A stretch of DNA of 64,000 nt from Octopus sinensis. Taxonomy: Eukaryota. Made by a program: the position numbers and the translations under genes. Shown in pieces: positions 1 to 64,000 of the stretch. How positions within the stretch are numbered: position 1 is the first letter of the stretch; each line of letters opens with the position of its first letter. Below the pieces are notes generated by a model. That model ran no database searches. It was given only the letters and a program-made list of their open reading frames with translations, and was not told the DNA's origin. The DNA lies in contig NC_043007.1 of assembly GCF_006345805.1 (NCBI RefSeq), forward strand, positions 64,542,001 through 64,606,000, given 5' to 3'.

Positions 1-419
1 CTTTTTGTTTTGATAGTTTTACAAGGTAGCTTTCCTTTCACTGTGTGTACTTTGCTTTCCCTCCCTACATTCTGTAGTATGGATGTAGAAAATTGGCAGT
101 TGTGTTGATATCTGCTTTCAAAGTTTCAGGTACTCTATCATGTGGGCCTGCTGCTTATCTGTTTGCAACAACTATTGGGTTTTATCATTTCATCCTTTAC
201 AGGAATGTCTACTATTGTAAACAGTTGTCTTAAAAGCGATTGACTAGGTGATGCATCAAACTATGTACACCAAGCACATAATAGGTACAAGAGTAGACGC
301 TAGGATCTAGAATTTGCAAATGACACTTGCCTAACAATCCAGAAAGTTCAAAGCACACAGGAAAAACCAAAACCAAAAAAAAAAATGTAGACAAGTGAGC
401 AGAAATACTAGTAAAAACT

Positions 420-960
420 GAATGGAGGGTTTGACAGATAAAAATCATAAAAATTCAAAGTGATGACTCCAGTTCTCTCATGGTTAAAGATCACATGTTG
501 CATAAGTGTGGTCTCTGCATCTTGAAGTTTAGAGAAGTATAAAGAAGGACAGTGGATTGAGATTTGAAAAGGTGAGTTAAGTTTTCAACATTTAAAGCCA
601 GTCTATACGACATAGGCTCTTCTTTCTCTATTAAGCTAAGAATTTTCAACAGCAATGTCAAATCCTTCCTACTATATAGTGTTAAGTTATGAAGGCCAAT
701 ATCTTCAGAAAGCACCAACCATTCATGAACAAGGACCTAAAAAGCAACCTAAACATTAGATATCCAGAAATTGCGAGCAACAAAAGTCCCCAAACCAAAA
801 TCAAGCCGGAATACCTTGGCCATTGAACAGTGAGATGTAAGTGGAGAAGTATGCCATATGTTTAGAAGAACAGAGAAATATTTGGCTAGGCAAACTTCAG
901 ATGAGAAAAGAAAGGAATGCTGTCTGAGGATCACCTGGGAAAGATCAGTAGGAGAGGACT
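420..960 (+). mobile_element. Decayed RTE-clade LINE, C-terminal ORF fragment
   Basis: Plus-strand translation near 620-680 reads SIKLRIFNSNVKSFLLY, typical of the post-RT region of RTE LINEs (KLRIFNSNVKSVLLYG). Many stops; edges approximate. Confidence 0.55.
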
Positions 961-1103
961 GTGGAGTGGTTGGTGTTAGGAAGGGTATCCAGCCCTAAAA
1001 ACCATGCCAAAACAGACACAGAAGCATGGTGCAAGCTCCTGCCTAGCCAGCTCCAACCCATGCCAACAGGGGAGGAGGATGTTAAACAATGATAATGATG
1101 GTG
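961..1103 (+). mobile_element. Short element or LINE tail with RTE-type 3' end and (GAT)n tail
   Basis: gagtggttggtgttaggaagggtatccagc...aatgataatgatg matches the 3' UTR of the RTE copies at 13190-13377 and 28680-28847. Confidence 0.65.
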
Positions 1104-1937
1104 ACATATATAAACTTGAATGGTATATTAATTTCACTAAACCCTATTAAAGAGATAGGTAAAATTGTTGTTATACACACAGTATATCCTGGAAATTTTA
1201 CTGGTAGACAAGCATTTGTAAAACAAAATGAATGAAGTAATAGTCAACATTATTTACAAATTGGAACTTTCAAATATTACACAACACATATAAAAGATGA
1301 TTTGAATTAGCCATTTTCTAATCAATAAAAACAGCATTATCTTGTGATTGAACAAATGAACTCTTTTATCTACTTGAATCTTATGCAAATAACCCTCACT
1401 TAACTCTACTTTGTAGCTAAAATTCACCTGAAGTTGTACTTAGTAATTATTTCTTATCTTCTACTCCTTTCCTTTAAACCATCAGTTCTACTTCTAAGCA
1501 ATGATTGCTCCATTGTTTATCTGTCTGCACTTGGATTTCCTTGCAAGATTGCATTAATGGGTTTATCCGTTTTTTATATAATTAATTGTATATATTTTGT
1601 TTTTATGTGTTTATAAATATGTGTGTATATATGTGCATGTATTTATGTCAGTGAGCACATGCATATAGCCATACATGTGTGCATGTGTTTGTGTGTATAT
1701 GTGTGTTTGTGCGTGTGTATGTATGTGTGTGTTTGTCTGTGATGATAATACCTGAAATAAAAATCATAATTTGATAAAAAGATATAATTGTTTTTACTTT
1801 TATATGTGGTAATAGTAATTTCGCATACATGGACACATTTATTCTTTTTATCTCTGTTAAAATGAACTACAGTGCATTATACACAGGTAACTACAGCATA
1901 TGTGTATGCATATATATATACTATATATATATATATA

Positions 1938-2235
1938 GTGGAAGCCAATGGCCCAGTGGTTTCGGGCATCGGACTCGCTGTGTAGGATCACGGTTCGATC
2001 AGACCGGGCCCATTGTGAGTGTTTATGAGCGAAAACACCTAAAGCTCGACAAGGCTCCGGCAGGGGGTTGGGGGGTGGCGATCCCTATTGTACTCTTTCG
2101 CCGCAAACTTCTCTCACTCTTTCTTCTGTGCCTGCTTGCTTAGCTAGCGGGGTGGTGTCATTTGAAGGCTAAAACAATGCGAAGCACTTGTGACCCAGCG
2201 ATGTTAGCAACATCTGACCTGGTCGGTCACGGTGA
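1938..2235 (+). mobile_element. tRNA-derived SINE, copy 1 of a local duplication
   Basis: A-box-like tggcccagtggtt and B-box-like ggttcgatc at the head; embedded in (TA)n. Confidence 0.7.
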
Positions 2236-2415
2236 CACGGTGATATTATATATCTCGTCAACAGTGCGGGTGACTCAGAGGACAAGTGTGTGGCTCCAAG
2301 TCTGCTATTGGCATGGTTTCTCCTGCTGGATGTCCTTCATATATCATATAATATATATATTATATACATATATATATATATACATATATATATATACATA
2401 TCATATATATATATA

Positions 2416-2484
<69 letters not shown>

Positions 2485-2485
<1 letters not shown>

Positions 2486-2789
2486 TGGAAGCACAATGCC
2501 CAGTGGTTCGGGCAGCGGACTCGCGGTTGTAGGATCACGGTTTCGATTCCCAGACCGGGCATTGTGAGTGTTTATTGAGCGAAACACCTAAAGCTCGACA
2601 AGGCTCCGGCAGGGGGTGGGGGGTGGCGATCCCTATTGTACTCTTTCGCCGCAACTTTCTCTCACTCTTTCTTCTGTTGGCCTGCTTGCTTAGCTAGCGG
2701 GGTGGTGTCATTTGAAGGCTAAAACAATGCGAAGCACATTGTGACCAGCGATGTGTAGCAACATCTGATAACCTGGTCGGTCACGGTGA
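2485..2789 (+). mobile_element. tRNA-derived SINE, copy 2 of a local duplication
   Basis: Near-identical to 1938-2235; B-box-like ggtttcgattccc. Confidence 0.75.
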
Positions 2790-5281
2790 TATATATATAT
2801 ATGCTTCAACAAGTGCTGGTGACTCAGAGGACAGTGTGTGGCTCCAAAGTCTGCTTTGGCATGGTTTCTACTGCTGGATGTCCTTCCTAATACCAACCAC
2901 TTTACAGAGTGCACTGCATGCGTTTTACATGGTACTAAGGTTATGAAGTTACCTGCAAGATAAGACCCCTTGACTGAAGGGTGTAGTATTGAGGGAGGTG
3001 AGTTTATATGTAGATATGCTTGTATGTTTGTATGCATGTATGTAAATCAGCAAGGGTAGATGGCAGAAGTGGTGGCATCAAACAATATTCATATTTGGTT
3101 TGTCTCTTTATGCTCAAGCTGATGTTGCTTTACATCTTACTGAAGTAGATAAAATAATGACCAGACAAAGTAACTGGGTCAATATAATCAACTAAAATAA
3201 CTTAATGGTACTGCCCCACATTGCTGCAATTGAGTGACTAAAACAATAAAAGAATAAACATATGAAAGAAGTCAGGAATAGGTGTTGTAATAATAATAGG
3301 ATTGCAACTTTTCCTGAAGGAAGATAAAGGACACAAAAATACATTAATTTATAAACAAATGTGCTGGCTTAACACCATTATTATGTATCATCAAAAATAT
3401 AAGTACAAGAGTGCGAGTGTATATGCATGCATGCAAATGTGCATATATATATTATCTATATATTTACACAGACACAGACAGACAGGCACACACACACATA
3501 CTGTATTTTGTGGCATGGTAGATATTGCTTTGTGGAAGAGAGCAGCTGATTTTGGAAATGTAATTCTAGGACAAATTTTTTTAATATTTACCAATGCTCA
3601 GTGCATACAATCAAGCAGTGTCTAGTGGTCACATGCTAAATGCCCTGTTATCAAGTTTGCAGGCTTATGCCCAGTATTAAGTGAAGTCACCAGATAAACT
3701 AACAAAGTGAGCTAACCCACTGTCTGGTGGTTTGCTGCTAGGTATTATTGTATTTAATGTTGACTTATGTAATATCAGACCATGACTTCAGCATCAATTC
3801 ACTGACATCAGATAATGATAGGCATTTCATCCTTCCAATTGGTGTCATGTCAAGATTCCTCTCTTTCATTCATTTATTTTCTCATGTTATGCTTAAAGCG
3901 TTTATTAATGCTGACATCTAATGGCTGTAATTGGGAAGTCAGACAACCAGGAATTATTGTCAGCTGTGTATTTAACCTCTCTGCTAGCATTTTAATGTTT
4001 ACAGACATGTGAGCACTAAACTGATACCATACAAACAATGATATTTATTGTAGCTACCAGAATGCTTGGACCACAGGTTTTCCATCTATCACTTGGGTTA
4101 TACAATGACATGAATGCTATTTGGGAATTTTTCCTTTGATAATGTATTTTTCTTGAAAATTAAGAGCTTGTAGTATGGATCCATTGACACAATAAATTAA
4201 AGCTGTTGTTCAGTGAGTCTTTTTATATCTAATAGTATTAAGAATCATTGATTTCAACCCTTTTACATTTACACATCAAAAGTCAAAGGAACCTCAGCTA
4301 TATTCTCAATCTTATTGAGTTTTGGAGAACTGTGTGTTCTTAAATTAATAATAAAGTTATGTAAATCTAATATTCTCTCTTCATATTCTTCTAACATTTT
4401 CCGAGTTAAATTTATTTTTGTTCACAAATTTAACTGTTTATTAGTGTTTTCATTTCATGAAATGAAAAAACTAGTAAACAGTTCCTTTGAAATCCTGTAT
4501 TTGTTGCCAATCTTTTGGCTTCCAAAGTGATCATCTTCTTTGTCACCAAGTTTCTTTGGTCTGATATCAATGTTTATTTGTTTTCTTCTAAGTATGTCCA
4601 TTATTCTGGTAATGTATGAAGATTATGCTTCTGTATATTCACTTTTTCAAATCCTTCTTCTTGCCTCCTCCACTGGTGAAACATCTTCCCATTAGGTGGT
4701 GGTTCTCTGCTGCCCTGTTCTTTGTCATATTTGACTACATCAAGTTTAAATGTGATATATTTTATGTTTCTTTGATATACTTGCCATAGATGAGGGAGAT
4801 AACTTGCAGGACTGAAAATGGCTTATTACACCAATGAAGACCTGGCAGTGAATGAACTAAGTTCTATATATTCAAGTGTGAATAAACAACAGATTCTTGT
4901 TCATTGAGATGAGATGCCAACCTTTTGAAATTTCTCAATAAATGGCACTGCCACACCATTGCCATTAGTAAACAAACAGCACAGCAGCAAGGGCAGTGCA
5001 GTGACAGAAAAGTTTAATAAACCTATTTTTTCTTATTTATGGGAGTAAGTGTAATTGTATTTACAGCAACAATATTAGTTGAATCAAATGTTTTATAGTA
5101 TAAAAAATACATGCAATTGGTAAGTAATGAAATAACCGACTTTGTAAGGGTCTAATATTAATTAACCCAAGAACACAATGACAACAACTCAATTAGCACT
5201 GTAAAAGAAGCATAATAATTTTCAAGGCATTTTCTAAAAAGAAAAAAGCATATCTTTCATGCAGCAAAATATGGCATATGT

Positions 5282-5341
<60 letters not shown>

Positions 5342-5889
5342 ACATGTATATGTATTTATGTAAGTAAAAGTACAAGAATACTCTGTTAGTTTCAATGGTT
5401 AGTATTCCAGTTATTCAGTGAACTGAACTGCATAATCATTGAATTGTAGTTAACATATTAAGTGTATTGAGAAGCAAAAGTGTAAAAAGAAATTCTTATG
5501 TGCTGAGGATAAGATAGTATTTTAGCAAGAATGGGAGATAACTCTGCATATGTTTTATCTCATGTTTTTTCAGACCTTTTTAGCAAAACATAATGCTCAT
5601 ATTTGTCAAGTGGTGGTGAAAAAATCTGATTTTTGCCTGAAGATTTCAAATGGTGTCTGTGGAATATTCAGCCACTTAGAATATATTGTGACACAATTGG
5701 GTTTTTTATTTAACCCAAGGAAATGACAGAAGACACAAACCATGATGGAGTGTAATTAAATTGAATTTGGAATCCCATGATTGCAAAGTGATAAGTGTGT
5801 GCATTAAAACAAGCATATCAATATCAAACAACCAGTAAATTTAGAATAATATGATAATAATGATACAATTGCATACATACATATATATA

Positions 5890-6536
5890 TGAGGAGAAGT
5901 AAAAAAATTATCTGCACTTTCGCTTTAACATATCTTTTTTATTGTCACACTGCCTTTTGTGCATGCGTGCTTATAGTTGGTACTACTGTGGTCACATGAT
6001 CGAAGTCTGAGCCTGATTGTGCCATTTTTCTTTCTGGCTTTACAGTGTAAGCATGGCTGCTCCACTAGCAATGTGCACCAAAAAAGAACAAAGAGCAGTG
6101 ATCCAATTTTTCTGGTCAGAAGGTGTATCAAGTGCTGAAATTTATTGGAGAGTTTTAGCAAAATATGGGGACAGTGCACTACCACATAGAAATGTGTATG
6201 AGTAGATTGAGAAGTTTAAAAGTGGTTGGAACAGGATACATATCAACCTCCACCACTGATGAGAAGATTCTGCAAGCTTGAGAGATGGTAATGGTGAACC
6301 AGTTCACCATTACTATCTCTCGGATCACTGCTCTTTGTTCTTCATTGGTGCACAATGCTAGTGGAACGGCCATGCTTACACTGTAAAGCCAGAAATGGAA
6401 AATGCTGCAATCAGGCTCAAACTTCGATCATGTGACAACTATAGTACCAACTATAAGCATGCATGCACAGAAGGCAGTGTGACAATAATAAAGTTATGTT
6501 ATGGTAAAAGTGCAGATAATTTTTGACTTCCCTTCG
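5890..6536. mobile_element. Mariner-derived fold-back MITE (647 bp, 215-bp inverted arms, TA TSD)
   Basis: TA|TGAGGAGAAGTAAAAAAATTATCTGCAC... versus ...GTGCAGATAATTTTTGACTTCCCTTCG|TA. Arms 5890-6104 and 6322-6536 both contain the transposase N-terminus (MAAPLAMCTKKEQRAVI on +, MAVPLALCTNEEQRAVI on -). Confidence 0.9.
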
Positions 6537-7004
6537 TACACACACACACACAAATACACCACTCCTCTTACATAACTGCATACATATATTTTCAAAATTT
6601 TAGAATAATTGAAAAATAGAGGGAGAAATAAAATAATTTAGAGAAGAGAAAAGAAATATTTTCATTTCCTTGTTGGAATTTGTATGACTTTTTAAAAATG
6701 AATTAGAATAATGATGCAAGTGGAGGAAAATAATTTGTTGGGGGAACAGATTAAAACATAAATTGGCACAAGCAGATGATAATATTCAGCAAGCAAGTTT
6801 CTCAAGGCAAACAAAATATAGAGAATGTGTAGTTAGAAATTTTTGTGTGTAAGCATTTTCCAAAAATACAAGTGTTGTGAAGTAAAGTATTTCTAATAAA
6901 GTGCTGAAACTGTGCTGCACGTACAGTTAACCCCAATGCTATAATTAATGGAATATGAAATAAAATAAAAGCTCTTCCGTATGTCAAAAGTGATATCAAC
7001 TTAC

Positions 7005-7358
7005 TAAAGCTAAACTGCTTGCCAAAATCATAGTTATGATGAACGTCTCGAAGTATTTATGCTCCACAACTCTGTACATTAAACACCTAAGTTTCCACCA
7101 TGCTTGACCAAATTTTGTGTGCTGGAAATAATTCCAGCAGTTGCAATGTTTTATGCAAAATTGGCACAAGCAGTCATCAGGGGTTTTCACATAGACAATA
7201 TCAACTTCATTAATTTCTGGTTCGCCTTCCACTTGCACTTTGAGGTTGTCTTCTTCACCTCCTTCTGACAATGATGTCAGGCTGGAACTGGCGTGTGACC
7301 CTACTGGACTTTTTAATTCTCCTGCTTCACTCGCAAGTCTAGTTGATGATTCGGAGAG
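7005..7358 (-). CDS. Nav1: Nav1 exon, end of II-III linker plus DIII-S1 (354 nt, phase 0-0)
   Basis: Acceptor (t)n-ctcatttgtag|CTC, donor GCT TTA|gtaagt. Encodes LSESSTRLASEAGELKSPVGSHASSSLTSLSEGGEEDN...PDDCLC...WWKLRCLMYRVVEHKYFETFIITMILASSLAL. Confidence 0.96.
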
Positions 7359-7386
7359 CTACAAATGAGAAAAAAAAAAAAAAATG

Positions 7387-7420
<34 letters not shown>

Positions 7421-7484
7421 TATATGCATAAATTAATGAATAATAGTTGGATGAAAGTGAGGAAGAAATGCATTGATATTTTTA

Positions 7485-8220
7485 CGAGGGACGTTCAATA
7501 AGTAATGCCCCTGACCCACTTGCAGTTGTTTGATCTAGCTGAAATTTTGCATGTGCAATTATTTATATCTCTATGGATTAAGTGGCAAATTACAGCTCTG
7601 AACTAATTGTGTTTTCTGATTTACAGGTGTTTGAACTGAGTCAAGTGTGAAATGGAGCCTGTTGAGTGTCGAGCAGTGATCCGGTTTTTGTATTTGAAAG
7701 GACGCACACCACGGGAGACTTTTGATGAAATGAAAGTAACTTATAATGATGATGCCCCATCATATGACCTTGTAAAATGCTGGCATCGTGAATTCAAACA
7801 TGGTCCAAACTCTGTGGAATCAGCTCCCAGATCTGGTCGCCCCCCCTTCTGCCATTGATGAGGCATCTGTCCATCAAGTTGAGGCTGCCATTTTGGAAGA
7901 TCGACGCATAACTATTCGCCAAATAGCCCATGAGGTCAAGATTAGTACCGGGTCTGTGGAAACTATCATTCATGACCATTTGTATATGCAAAAGGTGTCT
8001 GCCAGATGGATTCCCAGGTTGCTCACACCTTTCCAGAAGCAAGAATGCGTCGAGTGCTCGAGGATGAATTTGGAGATGTGCCAAGAAGATGAGTCAAAAT
8101 TTTTCAAAAGATTGATTACACAGGATGAAACCTGGGTCCATCACTATGATCCAGAGACCAAAGCCCAGTCAATGCAGTGGAAGCACCGTGACTCACCTCC
8201 TCCAAAGAAGGCAAGGGTGC
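7485..8220 (+). mobile_element. Mariner transposon, 5' half (irritans-like), 3'-truncated
   Basis: TA|CGAGGGACGTTCAATAAG TIR. Transposase MEPVECRAVIRFL..., WIPRLL (WVPHEL equivalent), ITQDETWVHHYDPETK (first catalytic Asp). One frameshift; stops at PPPKKARV. Confidence 0.9.
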
Positions 8221-8738
8221 ATAATTTTCTTTAAAATATTTATTATACACAAACATGAATTAATTTTCTGGAAAACTTTCACCATCTAGTTTGATTGGAA
8301 GATTTTCCAAATAAGACTAACAACTTTGTTTTGATTTGTTAAACAAGAATAATTGACTAACAATTATGCATTTTGATAAGTACATGTCTAAATTAGTCAT
8401 TTGACAAGGCTAAAAAAATTTAATTTATGCTGGTATGTAGTAAAATGAAACATGAATATGATTAGTACTTTTTACAATGGGAATCTGAGGAAAATCCGCC
8501 TCATCTTCTATCAAATGAGAAGCTGTACTCCACAACTAGTTACATTAGTGTGGTCTAGTGAGTGGTTCAGATGGCTAGGCCATGTAATCAGAATGTAATA
8601 AGGCCATGTAATAAGCTATCAAGGCTAAAATTTAACATGAAAAAATTGGATCTTGGGCATTGCCTTAATTTGCAATTGAGGATTAAACAGATAAAAGTAG
8701 ATAAATAATAATAATTCTTAAAATACCAAGTGGATTAC

Positions 8739-8803
8739 CTTTCTGTCTCCATCAGCAGCATCTATGCCGTCTTTTTCATCTTTCTCTTTCTCTTTGATCC
8801 CTT
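8739..8803 (-). CDS. Nav1: Nav1 small exon, II-III linker (65 nt, phase 1-0); not in the ORF track
   Basis: Acceptor ttctttaacttcttcag|AA, donor AGA AAG|gtaatc. Translates (E)GIKEKEKDEKDGIDAADGDRK. It supplies exactly the phase 1-to-0 bridge needed between the flanking exons. Confidence 0.85.
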
Positions 8804-8949
8804 CTGAAGAAGTTAAAGAACAAAGCAATTTTTATTTGTTTCAAGTAGAGCTTGGTATAAAGAAATTCCATAAAACTAAATCTTAATAATTTGGAAGTAT
8901 TAATTTGTTTTTCCTGCAAAGTGTTTATTTATTTAAATAAATAAATAAA

Positions 8950-10530
8950 TAGATTTATTAATCCAATTTACATCGAATATTTTTTTCAGAAATTACATAA
9001 AAAATCGGATTAAGCCCTTTGGCAGCTTTACTGATTTGGGCAAGTTGGTAGAAGTTTAAAAAATAAAAAATAGGTCAATAATTATATATATAAAAAAAAG
9101 AAACATCCCTTGCATGCAAGCATGGTGGTCAAAAGTGTATATGAAAAATAAATCTCTTTAAGTCTAGAAATATAAAATATTACAAATGTTATAAATACTA
9201 TAGGTCTATAAAATAAAGTTTATAAATGAGTTTGGTTCAGTAGAAGGTGGACTTTTAATGATTTTTAGCTTTCGTGGTAAGAAATTATTCCACATGTTAA
9301 TACTATCATAAATAAAGGGTTTTTTGACAAATTGATACTCAACAAAAGGGTGTTTCAAAATTCAAGTCAGTGATACCTCTTCTTTGGTAGTTATGAGAGA
9401 GAGAATGGCAAGGGATTATTTCAAAGAAATATGTATGGCGGTGATGATGAAATATTTTGTGGAACTTGATGGCTGAGTTGTATGTATATATATATATATA
9501 TATATATATTATTAGGCAAAAGTAATTTTGATTGAGGATTGTTTATTTTGAGAGTCTTCCATGATTTATGAATAGCATGGTTGAGTAAGTGAACTTTGTA
9601 ATTTCCTTAGGCAGTAACACAGTAAGATAATTTTGAGTATATTAAAGAATAATAAATAGTGATTCTAACATTTTCAGGAAGAAGGTAAGAAATTCTATTT
9701 AACATACCAAGAGTATGAGAATTTTGTATTAATAAATTATATGTGTTTTGAAACTGAGAGACTCATCATTATGAATGCCGAGAAATTTTGTTGTTAGATG
9801 TGAAATTACTTTACCTGCAAAGCAGATATTAGGAAGTAGCTGTTTGGGCTTTGTGGAGAAAAGCATGTAGCAGGTCTTTTTTATATTAAGGGTAAGCCGA
9901 TAAGCAATAAGCCATTGATAAACCTTGTCCAGTTCTGAACTAATTGCATTGAATAGGGAGGGAAGGTCCTTGTGACTAATAAAAATAGTAGAGTCATCAG
10001 CAAAAGTTTGAAAATTTAATAAATCAGTAGAATTGCACATATCATTTATATAGATAAGGAACAGCAATGGTTCCAGTATGGATCCCTGGTGATTTTGATG
10101 ATTCAATAGAAACATACTGTTTACACTGTGAGAGGTGTGATCTAAACCAATTGTTAGGAACTCCACATATTCCTATATGCTCGAGTTTGGCCAACAATAT
10201 ATCTGAATGTACAGAATCAAACACTTTATTGATATTTAAGTAAAGTGCAAGGAAATATTTAGAGATGTTTAGTGAACTGTAGGCATGATCTAGAAATTCA
10301 AGGATTGCATCAGCAGTGCTTAAGTTTTCCCTAAAGCCAAAATGGTGATTTGATAGCATTTTGTTAAGACTGAGAAATGACTGTAGTCTCTAGTATATTA
10401 ACTTTTCAAAAACTTCGAGAGAGTAGAGAGGATAGATATGTTACTGAATTTCTTTGAGTAAAATGCTTTGCTTTACCTAACTTACAATTTGCTTTAGCAT
10501 GTATTGGATGAATCTAGAAGTTTAGACTTT
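8950..10530 (-). mobile_element. CR1/L2/Jockey-group LINE, decayed RT region
   Basis: ORFs 9729-10166 (QGSILEPLLFLIYIND...FADD) and 10042-10359 (HFGFRENLST...KVFDSVHSDILLAKLEHIGICG). Edges approximate. Confidence 0.85.
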
Positions 10531-10649
10531 TAGAAATATTTACTGAGAAATTTTGTAGTTGAATGCTATTTTAAGGATAGAGAAAGCTGTATCCTTTCTT
10601 TCAGTTAAGAAAACTGAAACAAATTGAGTATAATTATTTTTGTAGGTAT

Positions 10650-13600
10650 ATAATAACATAATGATAAGGATCAGTAATAACATTTTGAGATTGTTTTCCA
10701 ACAAAGATGACATGGTGGCCTGGATCAAAATAGTGAAGCTTATGAAGCTGCAGAGCATACTATGCATAGCTAGTCTTATGCCATTGTACTTAAAAGGAAG
10801 CGCTCTAAATTTGTATTTAAATATGGATAAAACACATCAGCTAAAGGTCAAAAAGATTGAAAGAGCAACTGAAAGATGTATGTACAGAAGGAGCCTTTAA
10901 AGCATACAGCATGCTGGGGAGAGTGAAATGAACAGGTGAGCAAGTAGATGACCACATGAATGAGACAAGGTGACTGACTGGGCTGGAAGGGTTTACCATT
11001 GAAGTGATGGAGAGAATTGTGAAGTTGGCTTTTGCAACTGGATTCCCTGACCATATCTCCCTGAAGTTGCAGCAGCTGCTGGGCATCAACACAATATCAG
11101 TGGGTGATTCGGTAGATAAGACATGAGAGTTGATACATATATGATGTGGCAATGGTGATGGCAGAGACTTGTAGGATGAAGAGGCAGGTGGCAAATAGTG
11201 AGATCGGGAGTATGGCGGGAGAGGCAAGGTGGACGTTTAAAGGACCATGTCTTATGTGTCAGGGTCTGAACATGCTCAGAGATTGTAAGGAACCAAAATC
11301 TGAAGTGGTATGTTACAGATGTCCAGCCTGGGCACATAGTGAGCTATTGCAAATAGGGAAACAGATAAAGGAGAGGGTGAGGGGCTTCTGCACTAGTAGC
11401 TGCATGACAACCAATTAGAGGTGCACCTACATTCACTAACTATAATAAGAGTTCTAGTGGGGGCAAGCCTTTGTCAATAGGGGTTGCACAACAACCCTGT
11501 TGACCTTGAAAATGATAGAAAGCTGGAGTGGAAAAAGCAGCCTGAGTACAGTGGAATAGAGAGAGATTAGGTGCAGAGACATCAGTATAGTGGAGCCATA
11601 TATCTGGTGGTGTTGGATACAATCTAGTCACCTGTATAGTTGATCACGTTATTCATGAAAGTGGAATCCTCAGTGACTGGTGTAGCAGCATCATAGTTAG
11701 CTGCTACAAGGGCAAGGGAGATGTCTTGGATAGAAGTAATTATAGAGGCATCAAATTGCTGGACCAGGTGATGGAAGTTTGGAGAGAGTTGCAGCCCAAT
11801 TAATTAGGAACAGAATTAGCCTAAATGAAATGCAGTTTGACTTTGTTCCAAGGAGAAGTACAACTGATGCTATTTTCATAGTTAGGCAACTGCAAGAGAA
11901 GTATTTAGCTAAGAACAAGCCTTTGTATTTGGCATTTGTTGATCTAGAGAAAATCTTCAACAGAGTACTTGGCTCTGCATTTATGGTGGTCTCTGAGGAA
12001 GCTAAGGGTAGACGAATGGCTTGTGAAAGCAGAAGAAGCCATGTACAGGTATGCTGTTAGTAAAGTAAGAGATAAACACAGGTACAGTGATAAATTTAGT
12101 GTACAGGTATGTGTTCACAAGGCTCAGTCATCAGCCCCTCCTATTTATCCTCCTCCTCCAGGCATAACAGAGGAATTTTAAGCTGGAAGCCCATGGGAAC
12201 TATATGTTGATGACCTTGCCCTCAAAGCAGAATCTGTAACAGAATTAGAAAAGAAATTCCAGGCGTGGAAATAAAAGCTGGAATCAAAGGGTCTTAAAGT
12301 TAACTTAGCAAAGTCACAAAGAATTCGAACAGGACTCTTCCCGCTTCAGGTAAATGGCTTCAGTCAATATGTAGGAAAAGTGTAGGCAGAAATTCCATTT
12401 GGCGTACTCAGTGAAAGCTATGGATACGCAAGAGGTGCAATGGAACAGCAGGGAGATTAACAAAGAAAGTATGTGGTAAATGTACAAGAACCATAAAGAC
12501 TACTGATACACTAGAAACTGATTTTCTCAAATATCCTGGAGGCTCTCAAGAAGTTGTAGATAATTTCTGCTACTTAGGTGACCTAATTAGTAGTGGAGAA
12601 GTTGTGCAGAAAGTATAATTTCTAGAATATAATGCAGAAAGTTCAGAGAGCTTTTACCTCTGTTGGTAACCAAAGGTCATCCTCTCTCCAGGTGAAAGGA
12701 AGATTATATGATGCATGTGTACTGCAATGCTACATGGTAGTGAGACATGAACCTTGAATGCAGTGGATATGTGAAGATTAGAGAGAAACAAGGCTGGTAT
12801 GTTCCACTGGATGTGCAATGTCAGTGTGTATGTGTGACAGAATGCTAATGTATTAAGAGAAAAGTTAGGCGTAAGAAGAATTACATGCAATGTGCAAGAG
12901 AAGATACTGTGCTGCTTTGATCATGTGATGCAGATGAGTGATAACAGTTGCATAAAGCAGTACTGACCACTTAAAGTGGAGGGTAGTTGTGGAAGAGGGA
13001 GACCTAGGAAAACATGGGATGAAATATTGAAGGCCAATTTCAAAATGTTGAACCTTATGAAAATGACAGAGGACTGAGATATGTGGCACATTACTGTATT
13101 CAAGAAGACCTGCCCACCACAACAGAATTCATATCCTAAAATCAAGGTGCCATGTAAAAAGCATTGGTGTTGGTGCTACATAAAAAGCACCCAGTACACT
13201 CTGTAAAGTGGTTGGTGTTAGGAAGGGTGTCCAGCTGTAGAAACCAAACAAAGACAGACTAAGGAATCTTGTGTAGTCCCTGGCCTTACCAGCTCCTGTC
13301 AAGCTGTCAAACCCATGCCATCATTTAATGGCTGTTAAATGATGATGATGATAATGATGATGATAATGATGATGATTTTAATACTGTGGAAAGGGGAAGT
13401 GGTGTGCAACAAATGATGGCTGTAGCCCATGCAACAAAGAACAAAGTCTGATCAGTGCTAGATTTTTGAGAGCTGAATGAGCATGCGTCATGCCATACAG
13501 TTGGTGAAGCAGTGGATGTCTATGGGGAAACTTTGCAGGAATGGAGGCATAGGACAGGGGCAACTACAATCATTGGTCTTAAGGGGGCACATCCGCAGCT

Positions 13601-15790
13601 CTACATGTCTAAGAAATTGTGGAGGTACCAGCTGGTGAAGTACAAGGGTAGAACATACTGTTTGGCTTGGTAAAGATTCCATATGAGTTCAACATTGAAA
13701 ATCATGTTGATACTTCTCAAGGTGATCTTGGAGAAGGTAGCCAAGGTGGAGCAGGCTACTAGTTCTTACACAGATGACATTCTGGTAGATGAGAGTGTGG
13801 CATTGGCAGAGGAAATTATGGGTCATTTGACCTGAGGTTATAGGAGGAAGCACTGCACTGGGGCTCAACTCTAAAGAGATAAAGTGGGCAGGCTTGTGTT
13901 CTAGAGAGAAAATGAGATTCCAGACCTGAGCAAGGACATAGGTGAGAGCTGTTCTCAATATGTGGGAAACAGGTAGGACAATATCCTGTTGCAGGATGGC
14001 TGTTTGGCATGCAGCTACATCAAGAGGTGAGCTGAAGAAGTGATCTTGGGGAGACAAAGTGGAGAGGAGGCAGTTGCCATGATGTAAGATGTCTTAGAGA
14101 GAGGAAGAGTGGAGGACCCAGTAGAGGATAGCTGGTATGTGCCTGAAACAAAAAAAGGGATTGTATGATGTGATGCAAATAGCATAGCAATAGAAGTTAT
14201 TCTGGAAATGGGAGGTGTTGAGGTGGAAGATGCTGCATGATTCAGGAAGAAGGATGACTACAACCACATCAATGTAGCTGAATTGGATGTTGTGTTGAAT
14301 AGTGTAAAGTTGGTACTGAGATGGAGACTATGTACTGTCAAGGTTCAGACCTATTCAGCTATGGTACAAGGGTGAGTGGCATTGGTAATCACCAACCAGA
14401 AGAGAATCCCAACAAAAGGGTCTGCAAAAATGAAAATCAAGCACCACCTGGGAATCCTGTGAGAACTGGCTACTGACTTTGGTCTGAAGCTGAATGTAGT
14501 TTTTGTGTCTTCAGAAAAAAATAAGGCAGATGCTCTTACCAGAGTAGGAAATCCCTGGTTGGAAAAAGTGGAGGATTCTCTGAGTGGAGTGGCTGTAACA
14601 AATTGGTTCGAGAGCCCAGAAATGATGAGGGTGCATAATATGTATCATATGGGAGTGGACAGGACCTTGTTTTTGATCAGGAAAGTTGACCCTGATGTCA
14701 TCAGGAGAGTATTTGGAAGGTGTTCAGGAGTAGTGTCACCGATCCTGCACCAAGTGTGCATGAAACAGGGAAGATTCAAGTGGAGAAAGACTGGAAGAGG
14801 TTTCCAATAGATGTGATGCACTATCAAGGAAGGTTGTAGCTTTCAATGGTTGACTGAGAGCCAGGGCAGATGGTGGTATGGAAGGAAATCAGGATGGGGA
14901 CTGTGGCTGAAATTGCAGGGTTGCTGAATACAGTACTCCTGGAAAGAGGCCAGTGGATGAACTGTTGATGGTACAGTATTTCAATTGAGGCAGTTGAAAG
15001 AAATGCTCAAAAGATGAAATATCAAATGTTTCTTGAGGGCTGCTTATAGGCCAAATGGAAATAGAATTATGGAACAACATCATCACTAAGCCCTCAAGGG
15101 GAAGAAACCTCTCCCACTGAGGCAGTTTTTTGGTATAATATGTTGCCCAAGGCAGGGCAAGCTGAGGAGTCAATTCTATGAAAAGCTGTGTTCATGTATG
15201 AATGGAGACACCTGAGCATGATAACACAGTGGTTCAAAGAAAATGAAGAGTCGGCATCAGTTTAGATCAAGGATGAAGTGCGGGTGAAACCACTAGATGC
15301 ACAGTGCATGGCCCGGTAGGGAGAGGAAGAATGACTGTAATGAACTCATATAATAACATGTCAATTGATGGAATGTTGTGCCACATCTTAGAGAGAGAGA
15401 GGCTTCCCCATGACCTTGCAAAGATCACAAAAGGACAGTTGATCACCCTGGTGGAGGGATAACTTCAAAAGGGAATGAAAGGACTGTAATCAAGGGGTGA
15501 AGGGACCAAAAGCAAGAGAGAAAGGGAAACATCAGGACTGTAAGTGATGGAGGAAGTGAGATTATGCAGAGAAGTGGGTTATTCAATCTCTATCTTTTCT
15601 TCATTGGATTTGAGGGGATTAGCAGTGCGAAGCAAATACAGGGAAAGAGTGGATTCTGACCAGAAGTTGGGTAGCGTAAGCATTTAAGTTTGTGTAATAA
15701 GTTTTTCCTGATCCTGGTGGAGAGTAGTTTTCCTCTCTGTTTGAAGTTTGTCATAAGGTAAACATATTTTACATTTGCCATCCCATCTAC
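10650..15790 (+). mobile_element. Decayed Ty3/gypsy LTR retrotransposon, interrupted by an RTE LINE
   Basis: Gag (DDMVAWIKIVKL...PLYLKGSALNLYL; decayed double zinc knuckle at 11146-11418). RT (MAVAHATKNKV*SVLDF*ELN at ~13410; YTDDILV at ~13768). RNase H (HINVAELD; NKADALTRV). Integrase start (MGVDRTL). No paired LTRs recognised; edges approximate. Confidence 0.75.
11595..13377 (+). mobile_element. 5'-truncated RTE LINE inserted in the gypsy pol region
   Basis: QFDFVPRRSTTDAIFIVRQLQEKYLAKNKPLYLAFVDLEK, YVDDL, GRGRPRKTWD; 3' UTR and (GAT)n tail at 13340-13377. Confidence 0.92.
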
Positions 15791-16904
15791 ACAGAAGTTA
15801 TGTATATTACTACCACATTAATTATCCTAATATCACACCTCTAAATTGTGTTAGTATGGAACTACTTTCATAAATTGTGGTTGAAATATTTTGAAGCAGA
15901 TAAGCAATAGATTTGAAATTTGAGATAACTTAAGAACAAAATGTGTCAGACTACTTGTTCCCAGTATACAGCTGAGATTTAGAATTTCAGGCTTGAATTG
16001 AAAGTGCTAAAATGATTGTTAATCACTGATTAAAGTCTAGCACACTACAAATGTGTTTTAACACTTACAATAACTTCCTAGTTATATACTTATGGAATTG
16101 AGCAGAAGGAGATAAATCTATCACAACTAACATTACTGCTATGAATTCCTAAATTGATGTGTGTTGATTTAAGTTCAGAGACTAACAAAACACCCTCTTA
16201 AGATTTTAACTCAATACTTTTGAACTGTTAACCAAATACATCCATATAACCATTGCATTTATATTTTGCACTCCAGTGTAAACTATTCTCCATCTCATTT
16301 CATTTTAAATGAAATGAGGTGGAGAATAGTTGCTTTGTAAAGCAATTGTTGTAGCTGTTATTTAGCCCAAAGTCAACTCTGACTGAGAAGACTTATGATC
16401 TGAGATGTTTTGGCCTTGACTATTCTGCTTTTTTTAATATATCCAAGACTACAGTGTGTACTTCTTCTTTGTAAAATAGTACGTGTAATTCCAGAGAGAT
16501 TTAACTTCCAATTTTAATAGGCCAAGCAACCAGGTAGCGGTTTTCTCATTGGTTGGAGAAAGTTTTTCTTATTGCTTTAGTCAATTTGGAGTGAAAGCAA
16601 AACAACCAGAACTCATCATCACTTTCACTACCATTTATCAACAGCTGCAGCAGTTAAATGTTTTCTAATTTGGCTTATGTTACACTGGTCTGCAATATAT
16701 ATACCTCAAATGTCTTTGTCTTGTCTTGTCTTCAAATCCCAGTATTCTCATACCTGATCCAATCACCTTATCCTGAATGTTTTTTGCTGGTTCCTAATTT
16801 GTCTGCTTGATACTCCATCTTACAGTACATTTTCCTCCAAAATTTGAATCATGTGTGTGCATACAATAAAGAAAATAAAAATAAAATCTGTTTATAATAC
16901 CTAC

Positions 16905-17223
16905 CTTGATTAGTGGGTGTTACTGCATTTTCATCAACTTCTATTTTATCTCCAAACTTTCCATTTCCAATGATTGCGTGACCATCTAATAATGTTTTTT
17001 TACCATTCACATCTATTTTTGGTAGCTCAGCTATGTTCGCTGGTCTTTTCTTATTAAAAGTGTGCTTTGCACATTTCAATAGACTCATTTTAACCCAATG
17101 TGAGAATCTGACAATTCTGTCAATAGCTTCTTGTAATTTATTGGGTTCATCATCTGATTTTGAACTTTGAAGGCTTTCGGCACCAAATGAGGATAAGAGC
17201 AATGCAAGAAATAGGTTGAGTAC
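16905..17223 (-). CDS. Nav1: Nav1 exon, DII-S6 C-terminal half plus start of II-III linker (319 nt, phase 0-1)
   Basis: Acceptor cacttccag|GTA, donor CAA G|gtaggt. Encodes VLNLFLALLLSSFGAESLQSSKSDDEPNKLQEAIDRIVRF...TPTNQ. Confidence 0.96.
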
Positions 17224-18541
17224 CTGGAAGTGTCAAAATATGGTTACTCATAAAAAATGGAAAAGAGAACAGTTAGAAAGATAGATTTCTTACCACATCT
17301 TTAAACAATAAATGTTGAGGAAAGTTGGGATGAAACTATATCCCTAGTGATTCTGAAGGATAAAAGAAATATTGACACTAGAACAATTTGTATTTAGAAT
17401 AGTATTGTAGACACAGTGAAGCAGCTTGTCTAGACAGTACCTAATATAAAGTCTCTTGAGGAAGGACAGAAATTGTAAAAGCATGAGCTATTTACTGCAC
17501 TTAGTTGCATCTCTCAACATAATGTTGACAGATGCACCTAAATTTGAATCCCACTTGGAGCAACTTTGTCTTTCAATCTTCTAAGGTAGAAGAAAATAAG
17601 TACCAATCATAAAAGAAGATCAACACTCAATTGAAAACAACACTCTCCTTTAGATTGGCCTTGTACCAATGTCAATAAAAATATACCTGTAACACACTAG
17701 TATATCAGCAACACACAAGTTACCTCTCCTTTTACAATGTTTGTAAAACTTTTCTTTTAATGGTGCTGTCTGATTTATATTGAGCAATATCTTATGAGAA
17801 CCACAGCTACAAAAAGAGTGTTTATACCATGTTAACCAGTAGTATTTGAATTGAATGTTACATGTTTTCTTATCACCTCTGTAACTGATGGTGGTGAGTA
17901 AGCTTGTCAATCAGTTGGGTTTTTGAGACATCCCCAAAGCACCAATTTTCATGGAGGGGGAGAGAGAGAGAGCATGTGCTGTAAAACCGAAAACATGATC
18001 TTGGGAGTGTTAGATGTATAAGTAATATATTAATGGTTAAGAAGGTCGGAAATGGGGTATACAGTTACTTGCATTCATGAATTCAGGGAAATGTTACTAA
18101 GGAATAGGAAATTTATTAGCTTTTTAAGAATAGGAGGTAATTCTGGAAACATTATTTAGCATAATGGTTGGGGTGTAGTCTGCCCTAATGACTTGGCTTT
18201 ACTATGAAAGCCAAACTATTTAATAAACTTAGTGTTTAGGTATTCATGAATTAACAGAAGAAATTCGCATCAAAGTTTGTTGTGTTAAAAGCAGAGCTGT
18301 AAGCAAAGAAATTAACAGAGCATACAAGCTATTTCAATTTATTTTTCCATCTATCAATATTCCAATTCTTTATTTTCACAAAGTTGTATTATCTACTATT
18401 TTCTCAACTTGGATTCATTTGCATTTATATATATTGTTGTGATAAGAGTTATGACACTCCCTTGCAAGAGATAGGCTGGTCCAAGTAAAGTATAAATAGT
18501 AACGATCTGAGTAAGTTCAGAGTTTGGAGTTGAGTGAAGTT

Positions 18542-20200
18542 GTTTGCAGTCATAAATTTGTTGTACTAAAAGTTAGCTAATGTTTAAAGTTGCTGTTAAA
18601 ATTATTGTTGGTTAAATTGTTAGTTGTTTCTGTGCTGCTTTAGCAGCAGTTTAAAGTTGTGCTTTCTCTTGATAGTACCGAGAAATAAGCAACAAGAATG
18701 TACTATTTGGAACTTAGTGGTTCAGAATTTTCCTCTTTGGAGGAGGAGTTGGTTCATGCCATCGAAGGGGGGATGAAGTTCTGGGGAAGAAAAGTTTTGC
18801 AGAGGCGGTGGAGGTGAGGAAGAGGGAGTAGACCTCTTCAACATCGAAAGTTACAGTAAAATGGGAAATAGAGTAGGTGGTGACATTAAGCTGTCACCAC
18901 CCCTGAAGAAAATGGAACAGATTGACAGAAAAACTGTGATATACAAAGTATACTCGATGGAAAACAGGAGAATTGAACATGTGGAAGAAAGGATCATTGA
19001 AAAGGCATTGTGCTTGGTCTGTCCAGACATTATGTATCTGACCAGAGGGAGTAAATTTGATCCATAATAGTATTATTCAAGTTGAAACCAAAAGCAATAG
19101 AGAAAGCAATGAGAACAATAAAAACAAATAAAGTGGTCCATCTACCCACATATATGGGAAGAAGGACGTCAAGGATAAGAGTGGAGGGAGTTCCACCAGA
19201 AATTGATGTGGCTTGGGTCATGGCGACTATTCTCCTGGGTAGCAAGAAGGAGGTGGCCATCCTCCAAGCCACAAAAATGGACGGCTCAGTGTGGAAGAGA
19301 CAGACGGTCAACCTGATTTTACAAAGCTGTGGTGGAGACACTGGAAAATTTGGCGGAGACTGTGTCAATTGGTGAACTGGTATTGAAAGTGTGGGTGGAG
19401 GGCAGGACTCCTTGCTGTTTTAAATGTGGCCAAAAAAGGCCACATTAGAGCACACTGCCCTCTACAAAAGTGAACAATAGAAGAAATACCAGGAAAGAAG
19501 CTAGAGGAGGAAAAAGAAAAAGAAGAAGAAAGAGAGGAAGAATGGAGTAGCAGATGACAAAAGGAAGAAGAGAAATAAGTGTAGTGCGGAACCCCAAACT
19601 TTGCCCGCACCACCCATACCCTCTGAGACCCACCCTCTTCCTACAAACACCGAACCTACCCATTCCTCTCCTAGACAAGCTAAAAAGAAAAAAGAATCAC
19701 AGACACAACAAAGCACAAAAGATTCCTATCCCCATAAAGTAAACTACACTTGCATTATGACGGACGAGGACAATAAGGAACTAATCGGGATGGTAACGAG
19801 TTGGAAGACAGCAAAGTTTGTGAGTACAGATGGTTATCAGGATAAAATAGGGTGGAATATATGCATGCTATTTTCAGAAGGACAGATGGAACAAGTGAAG
19901 AAACATAAACAAGGTTTGAAATATTGGGAAATATATACAGACATTAAAAATATACCAGATAACATACAATGTGAAGAACTACTACTGAAATATGGTATCG
20001 ATGTGATAAAGGGATTCACACAGAAGTAAGTATTGCTGCTCAATGTGGGGTGGATAGCACATTTCCATATTTTCATTTTCATTTCATATAATCATATTTA
20101 TAATTTTATTTAAATTTTGTTTTTTATTTTGTGTTATATGTCCCCACATGTACATGTATCGTCGCCTCTTTGTTGGCCCCTTGTGGGTAATAAAGAAACA
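18542..20200 (+). mobile_element. ORF1-only non-LTR-type retroelement with 21-bp TSD
   Basis: TSD agtttggagttgagtgaagtt (18521-18541) / agttcggagttgagtgaagtt (20201-20221). Frameshifted ORF1-like reading frame ~18698-20029 with a CCHC knuckle (CFKCGQK-GHIRAHC at ~19415-19460). 3' end ...gtgggtAATAAAgaaaca. No EN/RT sequence. Confidence 0.85.
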
Positions 20201-20377
20201 AGTTCGGAGTTGAGTGAAGTTTGTGTTAGTTCACAGTGAAGTCGGAATGTGTCACTTGGTTAGTTCACAAGGAAAATTGATTGTTGGTTCGTTAAGAGAT
20301 TTGTTAGTTCATTACATTGTTTTTACTGTTGTCTGGTTATCTTATCTATTGTATGTAACAAATTATGTTACAACATC

Positions 20378-20388
20378 TGGTGACGAGG
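20378..20388 (+). promoter_or_regulatory. Primer-binding site of the gypsy element
   Basis: TGGTGACGAGG begins 2 nt after the terminal CA of the 5' LTR (20374-20375). Confidence 0.7.
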
Positions 20389-20445
20389 GTTTCAAAGCTC
20401 ACATACATTATTTAACAATTTGTTTGTGATACAAATTGTTAAATA

Positions 20446-23400
20446 ATGGAAGACCTATCAACTTCCATAGTACAGTTGCAAAAAGCAACAACAAGAGGAG
20501 TGACAGGAGTTGCAGAAGTAACTATTACAGCAACAACTACAACAATGATTTTTAGAGCTATATTCAAAGAAGTCCGAAAATGAGGTAAGTTTGATTTCGC
20601 CAGACAGCATTTTAAACTCAATTAATGAATTCACTTATTACCCAGAGGAGGCTGTAACTTTTGCATCATACTACAGAAGGTATAAGTAGATTTTTAAGCA
20701 AGATTGCAAATCATGGTTGGACGAACAAAAAGTGAGACTGTTATTGCAAAAATTAGTTCTGTTAGAGTATGAATGTTACTGTATTTTCATATTGCCCAAA
20801 AAACCCAATGAAATTTGTTTTAAAGAAACAATAGAATTACTGTTTAACATATTTGGTGATAAAACTTCTCTATTGGAGCATTGGATTATAACGGAAAATG
20901 AGAATGGTGATTTTATCACATATGCAAGAACTGTCAACAGGATGTGTGAAATTTTAAACTCAAAGAACTTACACCTGAGATGTTCAAGTGTCTTATTTTC
21001 ATACAAGGTCTTACAGCAAGTGAAGGTACAGAAATTCGGGCAAGAATTCTTTCTAAATTGGAACAAGCAAACCAAGATTTAACCTTACAGTCTGTGGCAA
21101 AAGAATGCCAAAAGATGGTAAACCTGAAAGACAATGTTGAAAATTTCAAGAAAAGGATTCCTCAAAGATACAGATATGCCGACCAGAAAAGTACAACTAT
21201 AAAAGAGCACCACGTCCTAATCCATGTTATAGGAGCGGCGGGGGATAGGGGGGGGGGTCGGAATACATTTAAGAAAAGATTGTTCATTTAAAAATCCAAA
21301 ATGTTACAGTTGCAAAAGAATTGGTCACAAAAGATCACACTGCAGAACAAAATTATGAAGGTCAAACATTAAAAATCCTAGGGTGCTCTCAGCAGAAACA
21401 AAAATTGATCCCCCCCCCCACCAAATTCGAACATGTAAAAATAAATGGATTGCATATTAAACTTCAATTAGATACTAGAAGTGATATTTCAATAATAATA
21501 TGGACACATGGAAGAAAATAGGGAAACCTATGTTAAGAAAAACAGCAAAATCTGCTTGTAATGTGATGGGTGACAAATTACATTTCATAGGCGAAATGTG
21601 GACTAATGTCACATTTCAGGGGAAAACATGCAAAGCGAAAGTGTTTGTCATTAAAAATGCAACTGATCTGTTTGGTACCGATTGGTTTGAATTATTTGAT
21701 TTATGGGACCTCCCCATAAATCTCTACTGTAAAAACGTAAATGGTTGTACCTCTAAAAATAATTTGCCTGGAGAGTTATAGAGAAAATTTTTTTAAAATG
21801 TTCCTGCAAATACTCACAAACAAGGTCTATGTACAAAGACTGAAGCATGTTTTGAATTAGATGATAATGTTACACTTATGTTCAAGTCTAATAGGAAAGA
21901 GCCTTTTGCGGCAATAAAGCAAGTGGCTGATGAGTTGGACAGATTGAAAAAAAAAAACAGAATCATTGAAAAAGTGATTATATGAAATGGGCTGTTCCGA
22001 CTGTATGTATAAAAAAGAAAAATAACAAAATTAGGTTGTGTGCTAATTTTTCAACTGGTTTAAATGACTATTTAAAAATGAATCATTATCCACTACTCAC
22101 CCCAGAAGATATTTTTACAAAACTAAACAGAGGAAAAATATTTTCAAAACTGATCTGTCTGATTTAAATTTAAAAATCAAAGTAGATAAAAAATGCTCAA
22201 AGCTGTTAACAGTCAACACACAGAGAGGTCTATACAAATACAATAGACTACCTTTTGGACTGAAGGTAGCACCTGCAATATTTCAACAGGTGATGGACAT
22301 GATGTTGGCATACTGTCAATTTGTTACTCCTTACCTTGATGGCGTGTTAAAAACGAATTGATGAATGAGCATATCAAGCATGTGAAGTGTGTCTTTAAAA
22401 AATTAAGGATTATAGTTGCACACTCAGTGAAGTGTGAATTTTTTTTGCCTAAAATCAAATACCTAGGTCAAATCATAGATAAGAATGGAAAATGTCCTGA
22501 TCCGTTGGGGGCAGATGTAATCAAGAATATGCCTTCTCCAATGAATAGACTGACATTACAAGCTTTCTTTGGCTTAGTAAATTACTATCAACACTACATT
22601 CGGAATATACATAAATTGAGAGCACCATTAAACGATTTATTAAAAAAGAAGTAAAATGGAATTGGTCAGTAAAGTACCAAAATGCATTTGGAGGCATAAA
22701 GAAAATACTAATTTCTGACTTATCACTAATGCATTTCGACTCTAGATTGGACATTGTTGAAGCATCTGATGCTTCGGAGTATGGAATAGGAGCAGTCTTG
22801 CTACACAAGTATAAAGATGGAAATATGAAGCCAGTTGTTCATTCTTCATGTTCGCTGATAGCAGCAGAAAAAAAAGTATAGTCAGACACAGAAGGAGGCT
22901 CTATTGATTACTTTTGTGGTAAAAAAATTTCACAAATTTCTACATGGTAGAAGTTTTTTTTATTACAAACCAACCATCAACCATTACTATCAAGTTTTGG
23001 ATCAAAGAAGGGATTGCCTACCCATACAGCAAACCGACTGCAATGCTGGGGTACAATGTTGCTGAACTACAATTTCAAGATGCAGTATATTCCCTTGAAA
23101 AATATTGGTCATGCAGACTGTTTATCAAAGCTAATTCCCAAGTGCATGGAACCATTAAAAGAGACTGTGATAGCATCATTGCAGTCAGGAAATGAAGTAA
23201 GGAGCATTGTGTATAATATAATCCGGGAACTGTCAGTGACAGCACATGATATAAAAATGAAATCTGTAGAGGATAGTTACATTACAAGAATGAAAGAAAC
23301 ATTGAAAAATAAGCATAATAAAAATACAAATTCAAATAATTTATCACTATGCAACAATGTCTTAATGTACGTGCAGAGACTAGTAGTACCAAGTGCACTA

Positions 23401-24317
23401 TAGAAATGAGTTTTACAACAATTCCATTGTGGACACCAGGGAATGTCCTGAATGAAAGCTTTAATGAGGAGCTGTGTATATTGGCCGACTATGGACAAAG
23501 ACATAGAGACATTGGTGAAAGCATATAGAGGTTGCACATTGGCGAGACTGAGAACCTATGATTCAGGATACATATCGACTATGGTGGACCAGTGAACGGC
23601 GCATACTATCTAATCATTGTGGATAGCTATACAAAGCAGTCAAAGGTATGCAGATGTAATATACCCACAGCAATGACAACAATAAAGTTCCTACTCGAGT
23701 TATTTGCTTGAAACAGTGTTCTAGACATATTGGTTTCAGATAATGGAACACAATTCATGGGATATGAATTAAGAAAGTTTTGCAAAATACATGCCATAAA
23801 GCACATCTTTATCCTGCCCTGCCACTCGAGGTCAAATGGGCAGGTGGAAAGATTTGCCAACCTGTTCAATTCAGGAAAGTCACCAGTAGAGCTAATGTTT
23901 GTGCATAAAATAAGATCGATCTTCGATGAATTATTGCCAGGAAAAAATACATATAAAGGAAAGACAAAAAATGCATTTGAAGGAAATACAAGAAATATTA
24001 CAAAATATTTCGAAGAAGGAGATAACGTTTATTTTAAAAATTACAAAAATGGTAAAGAAGGTTGGGAGGATGACTGTGTAATCAAAAGATTAGGTAACAT
24101 GATGTATTTAATTAAAGGACAACGTTTGGAACATAAGAGACACCTTAACCAGTTAAAGATGAGACATACAGAAGAACAAAGAGTAATACCAATGGACGTC
24201 TTCTATGATATGTTTGAAGTGCCAGCACTGAGAGATAATAAACCCTGTAGAACTAGCTTCAGAAAACGAAAACAGACTGAATATCTGGAAGTAATACCTA
24301 AACGAAAAAGATATTAA
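20446..24317 (+). pseudogene. gag-pol of the gypsy element, multiple stops and frameshifts
   Basis: Gag EFTYYPEEAVTFASYYRRY...WLDEQKVRLLLQKL; protease LQLDTRSDISII; RT KIRLCANFSTGLND; RNase H ASDASEYGIGAVL; integrase GHQG and VSDNGTQF. Confidence 0.9.
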
Positions 24318-24406
24318 ATTTTCAAAAAAAAAAAAAAAAGGAGAGGTGCTGGAAAGAAAAAAAAAAATACCGCTTCCTCACACTAATTGAAATCTCGAAA
24401 GAGAAA

Positions 24407-24641
24407 TGTGATGAGATTTACGATACCTCCTTGCAAGAGATAGACTGGTCTGAGTAAAGTATAAATAGTAATAACCCGAGTAAGTTCAGAGTTTGGAGTC
24501 AAGTGATGTTCGTGTTAGTTTGCAGTGAAGTGAGAAGGTGTCAGTTGGTTAGTTCACAAGGAATATTGATTGTTAGTTCGTTACATTGTTTTTACTCTTG
24601 TCTGGTTATCTTATTTATTGTATGTAATAAATAACATTACA
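24407..24641 (+). repeat. 3' LTR of the gypsy element
   Basis: Aligns with 18438-18541 joined to 20222-20375; preceded by a purine run (gaaagagaaa); contains TATAAATA. Confidence 0.85.
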
Positions 24642-24825
24642 GTACATGCACACACATATATGGTCAATTCAAGGATATCTTATCCTCATTAGGGATTAAT
24701 AAATCCAAAATTTCACTGGTTTAATCTCCATCACATTAGAAGAAAATTTCTGATGCATTATGGATTATTATATTAGGTAAAATTAATAATGTAAGAAAAT
24801 GGAGAGTTAAAGACATATAGTTAAT

Positions 24826-26345
24826 TTATTTGTGGTTTTGTGCCAGGGAGAAGCACCACTGATGCTATATTTCTGGTAAGAGGAGAAATACCTGGCCAAA
24901 GATAAACCTCTGTACTTGGCCTTTGTTGACTTGGAGAAAGCCTTTGACAAGGTCCTCCAATCCCTTATCTAGTGGTCAATGTAGAAACTGGGGATAGCTG
25001 AGTGGTTGGTAAGAGCTGTACAAGCCATGTACAGGGATGCTACCAGTAAGTGAGGGTTGGCAATAAGTAGAGCAAAGAATTCAGGGTACAAGTAGGGGTT
25101 CGTCAAGGATCTGTGCTCAGCTTTCTCTTGTTTATCATAGCCCTCCAGGAAATAACAGAGGAATTTAAGACAGACTTCCCCTGGGAGCTCCTCTATGCAG
25201 ATGATCTTGCTCTTATAGGTGAATCACTACCAGAACTAGAGAAGTTTCAGGTATGGAAGAAAGGTCTAAAATCGAAGGGCCTTAGAGTTAACCTAGCAAA
25301 AACCAAAGTCTTAGTAAGTAGGAAGCAGACAAATCACAAATCCCTTCAGGTATATGGCCCTGCTGAATCTGTAGAAAAGGCATAGGTAGAAACTCCATAA
25401 GATGTAACTAGTGCAAGCTTTAGACACATAAGAGATGCAGCAATATCAGAGGATACCAGCTTTTGTATGTGGAAGATGCACAAGTACAATAAACGCTGAA
25501 AATATGCAGAAAATAGACTCCATCAACTGCCAGGGGGATAAACTAGAGGTAGTAGATAGCTTCCATTATCTAGGTGACCAAGTTAGTAGTGGAGGGGATG
25601 CTTTGAGAGCATAGCTGTGAGAATAAAATTAGGCTAGGCAAAGTTTAGAGAACTCCTACTTCTGCTGGCAACAAAGGGCCTCTCTCTCAGAGTGAAAGGT
25701 AAATTGTATGATGCTGTGTGTGAACAGTCATGCTACATGGCAGTGAAACATGGGCTGTGACAGCAATGGACATGCATAGGCTTGAAAGAAAGGAAGCCAG
25801 TATGCTTTGCTGGATGTGCAATGTCAGTATGCATGTTTGACAGTGTGTAAGCATCTTGAGAGAAAAATTAGGCATAAGAGGCATCAAATATGGTGTGCAA
25901 GAGAGATGACTGTACTGGTATGGTCATGTGATGCATATGAATGGGGACAGCTGTGTAAAGAAGTGCCAGTTTCTAACTGTCGAGGGTACCTGTAGTAGAG
26001 GTAGACCCAGAAAAACATGGGAAGAAGTGGTGAAGTATGATCTTTGAACTTTGAGCTTCACAGAGGCAATGACTAGTGACCTCATGGAGGCAATAACTGA
26101 GACCTTTGGCATTAGGTCATGCTTGAGAAGTAGACCCATCAAACCCATTGAGCAACATTGCAGCCATGACAGATACCGGTGTCAAGCAATTGTCACCCAT
26201 ACTGGTGGCATGTAAAAGCACCCATTACACTTTTGGAGTGGTTAGCGTTAGGAAGGGCATCCAACTGTAAAAACGATGCCAAATAAGACTGGAGTCTGGT
26301 GCAGCCTCCAAGCTTACCAGCCCTGGTCAAACTATCCAACCCATC
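24826..26345 (+). mobile_element. 5'-truncated RTE LINE
   Basis: GFVPGRSTTDAIF..., PWELLYADDLALI, shared 3' UTR (gagtggttagcgttaggaagggcatcc). Confidence 0.92.
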
Positions 26346-26679
26346 AGTTCATTTATTTATATACCTAGAAAATGCATATTATGTATTTATCTGATAAGTA
26401 CTATGTGTATTATGTCATTGACTTGCATTTAGTTAAAGAAAAAGGCGAACGGAATAGTTTATAAACCTGTTAGTTCATTTAAATATCTTACTGGGATTTC
26501 TTATAAAACTTAATTATTCATATAACTGTTAAAAGTTATATTAACTTATAATGTCTATTTATGATAAATTTATCTATTATGTAATACAACTGGATACAGT
26601 TAAGTAAAATAAAATAAGTTAATCGTGTTTTTATGTATATTAAATGTTTATAAATGTTTAAAAACAGTAAATGGTTAAT

Positions 26680-28847
26680 TTAGAATGTCAACCCAACAGA
26701 GGGACCAGCTATCCAAGTTGACAGTACCTTGGCCGATATAACAATTAAGTGTATGAAGACAGGGAAAGCTCCCAGCCCATCAGGAATCACCGCAGAGATG
26801 CTCAAAATATCTGGCAGTGTCGGCTGTAGCCTAGTCACCTGTATAGTTAACCAGTTGATACACGAAGGAGTCATACCAAATGACTGGTGTAGCAGCATAA
26901 TAGTCAACTGCTACAAAGGTAAAGGTGATGCTTTAGATACAAATAATTACAGAGGTATCAAGTTGTTGGATCAGGTAATGAAGGTCATGGAGAGGGCCGT
27001 AGCCCAACTAATTAGGGACAAAGTCAGTTTAGATGAGATGCAGTTTGGGTTTGTGCCAGGGAAAAGCACCACTGATGCTATATTTCTGGTAAGACAGATG
27101 CAGGTGAAATACCTAGCCAAAGATAAACCTCTGTACCTGGCTTTCGTTGACATGGAGAAAGCCTTTGACAGTGTCCCCCGATCCCTTATCTGGTGGTCAA
27201 TGAGGAAACTTGGGATAAATGAATGGTTAGTGAGAGCTGTGCAAGTCATGTACAGGGATGCTGTCAGTAAGGTGAGGGTTGGCAACGAGTACAGTGAAGA
27301 ATTCTGAGTAGAGGTAGGGGTCCACCAAGGTTCAGTCCTCAGCCCCATCCTATTTATCAGGCAATAACAGACAGGATGCCCCTGGGAGCTCCTCTATGCT
27401 GACGACCTTGCCCTATTGCTGAGTCACTATCAGAACTAGAGGAGAAGTTTCAAGTGTAGAAACAAGGATTAGAAATGAAGGGCCTTAGAGTCAACCTAGC
27501 TAAAACCAAAGTCCTAATAAGTAGGAAGACAGGCAAACCACAAATCCCTTCAGGTAGATGGCCCTGCTCGATCTGTAGAAAGGGCATAGGTAGAAACTCT
27601 ATAAGATGTACCCAGTGTAAGCTGTGGACACATAAGAGGTGCAGTAATATCAAAGGAAGACTAACTGCGAAGATAGTTTTTGTATGTGGCAGATGCTCAG
27701 GAGAAATAAACACTGAAAATTTGCAGAGAACAACTTCTGCCACATTCCAGGAGGAAAAACTAGTAGTTGTTGATAGCTTCTGTTACCTAGGTGACCAAGT
27801 CAGTAGCAGGGGAGGGTGCGCTGAAAGTGTAGCCGCTAGAATAAGAATAGCCTGGGCAAAGTTCAAGAGCTCTTACCTCTGCTGGTGACAAAGGGCCTCT
27901 CGCTCAGAGTAAAAGATAGACTGTATGATGCATGTGTACGAACAGCCATGCTACATGGCAGTGAAACATGGGCTGTGACTGCTGAGGACATGCATAAGCT
28001 CGCAAGGAATGAAGCTAGTATGCTCTGGTGGAAGTGTAATGTCAGTGTGCATACTCGACAGAGTGTTAGTACCTTGAGAGAAAAGTTGGACCTAAGAAGC
28101 ATCAGATGTGGTGTTCAAGAGAGACAACTGTGCTGGTATGGCCATGTAGCAAGAATGGATTTGGATAGCTGTGTGAAAAAGTGCCACACCCTAGTGGTTG
28201 AGGGAACCTGTGGAAGAGGTATACTCAAGAAGACCTGGGATGAAGTGGTGAAGCATGACCTTCAAACATTGGGCCTCACCAAGGCAATGACTAGTGACCG
28301 AGACCTTTGGAAATATGCTGTGCTCGAGAAGACTCGGCAAGCCAAGTGAGACCATAATCTCATGGCTTATACCAGGGGTGTAACCAGCCCACTTATGCAT
28401 ACCTTTCCTTCATTGGACACTAAACTCTGCTTGCAAAGACCTGTTGAAGCAAGTGAAATCGAAATCAAAATCAAATTCAAAGACTGGCATTTGAGTGTGA
28501 TCGTTACCTGCATCACCTTACTGGCACTTGTACTGGTGGCACGTGAAAAAACATTCGAGCGAGGTCGTTGCCAGTGCTGCTAGACTGGCTCCTGTGCAGG
28601 TGGCACATAAAAACACTATTTGAGCTTGGCCATTGCCAGTACTGCCTGACTGGCTCTTGTGCTGGTGGCGTGTAAAAGTACCCACTACACTCTCGGAGGG
28701 CTTGGTGTTAGGAAGGGCATCCAGCTGTAGAAACTCTGCCAGATCAGATTGGAGCCTGGTGCAGCCATCTGGTTTGCCAGACCTTTGTCAAATCATCCAA
28801 CCCATGCTAGCATGGAAAGCAGACATTAAACAATGATGATGATGATG
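26680..28847 (+). mobile_element. 5'-truncated RTE LINE, best preserved copy
   Basis: ORFs 26729-27307, 27475-27888 and 27885-28349 (RT, Cys-rich insert, C-terminus); long 3' UTR with internal repeats; (GAT)n tail. Confidence 0.95.
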
Positions 28848-28941
28848 TATATAAAGGTAGAAAATCATATAACAGGGAATAAATGAATAATTATTTATGC
28901 TAATGTATATATAAATATCTCTATACACACACACACATATA

Positions 28942-29004
<63 letters not shown>

Positions 29005-29005
<1 letters not shown>

Positions 29006-29230
29006 CAGAGAATTCATGAAAAAACAAAAGACGAAGACAGGTGGTGTAGAAAACAAACAGATGTATTAGTATAACGCTTGGGAATTGAAAAAGTCTTTAA
29101 CGTTTCGAGCCTACGCTCTTCCACATAAAGGAACACAGAAAGAAACAAGGAGATTAAAAAAATGTGTGTAGTGGCTACCAATATCTCATGGTGAATGCTG
29201 GATATAAAGGTCACACAGGAGAGCGAAGAA
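29005..29230 (-). mobile_element. Possible Penelope-like element terminal fragment
   Basis: Minus strand carries gaagagcgtaggctcgaaacgt, resembling the decayed hammerhead-type motif of Penelope pLTRs. No ORF present, so the assignment is by recollection only. Confidence 0.35.
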
Positions 29231-29388
29231 GTAGGGGAGATAACAAAGTAGTAGCGAACCCAAAATATATATATATATTATAGAGGCTGGCTTATACCAC
29301 TCTGTCATGTGGGAAGGGGAGTACCATTTTCACTACAACAGAACTGTAGTAAGATTCTAATTTGTTATGAAGAAGTTTTCTTCCTCTT

Positions 29389-29782
29389 TACAACAATATA
29401 TCAAATGAAAGACATTTTTTAGAACTGGTTTGAAATAAGAAGAGAAATTAAATAAGTGTGGTATTCCTAGAGAAAGGCACATTACTCAACTTCATTCATT
29501 GTTAAAAGGTTAAGTTGTACGCAGGGTATCAGCTGTAAAATTATTTAATAAGCAACAGCTTAAATATGCTGAACATATTTATACAACAACATATCAAACA
29601 AAAGGCTTTTTTTAGAACTGGTTTGAAATAAAAAGAGAAATTAAATATATGGGGTGTTCCTGGAGCAAGGCTCATTACTCAATTTCTTTCATTGTTAAAA
29701 GGTTAAATTGTACAAAGGGTATCATCTGTAAAATTATCTAATAAACAACAGCTTAAATACGTTGAACATATTTTTACAACAA
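29389..29782. repeat. 193-bp tandem duplication (2 copies plus a stub)
   Basis: tacaacaa...ttttttagaactggtttgaaataa...gaacatattt recurs at 29389, 29582 and 29775. Confidence 0.9.
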
Positions 29783-30168
29783 TGGTAAGTTCAAAAGAAT
29801 CATCTTATTGTTTAAAAAATGTTCTCAAATATGATACCCCCTATAAAAACATGCTTAATCTTGATTTATAGTTATTGTTTTTACCTTTTCTTGTTTTTCA
29901 AAACATGTTTTACTGTTCTGTATTTGTTATTGGAGGAAGGAATTATTAGAATGTTTGCTTTTAATTGAGTGGTTTCTTAATTTAGTTGTCAGATATGATG
30001 ATCTGCTTCTGTTCAAGTTGATAGAAATAAAGCATGTAAAGTAATGAGCCTTGCCTGAAGCAAGAAGGCAATAAATATGTAAAGGTCTCTGAGCTCTTAT
30101 GGATTGTAGAGAAAACTTAATTAATGTTGAATAAATGAAACAAAGAGTAACAAAGTGATAATACTTAC

Positions 30169-30516
30169 TACAAGATTGCCAATGATCATGGTTAGTAAGA
30201 AGAATGGTACGCAGGCATATCCAGATACTTTCATACACATCCACATGGATTCAATCCATTCGCCACACAATACACGAAATACAATCATGAATGAGTGCAA
30301 AAAGGTTCTAAAACCCCATCGAGGGAGTTCATTATCTTCAAAATTCGATAGAATTTCATATTTTTCTCCAAATAATTGCTGTCCCATGACAGCAAAGATG
30401 AACACTATGATGCCCAACACAAGTGTCAGGTTACCGAGGGCACCCATAGTTCCGGCTACAATGCCGATTAACATATTTAAGGTAGGCCAAGATTTTGCGA
30501 GTTTGAACACTCGAAG
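30169..30516 (-). CDS. Nav1: Nav1 exon, DII S4-S5-P loop-S6 (348 nt, phase 0-0)
   Basis: Acceptor tattgcag|CTT, donor CTT GTA|gtaagt. Encodes [14 protein letters not shown]...[13 protein letters not shown]...IIGNLV, including the DII selectivity-filter Glu of the DEKA ring. Confidence 0.98.
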
Positions 30517-30722
30517 CTGCAATAGAAAAACAAAGAAAGAATTAAATCTGTGTAAATCAGATAAGCTAAAATTTTGTTCATAATTATTAATATAAATAGA
30601 AATAAGTTTTTTTAAGAATAATTCTGAGAGTGCTTTGACAAAAGTTTTATAAACAGTCAATATAACTCTTATGGATTGATTATATTAAATAGTAGAATAC
30701 ATTCAAAACAAAATATACTCAC

Positions 30723-30896
30723 TAATCGGAAAGACCGTAAAACAGATAAGCCTTGTACTCCCTCTAATCCCAGTTCCATTAAACTTAAAAATACAATGAA
30801 AGAATCGAAGATGTTCCAAGGGTCTCTGAAGTAGGTTGACGGCGCGAGAGCGAGAATTTTTAGGAAGGCTTCAGCTGCAAAAACAGCTGTAAAAAC
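30723..30896 (-). CDS. Nav1: Nav1 exon, DII S2-S3-S4 (174 nt, phase 0-0); not in the ORF track
   Basis: Acceptor ttttccag|GTT, donor CGA TTA|gtgagt. Translates [58 protein letters not shown]. Confidence 0.97.
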
Positions 30897-31278
30897 CTGG
30901 AAAACATAACAGAATACATCAAATCAGAAACCTAAAAGTTAGCATAAAATGATATCTATGTTAAAATAATAAATTGACATAAATAACTAATTCTTAAGAT
31001 CAATTCTTTGTATGCAAACATATTTTCTTTTTTTCATTGTTTGACATCACATTTTCTAATGCTAGATGGGTAGGATGAGTGTGAAAATCTAAATATTTGC
31101 AAAGTCGATGAATATCTATTATTTGGTAGCTATGAAGCAAAAATAGAATTTACTTTCAATTTAGTGAAACAAAAAACTTTAGTTAAAAAAAGTTTAAAAA
31201 AATGATATATATATATATATGTATAAATAATAATAATAATAATAATAATAACAATAATAATAATAATAATAATAACCA

Positions 31279-31465
31279 TCCTTTCTATTAGAGGTACAAG
31301 GCCTGAAATTTAGTAGGAGGGGACCAGTCGGTTATGTTGATCCCAGTGTTTCACTGGTACATAATTTATCGACTCTGAAAGGATGAAAGGCAAAGTTGAT
31401 TTCCACAGAAATTGAACTCAGAATGCAGCAACACAGAGTGCTAAAAATCCTGCCAGCTCACTGCC

Positions 31466-31521
<56 letters not shown>

Positions 31522-31734
31522 CCTTTCTACTAGAAGCACAAGGAGTGAAATCTTGGGGGAGAGGGTAAGTCGATTACATTGGCCCTAGTGTATCACTGGT
31601 ACTTAATTTATCAACCCCCAAAGGCTGAAAGCAAAGTAGACCTTGGTGGAATTTGAACTCAGAATGTAGTGATGGGTAAAATACTGCTAAACATTTTGCC
31701 CAGTGTGCTAACGATTCTGCTAGCTCACTATCTT
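31279..31734 (-). mobile_element. Two tandem copies (31279-31467, 31521-31734) of an (AAT)n-associated tRNA-type SINE
   Basis: Both read tcctttcta...ggcctgaaat...tcactggtac...gaaaggcaaagt...gaactcagaatg...gccagctcactgcc, separated and flanked by (AAT)n. The central segment resembles the Meta-SINE domain (recollection, unverified). Confidence 0.8.
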
Positions 31735-31984
31735 AATAATAATAATGATGATAATAATAATTGTCATATTGCCACAAGACTGCAGTTTTGTGGGAGAAGG
31801 GTATAGTTTATTCATTTGATTACATTATGTATACTTATTTTACGCAGAGGCATGAAAAACAAAATTGATTGTGGTCAGACATGAAATTAGAAAACTGAGG
31901 GATAAGACTAAATATTGCAAAGTCTGTTGCTCTACCATGTGTGTTTATGCATCAGAATATATTTTCCCTTTGAAAAATACTTAC

Positions 31985-32256
31985 ATAGTTGCCCATTTCT
32001 AAAGCATCTTGTAGACCTTTCGACATATCGTAATGATCAATAGCCATAAAAACGGTATTTAATACGATGCACAATGTTATAAACAGATCCACGAAGGCAT
32101 CCATAATGAAAAATCCAATATATCCCTGCAATGTCTTAAAGGGCGGCCAGCAATCCCAAGCACAGAAAATTCGGAACAATTTGTCCTTAAGCAACTCAGG
32201 TTGAGAAGCGGTTGAACTGACAGAACCTGCAAGTAAAGATGTTGAACTGACAGAAC
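31985..32256 (-). CDS. Nav1: Nav1 exon, end of I-II linker plus DII-S1 (272 nt from upstream acceptor at 32256, or 242 nt from acceptor at 32226; phase 1-0)
   Basis: Two identical acceptors ctttacttgcag|GTTCTG 30 nt apart; donor AAC TAT|gtaagt. Encodes ...KLFRIFCAWDCWPPF...IMDAFVDLFITLCIVLNTVFMAIDHYDM...GNY. Confidence 0.95.
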
Positions 32257-32476
32257 CTGCAAGTAAAGGTGAACAAATGTAATAACAAAGAAAATTTACA
32301 CATAAAAATATGGAAGTCATGTCACTCAAACTTTATATGTTGGTAATTTAGCTTCAGCTGTGTGAGTGCAAATGTATGTGTGTGTGTGTGTGTGTGTATG
32401 TGCGCATGAGAGTTGTGTGCATGTGTGCATGTACATGTATGTATGTGTGTGCATACAGATGTGAGGTTATAGATAC

Positions 32477-32536
<60 letters not shown>

Positions 32537-33486
32537 CACACATATACACATGCATATATATGCATACATATATATATGTGTAAATATATATATATTCATG
32601 CACACATTTTACATTTATATATTTAAAATAATATAATATACATATGTATATGTAAAAATAATCTACAATTTATATGTCTAAAATAATACTGCATCAAATA
32701 TATATCATAGTGATTTTAAGTTTAAAGGTAATAATGACTGTTGCTTTCATACAAACACATGCATACAAAATCACATAGCAAATGTAAACTTCACTCTATT
32801 ATTATATAGGGACATTAAGTAACATATGGATATATCTATAAGTAGTTACCATATATACATGATGGTCTTTCAACTGAATATTGTAAACTTCTTATCCTAT
32901 CACAGGAACTAAATTTCTCTGCTTCACTTAGCTGGTACCAGAAAGGTGAAAAATACAGAGAGAATAGCTAATTATGCTTTTGAGCTAACATCTCAAGAAG
33001 GAGAAGGAATGATTGTATGTTTATTCATTGACTTGTATATTTGTTCATTGACTTGTATATTTATTCATTGACAAACATGAAAATTGAAACACCAGTAACA
33101 GTGATTTTGTGTTTCTACTCAAACTTACATTGATTTAGTCTACATGTAAGATTGTCTATAAAATAAGGAGAAATGCAGCTCAATCAGTGTTTAACTGATT
33201 ATTTGAAGAATTTTGGAGGCTTATAGAATAGATGCATGTTCAATTTCTCATATATTATGATCATTTTTTGGGATACATGACAGGGTTGGCAAATTTCACA
33301 GCAGCAATAACAAATAAATTGCCACATCTTATCTCTCAGGCAGTATCTTCTAAAAAGTGTTGCAGAAATGAATATTTCCAATGTTAATATTCCAAAGTTC
33401 CTAGTAACCTTAACACTTCAGAAAAACTGTTTAATGCAATCTCAAAGCAATGAAATAACTTGACCTGAATACAAACTCGGAGGAGA

Positions 33487-33790
33487 TCATCATCATCATC
33501 CAGTGTTTTAAATCTGGGTTTTGTCCCTGTTAATGGGGGTGATCGCATCTACTTCAATGCCATAGCAACCACCCTCACACCATTTCACCTGGTTTTGGAC
33601 ATCCTCCTTTTTCAAACCAACCCTCCCAATCTCCTCCTCCACCTGTTCCCTCCAGCTTTTCCTCAGTATACCTCACTTTTGTGCTCCATTTACCTCAAAT
33701 GCAATCACTCTCCTCAGAACATGCTCTTCATCCCTCCTCAACAGAAAGCTATGCGTGGGTATGTATCAGTAAGTAAGAACCTGACAATTA
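33487..33790 (-). mobile_element. RTE-type LINE 3' end fragment with (GAT)n tail
   Basis: (ATC)n on + at 33487-33500; minus strand reads aggaggatgtccaaaaccaggtg (GRP-like C-terminal motif). Confidence 0.45.
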
Positions 33791-35333
33791 TGTAGCAAAT
33801 ATGAATGGGATCTGAGGCAACCAAGAGTTGATTTGTGATGTAAAAAGAGAAAAAAGAAACTCATTGAAAGTTCACAATTTTGGATAAGTTCATATGACAT
33901 GGGAGAAATGAAAGTACTGACATTTGGACCAAACTTGTTTGAATTTGTGAACTAATCAGATAGCTGAACTTATGTAAGATATACAGTGTAAAAACTTATT
34001 GAGAATTCATAAAACAGTTTACTAAAAAATACTATCTTCCCCAGAGGTATTATATCATACCATACAAGTATAAAATGCTAATTGATGGAAACAACTTTGC
34101 CAAAAAGCTGAAAGACATAATGGATGCAGATGTATTTGAACTTTTTGAAAGTCTGAATATTCCAGTAAAAGTTTGATCCACCACAATCAAAATAAATATG
34201 TAATATGATCCATCTCACAATCATATAGTCTTAGGTTCAATTCCACTGTATAAAATCTTGGGAAAGTGTCATCTACCAAAAATCTTGGGTAGAACCAAGC
34301 CCTGTAAATGAAAGTGGGTAGATGGGAATTATGTGGAAGCCTGTAAGTTGGTTGCATTTGCTATTGTTAGGCTTAATCTGTTGCCTCAACTCTTGGCCTT
34401 ACAGGAAAGCAAAAGATAATTTTCCAAAATAATAATTTTCCAAAATAATAATTTTCCTTGATATCCTGCTTATATTGTAGCAAAGAATGAGGTGTGGTTC
34501 CTTCTCTTTACTCCACCAATCTTGAAAGCCCTGCAAAAAAGTCATGGCCATGGCCCATTCTTTTCTGACTAAGCCATACATTACATACAATTGCCTAATT
34601 GAATCTACAAGGAGATAAGCATACTACTAATGAGTGCCTCTGACTATATTTTAACAAGAATCATGTCATTTTATTATTCTTATTCTATTATAAAGGAAAC
34701 ATCTACTAACAGTATGAACAAAAAAAAATGTACATACAAACTATATATATATATCTGTTGTTATTTACTACACATGCATCTATTTTTACACTATGTCTTC
34801 TATTTTTGTACCTGCACATGCAAAACTAAATAAACACATTCCCAACCATGTACATATATTTCCATGATTTCATATTTTATCTATTTGCATACATTCCTGC
34901 AAATAAGCACACCTATCCACACACTCAAATATATTAAGCATACACATACACACAAATGCATAATAATTGCTATATGTAATTTCACTAAAAATACATTAAA
35001 ACAATGTTTAATTCTTTTTATAACATATCCAAAAAATAATGCAATGGCACTTAAGGTGAGTTGCATATGATTAAAGCTATATATGGAAAGTGATATAAGG
35101 AAAAGCTGTTACTACTATATTGTAATGCAGCAAGTGTTTCAAAATTAAGATATGATGTTTTTAGTGCGGTTTCTTTTCATATATTTGTCAAAATTGGGAA
35201 TTTTGTGGGCCTTGTTAGGTTTTGTTAGTAAGTGCAAGCTGAATTTGTCAACTTTCTGATATACACTAATGATTTGTAACTATATTTTTGTCAAATATTT
35301 TTGCAGTAGTAGTAGTAATAATAATGATAATAA

Positions 35334-35545
35334 TCTTTTCTACTAAAGGCACAAGGCCTGAAATTTATGGGAAGGGGACTAGTCGATTACATCGACTCCA
35401 GTGTTTCACTGGTGCTTAATTTATTAACCCTGAAAGGATGAAAGGCAAAGATGACCTTGGAATTTGAACTCACAATGTAGTGATGGGCGAAGTACTACTA
35501 AGCATTTCGCCAGGCATGCTAACAATTCTGCTAGCTCACTGCCTT
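35334..35545 (-). mobile_element. (AAT)n-associated SINE, same family as 31279-31734
   Basis: Colinear with the copies at 31279 and 31521. Confidence 0.8.
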
Positions 35546-35894
35546 AATAATGATGACAATAATAATACTAATCCAACATTATATCTTTGTTTTAGAAATT
35601 TACACAAAAACTGTGTGCCTAAATCTCCAATACACACACACACACACCCAAACCCACACACCCACAGCTACACATACACATACACACACACACACAAACA
35701 CATAAATGAATGTATTTATATGTTGCATTGAATTTATGTCTCTATTCTAGTTCCCTTTTTATGGCTTTTTCATATTTTTGTATGAGTTCCTTGCAGTTTG
35801 TTGTATTGTTGTCTCATCTTCATGATGAAGTGATGTTGGCATGTGTTTCAGTCACTATATAGTAGACAGAGCCAAGGTGATTTTGTGTGTGTGT

Positions 35895-35966
<72 letters not shown>

Positions 35967-37086
35967 GTGCATGTGCATATGCATATATGCAATTACATTG
36001 TGAAGAGCCATTTTCACCTTCAAAACATAACTGCATGTATGAATATATACAATGAAAAATTTGAGTGCTAAATGGTTTTAGTAATATAATTTTTAAAAGC
36101 CTATTGTTATTTTAGTTCTTGAACAAGTATTTTATCTTTTGTATTTGTTGAAAAATTGCTGAAGCTACCAACATTGTTTGATGCATATATTTTGTAAGGG
36201 GAAAAGGACCCAAGTTATGATTGATTTGTTTTGGTTCATGTTGAAGCAGCAACTTTTCCTCTGAGTTGCTATTTTCAGTCAAGTCATCAGTATTTCCAGT
36301 TGTCTTGTATTCTGCTATATATCTGGAATGAGAAACTTTCAATTTATATTCTTGGCCTAACAAACTTAAACAGGTATAAGTGTTTCACAATTATCCAAAC
36401 CAGCAAGGCTGGTTGTTTCCACTACTGGAGGGAGACAGAGAAATTAAGAAAACTTCAATGAAAGAAGCTGATATACAGCTCCAGCTCATCTCTGATGGAG
36501 CAGAGCTATGTTACATTAGTAGTTTCTGCTAGGCTGTAAGATTGAGAGAAGCAATAAATCTTTAAAAGATTTAATTTCATGCTTATAAAAAAAATTAGAC
36601 AACTCTCTCATCTCACTTCTCTTTCCCTCTCTGGTTATTCAGATTGTGGTTATCTTCTGGAAGAAGTTGATGTATTCTTGTCCAAAAGGATTGATAGTAA
36701 AATTAAAAATAAGTTAAGAAAGCAGAGCATACTGAGTCTAAACATCACCCAGCCTTACAAAAAATGTGCACCAGATTTCCAAAGAAATCTTATTTTTGAA
36801 TAGCTGACTAATTGTAATAAACTATAAGGGATGAGAAATTGGCATGATTTACCAAGCAGAATGTAAATGATACATAAGAATGCAAAAGAAAAAGAAGAAA
36901 AAAAAGAAAGTGTAGGAAATGCAGAACTGAAAGGATAAAGAAAAATATTTATATCATAGATCATTTAGTAGCTGGTTTCAACAAAGAGTGCTTTAAGTGA
37001 GTATAGTAAATCAGGGAAAAAGCTGAACAATGTTCCAAGGATAAGAATATCAATAGAGAAATGATTAAAAAACAACAAAGACTTAC

Positions 37087-37137
37087 TTGATCTTGCGCCC
37101 GACGCATGGTTTATTAAATCTTTCAAAACCATGACAT
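37087..37137 (-). CDS. Nav1: Nav1 micro-exon, I-II linker (51 nt, phase 1-1); not in the ORF track
   Basis: Acceptor cctatttcag|AT, donor TCA A|gtaagt. Translates (D)VMVLKDLINHASGARS(S), homologous to insect para DVMVLNDIIEQAAGR. Confidence 0.92.
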
Positions 37138-37341
37138 CTGAAATAGGATGAGAAAGTACGTGTTAAAAGAGTTAACTTGAAAACATCAAACATGCAGCTT
37201 CATATACTTTCATTATATATTCAAGGTTACTTATAGAATTAGGTCTGTATTGGTAAGAATTGGATTAAAAATAATAAAAGTGGAGAAGTTATATTTTGGA
37301 TGTGACTTTCGATAAAATCTTCAACTGGAAATGTAAAGATG

Positions 37342-37390
<49 letters not shown>

Positions 37391-37410
37391 TACATACATA
37401 CATACATACA

Positions 37411-37446
<36 letters not shown>

Positions 37447-37449
37447 GAT

Positions 37450-38287
37450 CTGAGGCAACTCCAGATTATCAGTGTCACGCAGGCTCATCATAGATTTCAT
37501 CACTTGTGCTCATCACAGGTTTTGTCACTCAGGCTCATCACAGATTTCACATAAAACACATGCCTGCTCAAAGAATTTCACATTTTTCTGCAATATTTTT
37601 AGCCCCAAATGGCTTATTTTTTTTATATCTAGCACTATGTATTTCTCCATTTCTAAATTAAGGCTTAAAATAAAGCAACCATGCTAAACACAAGTGATCT
37701 TTGCACACAGATGCACAGAATAACAACAATCAAATAACGACAGGGGAGTGCACAACAAACATCAGTGATCTGATTGTTGCCTGTACTCTTGACAAGAGAT
37801 GCCAGTTAGTCTTTTACACCTCTCAGACTCATTCATATTAGCCTGAGTTGCTGGATAATTTCTTGTTCTTTTAAGAATATAGTAGAATGGAAATTTTTCA
37901 TAGATTGGAATTTAAATCTTAATCTCTATAGAAATTTATTGTTTCAAGAAAACATTGAATTTTAATTACTTTTAATTTTTATAATTATAGATAACAACTT
38001 GGGCTGTAACAACCGAGCCTGAGTCAGGTGTGTGTGAATAATTTTGAGGGAACATTTGCTATGAATGATATTTTTTGACACAAGGCACCTCGAAGATGAT
38101 CGCCAGATGCTGAATGAAAATAAATGAACTGTGACCAGGCTCAATAAAAGGAGCCTGAGTTATTGGCTGCAATTACATTCTTGAAGTCAGTGTTGGCAGA
38201 AATTAAATCAGCTTGCAAATACACATTAACTTTACTAAATTTATACTCAGCTAAGCTCAAACAGCCTGAGTACCGGAGTTGCCACTG
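37450..38287. mobile_element. Non-autonomous DNA element (MITE), 838 bp, between two (TA)n arrays
   Basis: Terminal inverted repeats CTGAGGCAACTCCAG / CAGTGGCAACTCCGG (12/15 match); five copies of AGCCTGAGT inside. Confidence 0.6.
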
Positions 38288-38312
38288 ATATATATATATA
38301 TATATATATATA

Positions 38313-39330
38313 CAGGGTGTGGTGAAAAAATTGACATCTAAATTACACAAAAATGAAAACAACACTGACATCTCATTTTAAGAGATATAGTTACCAAAGT
38401 TACATAAAAATATTTTGAAATACTAAAGAGTAAAATTATTCAATGAAATCGCCATTGGTTTTGACCACAACTTCCAGATGACTTCAGAATCTCCTGCAAC
38501 TTTCTGGACAGTCTCCTTGTTTAAGTTGGTGAATGCTGCCATAACCCTTGCCTTCTGTTCATCTTTGGTGTTACAAGGAGTTTTGTTGGTCTCAACTGTG
38601 CCCCATACATAATAATCAATGAGTCTGAGGCTGTGTGGGAAAATCAATGGAGGCATAATGTCACCATTACTAATGATCACTCCAAACACCATAATGTTGA
38701 CTGGGTGTTTGACTTTTATCACTCCCAGTACATGTTTTGGGGACACAGCAAGTCAACAGTTCTTCTGTGTGTTCATCATCTGATCCTGGCAGAAATTTTT
38801 CTCATCTGAGAAAAATGAAAGCACGTTCAGTTGGAGGGGATGCTTGAGTTTGCTCAAAAGCTTCATAGCACAGTTTTTCCTCTTGTCCTTGATGGCTTGT
38901 GATAAAAATTGGCCCTTTCTCATCTTGTATGAGGAATACCGAATGTCTTCAAGCACTATCTGCCTGATAAGAAACTCAGACACTCCCATGTCCCTGGCAA
39001 TGGACCTGACTGACTTGGAAGGATTGTTGTCAATCATGGCCTGCATCTCACCCTTTTCTTATCAGAATGACCAGAGTAAGTTTTCTGAACTGCTATACCT
39101 CTGTAATCACCCATTAGACTCTTTCTGAATCCCCTGCACTGTCCTCAGATTGACACCCAAACACTCTGAAATGTTCGTATTGGAGCTTCTAGTATGAATG
39201 TCAAGCAGTACAGCATGTCATTTACAAATTTCTGGCAGAGTGAATTAGGGTTAGGGTAGCCTTAATACACAAGGAATTTTTATCCATCAATGTAGTGTTG
39301 AGCACTAATTTTGATTGTTTGATATTTACG
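38313..39330 (-). mobile_element. Tc1/mariner-superfamily element, DD37D (maT)-like, internally deleted
   Basis: TA|CAGGGTGTGG terminus. ORFs FFSDEKNFCQDQ, KHPVNIMVFGVI and DYYVWGTVETNKTPCNTKDE. The other TIR was not recognised. Confidence 0.8.
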
Positions 39331-40292
39331 TATATATATATATATATATATATATTTATTGAAATGGATAAATGAATTATCTTGTTACGGATTATTCAAA
39401 TTATAACCGATACCTGGGTAGCAAAAATCACAACAGAAAAATCACGGTTGAGGTTACGACCATGGGGTCTCAAAACCGTGCCTTAGTGTGGAAATTTGAA
39501 ATGGAGCTGAACGAAGATTTTACAAAGTTCCTTTTTATTATTTTCTACATATGTTTCAAAGGCTGCAAGGTTCAGCTCCATTTCTTCCCTCACTAAATAT
39601 ATATATATATATATATATATATACTGAAACATGTGTAGTGCTGCTTGAGCTGTTTATTTTTATATATACATATATGTTTTATATAAAAAGGAAACAAGCT
39701 TCCTCTTTCTCAAACACACAAATTTTGCTCAACAAATTATATTAATCAGTCCATATTGAATTTGCTTCAATCATTCCATATTTGTTATCTGAAATTTGAG
39801 GAATACAATCCTAGTGAATGATTTTCTGTCAAAGTAACCATTCAACACTTTGGTTCATAACTTTTGAAAAACAAACCATTAGAATCTTCATACATATTTT
39901 CCATGCATGCAGTATCCATTTCTTTGGGGTAAAATATTGGAAAATCGGAAGTGACAAACAGCAAAGAAAAACTTCCAGTTGAGGAAACCTTGATCTATCT
40001 TTAAAGTAGGTGGCAATGATCTAAAATCCAGACTCATGAAGTACTATGGGATGTATACTGAATTAGAGTTGCACATATAAAACAGATTAGGCTGGTTTAA
40101 GCATACTTCTATGCTCATTAATGTATACATAATGGATGTAGTACAAAATATTAGTTGTTACCTCTTGTGTGTTTAAATGCATACCCCCCCCATCCACACA
40201 CACACACGTACATGCAAATAACAAAAAAATAGATAGTTTGAGAAAGAGAGATTTAATTAAAGAGGAAAATCTTAATAGAAGAGAATACTTAC

Positions 40293-40404
40293 CCTTCATG
40301 TCCACAACATTAGATGCACTTGAACTTGGACAAAGAAAGGGATTATTCGCATAATTCTTCTTTTTAGCGGTTTCACAATCGGAACCACCACTACTAATGG
40401 ATTC
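40293..40404 (-). CDS. Nav1: Nav1 exon, I-II linker (112 nt, phase 0-1); not in the ORF track
   Basis: Acceptor aatcttttag|GAA, donor ATG AAG G|gtaagt. Translates ESISSGGSDCETAKKKNYANNPFLCPSSSASNVVDMK(D), matching the para-family NPF...VVDMKD motif. Phase fits both neighbours. Confidence 0.92.
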
Positions 40405-40894
40405 CTAAAAGATTAATGTAATGAAATAGAGAAAAAAATTGATTAAAACAACTAAAGACAGTGATTTGCAATCAAGTAATTAAAAGTATAATACAAATTA
40501 CACAATTATTATTTGTAAACTATCATTTATTTTTGAAAGTTTCATATTTTTCATGACCAGAAATATATTTGTGTGATGAATGGAAGACCACTTTACTAAG
40601 AACTTAGCATGATTTACTTTACGCTTTCCTCCTCTATCTTGTGAGATGAAATCTAGCCAAAGATCATTTTGATTGCACTACAATAGGATTTATAAAACAA
40701 GTACGAAGTGGCTGATTTTTATTGACTATTGACTATTGAAAATTAGTGCTCAACACTACATTTGTAACCATGTGCAAGAAAAAGAAAGTATCAGTAACTT
40801 ACAACACCTTTTGAAAAAGATATACTAAATAATGAAACAGGAACTAGAAATCTGATGTTCTATCCTTTCAATAATAATAATAATAATAATAATA

Positions 40895-40929
<35 letters not shown>

Positions 40930-40936
40930 AATTATA

Positions 40937-40968
<32 letters not shown>

Positions 40969-41149
40969 CCACATCATCATCATCATGGCAATGACAATGG
41001 CAACAACAATGATGACAATGAAAAAGAAGATACAAAAAGTGATTATAAAGTGTGTGTTGGGAGGTTTACATGGAATTGAGTTAAAAATAAAAACCTTTGA
41101 AATGTAAGCATCGAAAGTGTGTACACATACACACGAAAAGTAAGTATAC

Positions 41150-42870
41150 ATAGTATATAGTATTAAAAAAAGATGATGATGAACCCTACTGATACAAGAA
41201 AACATCTCGGTCTTTGCTTCATCTAGGACTTGAGCTCCATCAAGGATTTGAGCTGTAGAAAAAAGTGCCTCATGACTCTGTAGATGGTATAGTCTCAGTA
41301 TGTTTCTCAGCAGCTAAAGTATGCCTGACTTACTATGCAGAGGGTGCTAGCAGCAGATGGACCACCTGACCTGTGAAATACATCTCTTCCACAAGAAACC
41401 AGACAACAGATTCTCCAGCATGGGGCAATGCATAACTGTCAGGTGGTAAATAATAATGAGAGGTGATATAGGCATTCACCGTCTCTGCCTAACCTTTTAG
41501 AGATAGCTTCCTTGTATCCCATTTCTGTGTAAGATTGGCTGCCCACTTTGTCACTTTATCCCAGTTCTATTTTACCTAGAGTTCAGGTCTGTCTAAACCC
41601 AAACCCAAGCAGTTTAACCAGTCTATCCGTCCAGTATCCATAATGCCATCTGATGACATTGACCTGCCTCTCCAGGTGCCAAACTTCAATTCCAATGACT
41701 TGTTCAGGTTGATCTTGGCTCTTACCACTGTTTCCAATTCCTTTAGAATGGAGCCAACTGTCTCTACTTTGATGGCATCTAACATTATGGGGATGTCATT
41801 AGCATAAACTATTATGATCCTCCTGAGACCCAATTCAAAAGAGATGCCCCTCAACTGTTTTAATTTCCACAGCAGTGGCTTCAGAGCCAGCATGTACAGA
41901 AGAGGCAAGAGAGGGAGTCCCAGTCAGACTGAGCATGCGATGCAAAATAGTCCAGAGTAGTATACTCTTACTTTGACAACTGTTCAAATGTTGCAGTGCA
42001 TTGAAGTGATCCAGTTTCTGAAAACAGATTCAAACCTGGCTGATTTAATGACAGCTTCCAAGTAATGATGCTCAAATCTATCAAATGCTTTTGACCAATC
42101 CAAACTGATTAGGACCCCACCAAAGCCAATATTGTTCCCAATTCTCTCTATCATGCATTGCATAATATGGAGGTTGTCATGGATTGACCTGTTTGGGACT
42201 GCACATGTTTACACTCCTCCAACCAGACTACTGATGATACCTTGACCAAAATCATAAACTCTGTGTTTAGCAGAGTTATAGGTGTTACCCCTCCCCAACT
42301 CACAGCACTAGGAATTCTCCTAGATACCTGTTGCAGTGGACACCTGCTAAGAATTCATCAAACAAGTCTGATATGGACTCAGAGAATTTATAGGGGAAAC
42401 TTTCCAAACCAGGTAATTTTTTATTTGTGCAACTACTCATTGCCATCTGTACTTCAGTAGTTGTTATTAGCTTTCTGCAGAACCTCATGTATTCTGGTGA
42501 GAGCTGCAGTAGGCAGTCAAGAGAAGAATTAAAATCCACTGCTGTCTCTGACCCATTGCTTGCCCCAAAGTTAGTCAAAGTGTTGCTGGAAAGTTCATAC
42601 ATCTCAGAACTGAGTAGCGTGCACTTGTTTCAAACTGTCAAAGATCTAATTGTGGTTTTGTTGCTGTGTTGTGCCTCCATTTCTGAAGCCCATCAGACAG
42701 CTTTTTGTTCCTTTATGCTTTAGCACAAGGGCCTAAGCTTTGACAATGTTTCCTGTCACAGAAATGGTCAAGGGCCATTCTTGCAGCTAGTATATTGGTT
42801 GCGATGTTTTTAACAATTGCTTCTTGATTGCTAACTAGTTATCTCCCAATCTATTTCTCTGTTACTAGCA
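41150..42870 (-). mobile_element. Tx1/L1-group LINE, decayed ORF2 (RT region)
   Basis: Minus strand GVLISLDWSKAFDRF, PLLYMLALKPLLWKL...YANDI, SSCTNKKLPGLESFPYKF. Edges approximate. Confidence 0.8.
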
Positions 42871-43239
42871 CTTTTCTAAACACAATAAATTATGATATAA
42901 TTGTCTATTTCAAAGCACCTCACAAGTGACAATTACTCCTGTCAACTGCCAATTGATTAATTTACTAATCCAGTCCCTGCAGTTTTTGTATGCTGATAAG
43001 GGCACATTTAACTTCCAGTAACTGGAACTGCCTATATATCCTATTTATGTTGATTGAGAAGATACAGAGTTATGGTCTGTGTAGCTAGCTAGCTTCAACT
43101 GTGAACATCCAATGCCATTCCTATCTACACGTCTAATAGACACTCTATCTAGATATGATCTGGATGACCCACTATGGTTGATCCATGTCCACACTGGCAC
43201 ATAAGGGAAATCCATAATGATAATGATGAAAATGATGAC

Positions 43240-43287
<48 letters not shown>

Positions 43288-43298
43288 AATAATAGTAA

Positions 43299-43510
43299 TG
43301 TTTCCAATTTGTGTACAAAACCAGCAATTTTGATGGGAAGGGTTTATTTTATATCACAAACACATTATTTGACTGGTATTTTATAGTCCCTGAAAGGATT
43401 AATTGTAAAGTTGACCTAGGCAGGAACTAAACTCAGAATGTAAAGTGCTGGAAGAAATATTGCAAGGTTTCTTTCTGATACTCTAACAATTTTGCAAATT
43501 CACCACCCTA
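43299..43510 (-). mobile_element. Decayed (AAT)n-associated SINE
   Basis: ccctgaaaggattaattgtaaagttgacc...aactcagaatgtaaag...caccaccctaataataat. Confidence 0.65.
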
Positions 43511-43799
43511 ATAATAATGACTATAACAAGCAATAATAATTTTCTGTATTACATTTTCTATTTTACAAGGTTTGAGATAGGGTGGGGGTTAGCAGCTTAA
43601 TGAATTACATTGATCCCAGTACTTAAGTGGTATTTTATTTTATTGATTTACCTCATTGACAAATGTCATAAATTTGAGGGAAAGCAGAATCAATTCAATT
43701 GATTCTCAGTAATGACTAGAATTTATTTGATCACTTCTGAAACAATGAAAGACAAACATAACCAGGGCAGACTTTGAACACAGAAAGTAAAAGTGTTGC

Positions 43800-44355
43800 A
43801 AGATATTGGTTCACTGCTTGAGCTATTCTGCAGTTGTTTCATCTGCAGGGAAGGTGATGGCCTCAGTTTTTGGGATACAAAAGGCATTGTGTTTATTGAC
43901 TATCTTCAAAAGGGCCATACCATCAACAGAGAGTACTATGTCAACTTGCTGAAAGGCTATCAAAACCAAATGCCTAGAAAAATTGATGAAAGGGGTCTTG
44001 TTTCATCAGGACAATGCTCTAGCACACAAGTGCTTGCTTTCAATGACTGCTGTGTATGACTGTGGCTTTGAACTGGTTGATCACCCTTCCTATTCTCTTG
44101 ATTTGACTCCATGTGACTATCATCTATTCCCCAACATGGAAAACATACTTGGCTGGGTACCATATTGCAGTGATACTGACATCATATTCACTTGATGACA
44201 CAATAAAAACTTCTTCACCAATAGTATCCAAGCACTGTAACACTAATGGAAGACATTTGTGGACAACAGGGGCGACTATGTTGAAAAATAAACTCACTTG
44301 GTTACATTCCATGAGAGTGTCTTGGTCAGCCTATGAACTTTTCAGCTGACCTTCA
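43800..44355 (+). mobile_element. Mariner transposon, 3' half
   Basis: GKVMASVFW-DTKGIVFIDYLQKGHTINREYY, FHQDNALAH (second Asp), HPSYSLDLTPCDYHLF (YSPDLAP motif, third Asp). Terminal ...ttttcagctgaccttca|TA. Confidence 0.9.
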
Positions 44356-44374
44356 TATATGTAAATATATTGAG

Positions 44375-44590
44375 AAAAAAGTTAGGCACAAGAGGAATTA
44401 GATGTAGCATGCAAGGGAGAAGCCTGTGATAGTTTGGTCATGTGATGTGTATGGAACATGTGAAAGAGGGAGTTCCAGGAAGACATGGGATGAAGTTGTG
44501 AGGGCTGATCTCAAAATGTTGACTCTCATGGAGGAGATGACAATAGACCAGGATGTCTGGTGATATCATTTACTAGAAGACCAGTCAATC
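44375..44590 (+). mobile_element. RTE LINE C-terminal fragment
   Basis: gaaaaaagttaggcacaagaggaattagatg...ggaagacatgggatgaagttgtg aligns with 12855-13030 and 28080-28260. Confidence 0.7.
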
Positions 44591-45696
44591 TCAGTAAAAG
44601 TGAGTTCTAGAAGTATTGCTTATCATGTGCTTTCCACTCACATGTTACAGTTATTCCTCCCCACCTGATGAACCAAACTACCTCTCATCATGCAATATGC
44701 AAAGCTCTACCTTTCTGCTCCATCAGCTTAACCTCATCTTGTCATCTCTCTGTCTTGTCCTTCTCCCCCTGTCAACTGTATCATCACTATCCTGTTGCTC
44801 CCTCCACCTACTCTCTTCTACATTTCTATCCTTCCTTACTCATGACTCATCAGTCATCACCTTTCTACCCTACCCAACCTAATTTCTTTTACAGTCACAG
44901 GCTGCCTCCCTATTCACTCATTCCCTGCCTTCCATACAATCTTGCAATAGCTCCAAAGTTAGGCTCCAAAGCAGTACTTCACCTGAAGAGGGCTATGCTT
45001 TCAATTTGGTGGGATTGGAAGGATGCTGTCTTTATTCTACTTACCTCATGCCTTGACAGGCCATCTAAACACCTCATCTCCTATCTATCTCTTTGCAGTT
45101 CCAACTGAACTTTCTCTCCCTTTCCTATTAATGTGAGTAACCATGCATCTCTTCTATAAGAACCTGCTCTGCCATCACCCTTCTTTCACACTCAAACCTC
45201 TCATCTCTGTGCCACAAAAATAGCATCCAGTACACTCTGTAAAGTGGTTGGCATTAGGAAGGGCATCCAACTATAGAAATCATGCCAAAGGTGACACTGA
45301 AAGTGGATGCAGCCCTCAAATCCTGTTGAACTATCCAACCAATGACAGCATAGAAGATGGACATTATACCTACATACATACACACATACACACATGCACA
45401 CACATACGTTCATGTGTAGGTGTATGATAAAAGTTTGTTTCTCAACCACATGGTTCTTGGTTCAATCTCACTGCATGGCATCTTTGCCAATTGTTTTCTA
45501 GCTATAGCCCTGATCTAATCAAAGCCTTGTGAGTAGATTTGGCTGATGGAAATTGAAATAAGCCTATCACATATATGTGTGTGTGTGTTTATGTCTTTAG
45601 CTGGGCAACCAACTATTTTATTCACCTCAAAAGGATAAAAAGCAAAATCGACTTTCACAACATCTGAATTCAGAATGTAAAGAGCTGGAAAAATAA

Positions 45697-45890
45697 TTCT
45701 TTCTACTATAGGTACAAGGCCTGAAAGTTTGGGGAATGTGGCTAGCCAATTACTTCAACCCCAGCATTTGATTGGTACTTCTTTTTTCTAACCCTGAAAG
45801 TTGACTTGGAGAAATTTGAATTCAGAAGTTAAGCTGGAAGAAATACCACTATTTTCTCTGGAATGTTGATGAGTCTGCCAGCTCACCACC

Positions 45891-45892
<2 letters not shown>
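45697..45892 (-). mobile_element. (AAT)n-associated SINE
   Basis: Same family as 31279, 31521 and 35334. Confidence 0.75.
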
Positions 45893-45924
<32 letters not shown>

Positions 45925-45943
45925 TATGATGATGATGACGATG

Positions 45944-45998
<55 letters not shown>

Positions 45999-46140
45999 CA
46001 ACAACGAAAATGACAACAACAACAACAACAATAGTTATAATAATAACAATAATAATAAATGCCCTAATGCAGTACCAAGCAGTGTCTCTCATGGTTTATG
46101 ATTTTTAACTGATTGGAAGTGTTATCATGTACATGTTTTA

Positions 46141-46590
46141 TCTTGGTGTAAAAGATGGGATACACCATAGAATTGCTTGTCAGTTGCTTGACCTTAACCA
46201 GTTGAGCATGTCCCTTAGTGGTTGGCAATATATGCAGCTCTTATCATGAGTAATGGGGGAGCATTATAACCATGTGGTGGGAGGAATTCTTTGGGGTTTG
46301 AATAATTCACCTCTGGAAACTTGGGTGTTTTGTTCATCATCCTTAAACAAACCTTATTCAGGGACCTTTTGAGTGGAATAGGCTACTTGACCTGATGAAA
46401 ATTCTAAGTGTGCCCAACCAGCAAGGTCATGCACTGCTTGTCTTGATATGAGATCCCTATGTTGTGCATATATGGTTGTGATGCATGTGCCTGGTGTACC
46501 CTTATCAGACAGGTAGTCAAGATAAGTATGTTGGGCTTCCTATATTTGTACCCTAGTGTCACTTTGATGCCATGCACTTCTCTCTCACTC
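46141..46590. repeat. Unclassified ~450-bp interspersed repeat, copy A, embedded in (AAT)n
   Basis: tcttggtgtaaaagatgg...ctctctcactc|aataataat; colinear with copy B. May extend upstream to 46059. Confidence 0.85.
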
Positions 46591-46600
46591 AATAATAATG

Positions 46601-46656
<56 letters not shown>

Positions 46657-46658
46657 TG

Positions 46659-47129
46659 TCTTGGTATAAAAGATGGGCTACAGCAAATATTCTGCTCAAT
46701 ACCACAGATTTGCTTGTCAGTTGTTTGACCTTAACCAGTTGAGCATGTCCCTTGGTGGCTGATGATATGTGTATCTCTGATCACGAGCAGAAGTAGTGGG
46801 GGAGCATCACAGCCATGTGTTGAGAGGAATTCTTTGGGGTTTGAATAATTCAACTCTTGAAGCATGGGTGTTTCGTTCAACATCCTTAAACAACCCTTAT
46901 CCAGGGACCTTTTGAGCGGGATGGGCTACTCGACCAGAAGAAAATTCTAACTGGGCCCCACCTGCAAGGTCCTGTGCTGTTTATCTTGATATGAGATCAC
47001 GTCGCACATATATGGTTGTGATGCATGTAACTGGTGTACCCTTATCAGATAGGAAGTCATGATGGGTATACTGGGTTTTGTATATTTTACCCCAGTGTCA
47101 CTTTGATGGTAACCACTGCTCTCTCACTC
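46659..47129. repeat. Unclassified ~470-bp interspersed repeat, copy B, embedded in (AAT)n
   Basis: tcttggtataaaagatgg...ctctctcactc|aataataat. Confidence 0.85.
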
Positions 47130-47187
<58 letters not shown>

Positions 47188-47216
47188 CAACAACAACAAC
47201 AACAACACTAATAATA

Positions 47217-47261
<45 letters not shown>

Positions 47262-47670
47262 GATTCTAATTTAGGCACAGGCCAGAAGTTTTATGACTAA
47301 GGGACTAGTGACTCCAATACTTAACCGCTACATTATTTTATTGACCCCAAAAGGATGAGAAGAAAATGTCAACACTGGCAAGATTTTAACTCAAAACATA
47401 AAGAGCTAGAACAAACACTGCAAATGCAAAACTGCTTTAAGGCACTACACTTTCAGTTTGTAGGAAATGAAACCTTTTTTAAATGCATTTGTAAAATGAT
47501 TAAGTGACTTAATTTATTGAATGACATTTCATGAACATGATATTATAATAACAGCATTAATGATAAACATTTCTTAAACTGGCATAAATCCTGATGTTCT
47601 CACGAATATGAGAAAAGTAAGAGACTTAACATTTATTCTCCAGCCACCTCAATGTGAATGAAAGAACAAT

Positions 47671-48062
47671 TTTTATGGTTTAGTTCCTTCAATCATTGGA
47701 CTGTGGCCAGATAACAGCACCACCATAAAGAGTTTTGTTGAACAAATTGACCCTAGTATTTACATTTTAGCCTAGTGCTTACTCTATTGTTGTCTTTTGC
47801 CAAATTGGATGTAAACAGTCCAAAGGATGTAAACAGTCCAACACTGGTTGTCAAGAAGTGGTGAGGGACAAACACAAACACACACACACATGTATAGATT
47901 TGGTGGGTTTCTTTTGGTTTCTATTTACCAGATTCATTCGCAAGGCTTTGGCCAGCCTGAAGTTATAGTAGAAGACTTTCTCCCAAGGTGCCACACAGTC
48001 AGACTGAACTCAAAACTGTGTGGTTAGGAAGCAAGCTTCTTACCACACAGCTGTACATATGC
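47671..48062 (-). mobile_element. tRNA-derived SINE with CORE-like segment
   Basis: Reverse complement of the family at 56613-57023 (ggcaccttgggagaaagtcttctactataac). Confidence 0.7.
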
Positions 48063-48711
48063 CATGTTTAATTTATCTTGCCCATAATTTAAATTCTTGA
48101 ATGAAATGGTCTTTTCTCTTTTTGAAAATGTGGGAAGAGGATAGTAAGTGAAGTCAATAACAACTGTATGAAACTTCTCAGCTTTGAGTGGGAAGACAGT
48201 TGTGCCTTTTTTTCCGGGGGGTGGGGGTGTTTCAGTCCCAAATAAGAATAACAAGTGTGTTACAGGGTACCATTTTCATTGTACACTTGTAGACAACATA
48301 GGGTATCTGGAATGAGCCAGTTAGAGAGCCTATCTCATCTTACTGTCATAAAAACAGGATACAAAGGAAAATGTAATCCAAGGAAATCTACACCCCAAAA
48401 AATAAGATGGTCATAGCTGGAATCCTTTGACCATCGGTTTGCTCAATCAGGATTGACTCAGGACTGAACAACAGCAACGGAATCTTGTAATGTCTGAATC
48501 AAAGTAGCCCTTCCACAAAATCCTCAAGAATTTAGGTTTTTGTGGATAAGGCTTTCAATTTCCTTTTCTCCAAGAAGGCCTGGTTGTGTGGTTAAGAAGT
48601 TTAGTTCTAGGTTTGATCCTACTGCATGGCACCCTGGTTAAATGCCTTCTCTAATGGACTCAAGTTGACCAATCTAGTGAGTAAAATTTGGGAGATACAA
48701 GCCATGTAGAT

Positions 48712-48910
48712 CATCATCATCATCATCATCACCAGTCATCTGTTTCCTATGCAGGATGGGTTGGACGATTTAACAAGAGCTGGCAAGCCAGAGGACTACA
48801 CCAAGCTATTATCAGCTTTGACATGGTTTCCACAGCTGGATGTCCTTCATAACACCAACTACTTTATAGAGAGAACTGGATGTCTTCTACATGGTACCAG
48901 CACCAGCATG
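48712..48910 (-). mobile_element. Short element with RTE-type 3' tail
   Basis: (ATC)n followed by the reverse complement of the RTE 3' UTR (ggtttccacagctggatgtccttc). Confidence 0.7.
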
Positions 48911-49037
48911 GTCACCAAGTAACTCAGCCAAGGTAGGGAGTTGTACCAAGGGAGGTAGCTTTGAGTCAGGTAATGAGAGGTTAAACTATGATAGAGAGAC
49001 AGAAACAGGGGCCTTACTGTAGAGAAGATATATGTTT

Positions 49038-49097
<60 letters not shown>

Positions 49098-50302
49098 ATA
49101 ATGTGGCATAGAAACAAATGGAACATCTGTTAGAGAACGAGATCCTTTATATTACAATCATACTTATTAAAATTTTATAGTTTATCCTTGCAAGGTTAAA
49201 ATTGCATGTTGACATTATTTGTTGTTGTTGTTGTTGTTGTTATTAGTCTTCTATAAACTATTTGACCAAAGACTTGAAGTTAGAAGTTAGTAATATTATC
49301 CCAATTAGATAGATATATTAAAAGGGTTGTATACTTATTTATTATGAAAATAATCTTTTAATAGAATTCATTTGTTCTTATTTACATGTCAATAGAACTA
49401 CATCAAATATAATGGAATATTGACTTCTTAGTTAGGTACAAAGTGTTTGATAAATAATAGGGAGCATGATTAATAGATTTAATCTTTGATGATTATTGAC
49501 TTTTTAAATATAAAGAATAAGGTTAATCCTAACAGAATGTGAATGCAGAAATAGGGAATACAGAAATTACTACAGTAAAACATGGTTAAATCCTTTATTA
49601 TTTTTACCAAGATGGTCAGAGATAGAATGAGTTAATTTAAAAAAAAAATTAACATTATGGTTTTGATAAAATGAATGAAAGATAAATTCATTTGTGAACT
49701 TTGAGATGTGAAGTTTAAACAATATATTTTTAGTTCGTTTAAGGCTACTCAATACAATTTCATTAAGAAAAGCTTGCAGCTTACAGATACCCATATCCAT
49801 ATAGAAAATAAATATTCTAGAATAGTTTTAAGAAGCTTGATTGAAAAATGTATGTAAAACTTCAAATATATTTTTTTGGGGAAAAATTCCTTTAAAGGAG
49901 GTAAGAGGTAAATTAGCCTATCATGGAATGCAAAGCAATGTAACTAAATAGAGAAAAATCCTCCTCAGATTTGAATTCTACTCAATGAGAAATGAATCAG
50001 GCTTAATAGAAGTATCCTGTGTCGTGAATAAATTCATCAAAAATAAAAGGAGACTAACAATGCCATGATAAAGAAATAATTCAAAAGTCTAGGACTATGA
50101 AGCAAAATTGTTAGGTATGGCTGATGAGAAACAGGTAGTGATAAAATAAAATTTTAATAAATGAAATGTTTAAGCATGAAAATGTTAAAATGAAGATTTC
50201 TTTCTCGAATAAAATAGAAAAACTATTGATTTTGTGGTCAAGATTTTTCTTTCTTTGGAATATAAACTTTGCATAAATAAATAATACAATATGAGAGGAT
50301 GA

Positions 50303-50346
<44 letters not shown>

Positions 50347-50942
50347 TAATATCACATAGCCATTAAATATTATACAAATGTGAATCTATAGCAAAATACT
50401 GTTTAATTTTATGGGTGTTTACCTCAGATAACATCGGAAAGCACTTTTGTGAAATAAGTAGTGTAAAAGAAATGAAAATATATAAACAGAATTGTTAAAA
50501 ATTTAATTGAATTACAATTCTGTAATTATCATGAAACATTCTTTTGTTTTATTCTATATATTATTTTTCACAAAAGCAATACTTAAGTTAATTATAAAGA
50601 TAAAATATGAAAGTTTTGGGCGTGCTTAACCATGATAAATCAAGTTCATAGATGCAGAAGCATGTATATTCAGATAATGTAAGCATTAAGTACATTTTAT
50701 ATGGCTGCTGGAGTGACATACAGACACACATAATTATATATCATAAACATGAAACAATATGATGAGTATGTTAACATAAATTAGAGATGTACAGAAATTA
50801 GATACCTTACACTATCATTTTATACATATTCTCAAGCATACATAAATTACATATACAGTATATATTAAATATAAATGCATAACATTTTTTCACTACATAT
50901 TACAAATGTAATAAATAAGCAGACATACTCACACCCACACAA

Positions 50943-50948
<6 letters not shown>

Positions 50949-51030
<82 letters not shown>

Positions 51031-51031
51031 C

Positions 51032-51072
<41 letters not shown>
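50949..51072. repeat. (TA)n microsatellite, representative of many
   Basis: Direct observation. Other arrays: (TA)n 2340-2483, 28945-29000, 55199-55252, 60689-60830; (CA)n 5287-5342, 35884-35960, 54698-54750; (AG)n 49040-49095, 61634-61690; (TATG)n 63347-63450; (AAT)n/(GAT)n 40870-40970. Confidence 0.98.
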
Positions 51073-51077
<5 letters not shown>

Positions 51078-53213
51078 GAATATATGTGTATTTATATATA
51101 GAAATATATATGAAGTGGTAAAAATCTCAAACAATGTAATGTACATTTAATTTCAATGCTAAAAATAATTAGCGTATCAACATTATTTTGATAATATTGT
51201 TTTTAAGATGCATTTTACAAACCCTCTATTGTCCAAAAATGGCTGCAAGATATTTTGTCAAATATTTCAAGTATTTTTATATTATAAAGTTGTTGTTAAA
51301 TAAATGAATTTAACAAAATGTTTGACAATTCCTCTACATACATTTTAACTAAAACAAAATAATTAAGTCTGATTTACGAACATATAAAAAAAAATTCTTA
51401 AAATATTCAACATTAAATAGCTAAAAGAGTGGGACATGGACTAATTTAGAACTTAATATTTAATGATATTCACATTTTACCCTGTTGATACCAACTCACC
51501 TGGTTCTTTGACATAAAACTGTCTATTTCAAACCACTTATATTCGAATTAAAACTTCCCGTCATAATTTTATATAAGAACTTTTTGTTAAGTTATTTCTA
51601 AGAAGTCACATTAATTATTTGTGCATGTACAGCTTACGATAAAAATTTACCTGATGATATTTGCAAGTACATTCCTCTAAAATATAAACATGGCTATAGT
51701 AACCAGAACAGTAAAAAATATTCATGTTTCACATGTTTCATCTATATATATTTTGGTGTTATACAGAGAGGTCAGGATATGGATACATGAGCATTATCTT
51801 CAATGACTAAGTAGTGTTGACTGATAACATGATAAAGTTTTTAATTTCATCATGCTTGAGATCAAAGAATGATGTATTTAAGCCTTTTTTTAGAAAAAAA
51901 AGTACATGCCCGTGCGAATATGAAGCAATATTATTTATAGTGTGATATTATTTACAAGATATATGTAGGACTGCAATATCCCAATGTGTTCTTTCCATAT
52001 TTATAACAGTAGGATAGGATTTAAAGGCTATTTGGCTACTACTTCTAGCAAATTGAGTGTTCATGTAGATGCTACCTCATTATAGTGTAACACAGTAACA
52101 AAAGGCTATTAGAGTGTCTTAGGATGTGGAGTGCTTACATATCTACATCAATTAAAAGCCCAAATAAAGATGCATGAAAGAGACTAAGATTATTTGTAGG
52201 ACATTTTTCTGAGAATTCTTCAAGTGGGCATTCATGAGTCTTGGAGAGGTCTATGATTGCAAGAAGACTGTTATTCTTTTTATGAATAGGAAACATATTA
52301 AATGTAGGAAAACAAACTAATTATCAGCCACAGATGAGATCTTTCTACATTTTTTCTTAGAGAATAAAAATAAAAATAATTCTATTGCACTTAAAGCATT
52401 AAGGATAATCCATTTTTAAGTTAAATATTCTATTAATTATGCAAATTTCTATCCTTATAAAATACAAAAATAAAAAGTAATGAAATCCAATTCCAGATTA
52501 TGATAAAATAGTCTTAAGCTAATTACTTCATAAACTATCAAACAATGATTGGTATCAGGTGAATTGGAGACAAATAGATTTCATTACAACTGGTTATCTT
52601 TACTAACCATTTTGAAGGACAATAGATATCTGAAGTTTACTGAAGTAAACTTGCTGTCAATTAAGAATGTTAGAGTTAAAATTTGCAATGATAATTTTAA
52701 GTCAAAACAAATAAAAATATTCATAGGCCCTCCTCCAGAACTAAACTCATACCAAATCTTCAAGGAATATAACATTACTTTTTCTCTTTAATCTTAACTT
52801 TAAATTTTCAACTTTTATTGTTTACCTCAAACCAGAATCTTTTAAATTAGTTCATGAAAGAAATTCCTGAAAAAAAAACACAGCATCTTGATAAAACACA
52901 AAAATAAATTCCTATTCTATTACAATGTTTAATTCCAATGTGATAAAGATGAATTTGGAAAGTGACAAACTCATTTTGAAAGAATTCTATTTAAATGAAT
53001 TCTAGAATCCAATTATAGAAAATAATATACATACAAATAAAGAAATTATTTAAGTTCTGAGTTGTAATAAACATTTGAAGACAGACATGAGTTAGATGAA
53101 ATTTTAGCTGCTAATATTAGGCATGATTGAAAACATTGAATTGATTTACAATTGGATAAGTGCATGTAATTGTGGTATCCCTATCTTGATTTGAAAACGA
53201 AAGAAGTACATAC

Positions 53214-53265
<52 letters not shown>

Positions 53266-54695
53266 GCATATACATACACACAAATACACATATATATATA
53301 TATATAGTAGAAGTAATAATATATGCTAATTAATTTTAATCACATGTAATAAAATAAAAATAATTTTGTTTTATAAAATCCTTTGGATATATTGAGAAAG
53401 GTACACTTAAAGCAAGGCTGTGTTGACAGAGGGGTGCAACAATATCTGGATAGTATTGGAAGCCCAACTGGATAGTAGGTGTGTAGGAACCATGAAAAAA
53501 TGCAAACAATTTTATTAAGAACTAAATTTTAAAACCTCTGGATAAAATATTGTATAAAATATAGATAAAATACAATTTTGCTTTCAGAAGGTGTTTAAAT
53601 GAGGAATATATTCTGCAGCTACAAGTGTTTCTGAAAATGTTATTTTTCATTTTCTTGGAAGATTATTCAGTTTATTCAGTACTTTTATTAAAAAGAAAAA
53701 AACAAGTATCTGAATATGAAGAATTTGAGCAAGACTGTTCCAGAAGAGAATTTTGGATGAAGATTGTCTGATTTAATGATGGTAGATTTCTGGTCTGGTA
53801 ATGACAATAGATAATATGATATTGTCAGGTGTCTGGCTCATTCCAATTATAGGTGCATGTTTGCTGCATTCTAATAACGATGGCCTGATGTCCTTGAGGT
53901 GTTTGGTCACTCAATATAGGATTTTTGATTGAAATAAATCCCAACTCTTCTTCAGCATTTATTGCCTGATTAGATTATTATCCTGTTGTCCCATAATCTC
54001 TTTTTACATGAGTTTTCAAATGAGAGATAGATAAATAGAGAAATAGCATTGAAGACAGAGAGAGAAAACAAGATATAGAGAAAAAGACAGATGAGGAACA
54101 GGTAAGACAGATTAATAACAAATGGAAAGAGAAAATGATAATAGCCTTAACTATATCTATTTATTCCTTCATATTAAATATAAAGATGATTTTTCACTGA
54201 AGGTATCAAAGATATCTTTGTATGATATATTGCAAGACTTTCTTTGGATAAAAGGAAAACAAGAAAAGAGGAAACAGAAAAAATTTAAAGACCTCAGTTA
54301 TCAGTAGCTTGCTGACTTATTCATTGTCTCTATTATCTTATTGCAAAAGAAATATATCTGTCTTTACAGTATAAATATAGATAGATGTAAGCTTAATTAG
54401 TATTGGAACAACACCAACAACAACAACAATGGCAACAAGGTACAAGGAAATGCCAAGCTCAAAGCAAAACATTACATCTCCAAAGGAAATAGTAATTGAC
54501 ATGAAGGAAAAAGCTAATCCTTTATTATTAGAGTTGGTTTACATTAAATATAGAAACAAAAGAAATGAGCATCAATGAATGACTCAAGATACAGACTTAC
54601 AACAGAAGCAAATGACTTATTTCTAGGTTTTGTAATATTTCTAAAATTTTCATTGTGCTAAATTAGTATCTTTTACAAATTTACAGAAGTTGGAG

Positions 54696-54758
<63 letters not shown>

Positions 54759-54786
54759 TACATACATACATACATACATACATACA

Positions 54787-54822
<36 letters not shown>

Positions 54823-55195
54823 TATAAAAGATAGCTATGGCTGGTCTATCCTTATCTAATTACTTTACTGCTCTATAACTAAGAGTATGTTTCTCTTTCG
54901 GATTTGTGATTTTCTGACAATATGTGTGTATGTGTGTGTGTGTGTGTGTGTAAAATAAAGTTGTTTTCTTCCACACCGGTAGAAATATACAAAAAAAGAA
55001 GTTGAAAATTTGTTTAGATTTTTTATTTTTAAAGACTTAATAGGTTTCACATATTTCTCTGATTTCCAAACATTGAGATAGAAAGACATAGTGCTATGCT
55101 ACAATTGTCTCGTAGTATAGTAGTGAAACTGGTTAAGTCTTTAAAAATCTTAAATCTAAATGAATCCCAGTGCATTTTCACCTTCATTTTTTAAA

Positions 55196-55250
<55 letters not shown>

Positions 55251-55257
<7 letters not shown>

Positions 55258-56511
55258 CTGAGAGGTTCCAATTTCCAATGGTTAGAGTTAGTTACTTGTC
55301 TCCAATCATCAATTGGTAAACTAAACCTGCTTTTCCTTTGAAATATTTGCTGTTTTAATATCTTTTGAAATATGAAATGTAAGTTTGAAGAAAAAATTTA
55401 CCTGTACAATCTTTTGTTTCAAAACCTTTGTTAGTAACACATGCAAAAATGGCTACTGTTTTTGATTTCATTTCTGGTTCTCATGGTAATATTATAGACA
55501 TCTTAAACTTCACATGAGTGAAGTCAATCTGATAACTGTTCTCATGAAATTGCATTGTTGTTTATGTAATGTTTTAAAGTAATACTCTTAAGTAATATTT
55601 TTAATAAATACTTTTTAAATTAATGTTTTTTTACAAACAATGAATGTGTATGTGTGTGTTCATTTTGCATGCAGCTGTGCAAACATGTACATATATACAT
55701 ATGTTCACTCATATACAAATACATACACAGAATTATATTTGCATGTGTACATATACATATATGCATATATACACATATGCACATACAGACAGGCACCCAC
55801 ACATATTAAAGTATTTATCAATAAAACACATTAATTAAACATTTTAAAATCAACTTTTTTTCCTGCACTAGAATGAAATTCAAGGAGACTTGTATTTACA
55901 TATGAAATACTTAACCATGTGATTTCAAAATGTTTAATGAATATGTTTTATTGATATTAATATGCTTTAATATGTGTGGGTGCATGTCTATGTGTGTACA
56001 TGCATATATATGCATGTGCGTATGTGTATGCTTGCATATATAATTATGTGTATATATGTGTCTATGAGTGTGCATATGTGTATATGCATGCATGTGCATG
56101 GCCACATTGCAAAATAAACACACACATACACATTCATTGTTTTTAAAAAACAAATTAAATATTTATTAAAAGTATTACTTTAAAACATTACTCAAATAAC
56201 AACACAATTTCATGAGTATAGTTGTTACAATTACTTTGCTTACATGAAGTTTAAAACATTCATAATATTACCATAAGAACTAGAAATGAAATCAAAACAT
56301 GAGCTTGAGGTAGCTAATTTTGCATGTGTTACTCACAAAGGATTTTAAACAAAAGAATATAACGATAAACATTTTCTTCAAACTTTCATTTCATATTTCA
56401 AAATATATTCAAACAGTGAATATTTCAAAAGAAGGACAAGCTTAGTTTATCAGCTGAAGATCAGAAATGAGTAATTCTGAGTACTGAAAATTGGAGCCTT
56501 TCAGTTATAAT
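55251..56511. mobile_element. Long fold-back element: ~600-bp imperfect inverted repeats, 69-bp spacer
   Basis: 55251-55851 aligns by eye to the reverse complement of 55921-56511 (attataactgagaggttccaattt / attataactgaaaggctccaattt at the outer ends). No coding capacity. Confidence 0.85.
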
Positions 56512-56612
56512 GTATTAAAGAATACTCAACATCTTTGTTGAGTCCTGTAATTTATTACTTCTGGTGACTCAACAGTTTTGTGTGTGTGTGTGTACCATTT
56601 CTACTCATTTTA

Positions 56613-56780
56613 GGTGCAGGGCGTGACTGTGTGGTAAGAAGCTTGCCTCTCAAGTACATGGTTCTGGGTTCAGTCCCACTGCCTGGTACATTGGGCAAGT
56701 GTCTTCTACTATAGCCTTGGGCTGAACAAAGCCTTGTGAGTGGATTTAGTAGAAACTGAAAGAAGCTTGTTACATATTTT

Positions 56781-56817
<37 letters not shown>

Positions 56818-57023
56818 ATGTATATGTTTGTGCATCTGTTTCCCCCCCCCATCACTTGACAACTAATGTTCGTGTGTTTACTTCCCTGTAACTTAGTGGT
56901 TCGGCAAAAGAGACCGATAGAATAAGTACTAGCCTTACAAGAATAAGTCTGGAGGTCAATTTGTTTGACTAAAGGTGGTGCACCAGCATAGCAGCAGCCA
57001 AATGACTGAAACAAGTAAAAGAA
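56613..57023 (+). mobile_element. tRNA-derived SINE with CORE-like segment, full length
   Basis: A-box-like gtgactgtgtggtaag, B-box-like ggttcagtccc, CORE-like ttgggcaagtgtcttctactatagcc, internal (TG)n. Confidence 0.8.
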
Positions 57024-57063
57024 TATATATATATATACATACATACTTACACACACACACATA

Positions 57064-58323
57064 TTGGGTTGGTTAAAATGTCCATTCAGTTTTTTAAGTG
57101 AAAATAAGACACAAGTTACAAGTTTTAAACCCAAAACAGTTTATTTAATCAATGATATAATTACCATTTTGTTCAAGTATCTTCTGTCATCTTGAAGGCA
57201 GATCTATTATTCCCTGCCCAAAGAATTTCCTATCTTTACTGGTAACAAATGCTTCTGGGTGAATTTTTACATCCTCTTTAGAACTGAAGGTTTGTCCATC
57301 CAGTGAATTTTGAAGAGACCAAAACAGGTGGAAATCTGAAGGCATAAGGGCAGGAGAATATGGAGGATATGGCAAAACTTCCCAGCTAAACCCCAGTAAC
57401 TTCTGCTGTGTCTGCAAAGAAGTGTGTGGTCTAGCATTGTTATAATGAAAGATAATGCCCTTATGATTAACGAGTGCTGGATGCTTCTGGTGGATTGCTG
57501 CATTTAATTTGTCCAGCTGGTTGCAGTACACATCCAAATTGATGTTCCTGTCCATTGGGGAGAAGTTCATAAAAGACACCACCATTTCAATCCAATCAAA
57601 TTGAAAGCATAACCTTTGGGTGAAGTCCTGCTTTGAAGGTTGTTTGTGATGGTTTGCTGTGCTTTCCCTATTGATCATTTATGCTTCACATTGTTACAGA
57701 CAATCCATTTTTCAACTCCTGTTATCATTCTCTTCAAAAAAGAATTGTGTTCTTCACATTTCTGCAATGGTTTGCAGACAGAAATCTGCTGGGTGAGGTT
57801 AGCCACATTTAATTGATGTGAAACCCAAATATCAAGCCTGCTGACATAACCAAGTTGATGTAGATGGTTTTCATAATTTGGATAGTTGAAGAATATCTAC
57901 AACCACCTAGGTTGTGTAATAGGGATCAGTGTTACTGTTAATTTCAGTTGGCTGGCCAGAGCCAGGTGCATTTTGAAGCAAAAAAATTCCTGATTGAAAT
58001 CTTCAAAGCCATTTCTGGCATACATGTTCCATAACAGAATCCTCTCTGTACACAGAACATATCTTCCTGTAGGTTTCTGCTACTTTTTTCCTTTTTTAAA
58101 ATATAAAAGCATGAGGTATCAATAATGTTTGTTGTGGTTCTCCATTTTCAGGGTGATTTGAAGCACACAAAATACAATCTGTCTTATCATAAGTTTGCAT
58201 TGAACTACATCAAAGTGTCAACTATCTAACAAGTGTGCATGGGGTAGATTGAAGTTAGTTACTTGTTAGAGTACTTGAAGTTTAGTGTTGACAAAAACTG
58301 AACAGACTTTTTGACCAACCCAA
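57064..58323 (-). mobile_element. Full-length decayed mariner (1260 bp) with TIRs and TA TSD
   Basis: TA|TTGGGTTGGTTAAAATGTCCATTCAGTTTTT ... AAAAACTGAACAGACTTTTTGACCAACCCAA|TA. Transposase remnant FHYNNARPHTS...PYPPYSPALMPSDFHLF. Confidence 0.93.
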
Positions 58324-58778
58324 TATGTACATACATACACACACAACTACTTTTTACCGAAATATCTAAAACTAAGAAATGTAAGCCATACAGAAGGTAG
58401 TATGAAGAAAATTTAGATTAAAAATATATATTTTAAAATCCTACATTCATTATATTACTTACAAACATTTGGAAAAGAAATGAAAGAAAGAAAGTAGGTA
58501 TGAGGGAGAAAAAGAGAATGACAGGGACAGATAAAAACATCAGATGGAGAAAGTTACATACATATAAATACAGGAAAAGCAAAGAAGTATAGAAATAGTG
58601 AAAGAGAGAAAGAAACAAATCCAAAATAATGAAAATAAAGAGAGTGAAAAAAAGAGAAAATAGCCAGATTAATAGAGGGAGAAATATACATACATGTGTA
58701 TACAAACCCATGTATATATCTCTCTCTATATATGAATATGTATGTAGATATATCTGAGAGAAAGAAAGAGAGAGAGGG

Positions 58779-58822
<44 letters not shown>

Positions 58823-59247
58823 AAGAAAGAAAGAATGAAGAGTAGAAAAGAAGAAACACAGAAAGAAAGATATCAAAAAGATTTTTAAAAAACCCTGAGA
58901 AATGACATTGATAGGAAAAGAAAAATGACATTGATAAACTAAAATTGTTTAAGTTTCAAGATTCAGATATAAAAAGTATCCCAAGGAACATATCAGCTGT
59001 TTTGTTGTTAATTCTGAAAGTCAATTATTGTGTATTGGCCATGATTCCACACATAACAATAATACTCAATGCCATAGCAGAAAAGTTCAAAAGATGATCA
59101 ACACCCATGTAAACAATGAAAGCTGAAATTTGTTCAAAGAAAAAATGATACAGAATTTACATAGAAAGGCAAAGGAGTGGTTTATTATCTGGAGGAGAAC
59201 CCTAACCTGTTCTTTGTAGTCATGATATGAAAAGTTGAGGCACTTAC

Positions 59248-59718
59248 ATTGTCTTCCAGCTTTGTCTTGTCTACGACAACTTCAGGTAGTAAATGGGATC
59301 CGCGTCTCTTACCCCAGTTCCAAGGGTTGTCTAATTTTCCTTCTTTAAATTTTAGTGGATCCCCTGATGATTGTTGCGAGTGTCTGCTTGTATGAGATGT
59401 TCGACTAATTTGTGACGCATAACTACTACGCCTTGATGATAATCTCCCATCAACATGGGACCATCTGCGTTGGTGAGACAAAAAACTAGATCGCCTACCA
59501 TTAAGAACACTTTTTAAAGGTAGGTTGCATAAATCGTCTGATGTTGGCGTGACTGCATTCGAGTCATCTGCAAACGGTAAATTTAGATTCTCCAAATAAT
59601 GAGGCATAAGCGGTTGCCGATCATTAGCACGGGTATTTTTTACTTTCCTCCAAGAGAGCTGACTGGTTTTGCTGCCACGCCGAAGAGGGAACGGTGAGCC
59701 AGGCAAACTTAAGCTGGC
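59248..59718 (-). CDS. Nav1: Voltage-gated Na+ channel alpha subunit, exon in domain I-II linker (471 nt, phase 0-0)
   Basis: Acceptor ctctcccatttcag|GCC, donor GAC AAT|gtaagt. Encodes ASLSLPGSPFPLRRGSK...LPFADDSNAVTP...PEVVVDKTKLEDN. SLPGSPF and LPFADDS are hallmark motifs of the Nav1/para I-II loop. Confidence 0.95.
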
Positions 59719-60689
59719 CTGAAATGGGAGAGAATATGTGAGGATCACAAAACAGCATCTTCAGCAAGACAAGGGGTGGTGTTAAATGAAAAGAGAACAA
59801 TAACTTACAGACAGGTTGTTGAAAAGATAGGCAGCCACATGTTAGCTCAGGTAGACGGAAGTGACAAAATTAAAGGACAAAGAAATTCTTCTTTTAAGAC
59901 CCTTAAATTCACAACAAACTGTATGTTTAATAAAGAGGAATTAAAATAATGAAAGAGAAAGAGTGATAATTTGAAAAAATGGCAGTTCTTGGTGTTGCCT
60001 TAGTTCACTCTTTCCTAATGGAAGTTAAGAAATACGTTTGGTATACATATTTTTTTCTCAATATATTGCTACAGTTTGGGAGATTCATGAGAAAATCAAA
60101 TATTGGATCAGTTTTCATTTTGAACCATGCTAAAATCTTAGTATCTTTTTGAAACGCATTGCCACTCCTTTGCATCTCTTTGATTGCTGAGTTTTTTTCT
60201 TTTTCTTTTTCTATTTATTTTTTTCCAAAGCAGATTAAAACATATCGAATACATTTTTTCATCACATTCATGCCTGGAGAAAGACAAGGGAGACAGCAGG
60301 AAATAATGATAGGAAATAACAAAGGGCAATATTTTTCTTTTATTTTTTTAGCTAGTCAGGGTTTTTTCTGGGTTGGGGAGAAAGCTGGACAGTTTTGAAA
60401 AGGTCTATGAGCACATTTAGGACAATATTAGCTAGTGAAAATGGAGATAAATATAAGAACAATTTATAAAGGACAAAGGTAGAGGAGCAGGATGTTAATT
60501 TTGTGAGTTCAGTCTACCTGTTTGCCATAGGCAGTCATTCAAAATATTGTCAACATAAAGCATAGCACAACATATTTTCAAGCTAAAGACAAGCCAAGCT
60601 CATGCATAGCAAAACATGCTGATATACAAAGCAAATGTGAAATAACAGCAGACAACATCACATGAAATACTCAAATGTTGATATATATG

Positions 60690-60765
<76 letters not shown>

Positions 60766-61627
60766 TATATATATATAAATATATATATAAATATATATAT
60801 AAATATATATATATAATAAATATATATGCATATATACACACACCTATCATATGACTATCTTGCTAGATTAAATACTAGATAAAAAATTCACTGCATATTA
60901 TTTTAAATCTTTCTTTTCAGTTAAATTCTATATTTATTCTTGAAATATAGTGATAAATATTTAAAACATTTTGAGTTAGATTTAAATACTAATGAATAAA
61001 TATTATGAAATACATTTTAAATGTTTTATTTATTCTTTCTGTCTATATATAAGAAAATACTTTTTAAGGTAAATTTCCTAAGCACTGAATTATCTTTAAA
61101 ATAGCAAAGATTTTTAATTAATTTAGAAAATAAATAACATCTTATATTTCAGATTTAGATTATTCTTTTACCAATAAAAGTTTGACAATCTGAATATAAA
61201 GACATCTGCTTCAGCATTTTGGTTAGATTTTCTTTTAGTTAAATTAAGAAACATTATGATAAAAAATTTAGAATCTAGAGCTGCAAGGCATTTTTGTGAC
61301 AAGGTAATGGTTTATTATTTTAGGTAATGAAAACAATGAATCAGTTTTAGATTAGTGGCATGGTGGAAAGAATACTATGAGTTATCATCTGATATTGATG
61401 TGAATTTAGAGACAAATGTAAAATGGAATATATCCATGTGATTGACAAAAGCGAGACAGAATTGTCTAAATTTGTGTGCATCTGCACTTCTTAACTGTGT
61501 CTAGGTGAAATTATCAAAATAAATTCTCAGAACTGTTTGAATTTTTGATGAAATTCAGTTGGTAAAAACAAAGTGAAGCTATTTTCAAAATAACTCATAT
61601 CATCCGGTTTTGTTTGAACAAGAAAAG

Positions 61628-61690
<63 letters not shown>

Positions 61691-62587
61691 GAGAAGGGAA
61701 GGAAAAACAAAAATGAAAATCAATTTGTTAATTCTTTTTAATTTTGCAATACATTTTTAAAATTAATTCCTGATTTTGTGTACATTGGTGTAATCATGCT
61801 TTCATTCGGAAAGAGTGCTAATGGAACTGCAGATATAAATTATGTTTAATTGTATGAGATACCAGACTATGTAACTCATCCCAATATGAAGATGGGGGTT
61901 AATATCAGAGACTTTCGTCTTATATATTTATTTTCATTTCAGTGAACAAAAAAGTTTTCTAGTTTGACATGAGTTAAACTTTGAAGAATTAACATGTAAT
62001 TTCTTTACAGAAGAATAAATTGTAACAATAATTGTAAAAGAAATAATATTAGTAAAAATAATAGTAATTTAATATATTCTAAATGTTTAATGTTATTGTT
62101 AAACCAATAATAGCAAATTTAATATAAGTAGTATTATTAGCAGGAGATCATACAAAATCTAATATCAACTAGTGAAATATATCTTGCTATTTTAGATGCA
62201 AGTCTTTAATCAAATATTTAAAACAGTATCTAAATCATAAATAATAATTTGAAATATATAATCAAGCAACCTTGTAAAGAGAAGAAAAAAGAAAAGCAAG
62301 AAAATTGTGCCAAGTCAATAAGTGAATAGTGACAAGCTGTTCTTATTGTATTCCTCAGAATTGAAAAAGCTGCAGTAATGGTGTCATTTTTAATTATAAA
62401 ATGTGTAAATCTTTCAATTACAATTTCTTAACTAAAAGTATGAGTGTATGTGTGTGTGTATGTATTTGTGTGTGTGTGTGAGTGAGTGCATGTGTGCATG
62501 CGCATAATATATATACATACACACACACATATATATACACACACGTGCACACACACACACATACATATATATATAAATATATATATA

Positions 62588-62642
<55 letters not shown>

Positions 62643-62755
62643 GCAATTAATTCGGTGGGATTAGTAATATTTTTGGTAGAAATGACTAATTGTCCCTCTT
62701 AGCGTGTGGCATGTATGTATAATGCCCTGGCATGTATGTATAATGCCCTCTATAT

Positions 62756-62806
<51 letters not shown>

Positions 62807-63560
62807 TTATTTATATATATCAAAACAATAATAAAAGTAACATCAAAATGTTCTTCTGTGTCCCATGTGGTGTCCACTAGAATCTCAAACTGAAATCCAT
62901 GTTCAAATAGAAAGAAACAAAGAGATTATTTTGAACATGGTTTACAGTAAAATGAAGGACTTTTTTTTAAAACTTAAATGAAAAAATAACTTTCAAGAAG
63001 TTAACTGATTTTAAGACAATTATTTTTCTTTAATTTAACAGTTTTACAGGCTTTTTTTATATAAAAATGTATTTATAAACATTTGCAACACAAGGTGATC
63101 TTATGTAAAAATTTTGGTATTCTCATTGAATGAGAAGCAAAAAGCTAACAAACTACTATGTGAAAAAAAAAAAAACCAACTTTATAGCTTAAAGGAACGC
63201 AGGAACGTGCACAGATATAAATATGTATATGCATGAGCATGTATTAGTTTGTGTGTGGGTGTATGTAGGTGAATATGCATGTTTATAAAACAAAATATAT
63301 GCACAAAGAATTTTGTGTGTATGTGAATATATGTATATGTATATTTGTATGTATGTATGTATGTATGTATGTATGTATGTATGTATGTATGTATGTATGT
63401 ATGCATGCATGTATGTATGTATGTATGTATGTATGTATGCATGTATGTATACTTTCGTGTGAATATATATATAGTTATGGTATATTCTGTTAAGAACGTA
63501 GTATAGTACAGTATAAAGCTTGTCCACCTTCAGATTTCTTCAATTATATATATATATATA

Positions 63561-63745
63561 TCATCATTGTTTAACGTCTGTTTTCCATGCTGTCATGGAT
63601 TGGACGGTTTGACTGAGGGCTGGCAAACCAGTAGGCTGCACCAGGCTCCAATCTGATCTGGCATGGTTTCTATAGCTGGATGCCCTTTCTAAGCCAACCA
63701 CTTCAAGAGTGTAGTGGGTGATTCTTACATGCCACACACACACAC
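63561..63745 (-). mobile_element. Short element with RTE-type 3' tail
   Basis: Reverse complement of 28660-28835. Confidence 0.75.
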
Positions 63746-63774
63746 ACACAAACAGTAACAATTACACAACTACG

Positions 63775-63806
<32 letters not shown>

Positions 63807-63920
63807 CATATATACATTAACATAATTATATGTATATATAACTATAAAATGATATATATAATTGTATACACACATAACTATATAAACAAACACACACACA
63901 CATATGTAATTATATATATT

Positions 63921-63951
<31 letters not shown>

Positions 63952-64000
63952 AAATACAAAAGCATTTTCCTATCTGTCTGTATATATGTATGTACAATAT

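What the first reader, a model, noticed from the sequence alone, without database searches (positions are those of the whole stretch)
32211..32270. 30-bp tandem duplication of a Nav1 splice acceptor creates two in-frame 3' splice sites
Seen: gttgaactgacagaacctgcaagtaaagat (32211-32240) and ...aaaggt (32241-32270) are 29/30 identical. On the coding strand each unit carries a pyrimidine tract, CAG and the first 16 exon bases. The upstream AG (exon start 32256) gives ...ARSSSVSSTSLLAGSVSSTASQPE; the downstream AG (32226) gives ...ARSSSVSSTASQPE. Both keep the frame with no stop. Established: insect para has optional exon b at this same end of the I-II linker, and it affects channel properties. 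Inference: this may be a young, lineage-specific route to +/-10-aa isoforms with extra Ser/Thr sites, or fixed intron-to-exon recruitment if only the first AG is used.
Basis: partly seen in the sequence, partly recalled or inferred. Interest (0 to 1): 0.7.

Follow-up and report, generated by a model that had tools for sequence, protein, structure and literature searches.

The report
Duplicated splice acceptor in octopus Nav1

Summary
Window 32211-32270 holds two tandem 30-nt units that match at 29 of 30 positions. On the coding (minus) strand each unit carries 14 nt of intron end (…ctttacttgcag) and the first 16 nt of the DII-S1 exon of a Nav1 sodium-channel gene.

The window is the Octopus sinensis Nav1 locus. 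Splicing my exon model at 32256 or 32226 reproduces RefSeq isoforms X1/X2 (long, +10 aa) and X3 (short) exactly. O. bimaculoides and O. vulgaris also have both forms annotated; the O. vulgaris alternative forms came from a transcript-based pipeline. cDNAs from Hapalochlaena lunulata and Abdopus aculeatus are the short form.

The duplication is not young. The Argonauta hians genome carries both units. The last 41 intron bases plus the 30-nt optional segment differ from Octopus at only 4 of 71 positions, against 11 of 26 four-fold sites in the same exon. Both changes inside the optional segment are synonymous. A cuttlefish genome has one acceptor, and other molluscs match the short form in length.

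Insect para's optional VSVYYFPT segment sits at the same junction but is unrelated in sequence. A vent-snail-like genome has the same acceptor in a perfect 7-copy, 36-nt array.

This is a real, conserved alternative 3' splice site. The isoforms are already annotated; the origin and age are the new part.

The parts
32241..32270 (-). Upstream repeat unit on the coding strand: acctttacttgcag|GTTCTGTCAGTTCAAC (14 nt of intron end plus 16 nt of exon).
32211..32240 (-). Downstream repeat unit: atctttacttgcag|GTTCTGTCAGTTCAAC. It differs from the upstream unit only at its second base (t versus c).
32257..32258 (-). Upstream acceptor AG. The exon then starts at 32256 and gives the long isoform (O. sinensis RefSeq X1/X2).
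32227..32228 (-). Downstream acceptor AG. The exon then starts at 32226 and gives the short isoform (RefSeq X3), which has the ancestral molluscan length.
32227..32256 (-). Optional 30-nt segment, which is exon or intron depending on the acceptor used. It adds 10 aa (…SST-SLLAGSVSST-ASQ…) to the end of the I-II linker.
32257..32297 (-). Last 41 nt of the intron (including the upstream AG). It is 39/41 identical between Octopus and Argonauta. It probably holds the branch point(s) and regulatory sites; candidates are ttattAc and ttcAc.
31985..32226 (-). Constitutive part of the DII-S1 exon (…SVSSTASQPELLKDKLFRIFCAWDCW…MGNY), followed by a gtaagt donor.
37087..37137 (-). Upstream 51-nt exon (DVMVLKDLINHASGARS). 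Its donor at 37087 joins either acceptor, and the intron is phase 1.
59248..59718 (-). Large I-II linker exon (157 codons). It is skipped in O. bimaculoides isoforms X5 and X6.
50423..50443 (-). Optional 21-nt microexon (CFPMLSE) in the I-II linker. It is present in O. sinensis X1 and X3 and absent in X2.
40293..40404 (-). I-II linker exon (ESISSGGSDCET…NVVDMK).
30723..30896 (-). DII S2-S3 exon.
30169..30516 (-). DII S4-S6 exon with the pore loop (…CGEWIESMW…).
16905..17223 (-). End of DII S6 and first II-III linker exon.
8739..8803 (-). II-III linker exon (EGIKEKEKDEKDGIDAADGDRK).
7005..7358 (-). End of the II-III linker and DIII S1 exon.

Best explanation
In an ancestor of incirrate octopods, 30 bp spanning the intron/exon boundary of the DII-S1 exon of the Nav1 (para-type) sodium-channel gene were duplicated in tandem. 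The gene has kept two complete acceptors (pyrimidine tract + CAG|G) 30 nt apart ever since. Because 30 is a multiple of three and the 14 former intron bases contain no stop, both acceptors give a working reading frame.

The donor at 37087 is joined either to 32256 or to 32226. The first choice gives the long form, with 10 extra Ser/Thr-rich residues (SLLAGSVSST) at the cytoplasmic end of the I-II linker, about 13 residues before KDKLF and DII-S1. The second choice gives the short form, which has the ancestral molluscan length.

Shown here: the duplication; the reading frames; the exact match of both splice choices to annotated isoforms; its presence in two octopod families and absence in a cuttlefish; and strong purifying selection on the intron end and the optional segment.

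Inferred: the choice between acceptors is regulated through the conserved 41-nt intron end; and the extra segment tunes channel expression, gating or phosphorylation, as optional I-II-linker segments do in insect channels.
For: Gene identity and annotation
- All exons in the window have GT-AG borders and one open frame.
- Splicing at 32256 or 32226, with or without the microexon, gives peptides of 719-729 aa that are exact substrings of O. sinensis XP_036363514.1 (X1), XP_036363515.1 (X2) and XP_036363516.1 (X3).
- Long and short forms are both annotated in O. bimaculoides (X1/X2/X5 versus X3/X4/X6) and in O. vulgaris (CAI9730095 versus CAI9730096-98).
- The O. vulgaris alternative forms were added by PASA updates from Iso-Seq and RNA-seq alignments (PMC10700109).
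- The H. lunulata and A. aculeatus cDNA entries are the short form.

Age
- Argonauta hians genomic DNA (L083 43931-43990) has both units and both CAG|G acceptors, in frame.
- The c-versus-t difference at the second base of the two units is shared by both genera, and orthologous units are closer to each other (2 differences) than non-orthologous ones (3).
- The cuttlefish genome L081 has a single acceptor, and its protein has the short length.
- Other molluscs have 43-45 aa between DVMVL and WDC/WNC. The octopus short form has 43 and the long form 53.

Selection (Octopus versus Argonauta)
- Intron -41..-1 is 39/41 identical. The optional 30 nt is 28/30 identical, and both changes are synonymous in the long frame.
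- Four-fold sites in the same exon differ at 11 of 26.
- The binomial probability of 4 or fewer differences in 71 is 3e-12 at the four-fold-site rate and 3e-6 at the third-position rate.
- The last 50 intron bases are 90% identical here, against 42%, 58% and 46% at the three neighbouring constitutive acceptors.
Against: I could not count splice-junction reads. Use of the upstream acceptor rests on gene models from two annotation pipelines in three species and on evolutionary constraint, not on reads I inspected.

[quoted passage not shown] The downstream acceptor has only 18 nt free of AG upstream of it and one weak branch-point candidate in that stretch. How the downstream acceptor is reached is therefore unexplained, even though the short form is the one cloned and annotated everywhere.

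The constraint on the optional segment could come partly or wholly from its role as pyrimidine tract and acceptor for the downstream site rather than from its coding role; two synonymous changes are too few to separate these. No functional data exist for either isoform. The genomic state in Hapalochlaena and Abdopus is unknown.
Confidence: 0.8

Rival explanations
1. Only one acceptor matters in vivo. The other isoform is splicing noise or an annotation by-product, and the conservation reflects only the splice signals needed by the acceptor that is really used.
For: No junction reads were inspected. The first-AG rule favours a single dominant site. Every cDNA clone retrieved is short. The optional segment doubles as the pyrimidine tract and AG of the downstream site, so conservation alone does not prove that it codes for protein.
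Against: Two different annotation pipelines give both forms in three species. If the upstream copy were useless, it should have decayed at about the neutral rate (11 of 26 four-fold sites differ). Instead its AG, its pyrimidine tract, the open frame and the 10-aa sequence are all kept in Argonauta, and the only changes are synonymous. The 41 intron bases upstream are far more conserved than at constitutive acceptors, as expected for a regulated choice.
Confidence: 0.1
2. The duplication is young or species-specific, as the first reader inferred from the 29/30 identity of the two copies.
For: The two copies in the window differ at one base only.
Against: Both units are present in the Argonauta hians genome, and the long isoform occurs in three Octopus species. 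The copies stay alike because both are constrained, or because of gene conversion. In Argonauta they differ at 5 of 30 positions.
Confidence: 0.02
3. Argonauta and Octopus duplicated the same 30 bp independently, because this acceptor is prone to slippage.
For: The same acceptor sits in a perfect 7-copy, 36-nt array in a vent-snail-like genome. Duplication at this site has therefore recurred in molluscs.
Against: The unit length and boundaries are identical in both genera. The paralogue-specific c/t difference is shared, and orthologous units are closer to each other than non-orthologous ones.
Confidence: 0.04
4. The duplication is an assembly artefact.
For: None found. Raw reads could not be inspected.
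Against: The two copies differ by one base. The same structure is present in an independent Argonauta assembly. It is also implied by the long-isoform proteins from the separate O. bimaculoides and O. vulgaris assemblies.
Confidence: 0.01

Closest known systems
Optional exon b (VSVYYFPT) of insect para / Nav1
   Same: It is an optional short peptide at exactly the same exon junction, between the DVMVL… exon and the DII-S1 exon. Among 120 long Nav1-type proteins retrieved, 49 carry the YYFP motif, and pairs of isoforms from one species differ only by these 8 aa. A different I-II-linker optional exon (exon B of cockroach BgNav) is reported to change current amplitude (PMC4309913).
   Different: There is no sequence similarity (VSVYYFPT versus SLLAGSVSST). 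The octopod segment is absent from a cuttlefish and from other molluscs, so it arose independently. The octopod segment is made by a duplicated acceptor; I did not examine how exon b is spliced in insects.
Tandem alternative 3' splice sites (the NAGNAG type and wider-spaced alternative acceptors)
   Same: Two acceptors on one exon give in-frame isoforms that differ by a few residues. Alternative acceptor use is already known in Nav linkers, for example exon 23 of a psocid Nav in the II-III linker (PMC3805903).
   Different: The spacing is 30 nt, not 3. The two sites are near-identical copies made by duplication, so their local strength over -14..+16 is almost the same. The choice must therefore depend on branch-point use or on bound factors.
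Short duplications across a 3' splice site in human disease genes (HEXB and CHRNE cases)
   Same: A short tandem duplication of an intron/exon boundary creates a second acceptor and an in-frame insertion.
   Different: Those are recent pathogenic alleles; this one is ancient and conserved. I recalled these cases from memory and could not retrieve the papers, so treat them as a lead only.
Origin of alternative splicing by tandem exon duplication (mutually exclusive exons, for example para c/d and k/l)
   Same: Tandem duplication inside a gene produces alternative mRNA forms.
   Different: Here only 30 bp spanning an acceptor were duplicated, not a whole exon. The result is an extension or truncation of one exon, not mutually exclusive exons.

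Membership tests
Nav1 (para-type) voltage-gated sodium channel gene | Four-domain channel with sodium-channel linker domains (Pfam Ion_trans, Na_trans_cytopl, Na_trans_assoc). | tested here: met
   The window encodes the I-II linker through DIII-S1. That stretch is 100% identical to O. sinensis full-length proteins. The representative of their cluster (O. bimaculoides isoform X3) has PF00520, PF11933 and PF06512 precomputed.
Nav1 (para-type) voltage-gated sodium channel gene | DEKA selectivity filter (Nav1) rather than DEEA (Nav2). | tested here: met
   The DII Glu lies in CGEWIESMW, encoded in the window. In the matching O. sinensis proteins the other positions read DI QDYWE, DIII TFKGW (Lys) and DIV TSAGW.
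Nav1 (para-type) voltage-gated sodium channel gene | Orthology to proteins named type 1 / para. | tested here: met
   The closest cDNA-derived relatives are deposited as 'voltage-gated sodium channel invertebrate type 1' (H. lunulata, A. aculeatus). The best non-cephalopod hits are para-like or Nav1-like proteins.
Alternative 3' splice-site pair | Two AGs, each with a pyrimidine tract, at one exon, and both in frame. | tested here: met
Alternative 3' splice-site pair | Both junctions are present in mRNA. | tested here: inconclusive
   Both forms are in RefSeq models for O. sinensis and O. bimaculoides and in the transcript-based O. vulgaris annotation. The cDNAs retrieved are all short.
Alternative 3' splice-site pair | Both sites and the flanking intron are conserved across species. 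| tested here: met
   Octopus and Argonauta differ at 4 of 71 positions over -41..+30, against 11 of 26 four-fold sites. Control acceptors are 42-58% identical over -50..-1.
Tandem duplication origin | Adjacent direct copies in the ingroup and a single copy in the outgroup. | tested here: met
   There are two units in Octopus and in Argonauta. The cuttlefish has one unit, with no second copy within 3 kb upstream.
Homologue of insect para exon b | Same position in the gene. | tested here: met
Homologue of insect para exon b | Sequence similarity, or presence in intermediate lineages that would imply common descent. | tested here: not met
   The sequences are unrelated. The segment is absent in the cuttlefish genome and in gastropod and chiton proteins. 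It works like exon b but is not a member of that family.
NAGNAG tandem acceptor | Acceptors 3 nt apart. | tested here: not met
   The spacing is 30 nt.

The most novel reading that the evidence does not exclude
The boundary between the I-II linker and DII-S1 may be a recurrent evolutionary site for optional segments in Nav1. Octopods made one by duplicating the acceptor and have kept both sites under selection since before Argonautidae and Octopodidae split. A vent-snail-like gastropod has expanded the same acceptor into seven in-frame copies. Insects evolved the unrelated optional exon b at the same junction. If the octopod 10-aa segment changes current density, gating or kinase regulation as insect I-II-linker exons do, this would be convergent evolution of one regulatory device in two large-brained invertebrate groups, with an unusually clear mutational origin.
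Probability: 0.3. Interest if true: 0.6.

Novelty: new member of a known kind. Interest (0 to 1): 0.4.

Why it matters
Alternative splicing of sodium-channel linkers tunes excitability in insects and mammals, but it has hardly been studied in cephalopods, where attention has gone to RNA editing. No octopus paper returned by my one splice-variant search contained the term.

This case has a simple and datable origin: a 30-bp duplication absent from a cuttlefish and shared by two octopod families. It has clear signs of selection. It gives two isoforms that can be made and compared directly.

It also poses a mechanistic puzzle. Two nearly identical acceptors lie 30 nt apart, and the downstream one is widely used although the first-AG rule favours the upstream one. 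That makes it a natural test case for 3' splice-site choice.

Practically, anyone cloning or modelling octopus Nav1, for example in tetrodotoxin-resistance studies, should know that the two forms exist.

Tried and rejected
Protein searches\n- Two searches with short queries (165 and 179 aa) returned only fragments under about 310 aa and no octopod. The tool appears to return only hits of roughly similar length to the query. A 1885-aa profile query (A1) then found the octopod proteins.\n- Exact look-ups of the window's 125-aa and 122-aa genomic ORFs found nothing.\n- The representative library gave only a nemertean and a spider Nav1 as top hits.\n\nDNA sources\n- A degenerate-pattern scan of metagenome contigs gave 79 loci. 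None was a credible orthologue, apart from two 9-aa matches that I did not pursue.\n- Genomic DNA of O. vulgaris could not be fetched because the gene spans 147 kb. The O. bimaculoides X2 protein is not indexed.\n\nSplice-site reasoning\n- Over -14..+16 the two sites differ at one pyrimidine only, so position-weight scoring cannot separate them.\n- From AG-free distances and branch-point motifs I first expected the upstream AG to dominate, which would mean fixed exonisation. I dropped this because the short form is annotated and cloned everywhere.\n\nRNA structure\n- The two ACUUGCAGGU copies can pair with each other, but the fold is not significant (z = -1.66) and shows no covariation. I do not rely on it.\n\nLiterature\n- I could not retrieve papers on duplicated 3' splice sites (HEXB, CHRNE), nor a dated Octopus-Argonauta divergence.\n\nChance\n- Short non-microsatellite tandem duplications are common in this window, roughly a dozen arrays of period 13-32 in 64 kb. 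One that happens to straddle an acceptor is not surprising as a mutation; its retention is the notable part.

Full report
**1. The observation**

Window 32211-32240 and 32241-32270 are tandem copies that match at 29 of 30 positions, with one more matching base at 32271. The 28-mer core occurs nowhere else in the window even with three mismatches allowed, and none of 100 shuffles gave a match.

Read on the minus strand, the sequence is …tttgttcacctttacttgcag|GTTCTGTCAGTTCAACatctttacttgcag|GTTCTGTCAGTTCAACCGCTTCTCAACCTGAG…. Each unit holds 14 nt of intron end (pyrimidine tract and CAG) and 16 nt of exon.

**2. The gene**

The minus strand carries a coherent exon chain. Every border is GT-AG and the frame is open throughout:
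- I-II linker exon, 59718-59248
- optional 21-nt microexon, 50443-50423
- 40404-40293
- 37137-37087
- DII-S1 exon, 32256 or 32226 to 31985
- 30896-30723
- 30516-30169
- 17223-16905
- 8803-8739
- 7358-7005

Splicing at 32256 with the microexon gives a 729-aa peptide that is an exact substring of O. sinensis RefSeq isoform X1. Splicing at 32256 without the microexon matches X2. Splicing at 32226 with the microexon matches X3 (accessions). O. vulgaris differs from the window peptide at two residues over the first 582 compared and O. bimaculoides at seven. The window is therefore the O. sinensis Nav1 locus.

The protein has the DEKA filter, and its cDNA-derived relatives are deposited as 'invertebrate type 1'.

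**3. Are both acceptors used?**

Public annotation lists both forms in three species:

| Species | Long (+10 aa) | Short |
|---|---|---|
| O. sinensis | X1, X2 | X3 |
| O. bimaculoides | X1, X2, X5 | X3, X4, X6 |
| O. vulgaris | CAI9730095 | CAI9730096, CAI9730097, CAI9730098 |

The O. vulgaris paper states that alternative forms were added by PASA updates from Iso-Seq and RNA-seq alignments (PMC10700109). The cDNA-derived sequences from Hapalochlaena lunulata and Abdopus aculeatus, and the Argonauta hians model, are short.

I could not inspect reads, so this evidence is indirect. It still argues against constitutive use of the first AG only.

**4. Age and origin**

A cuttlefish genome (Acanthosepion pharaonis, L081) has the same exons with a single acceptor, …ttttttag|GCTCGGTCAGTTCATCC. 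No second copy lies within 3 kb upstream, and the protein has the short length. Gastropod and chiton Nav1 proteins have 43-45 residues between DVMVL and WDC/WNC. The octopus short form has 43 and the long form 53. The single acceptor is therefore ancestral.

The Argonauta hians genome (L083 43931-43990) has both units: acgtttacttgcag|GTTCTGTCAGTTCCAC gtctttacttgcag|GTTCAGTCAGTTCAAC. Both acceptors are intact and the same 10 residues are encoded. Argonautidae and Octopodidae are separate families of Incirrata.

The c/t difference at the second base of the two units is shared by both genera. Orthologous units differ at 2 positions and non-orthologous units at 3. One duplication before the split is the simplest reading. 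The copies have stayed alike because both are constrained, or through gene conversion.

**5. Selection**

Comparisons between Octopus and Argonauta:

| Region | Differences |
|---|---|
| Intron, -41..-1 | 2 of 41 |
| Optional 30 nt | 2 of 30, both synonymous in the long frame (TCA/TCC Ser, ACA/ACG Thr) |
| Four-fold sites, constitutive part of the same exon | 11 of 26 |
| Third codon positions, same part | 22 of 80 |
| Intron after the donor, +1..+40 | 20 of 40 |

Four or fewer differences in 71 has binomial probability 3e-12 at the four-fold-site rate and 3e-6 at the third-position rate.

The last 50 intron bases are 90% identical here. At the three neighbouring constitutive acceptors the figures are 42%, 58% and 46%. 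Strong conservation of the flanking intron is the usual mark of a regulated alternative exon.

The constraint on the optional segment could be a splice-signal constraint, a coding constraint, or both. Two synonymous changes are suggestive but too few to decide.

**6. Mechanism**

Over -14..+16 the two acceptors differ by one pyrimidine, so their local strength is nearly equal.

The upstream site has a 66-nt AG-free zone and several branch-point candidates at -27, -24 and -14. The downstream site has only 18 nt free of AG and one weak candidate in that stretch. An adenine at -16 (32242) also lies there and is conserved in Argonauta (read).

[quoted passage not shown] Under that rule, a branch point in the conserved block should give the long form. 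Reaching the downstream AG needs one of three things: its own branch point, a factor that masks the upstream AG or its tract, or kinetic competition at the second catalytic step. Which of these applies is unknown. The conserved 41-nt block is where I would look.

A pairing between the two ACUUGCAGGU copies is predicted, but it is not significant and shows no covariation.

**7. Likely function (inference)**

The segment lies in the cytoplasmic I-II linker, about 13 residues before KDKLF and DII-S1. It duplicates a Ser/Thr-rich motif (SVSST). Optional I-II-linker exons change current amplitude in a cockroach channel, and I-II-loop splicing alters activity in human Nav1.3 (PMC4309913). A modulatory role in expression, gating or phosphorylation is plausible but untested.

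**8. Comparison with what is known**

The two segments are unrelated in sequence and arose independently.

Alternative acceptor use in Nav linkers is known, for example exon 23 of a psocid Nav (PMC3805903).

The isoforms themselves are already in RefSeq. In my one literature search on octopus sodium-channel splice variants, none of the octopus papers returned contained the term 'splice variant'. I know of no description of the origin by acceptor duplication, its age, or the constraint on it.

**9. A related observation**

A 2.6-Mb contig in an ENA assembly carries a Nav1 gene whose closest named relative is that of the vent snail Gigantopelta aegis: 99% identity in the DII pore exon and 84% in the DII-S1 exon. 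In that contig the orthologous acceptor lies in a perfect 7.0-copy, 36-nt array. The unit is tgtactacgtcctatttcaacttgcag|GTTTCATGA (L084 2966-3217), and every copy is in frame with no stop.

The same acceptor has therefore been duplicated again in another mollusc, unless this is an assembly artefact.

**10. Verdict**

The feature is real and its anatomy was read correctly. The two-isoform interpretation is supported by existing annotation. The 'young' inference is wrong.

It is a new, well-documented member of a known kind: an alternative 3' splice site in a sodium-channel linker, here created by duplication of the acceptor. Its interest is moderate, mainly for channel evolution and for the study of 3' splice-site choice.

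Noticed in passing
L084 2966-3217 (ENA ERZ25071447 ctg87273): A gastropod-like Nav1 locus, closest to Gigantopelta aegis, has the orthologous DII-S1 acceptor inside a perfect 36-nt x 7.0 tandem array (27 nt of intron end plus the first 9 nt of exon). This gives seven in-frame candidate acceptors with no stop. It is either an independent recurrence of acceptor duplication at the same exon or an assembly artefact.
   Followed up: partly
window 50423-50443 (minus strand): A 21-nt optional microexon, TGCTTTCCGATGTTATCTGAG (CFPMLSE), flanked by …aaaag| and |gtaaac, lies in the I-II linker. It is present in O. sinensis X1/X3 and O. bimaculoides X1/X3 and absent in the other isoforms.
   Followed up: partly
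window 59248-59718 (minus strand): The 471-nt I-II linker exon, rich in RRxS-type sites, is skipped in O. bimaculoides isoforms X5 and X6. This removes 157 residues in frame.
   Followed up: no
window 7652-8234, 20700-24320, 26729-28349, 57187-57678: The introns hold long transposon-like ORFs that were not characterised, for example at 23730-24317, 26729-27307, 27885-28349, 7788-8234 and 57187-57678. By eye they look like retroelement and transposase genes; no search was run on them.
   Followed up: no
window 31226-31275 and 31467-31521, with flanks: Two similar repeat copies, each next to an (ATT)n tract, lie in the 1-kb intron between the DII-S1 and DII S2-S3 exons. A similar element lies near 31700-31760. 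They are probably SINE-like elements.
   Followed up: no
L012 2553-2579 and L061 1463-1489 (freshwater metagenome contigs): Both contigs give an exact 9-aa match, FCAWDCWPP, to the DII-S1 exon. They may be Nav1 exons of freshwater invertebrates, or chance matches.
   Followed up: no
window 32227-32262 (minus strand); L083 43951-43990: The acceptor core ACTTGCAGGT is a near-palindrome (8 of 10 positions), and the two copies are predicted to pair with each other in RNA. The fold is not significant (z = -1.66) and shows no covariation. A GTTCA motif lies just upstream of the first unit and near the end of each unit, which may have helped replication slippage.
   Followed up: partly
tool behaviour: the search for homologous proteins returned only proteins of about 0.55 to 1.75 times the query length. 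Short exon-sized queries therefore miss full-length eukaryotic proteins. A long query or a long profile is needed.
   Followed up: yes
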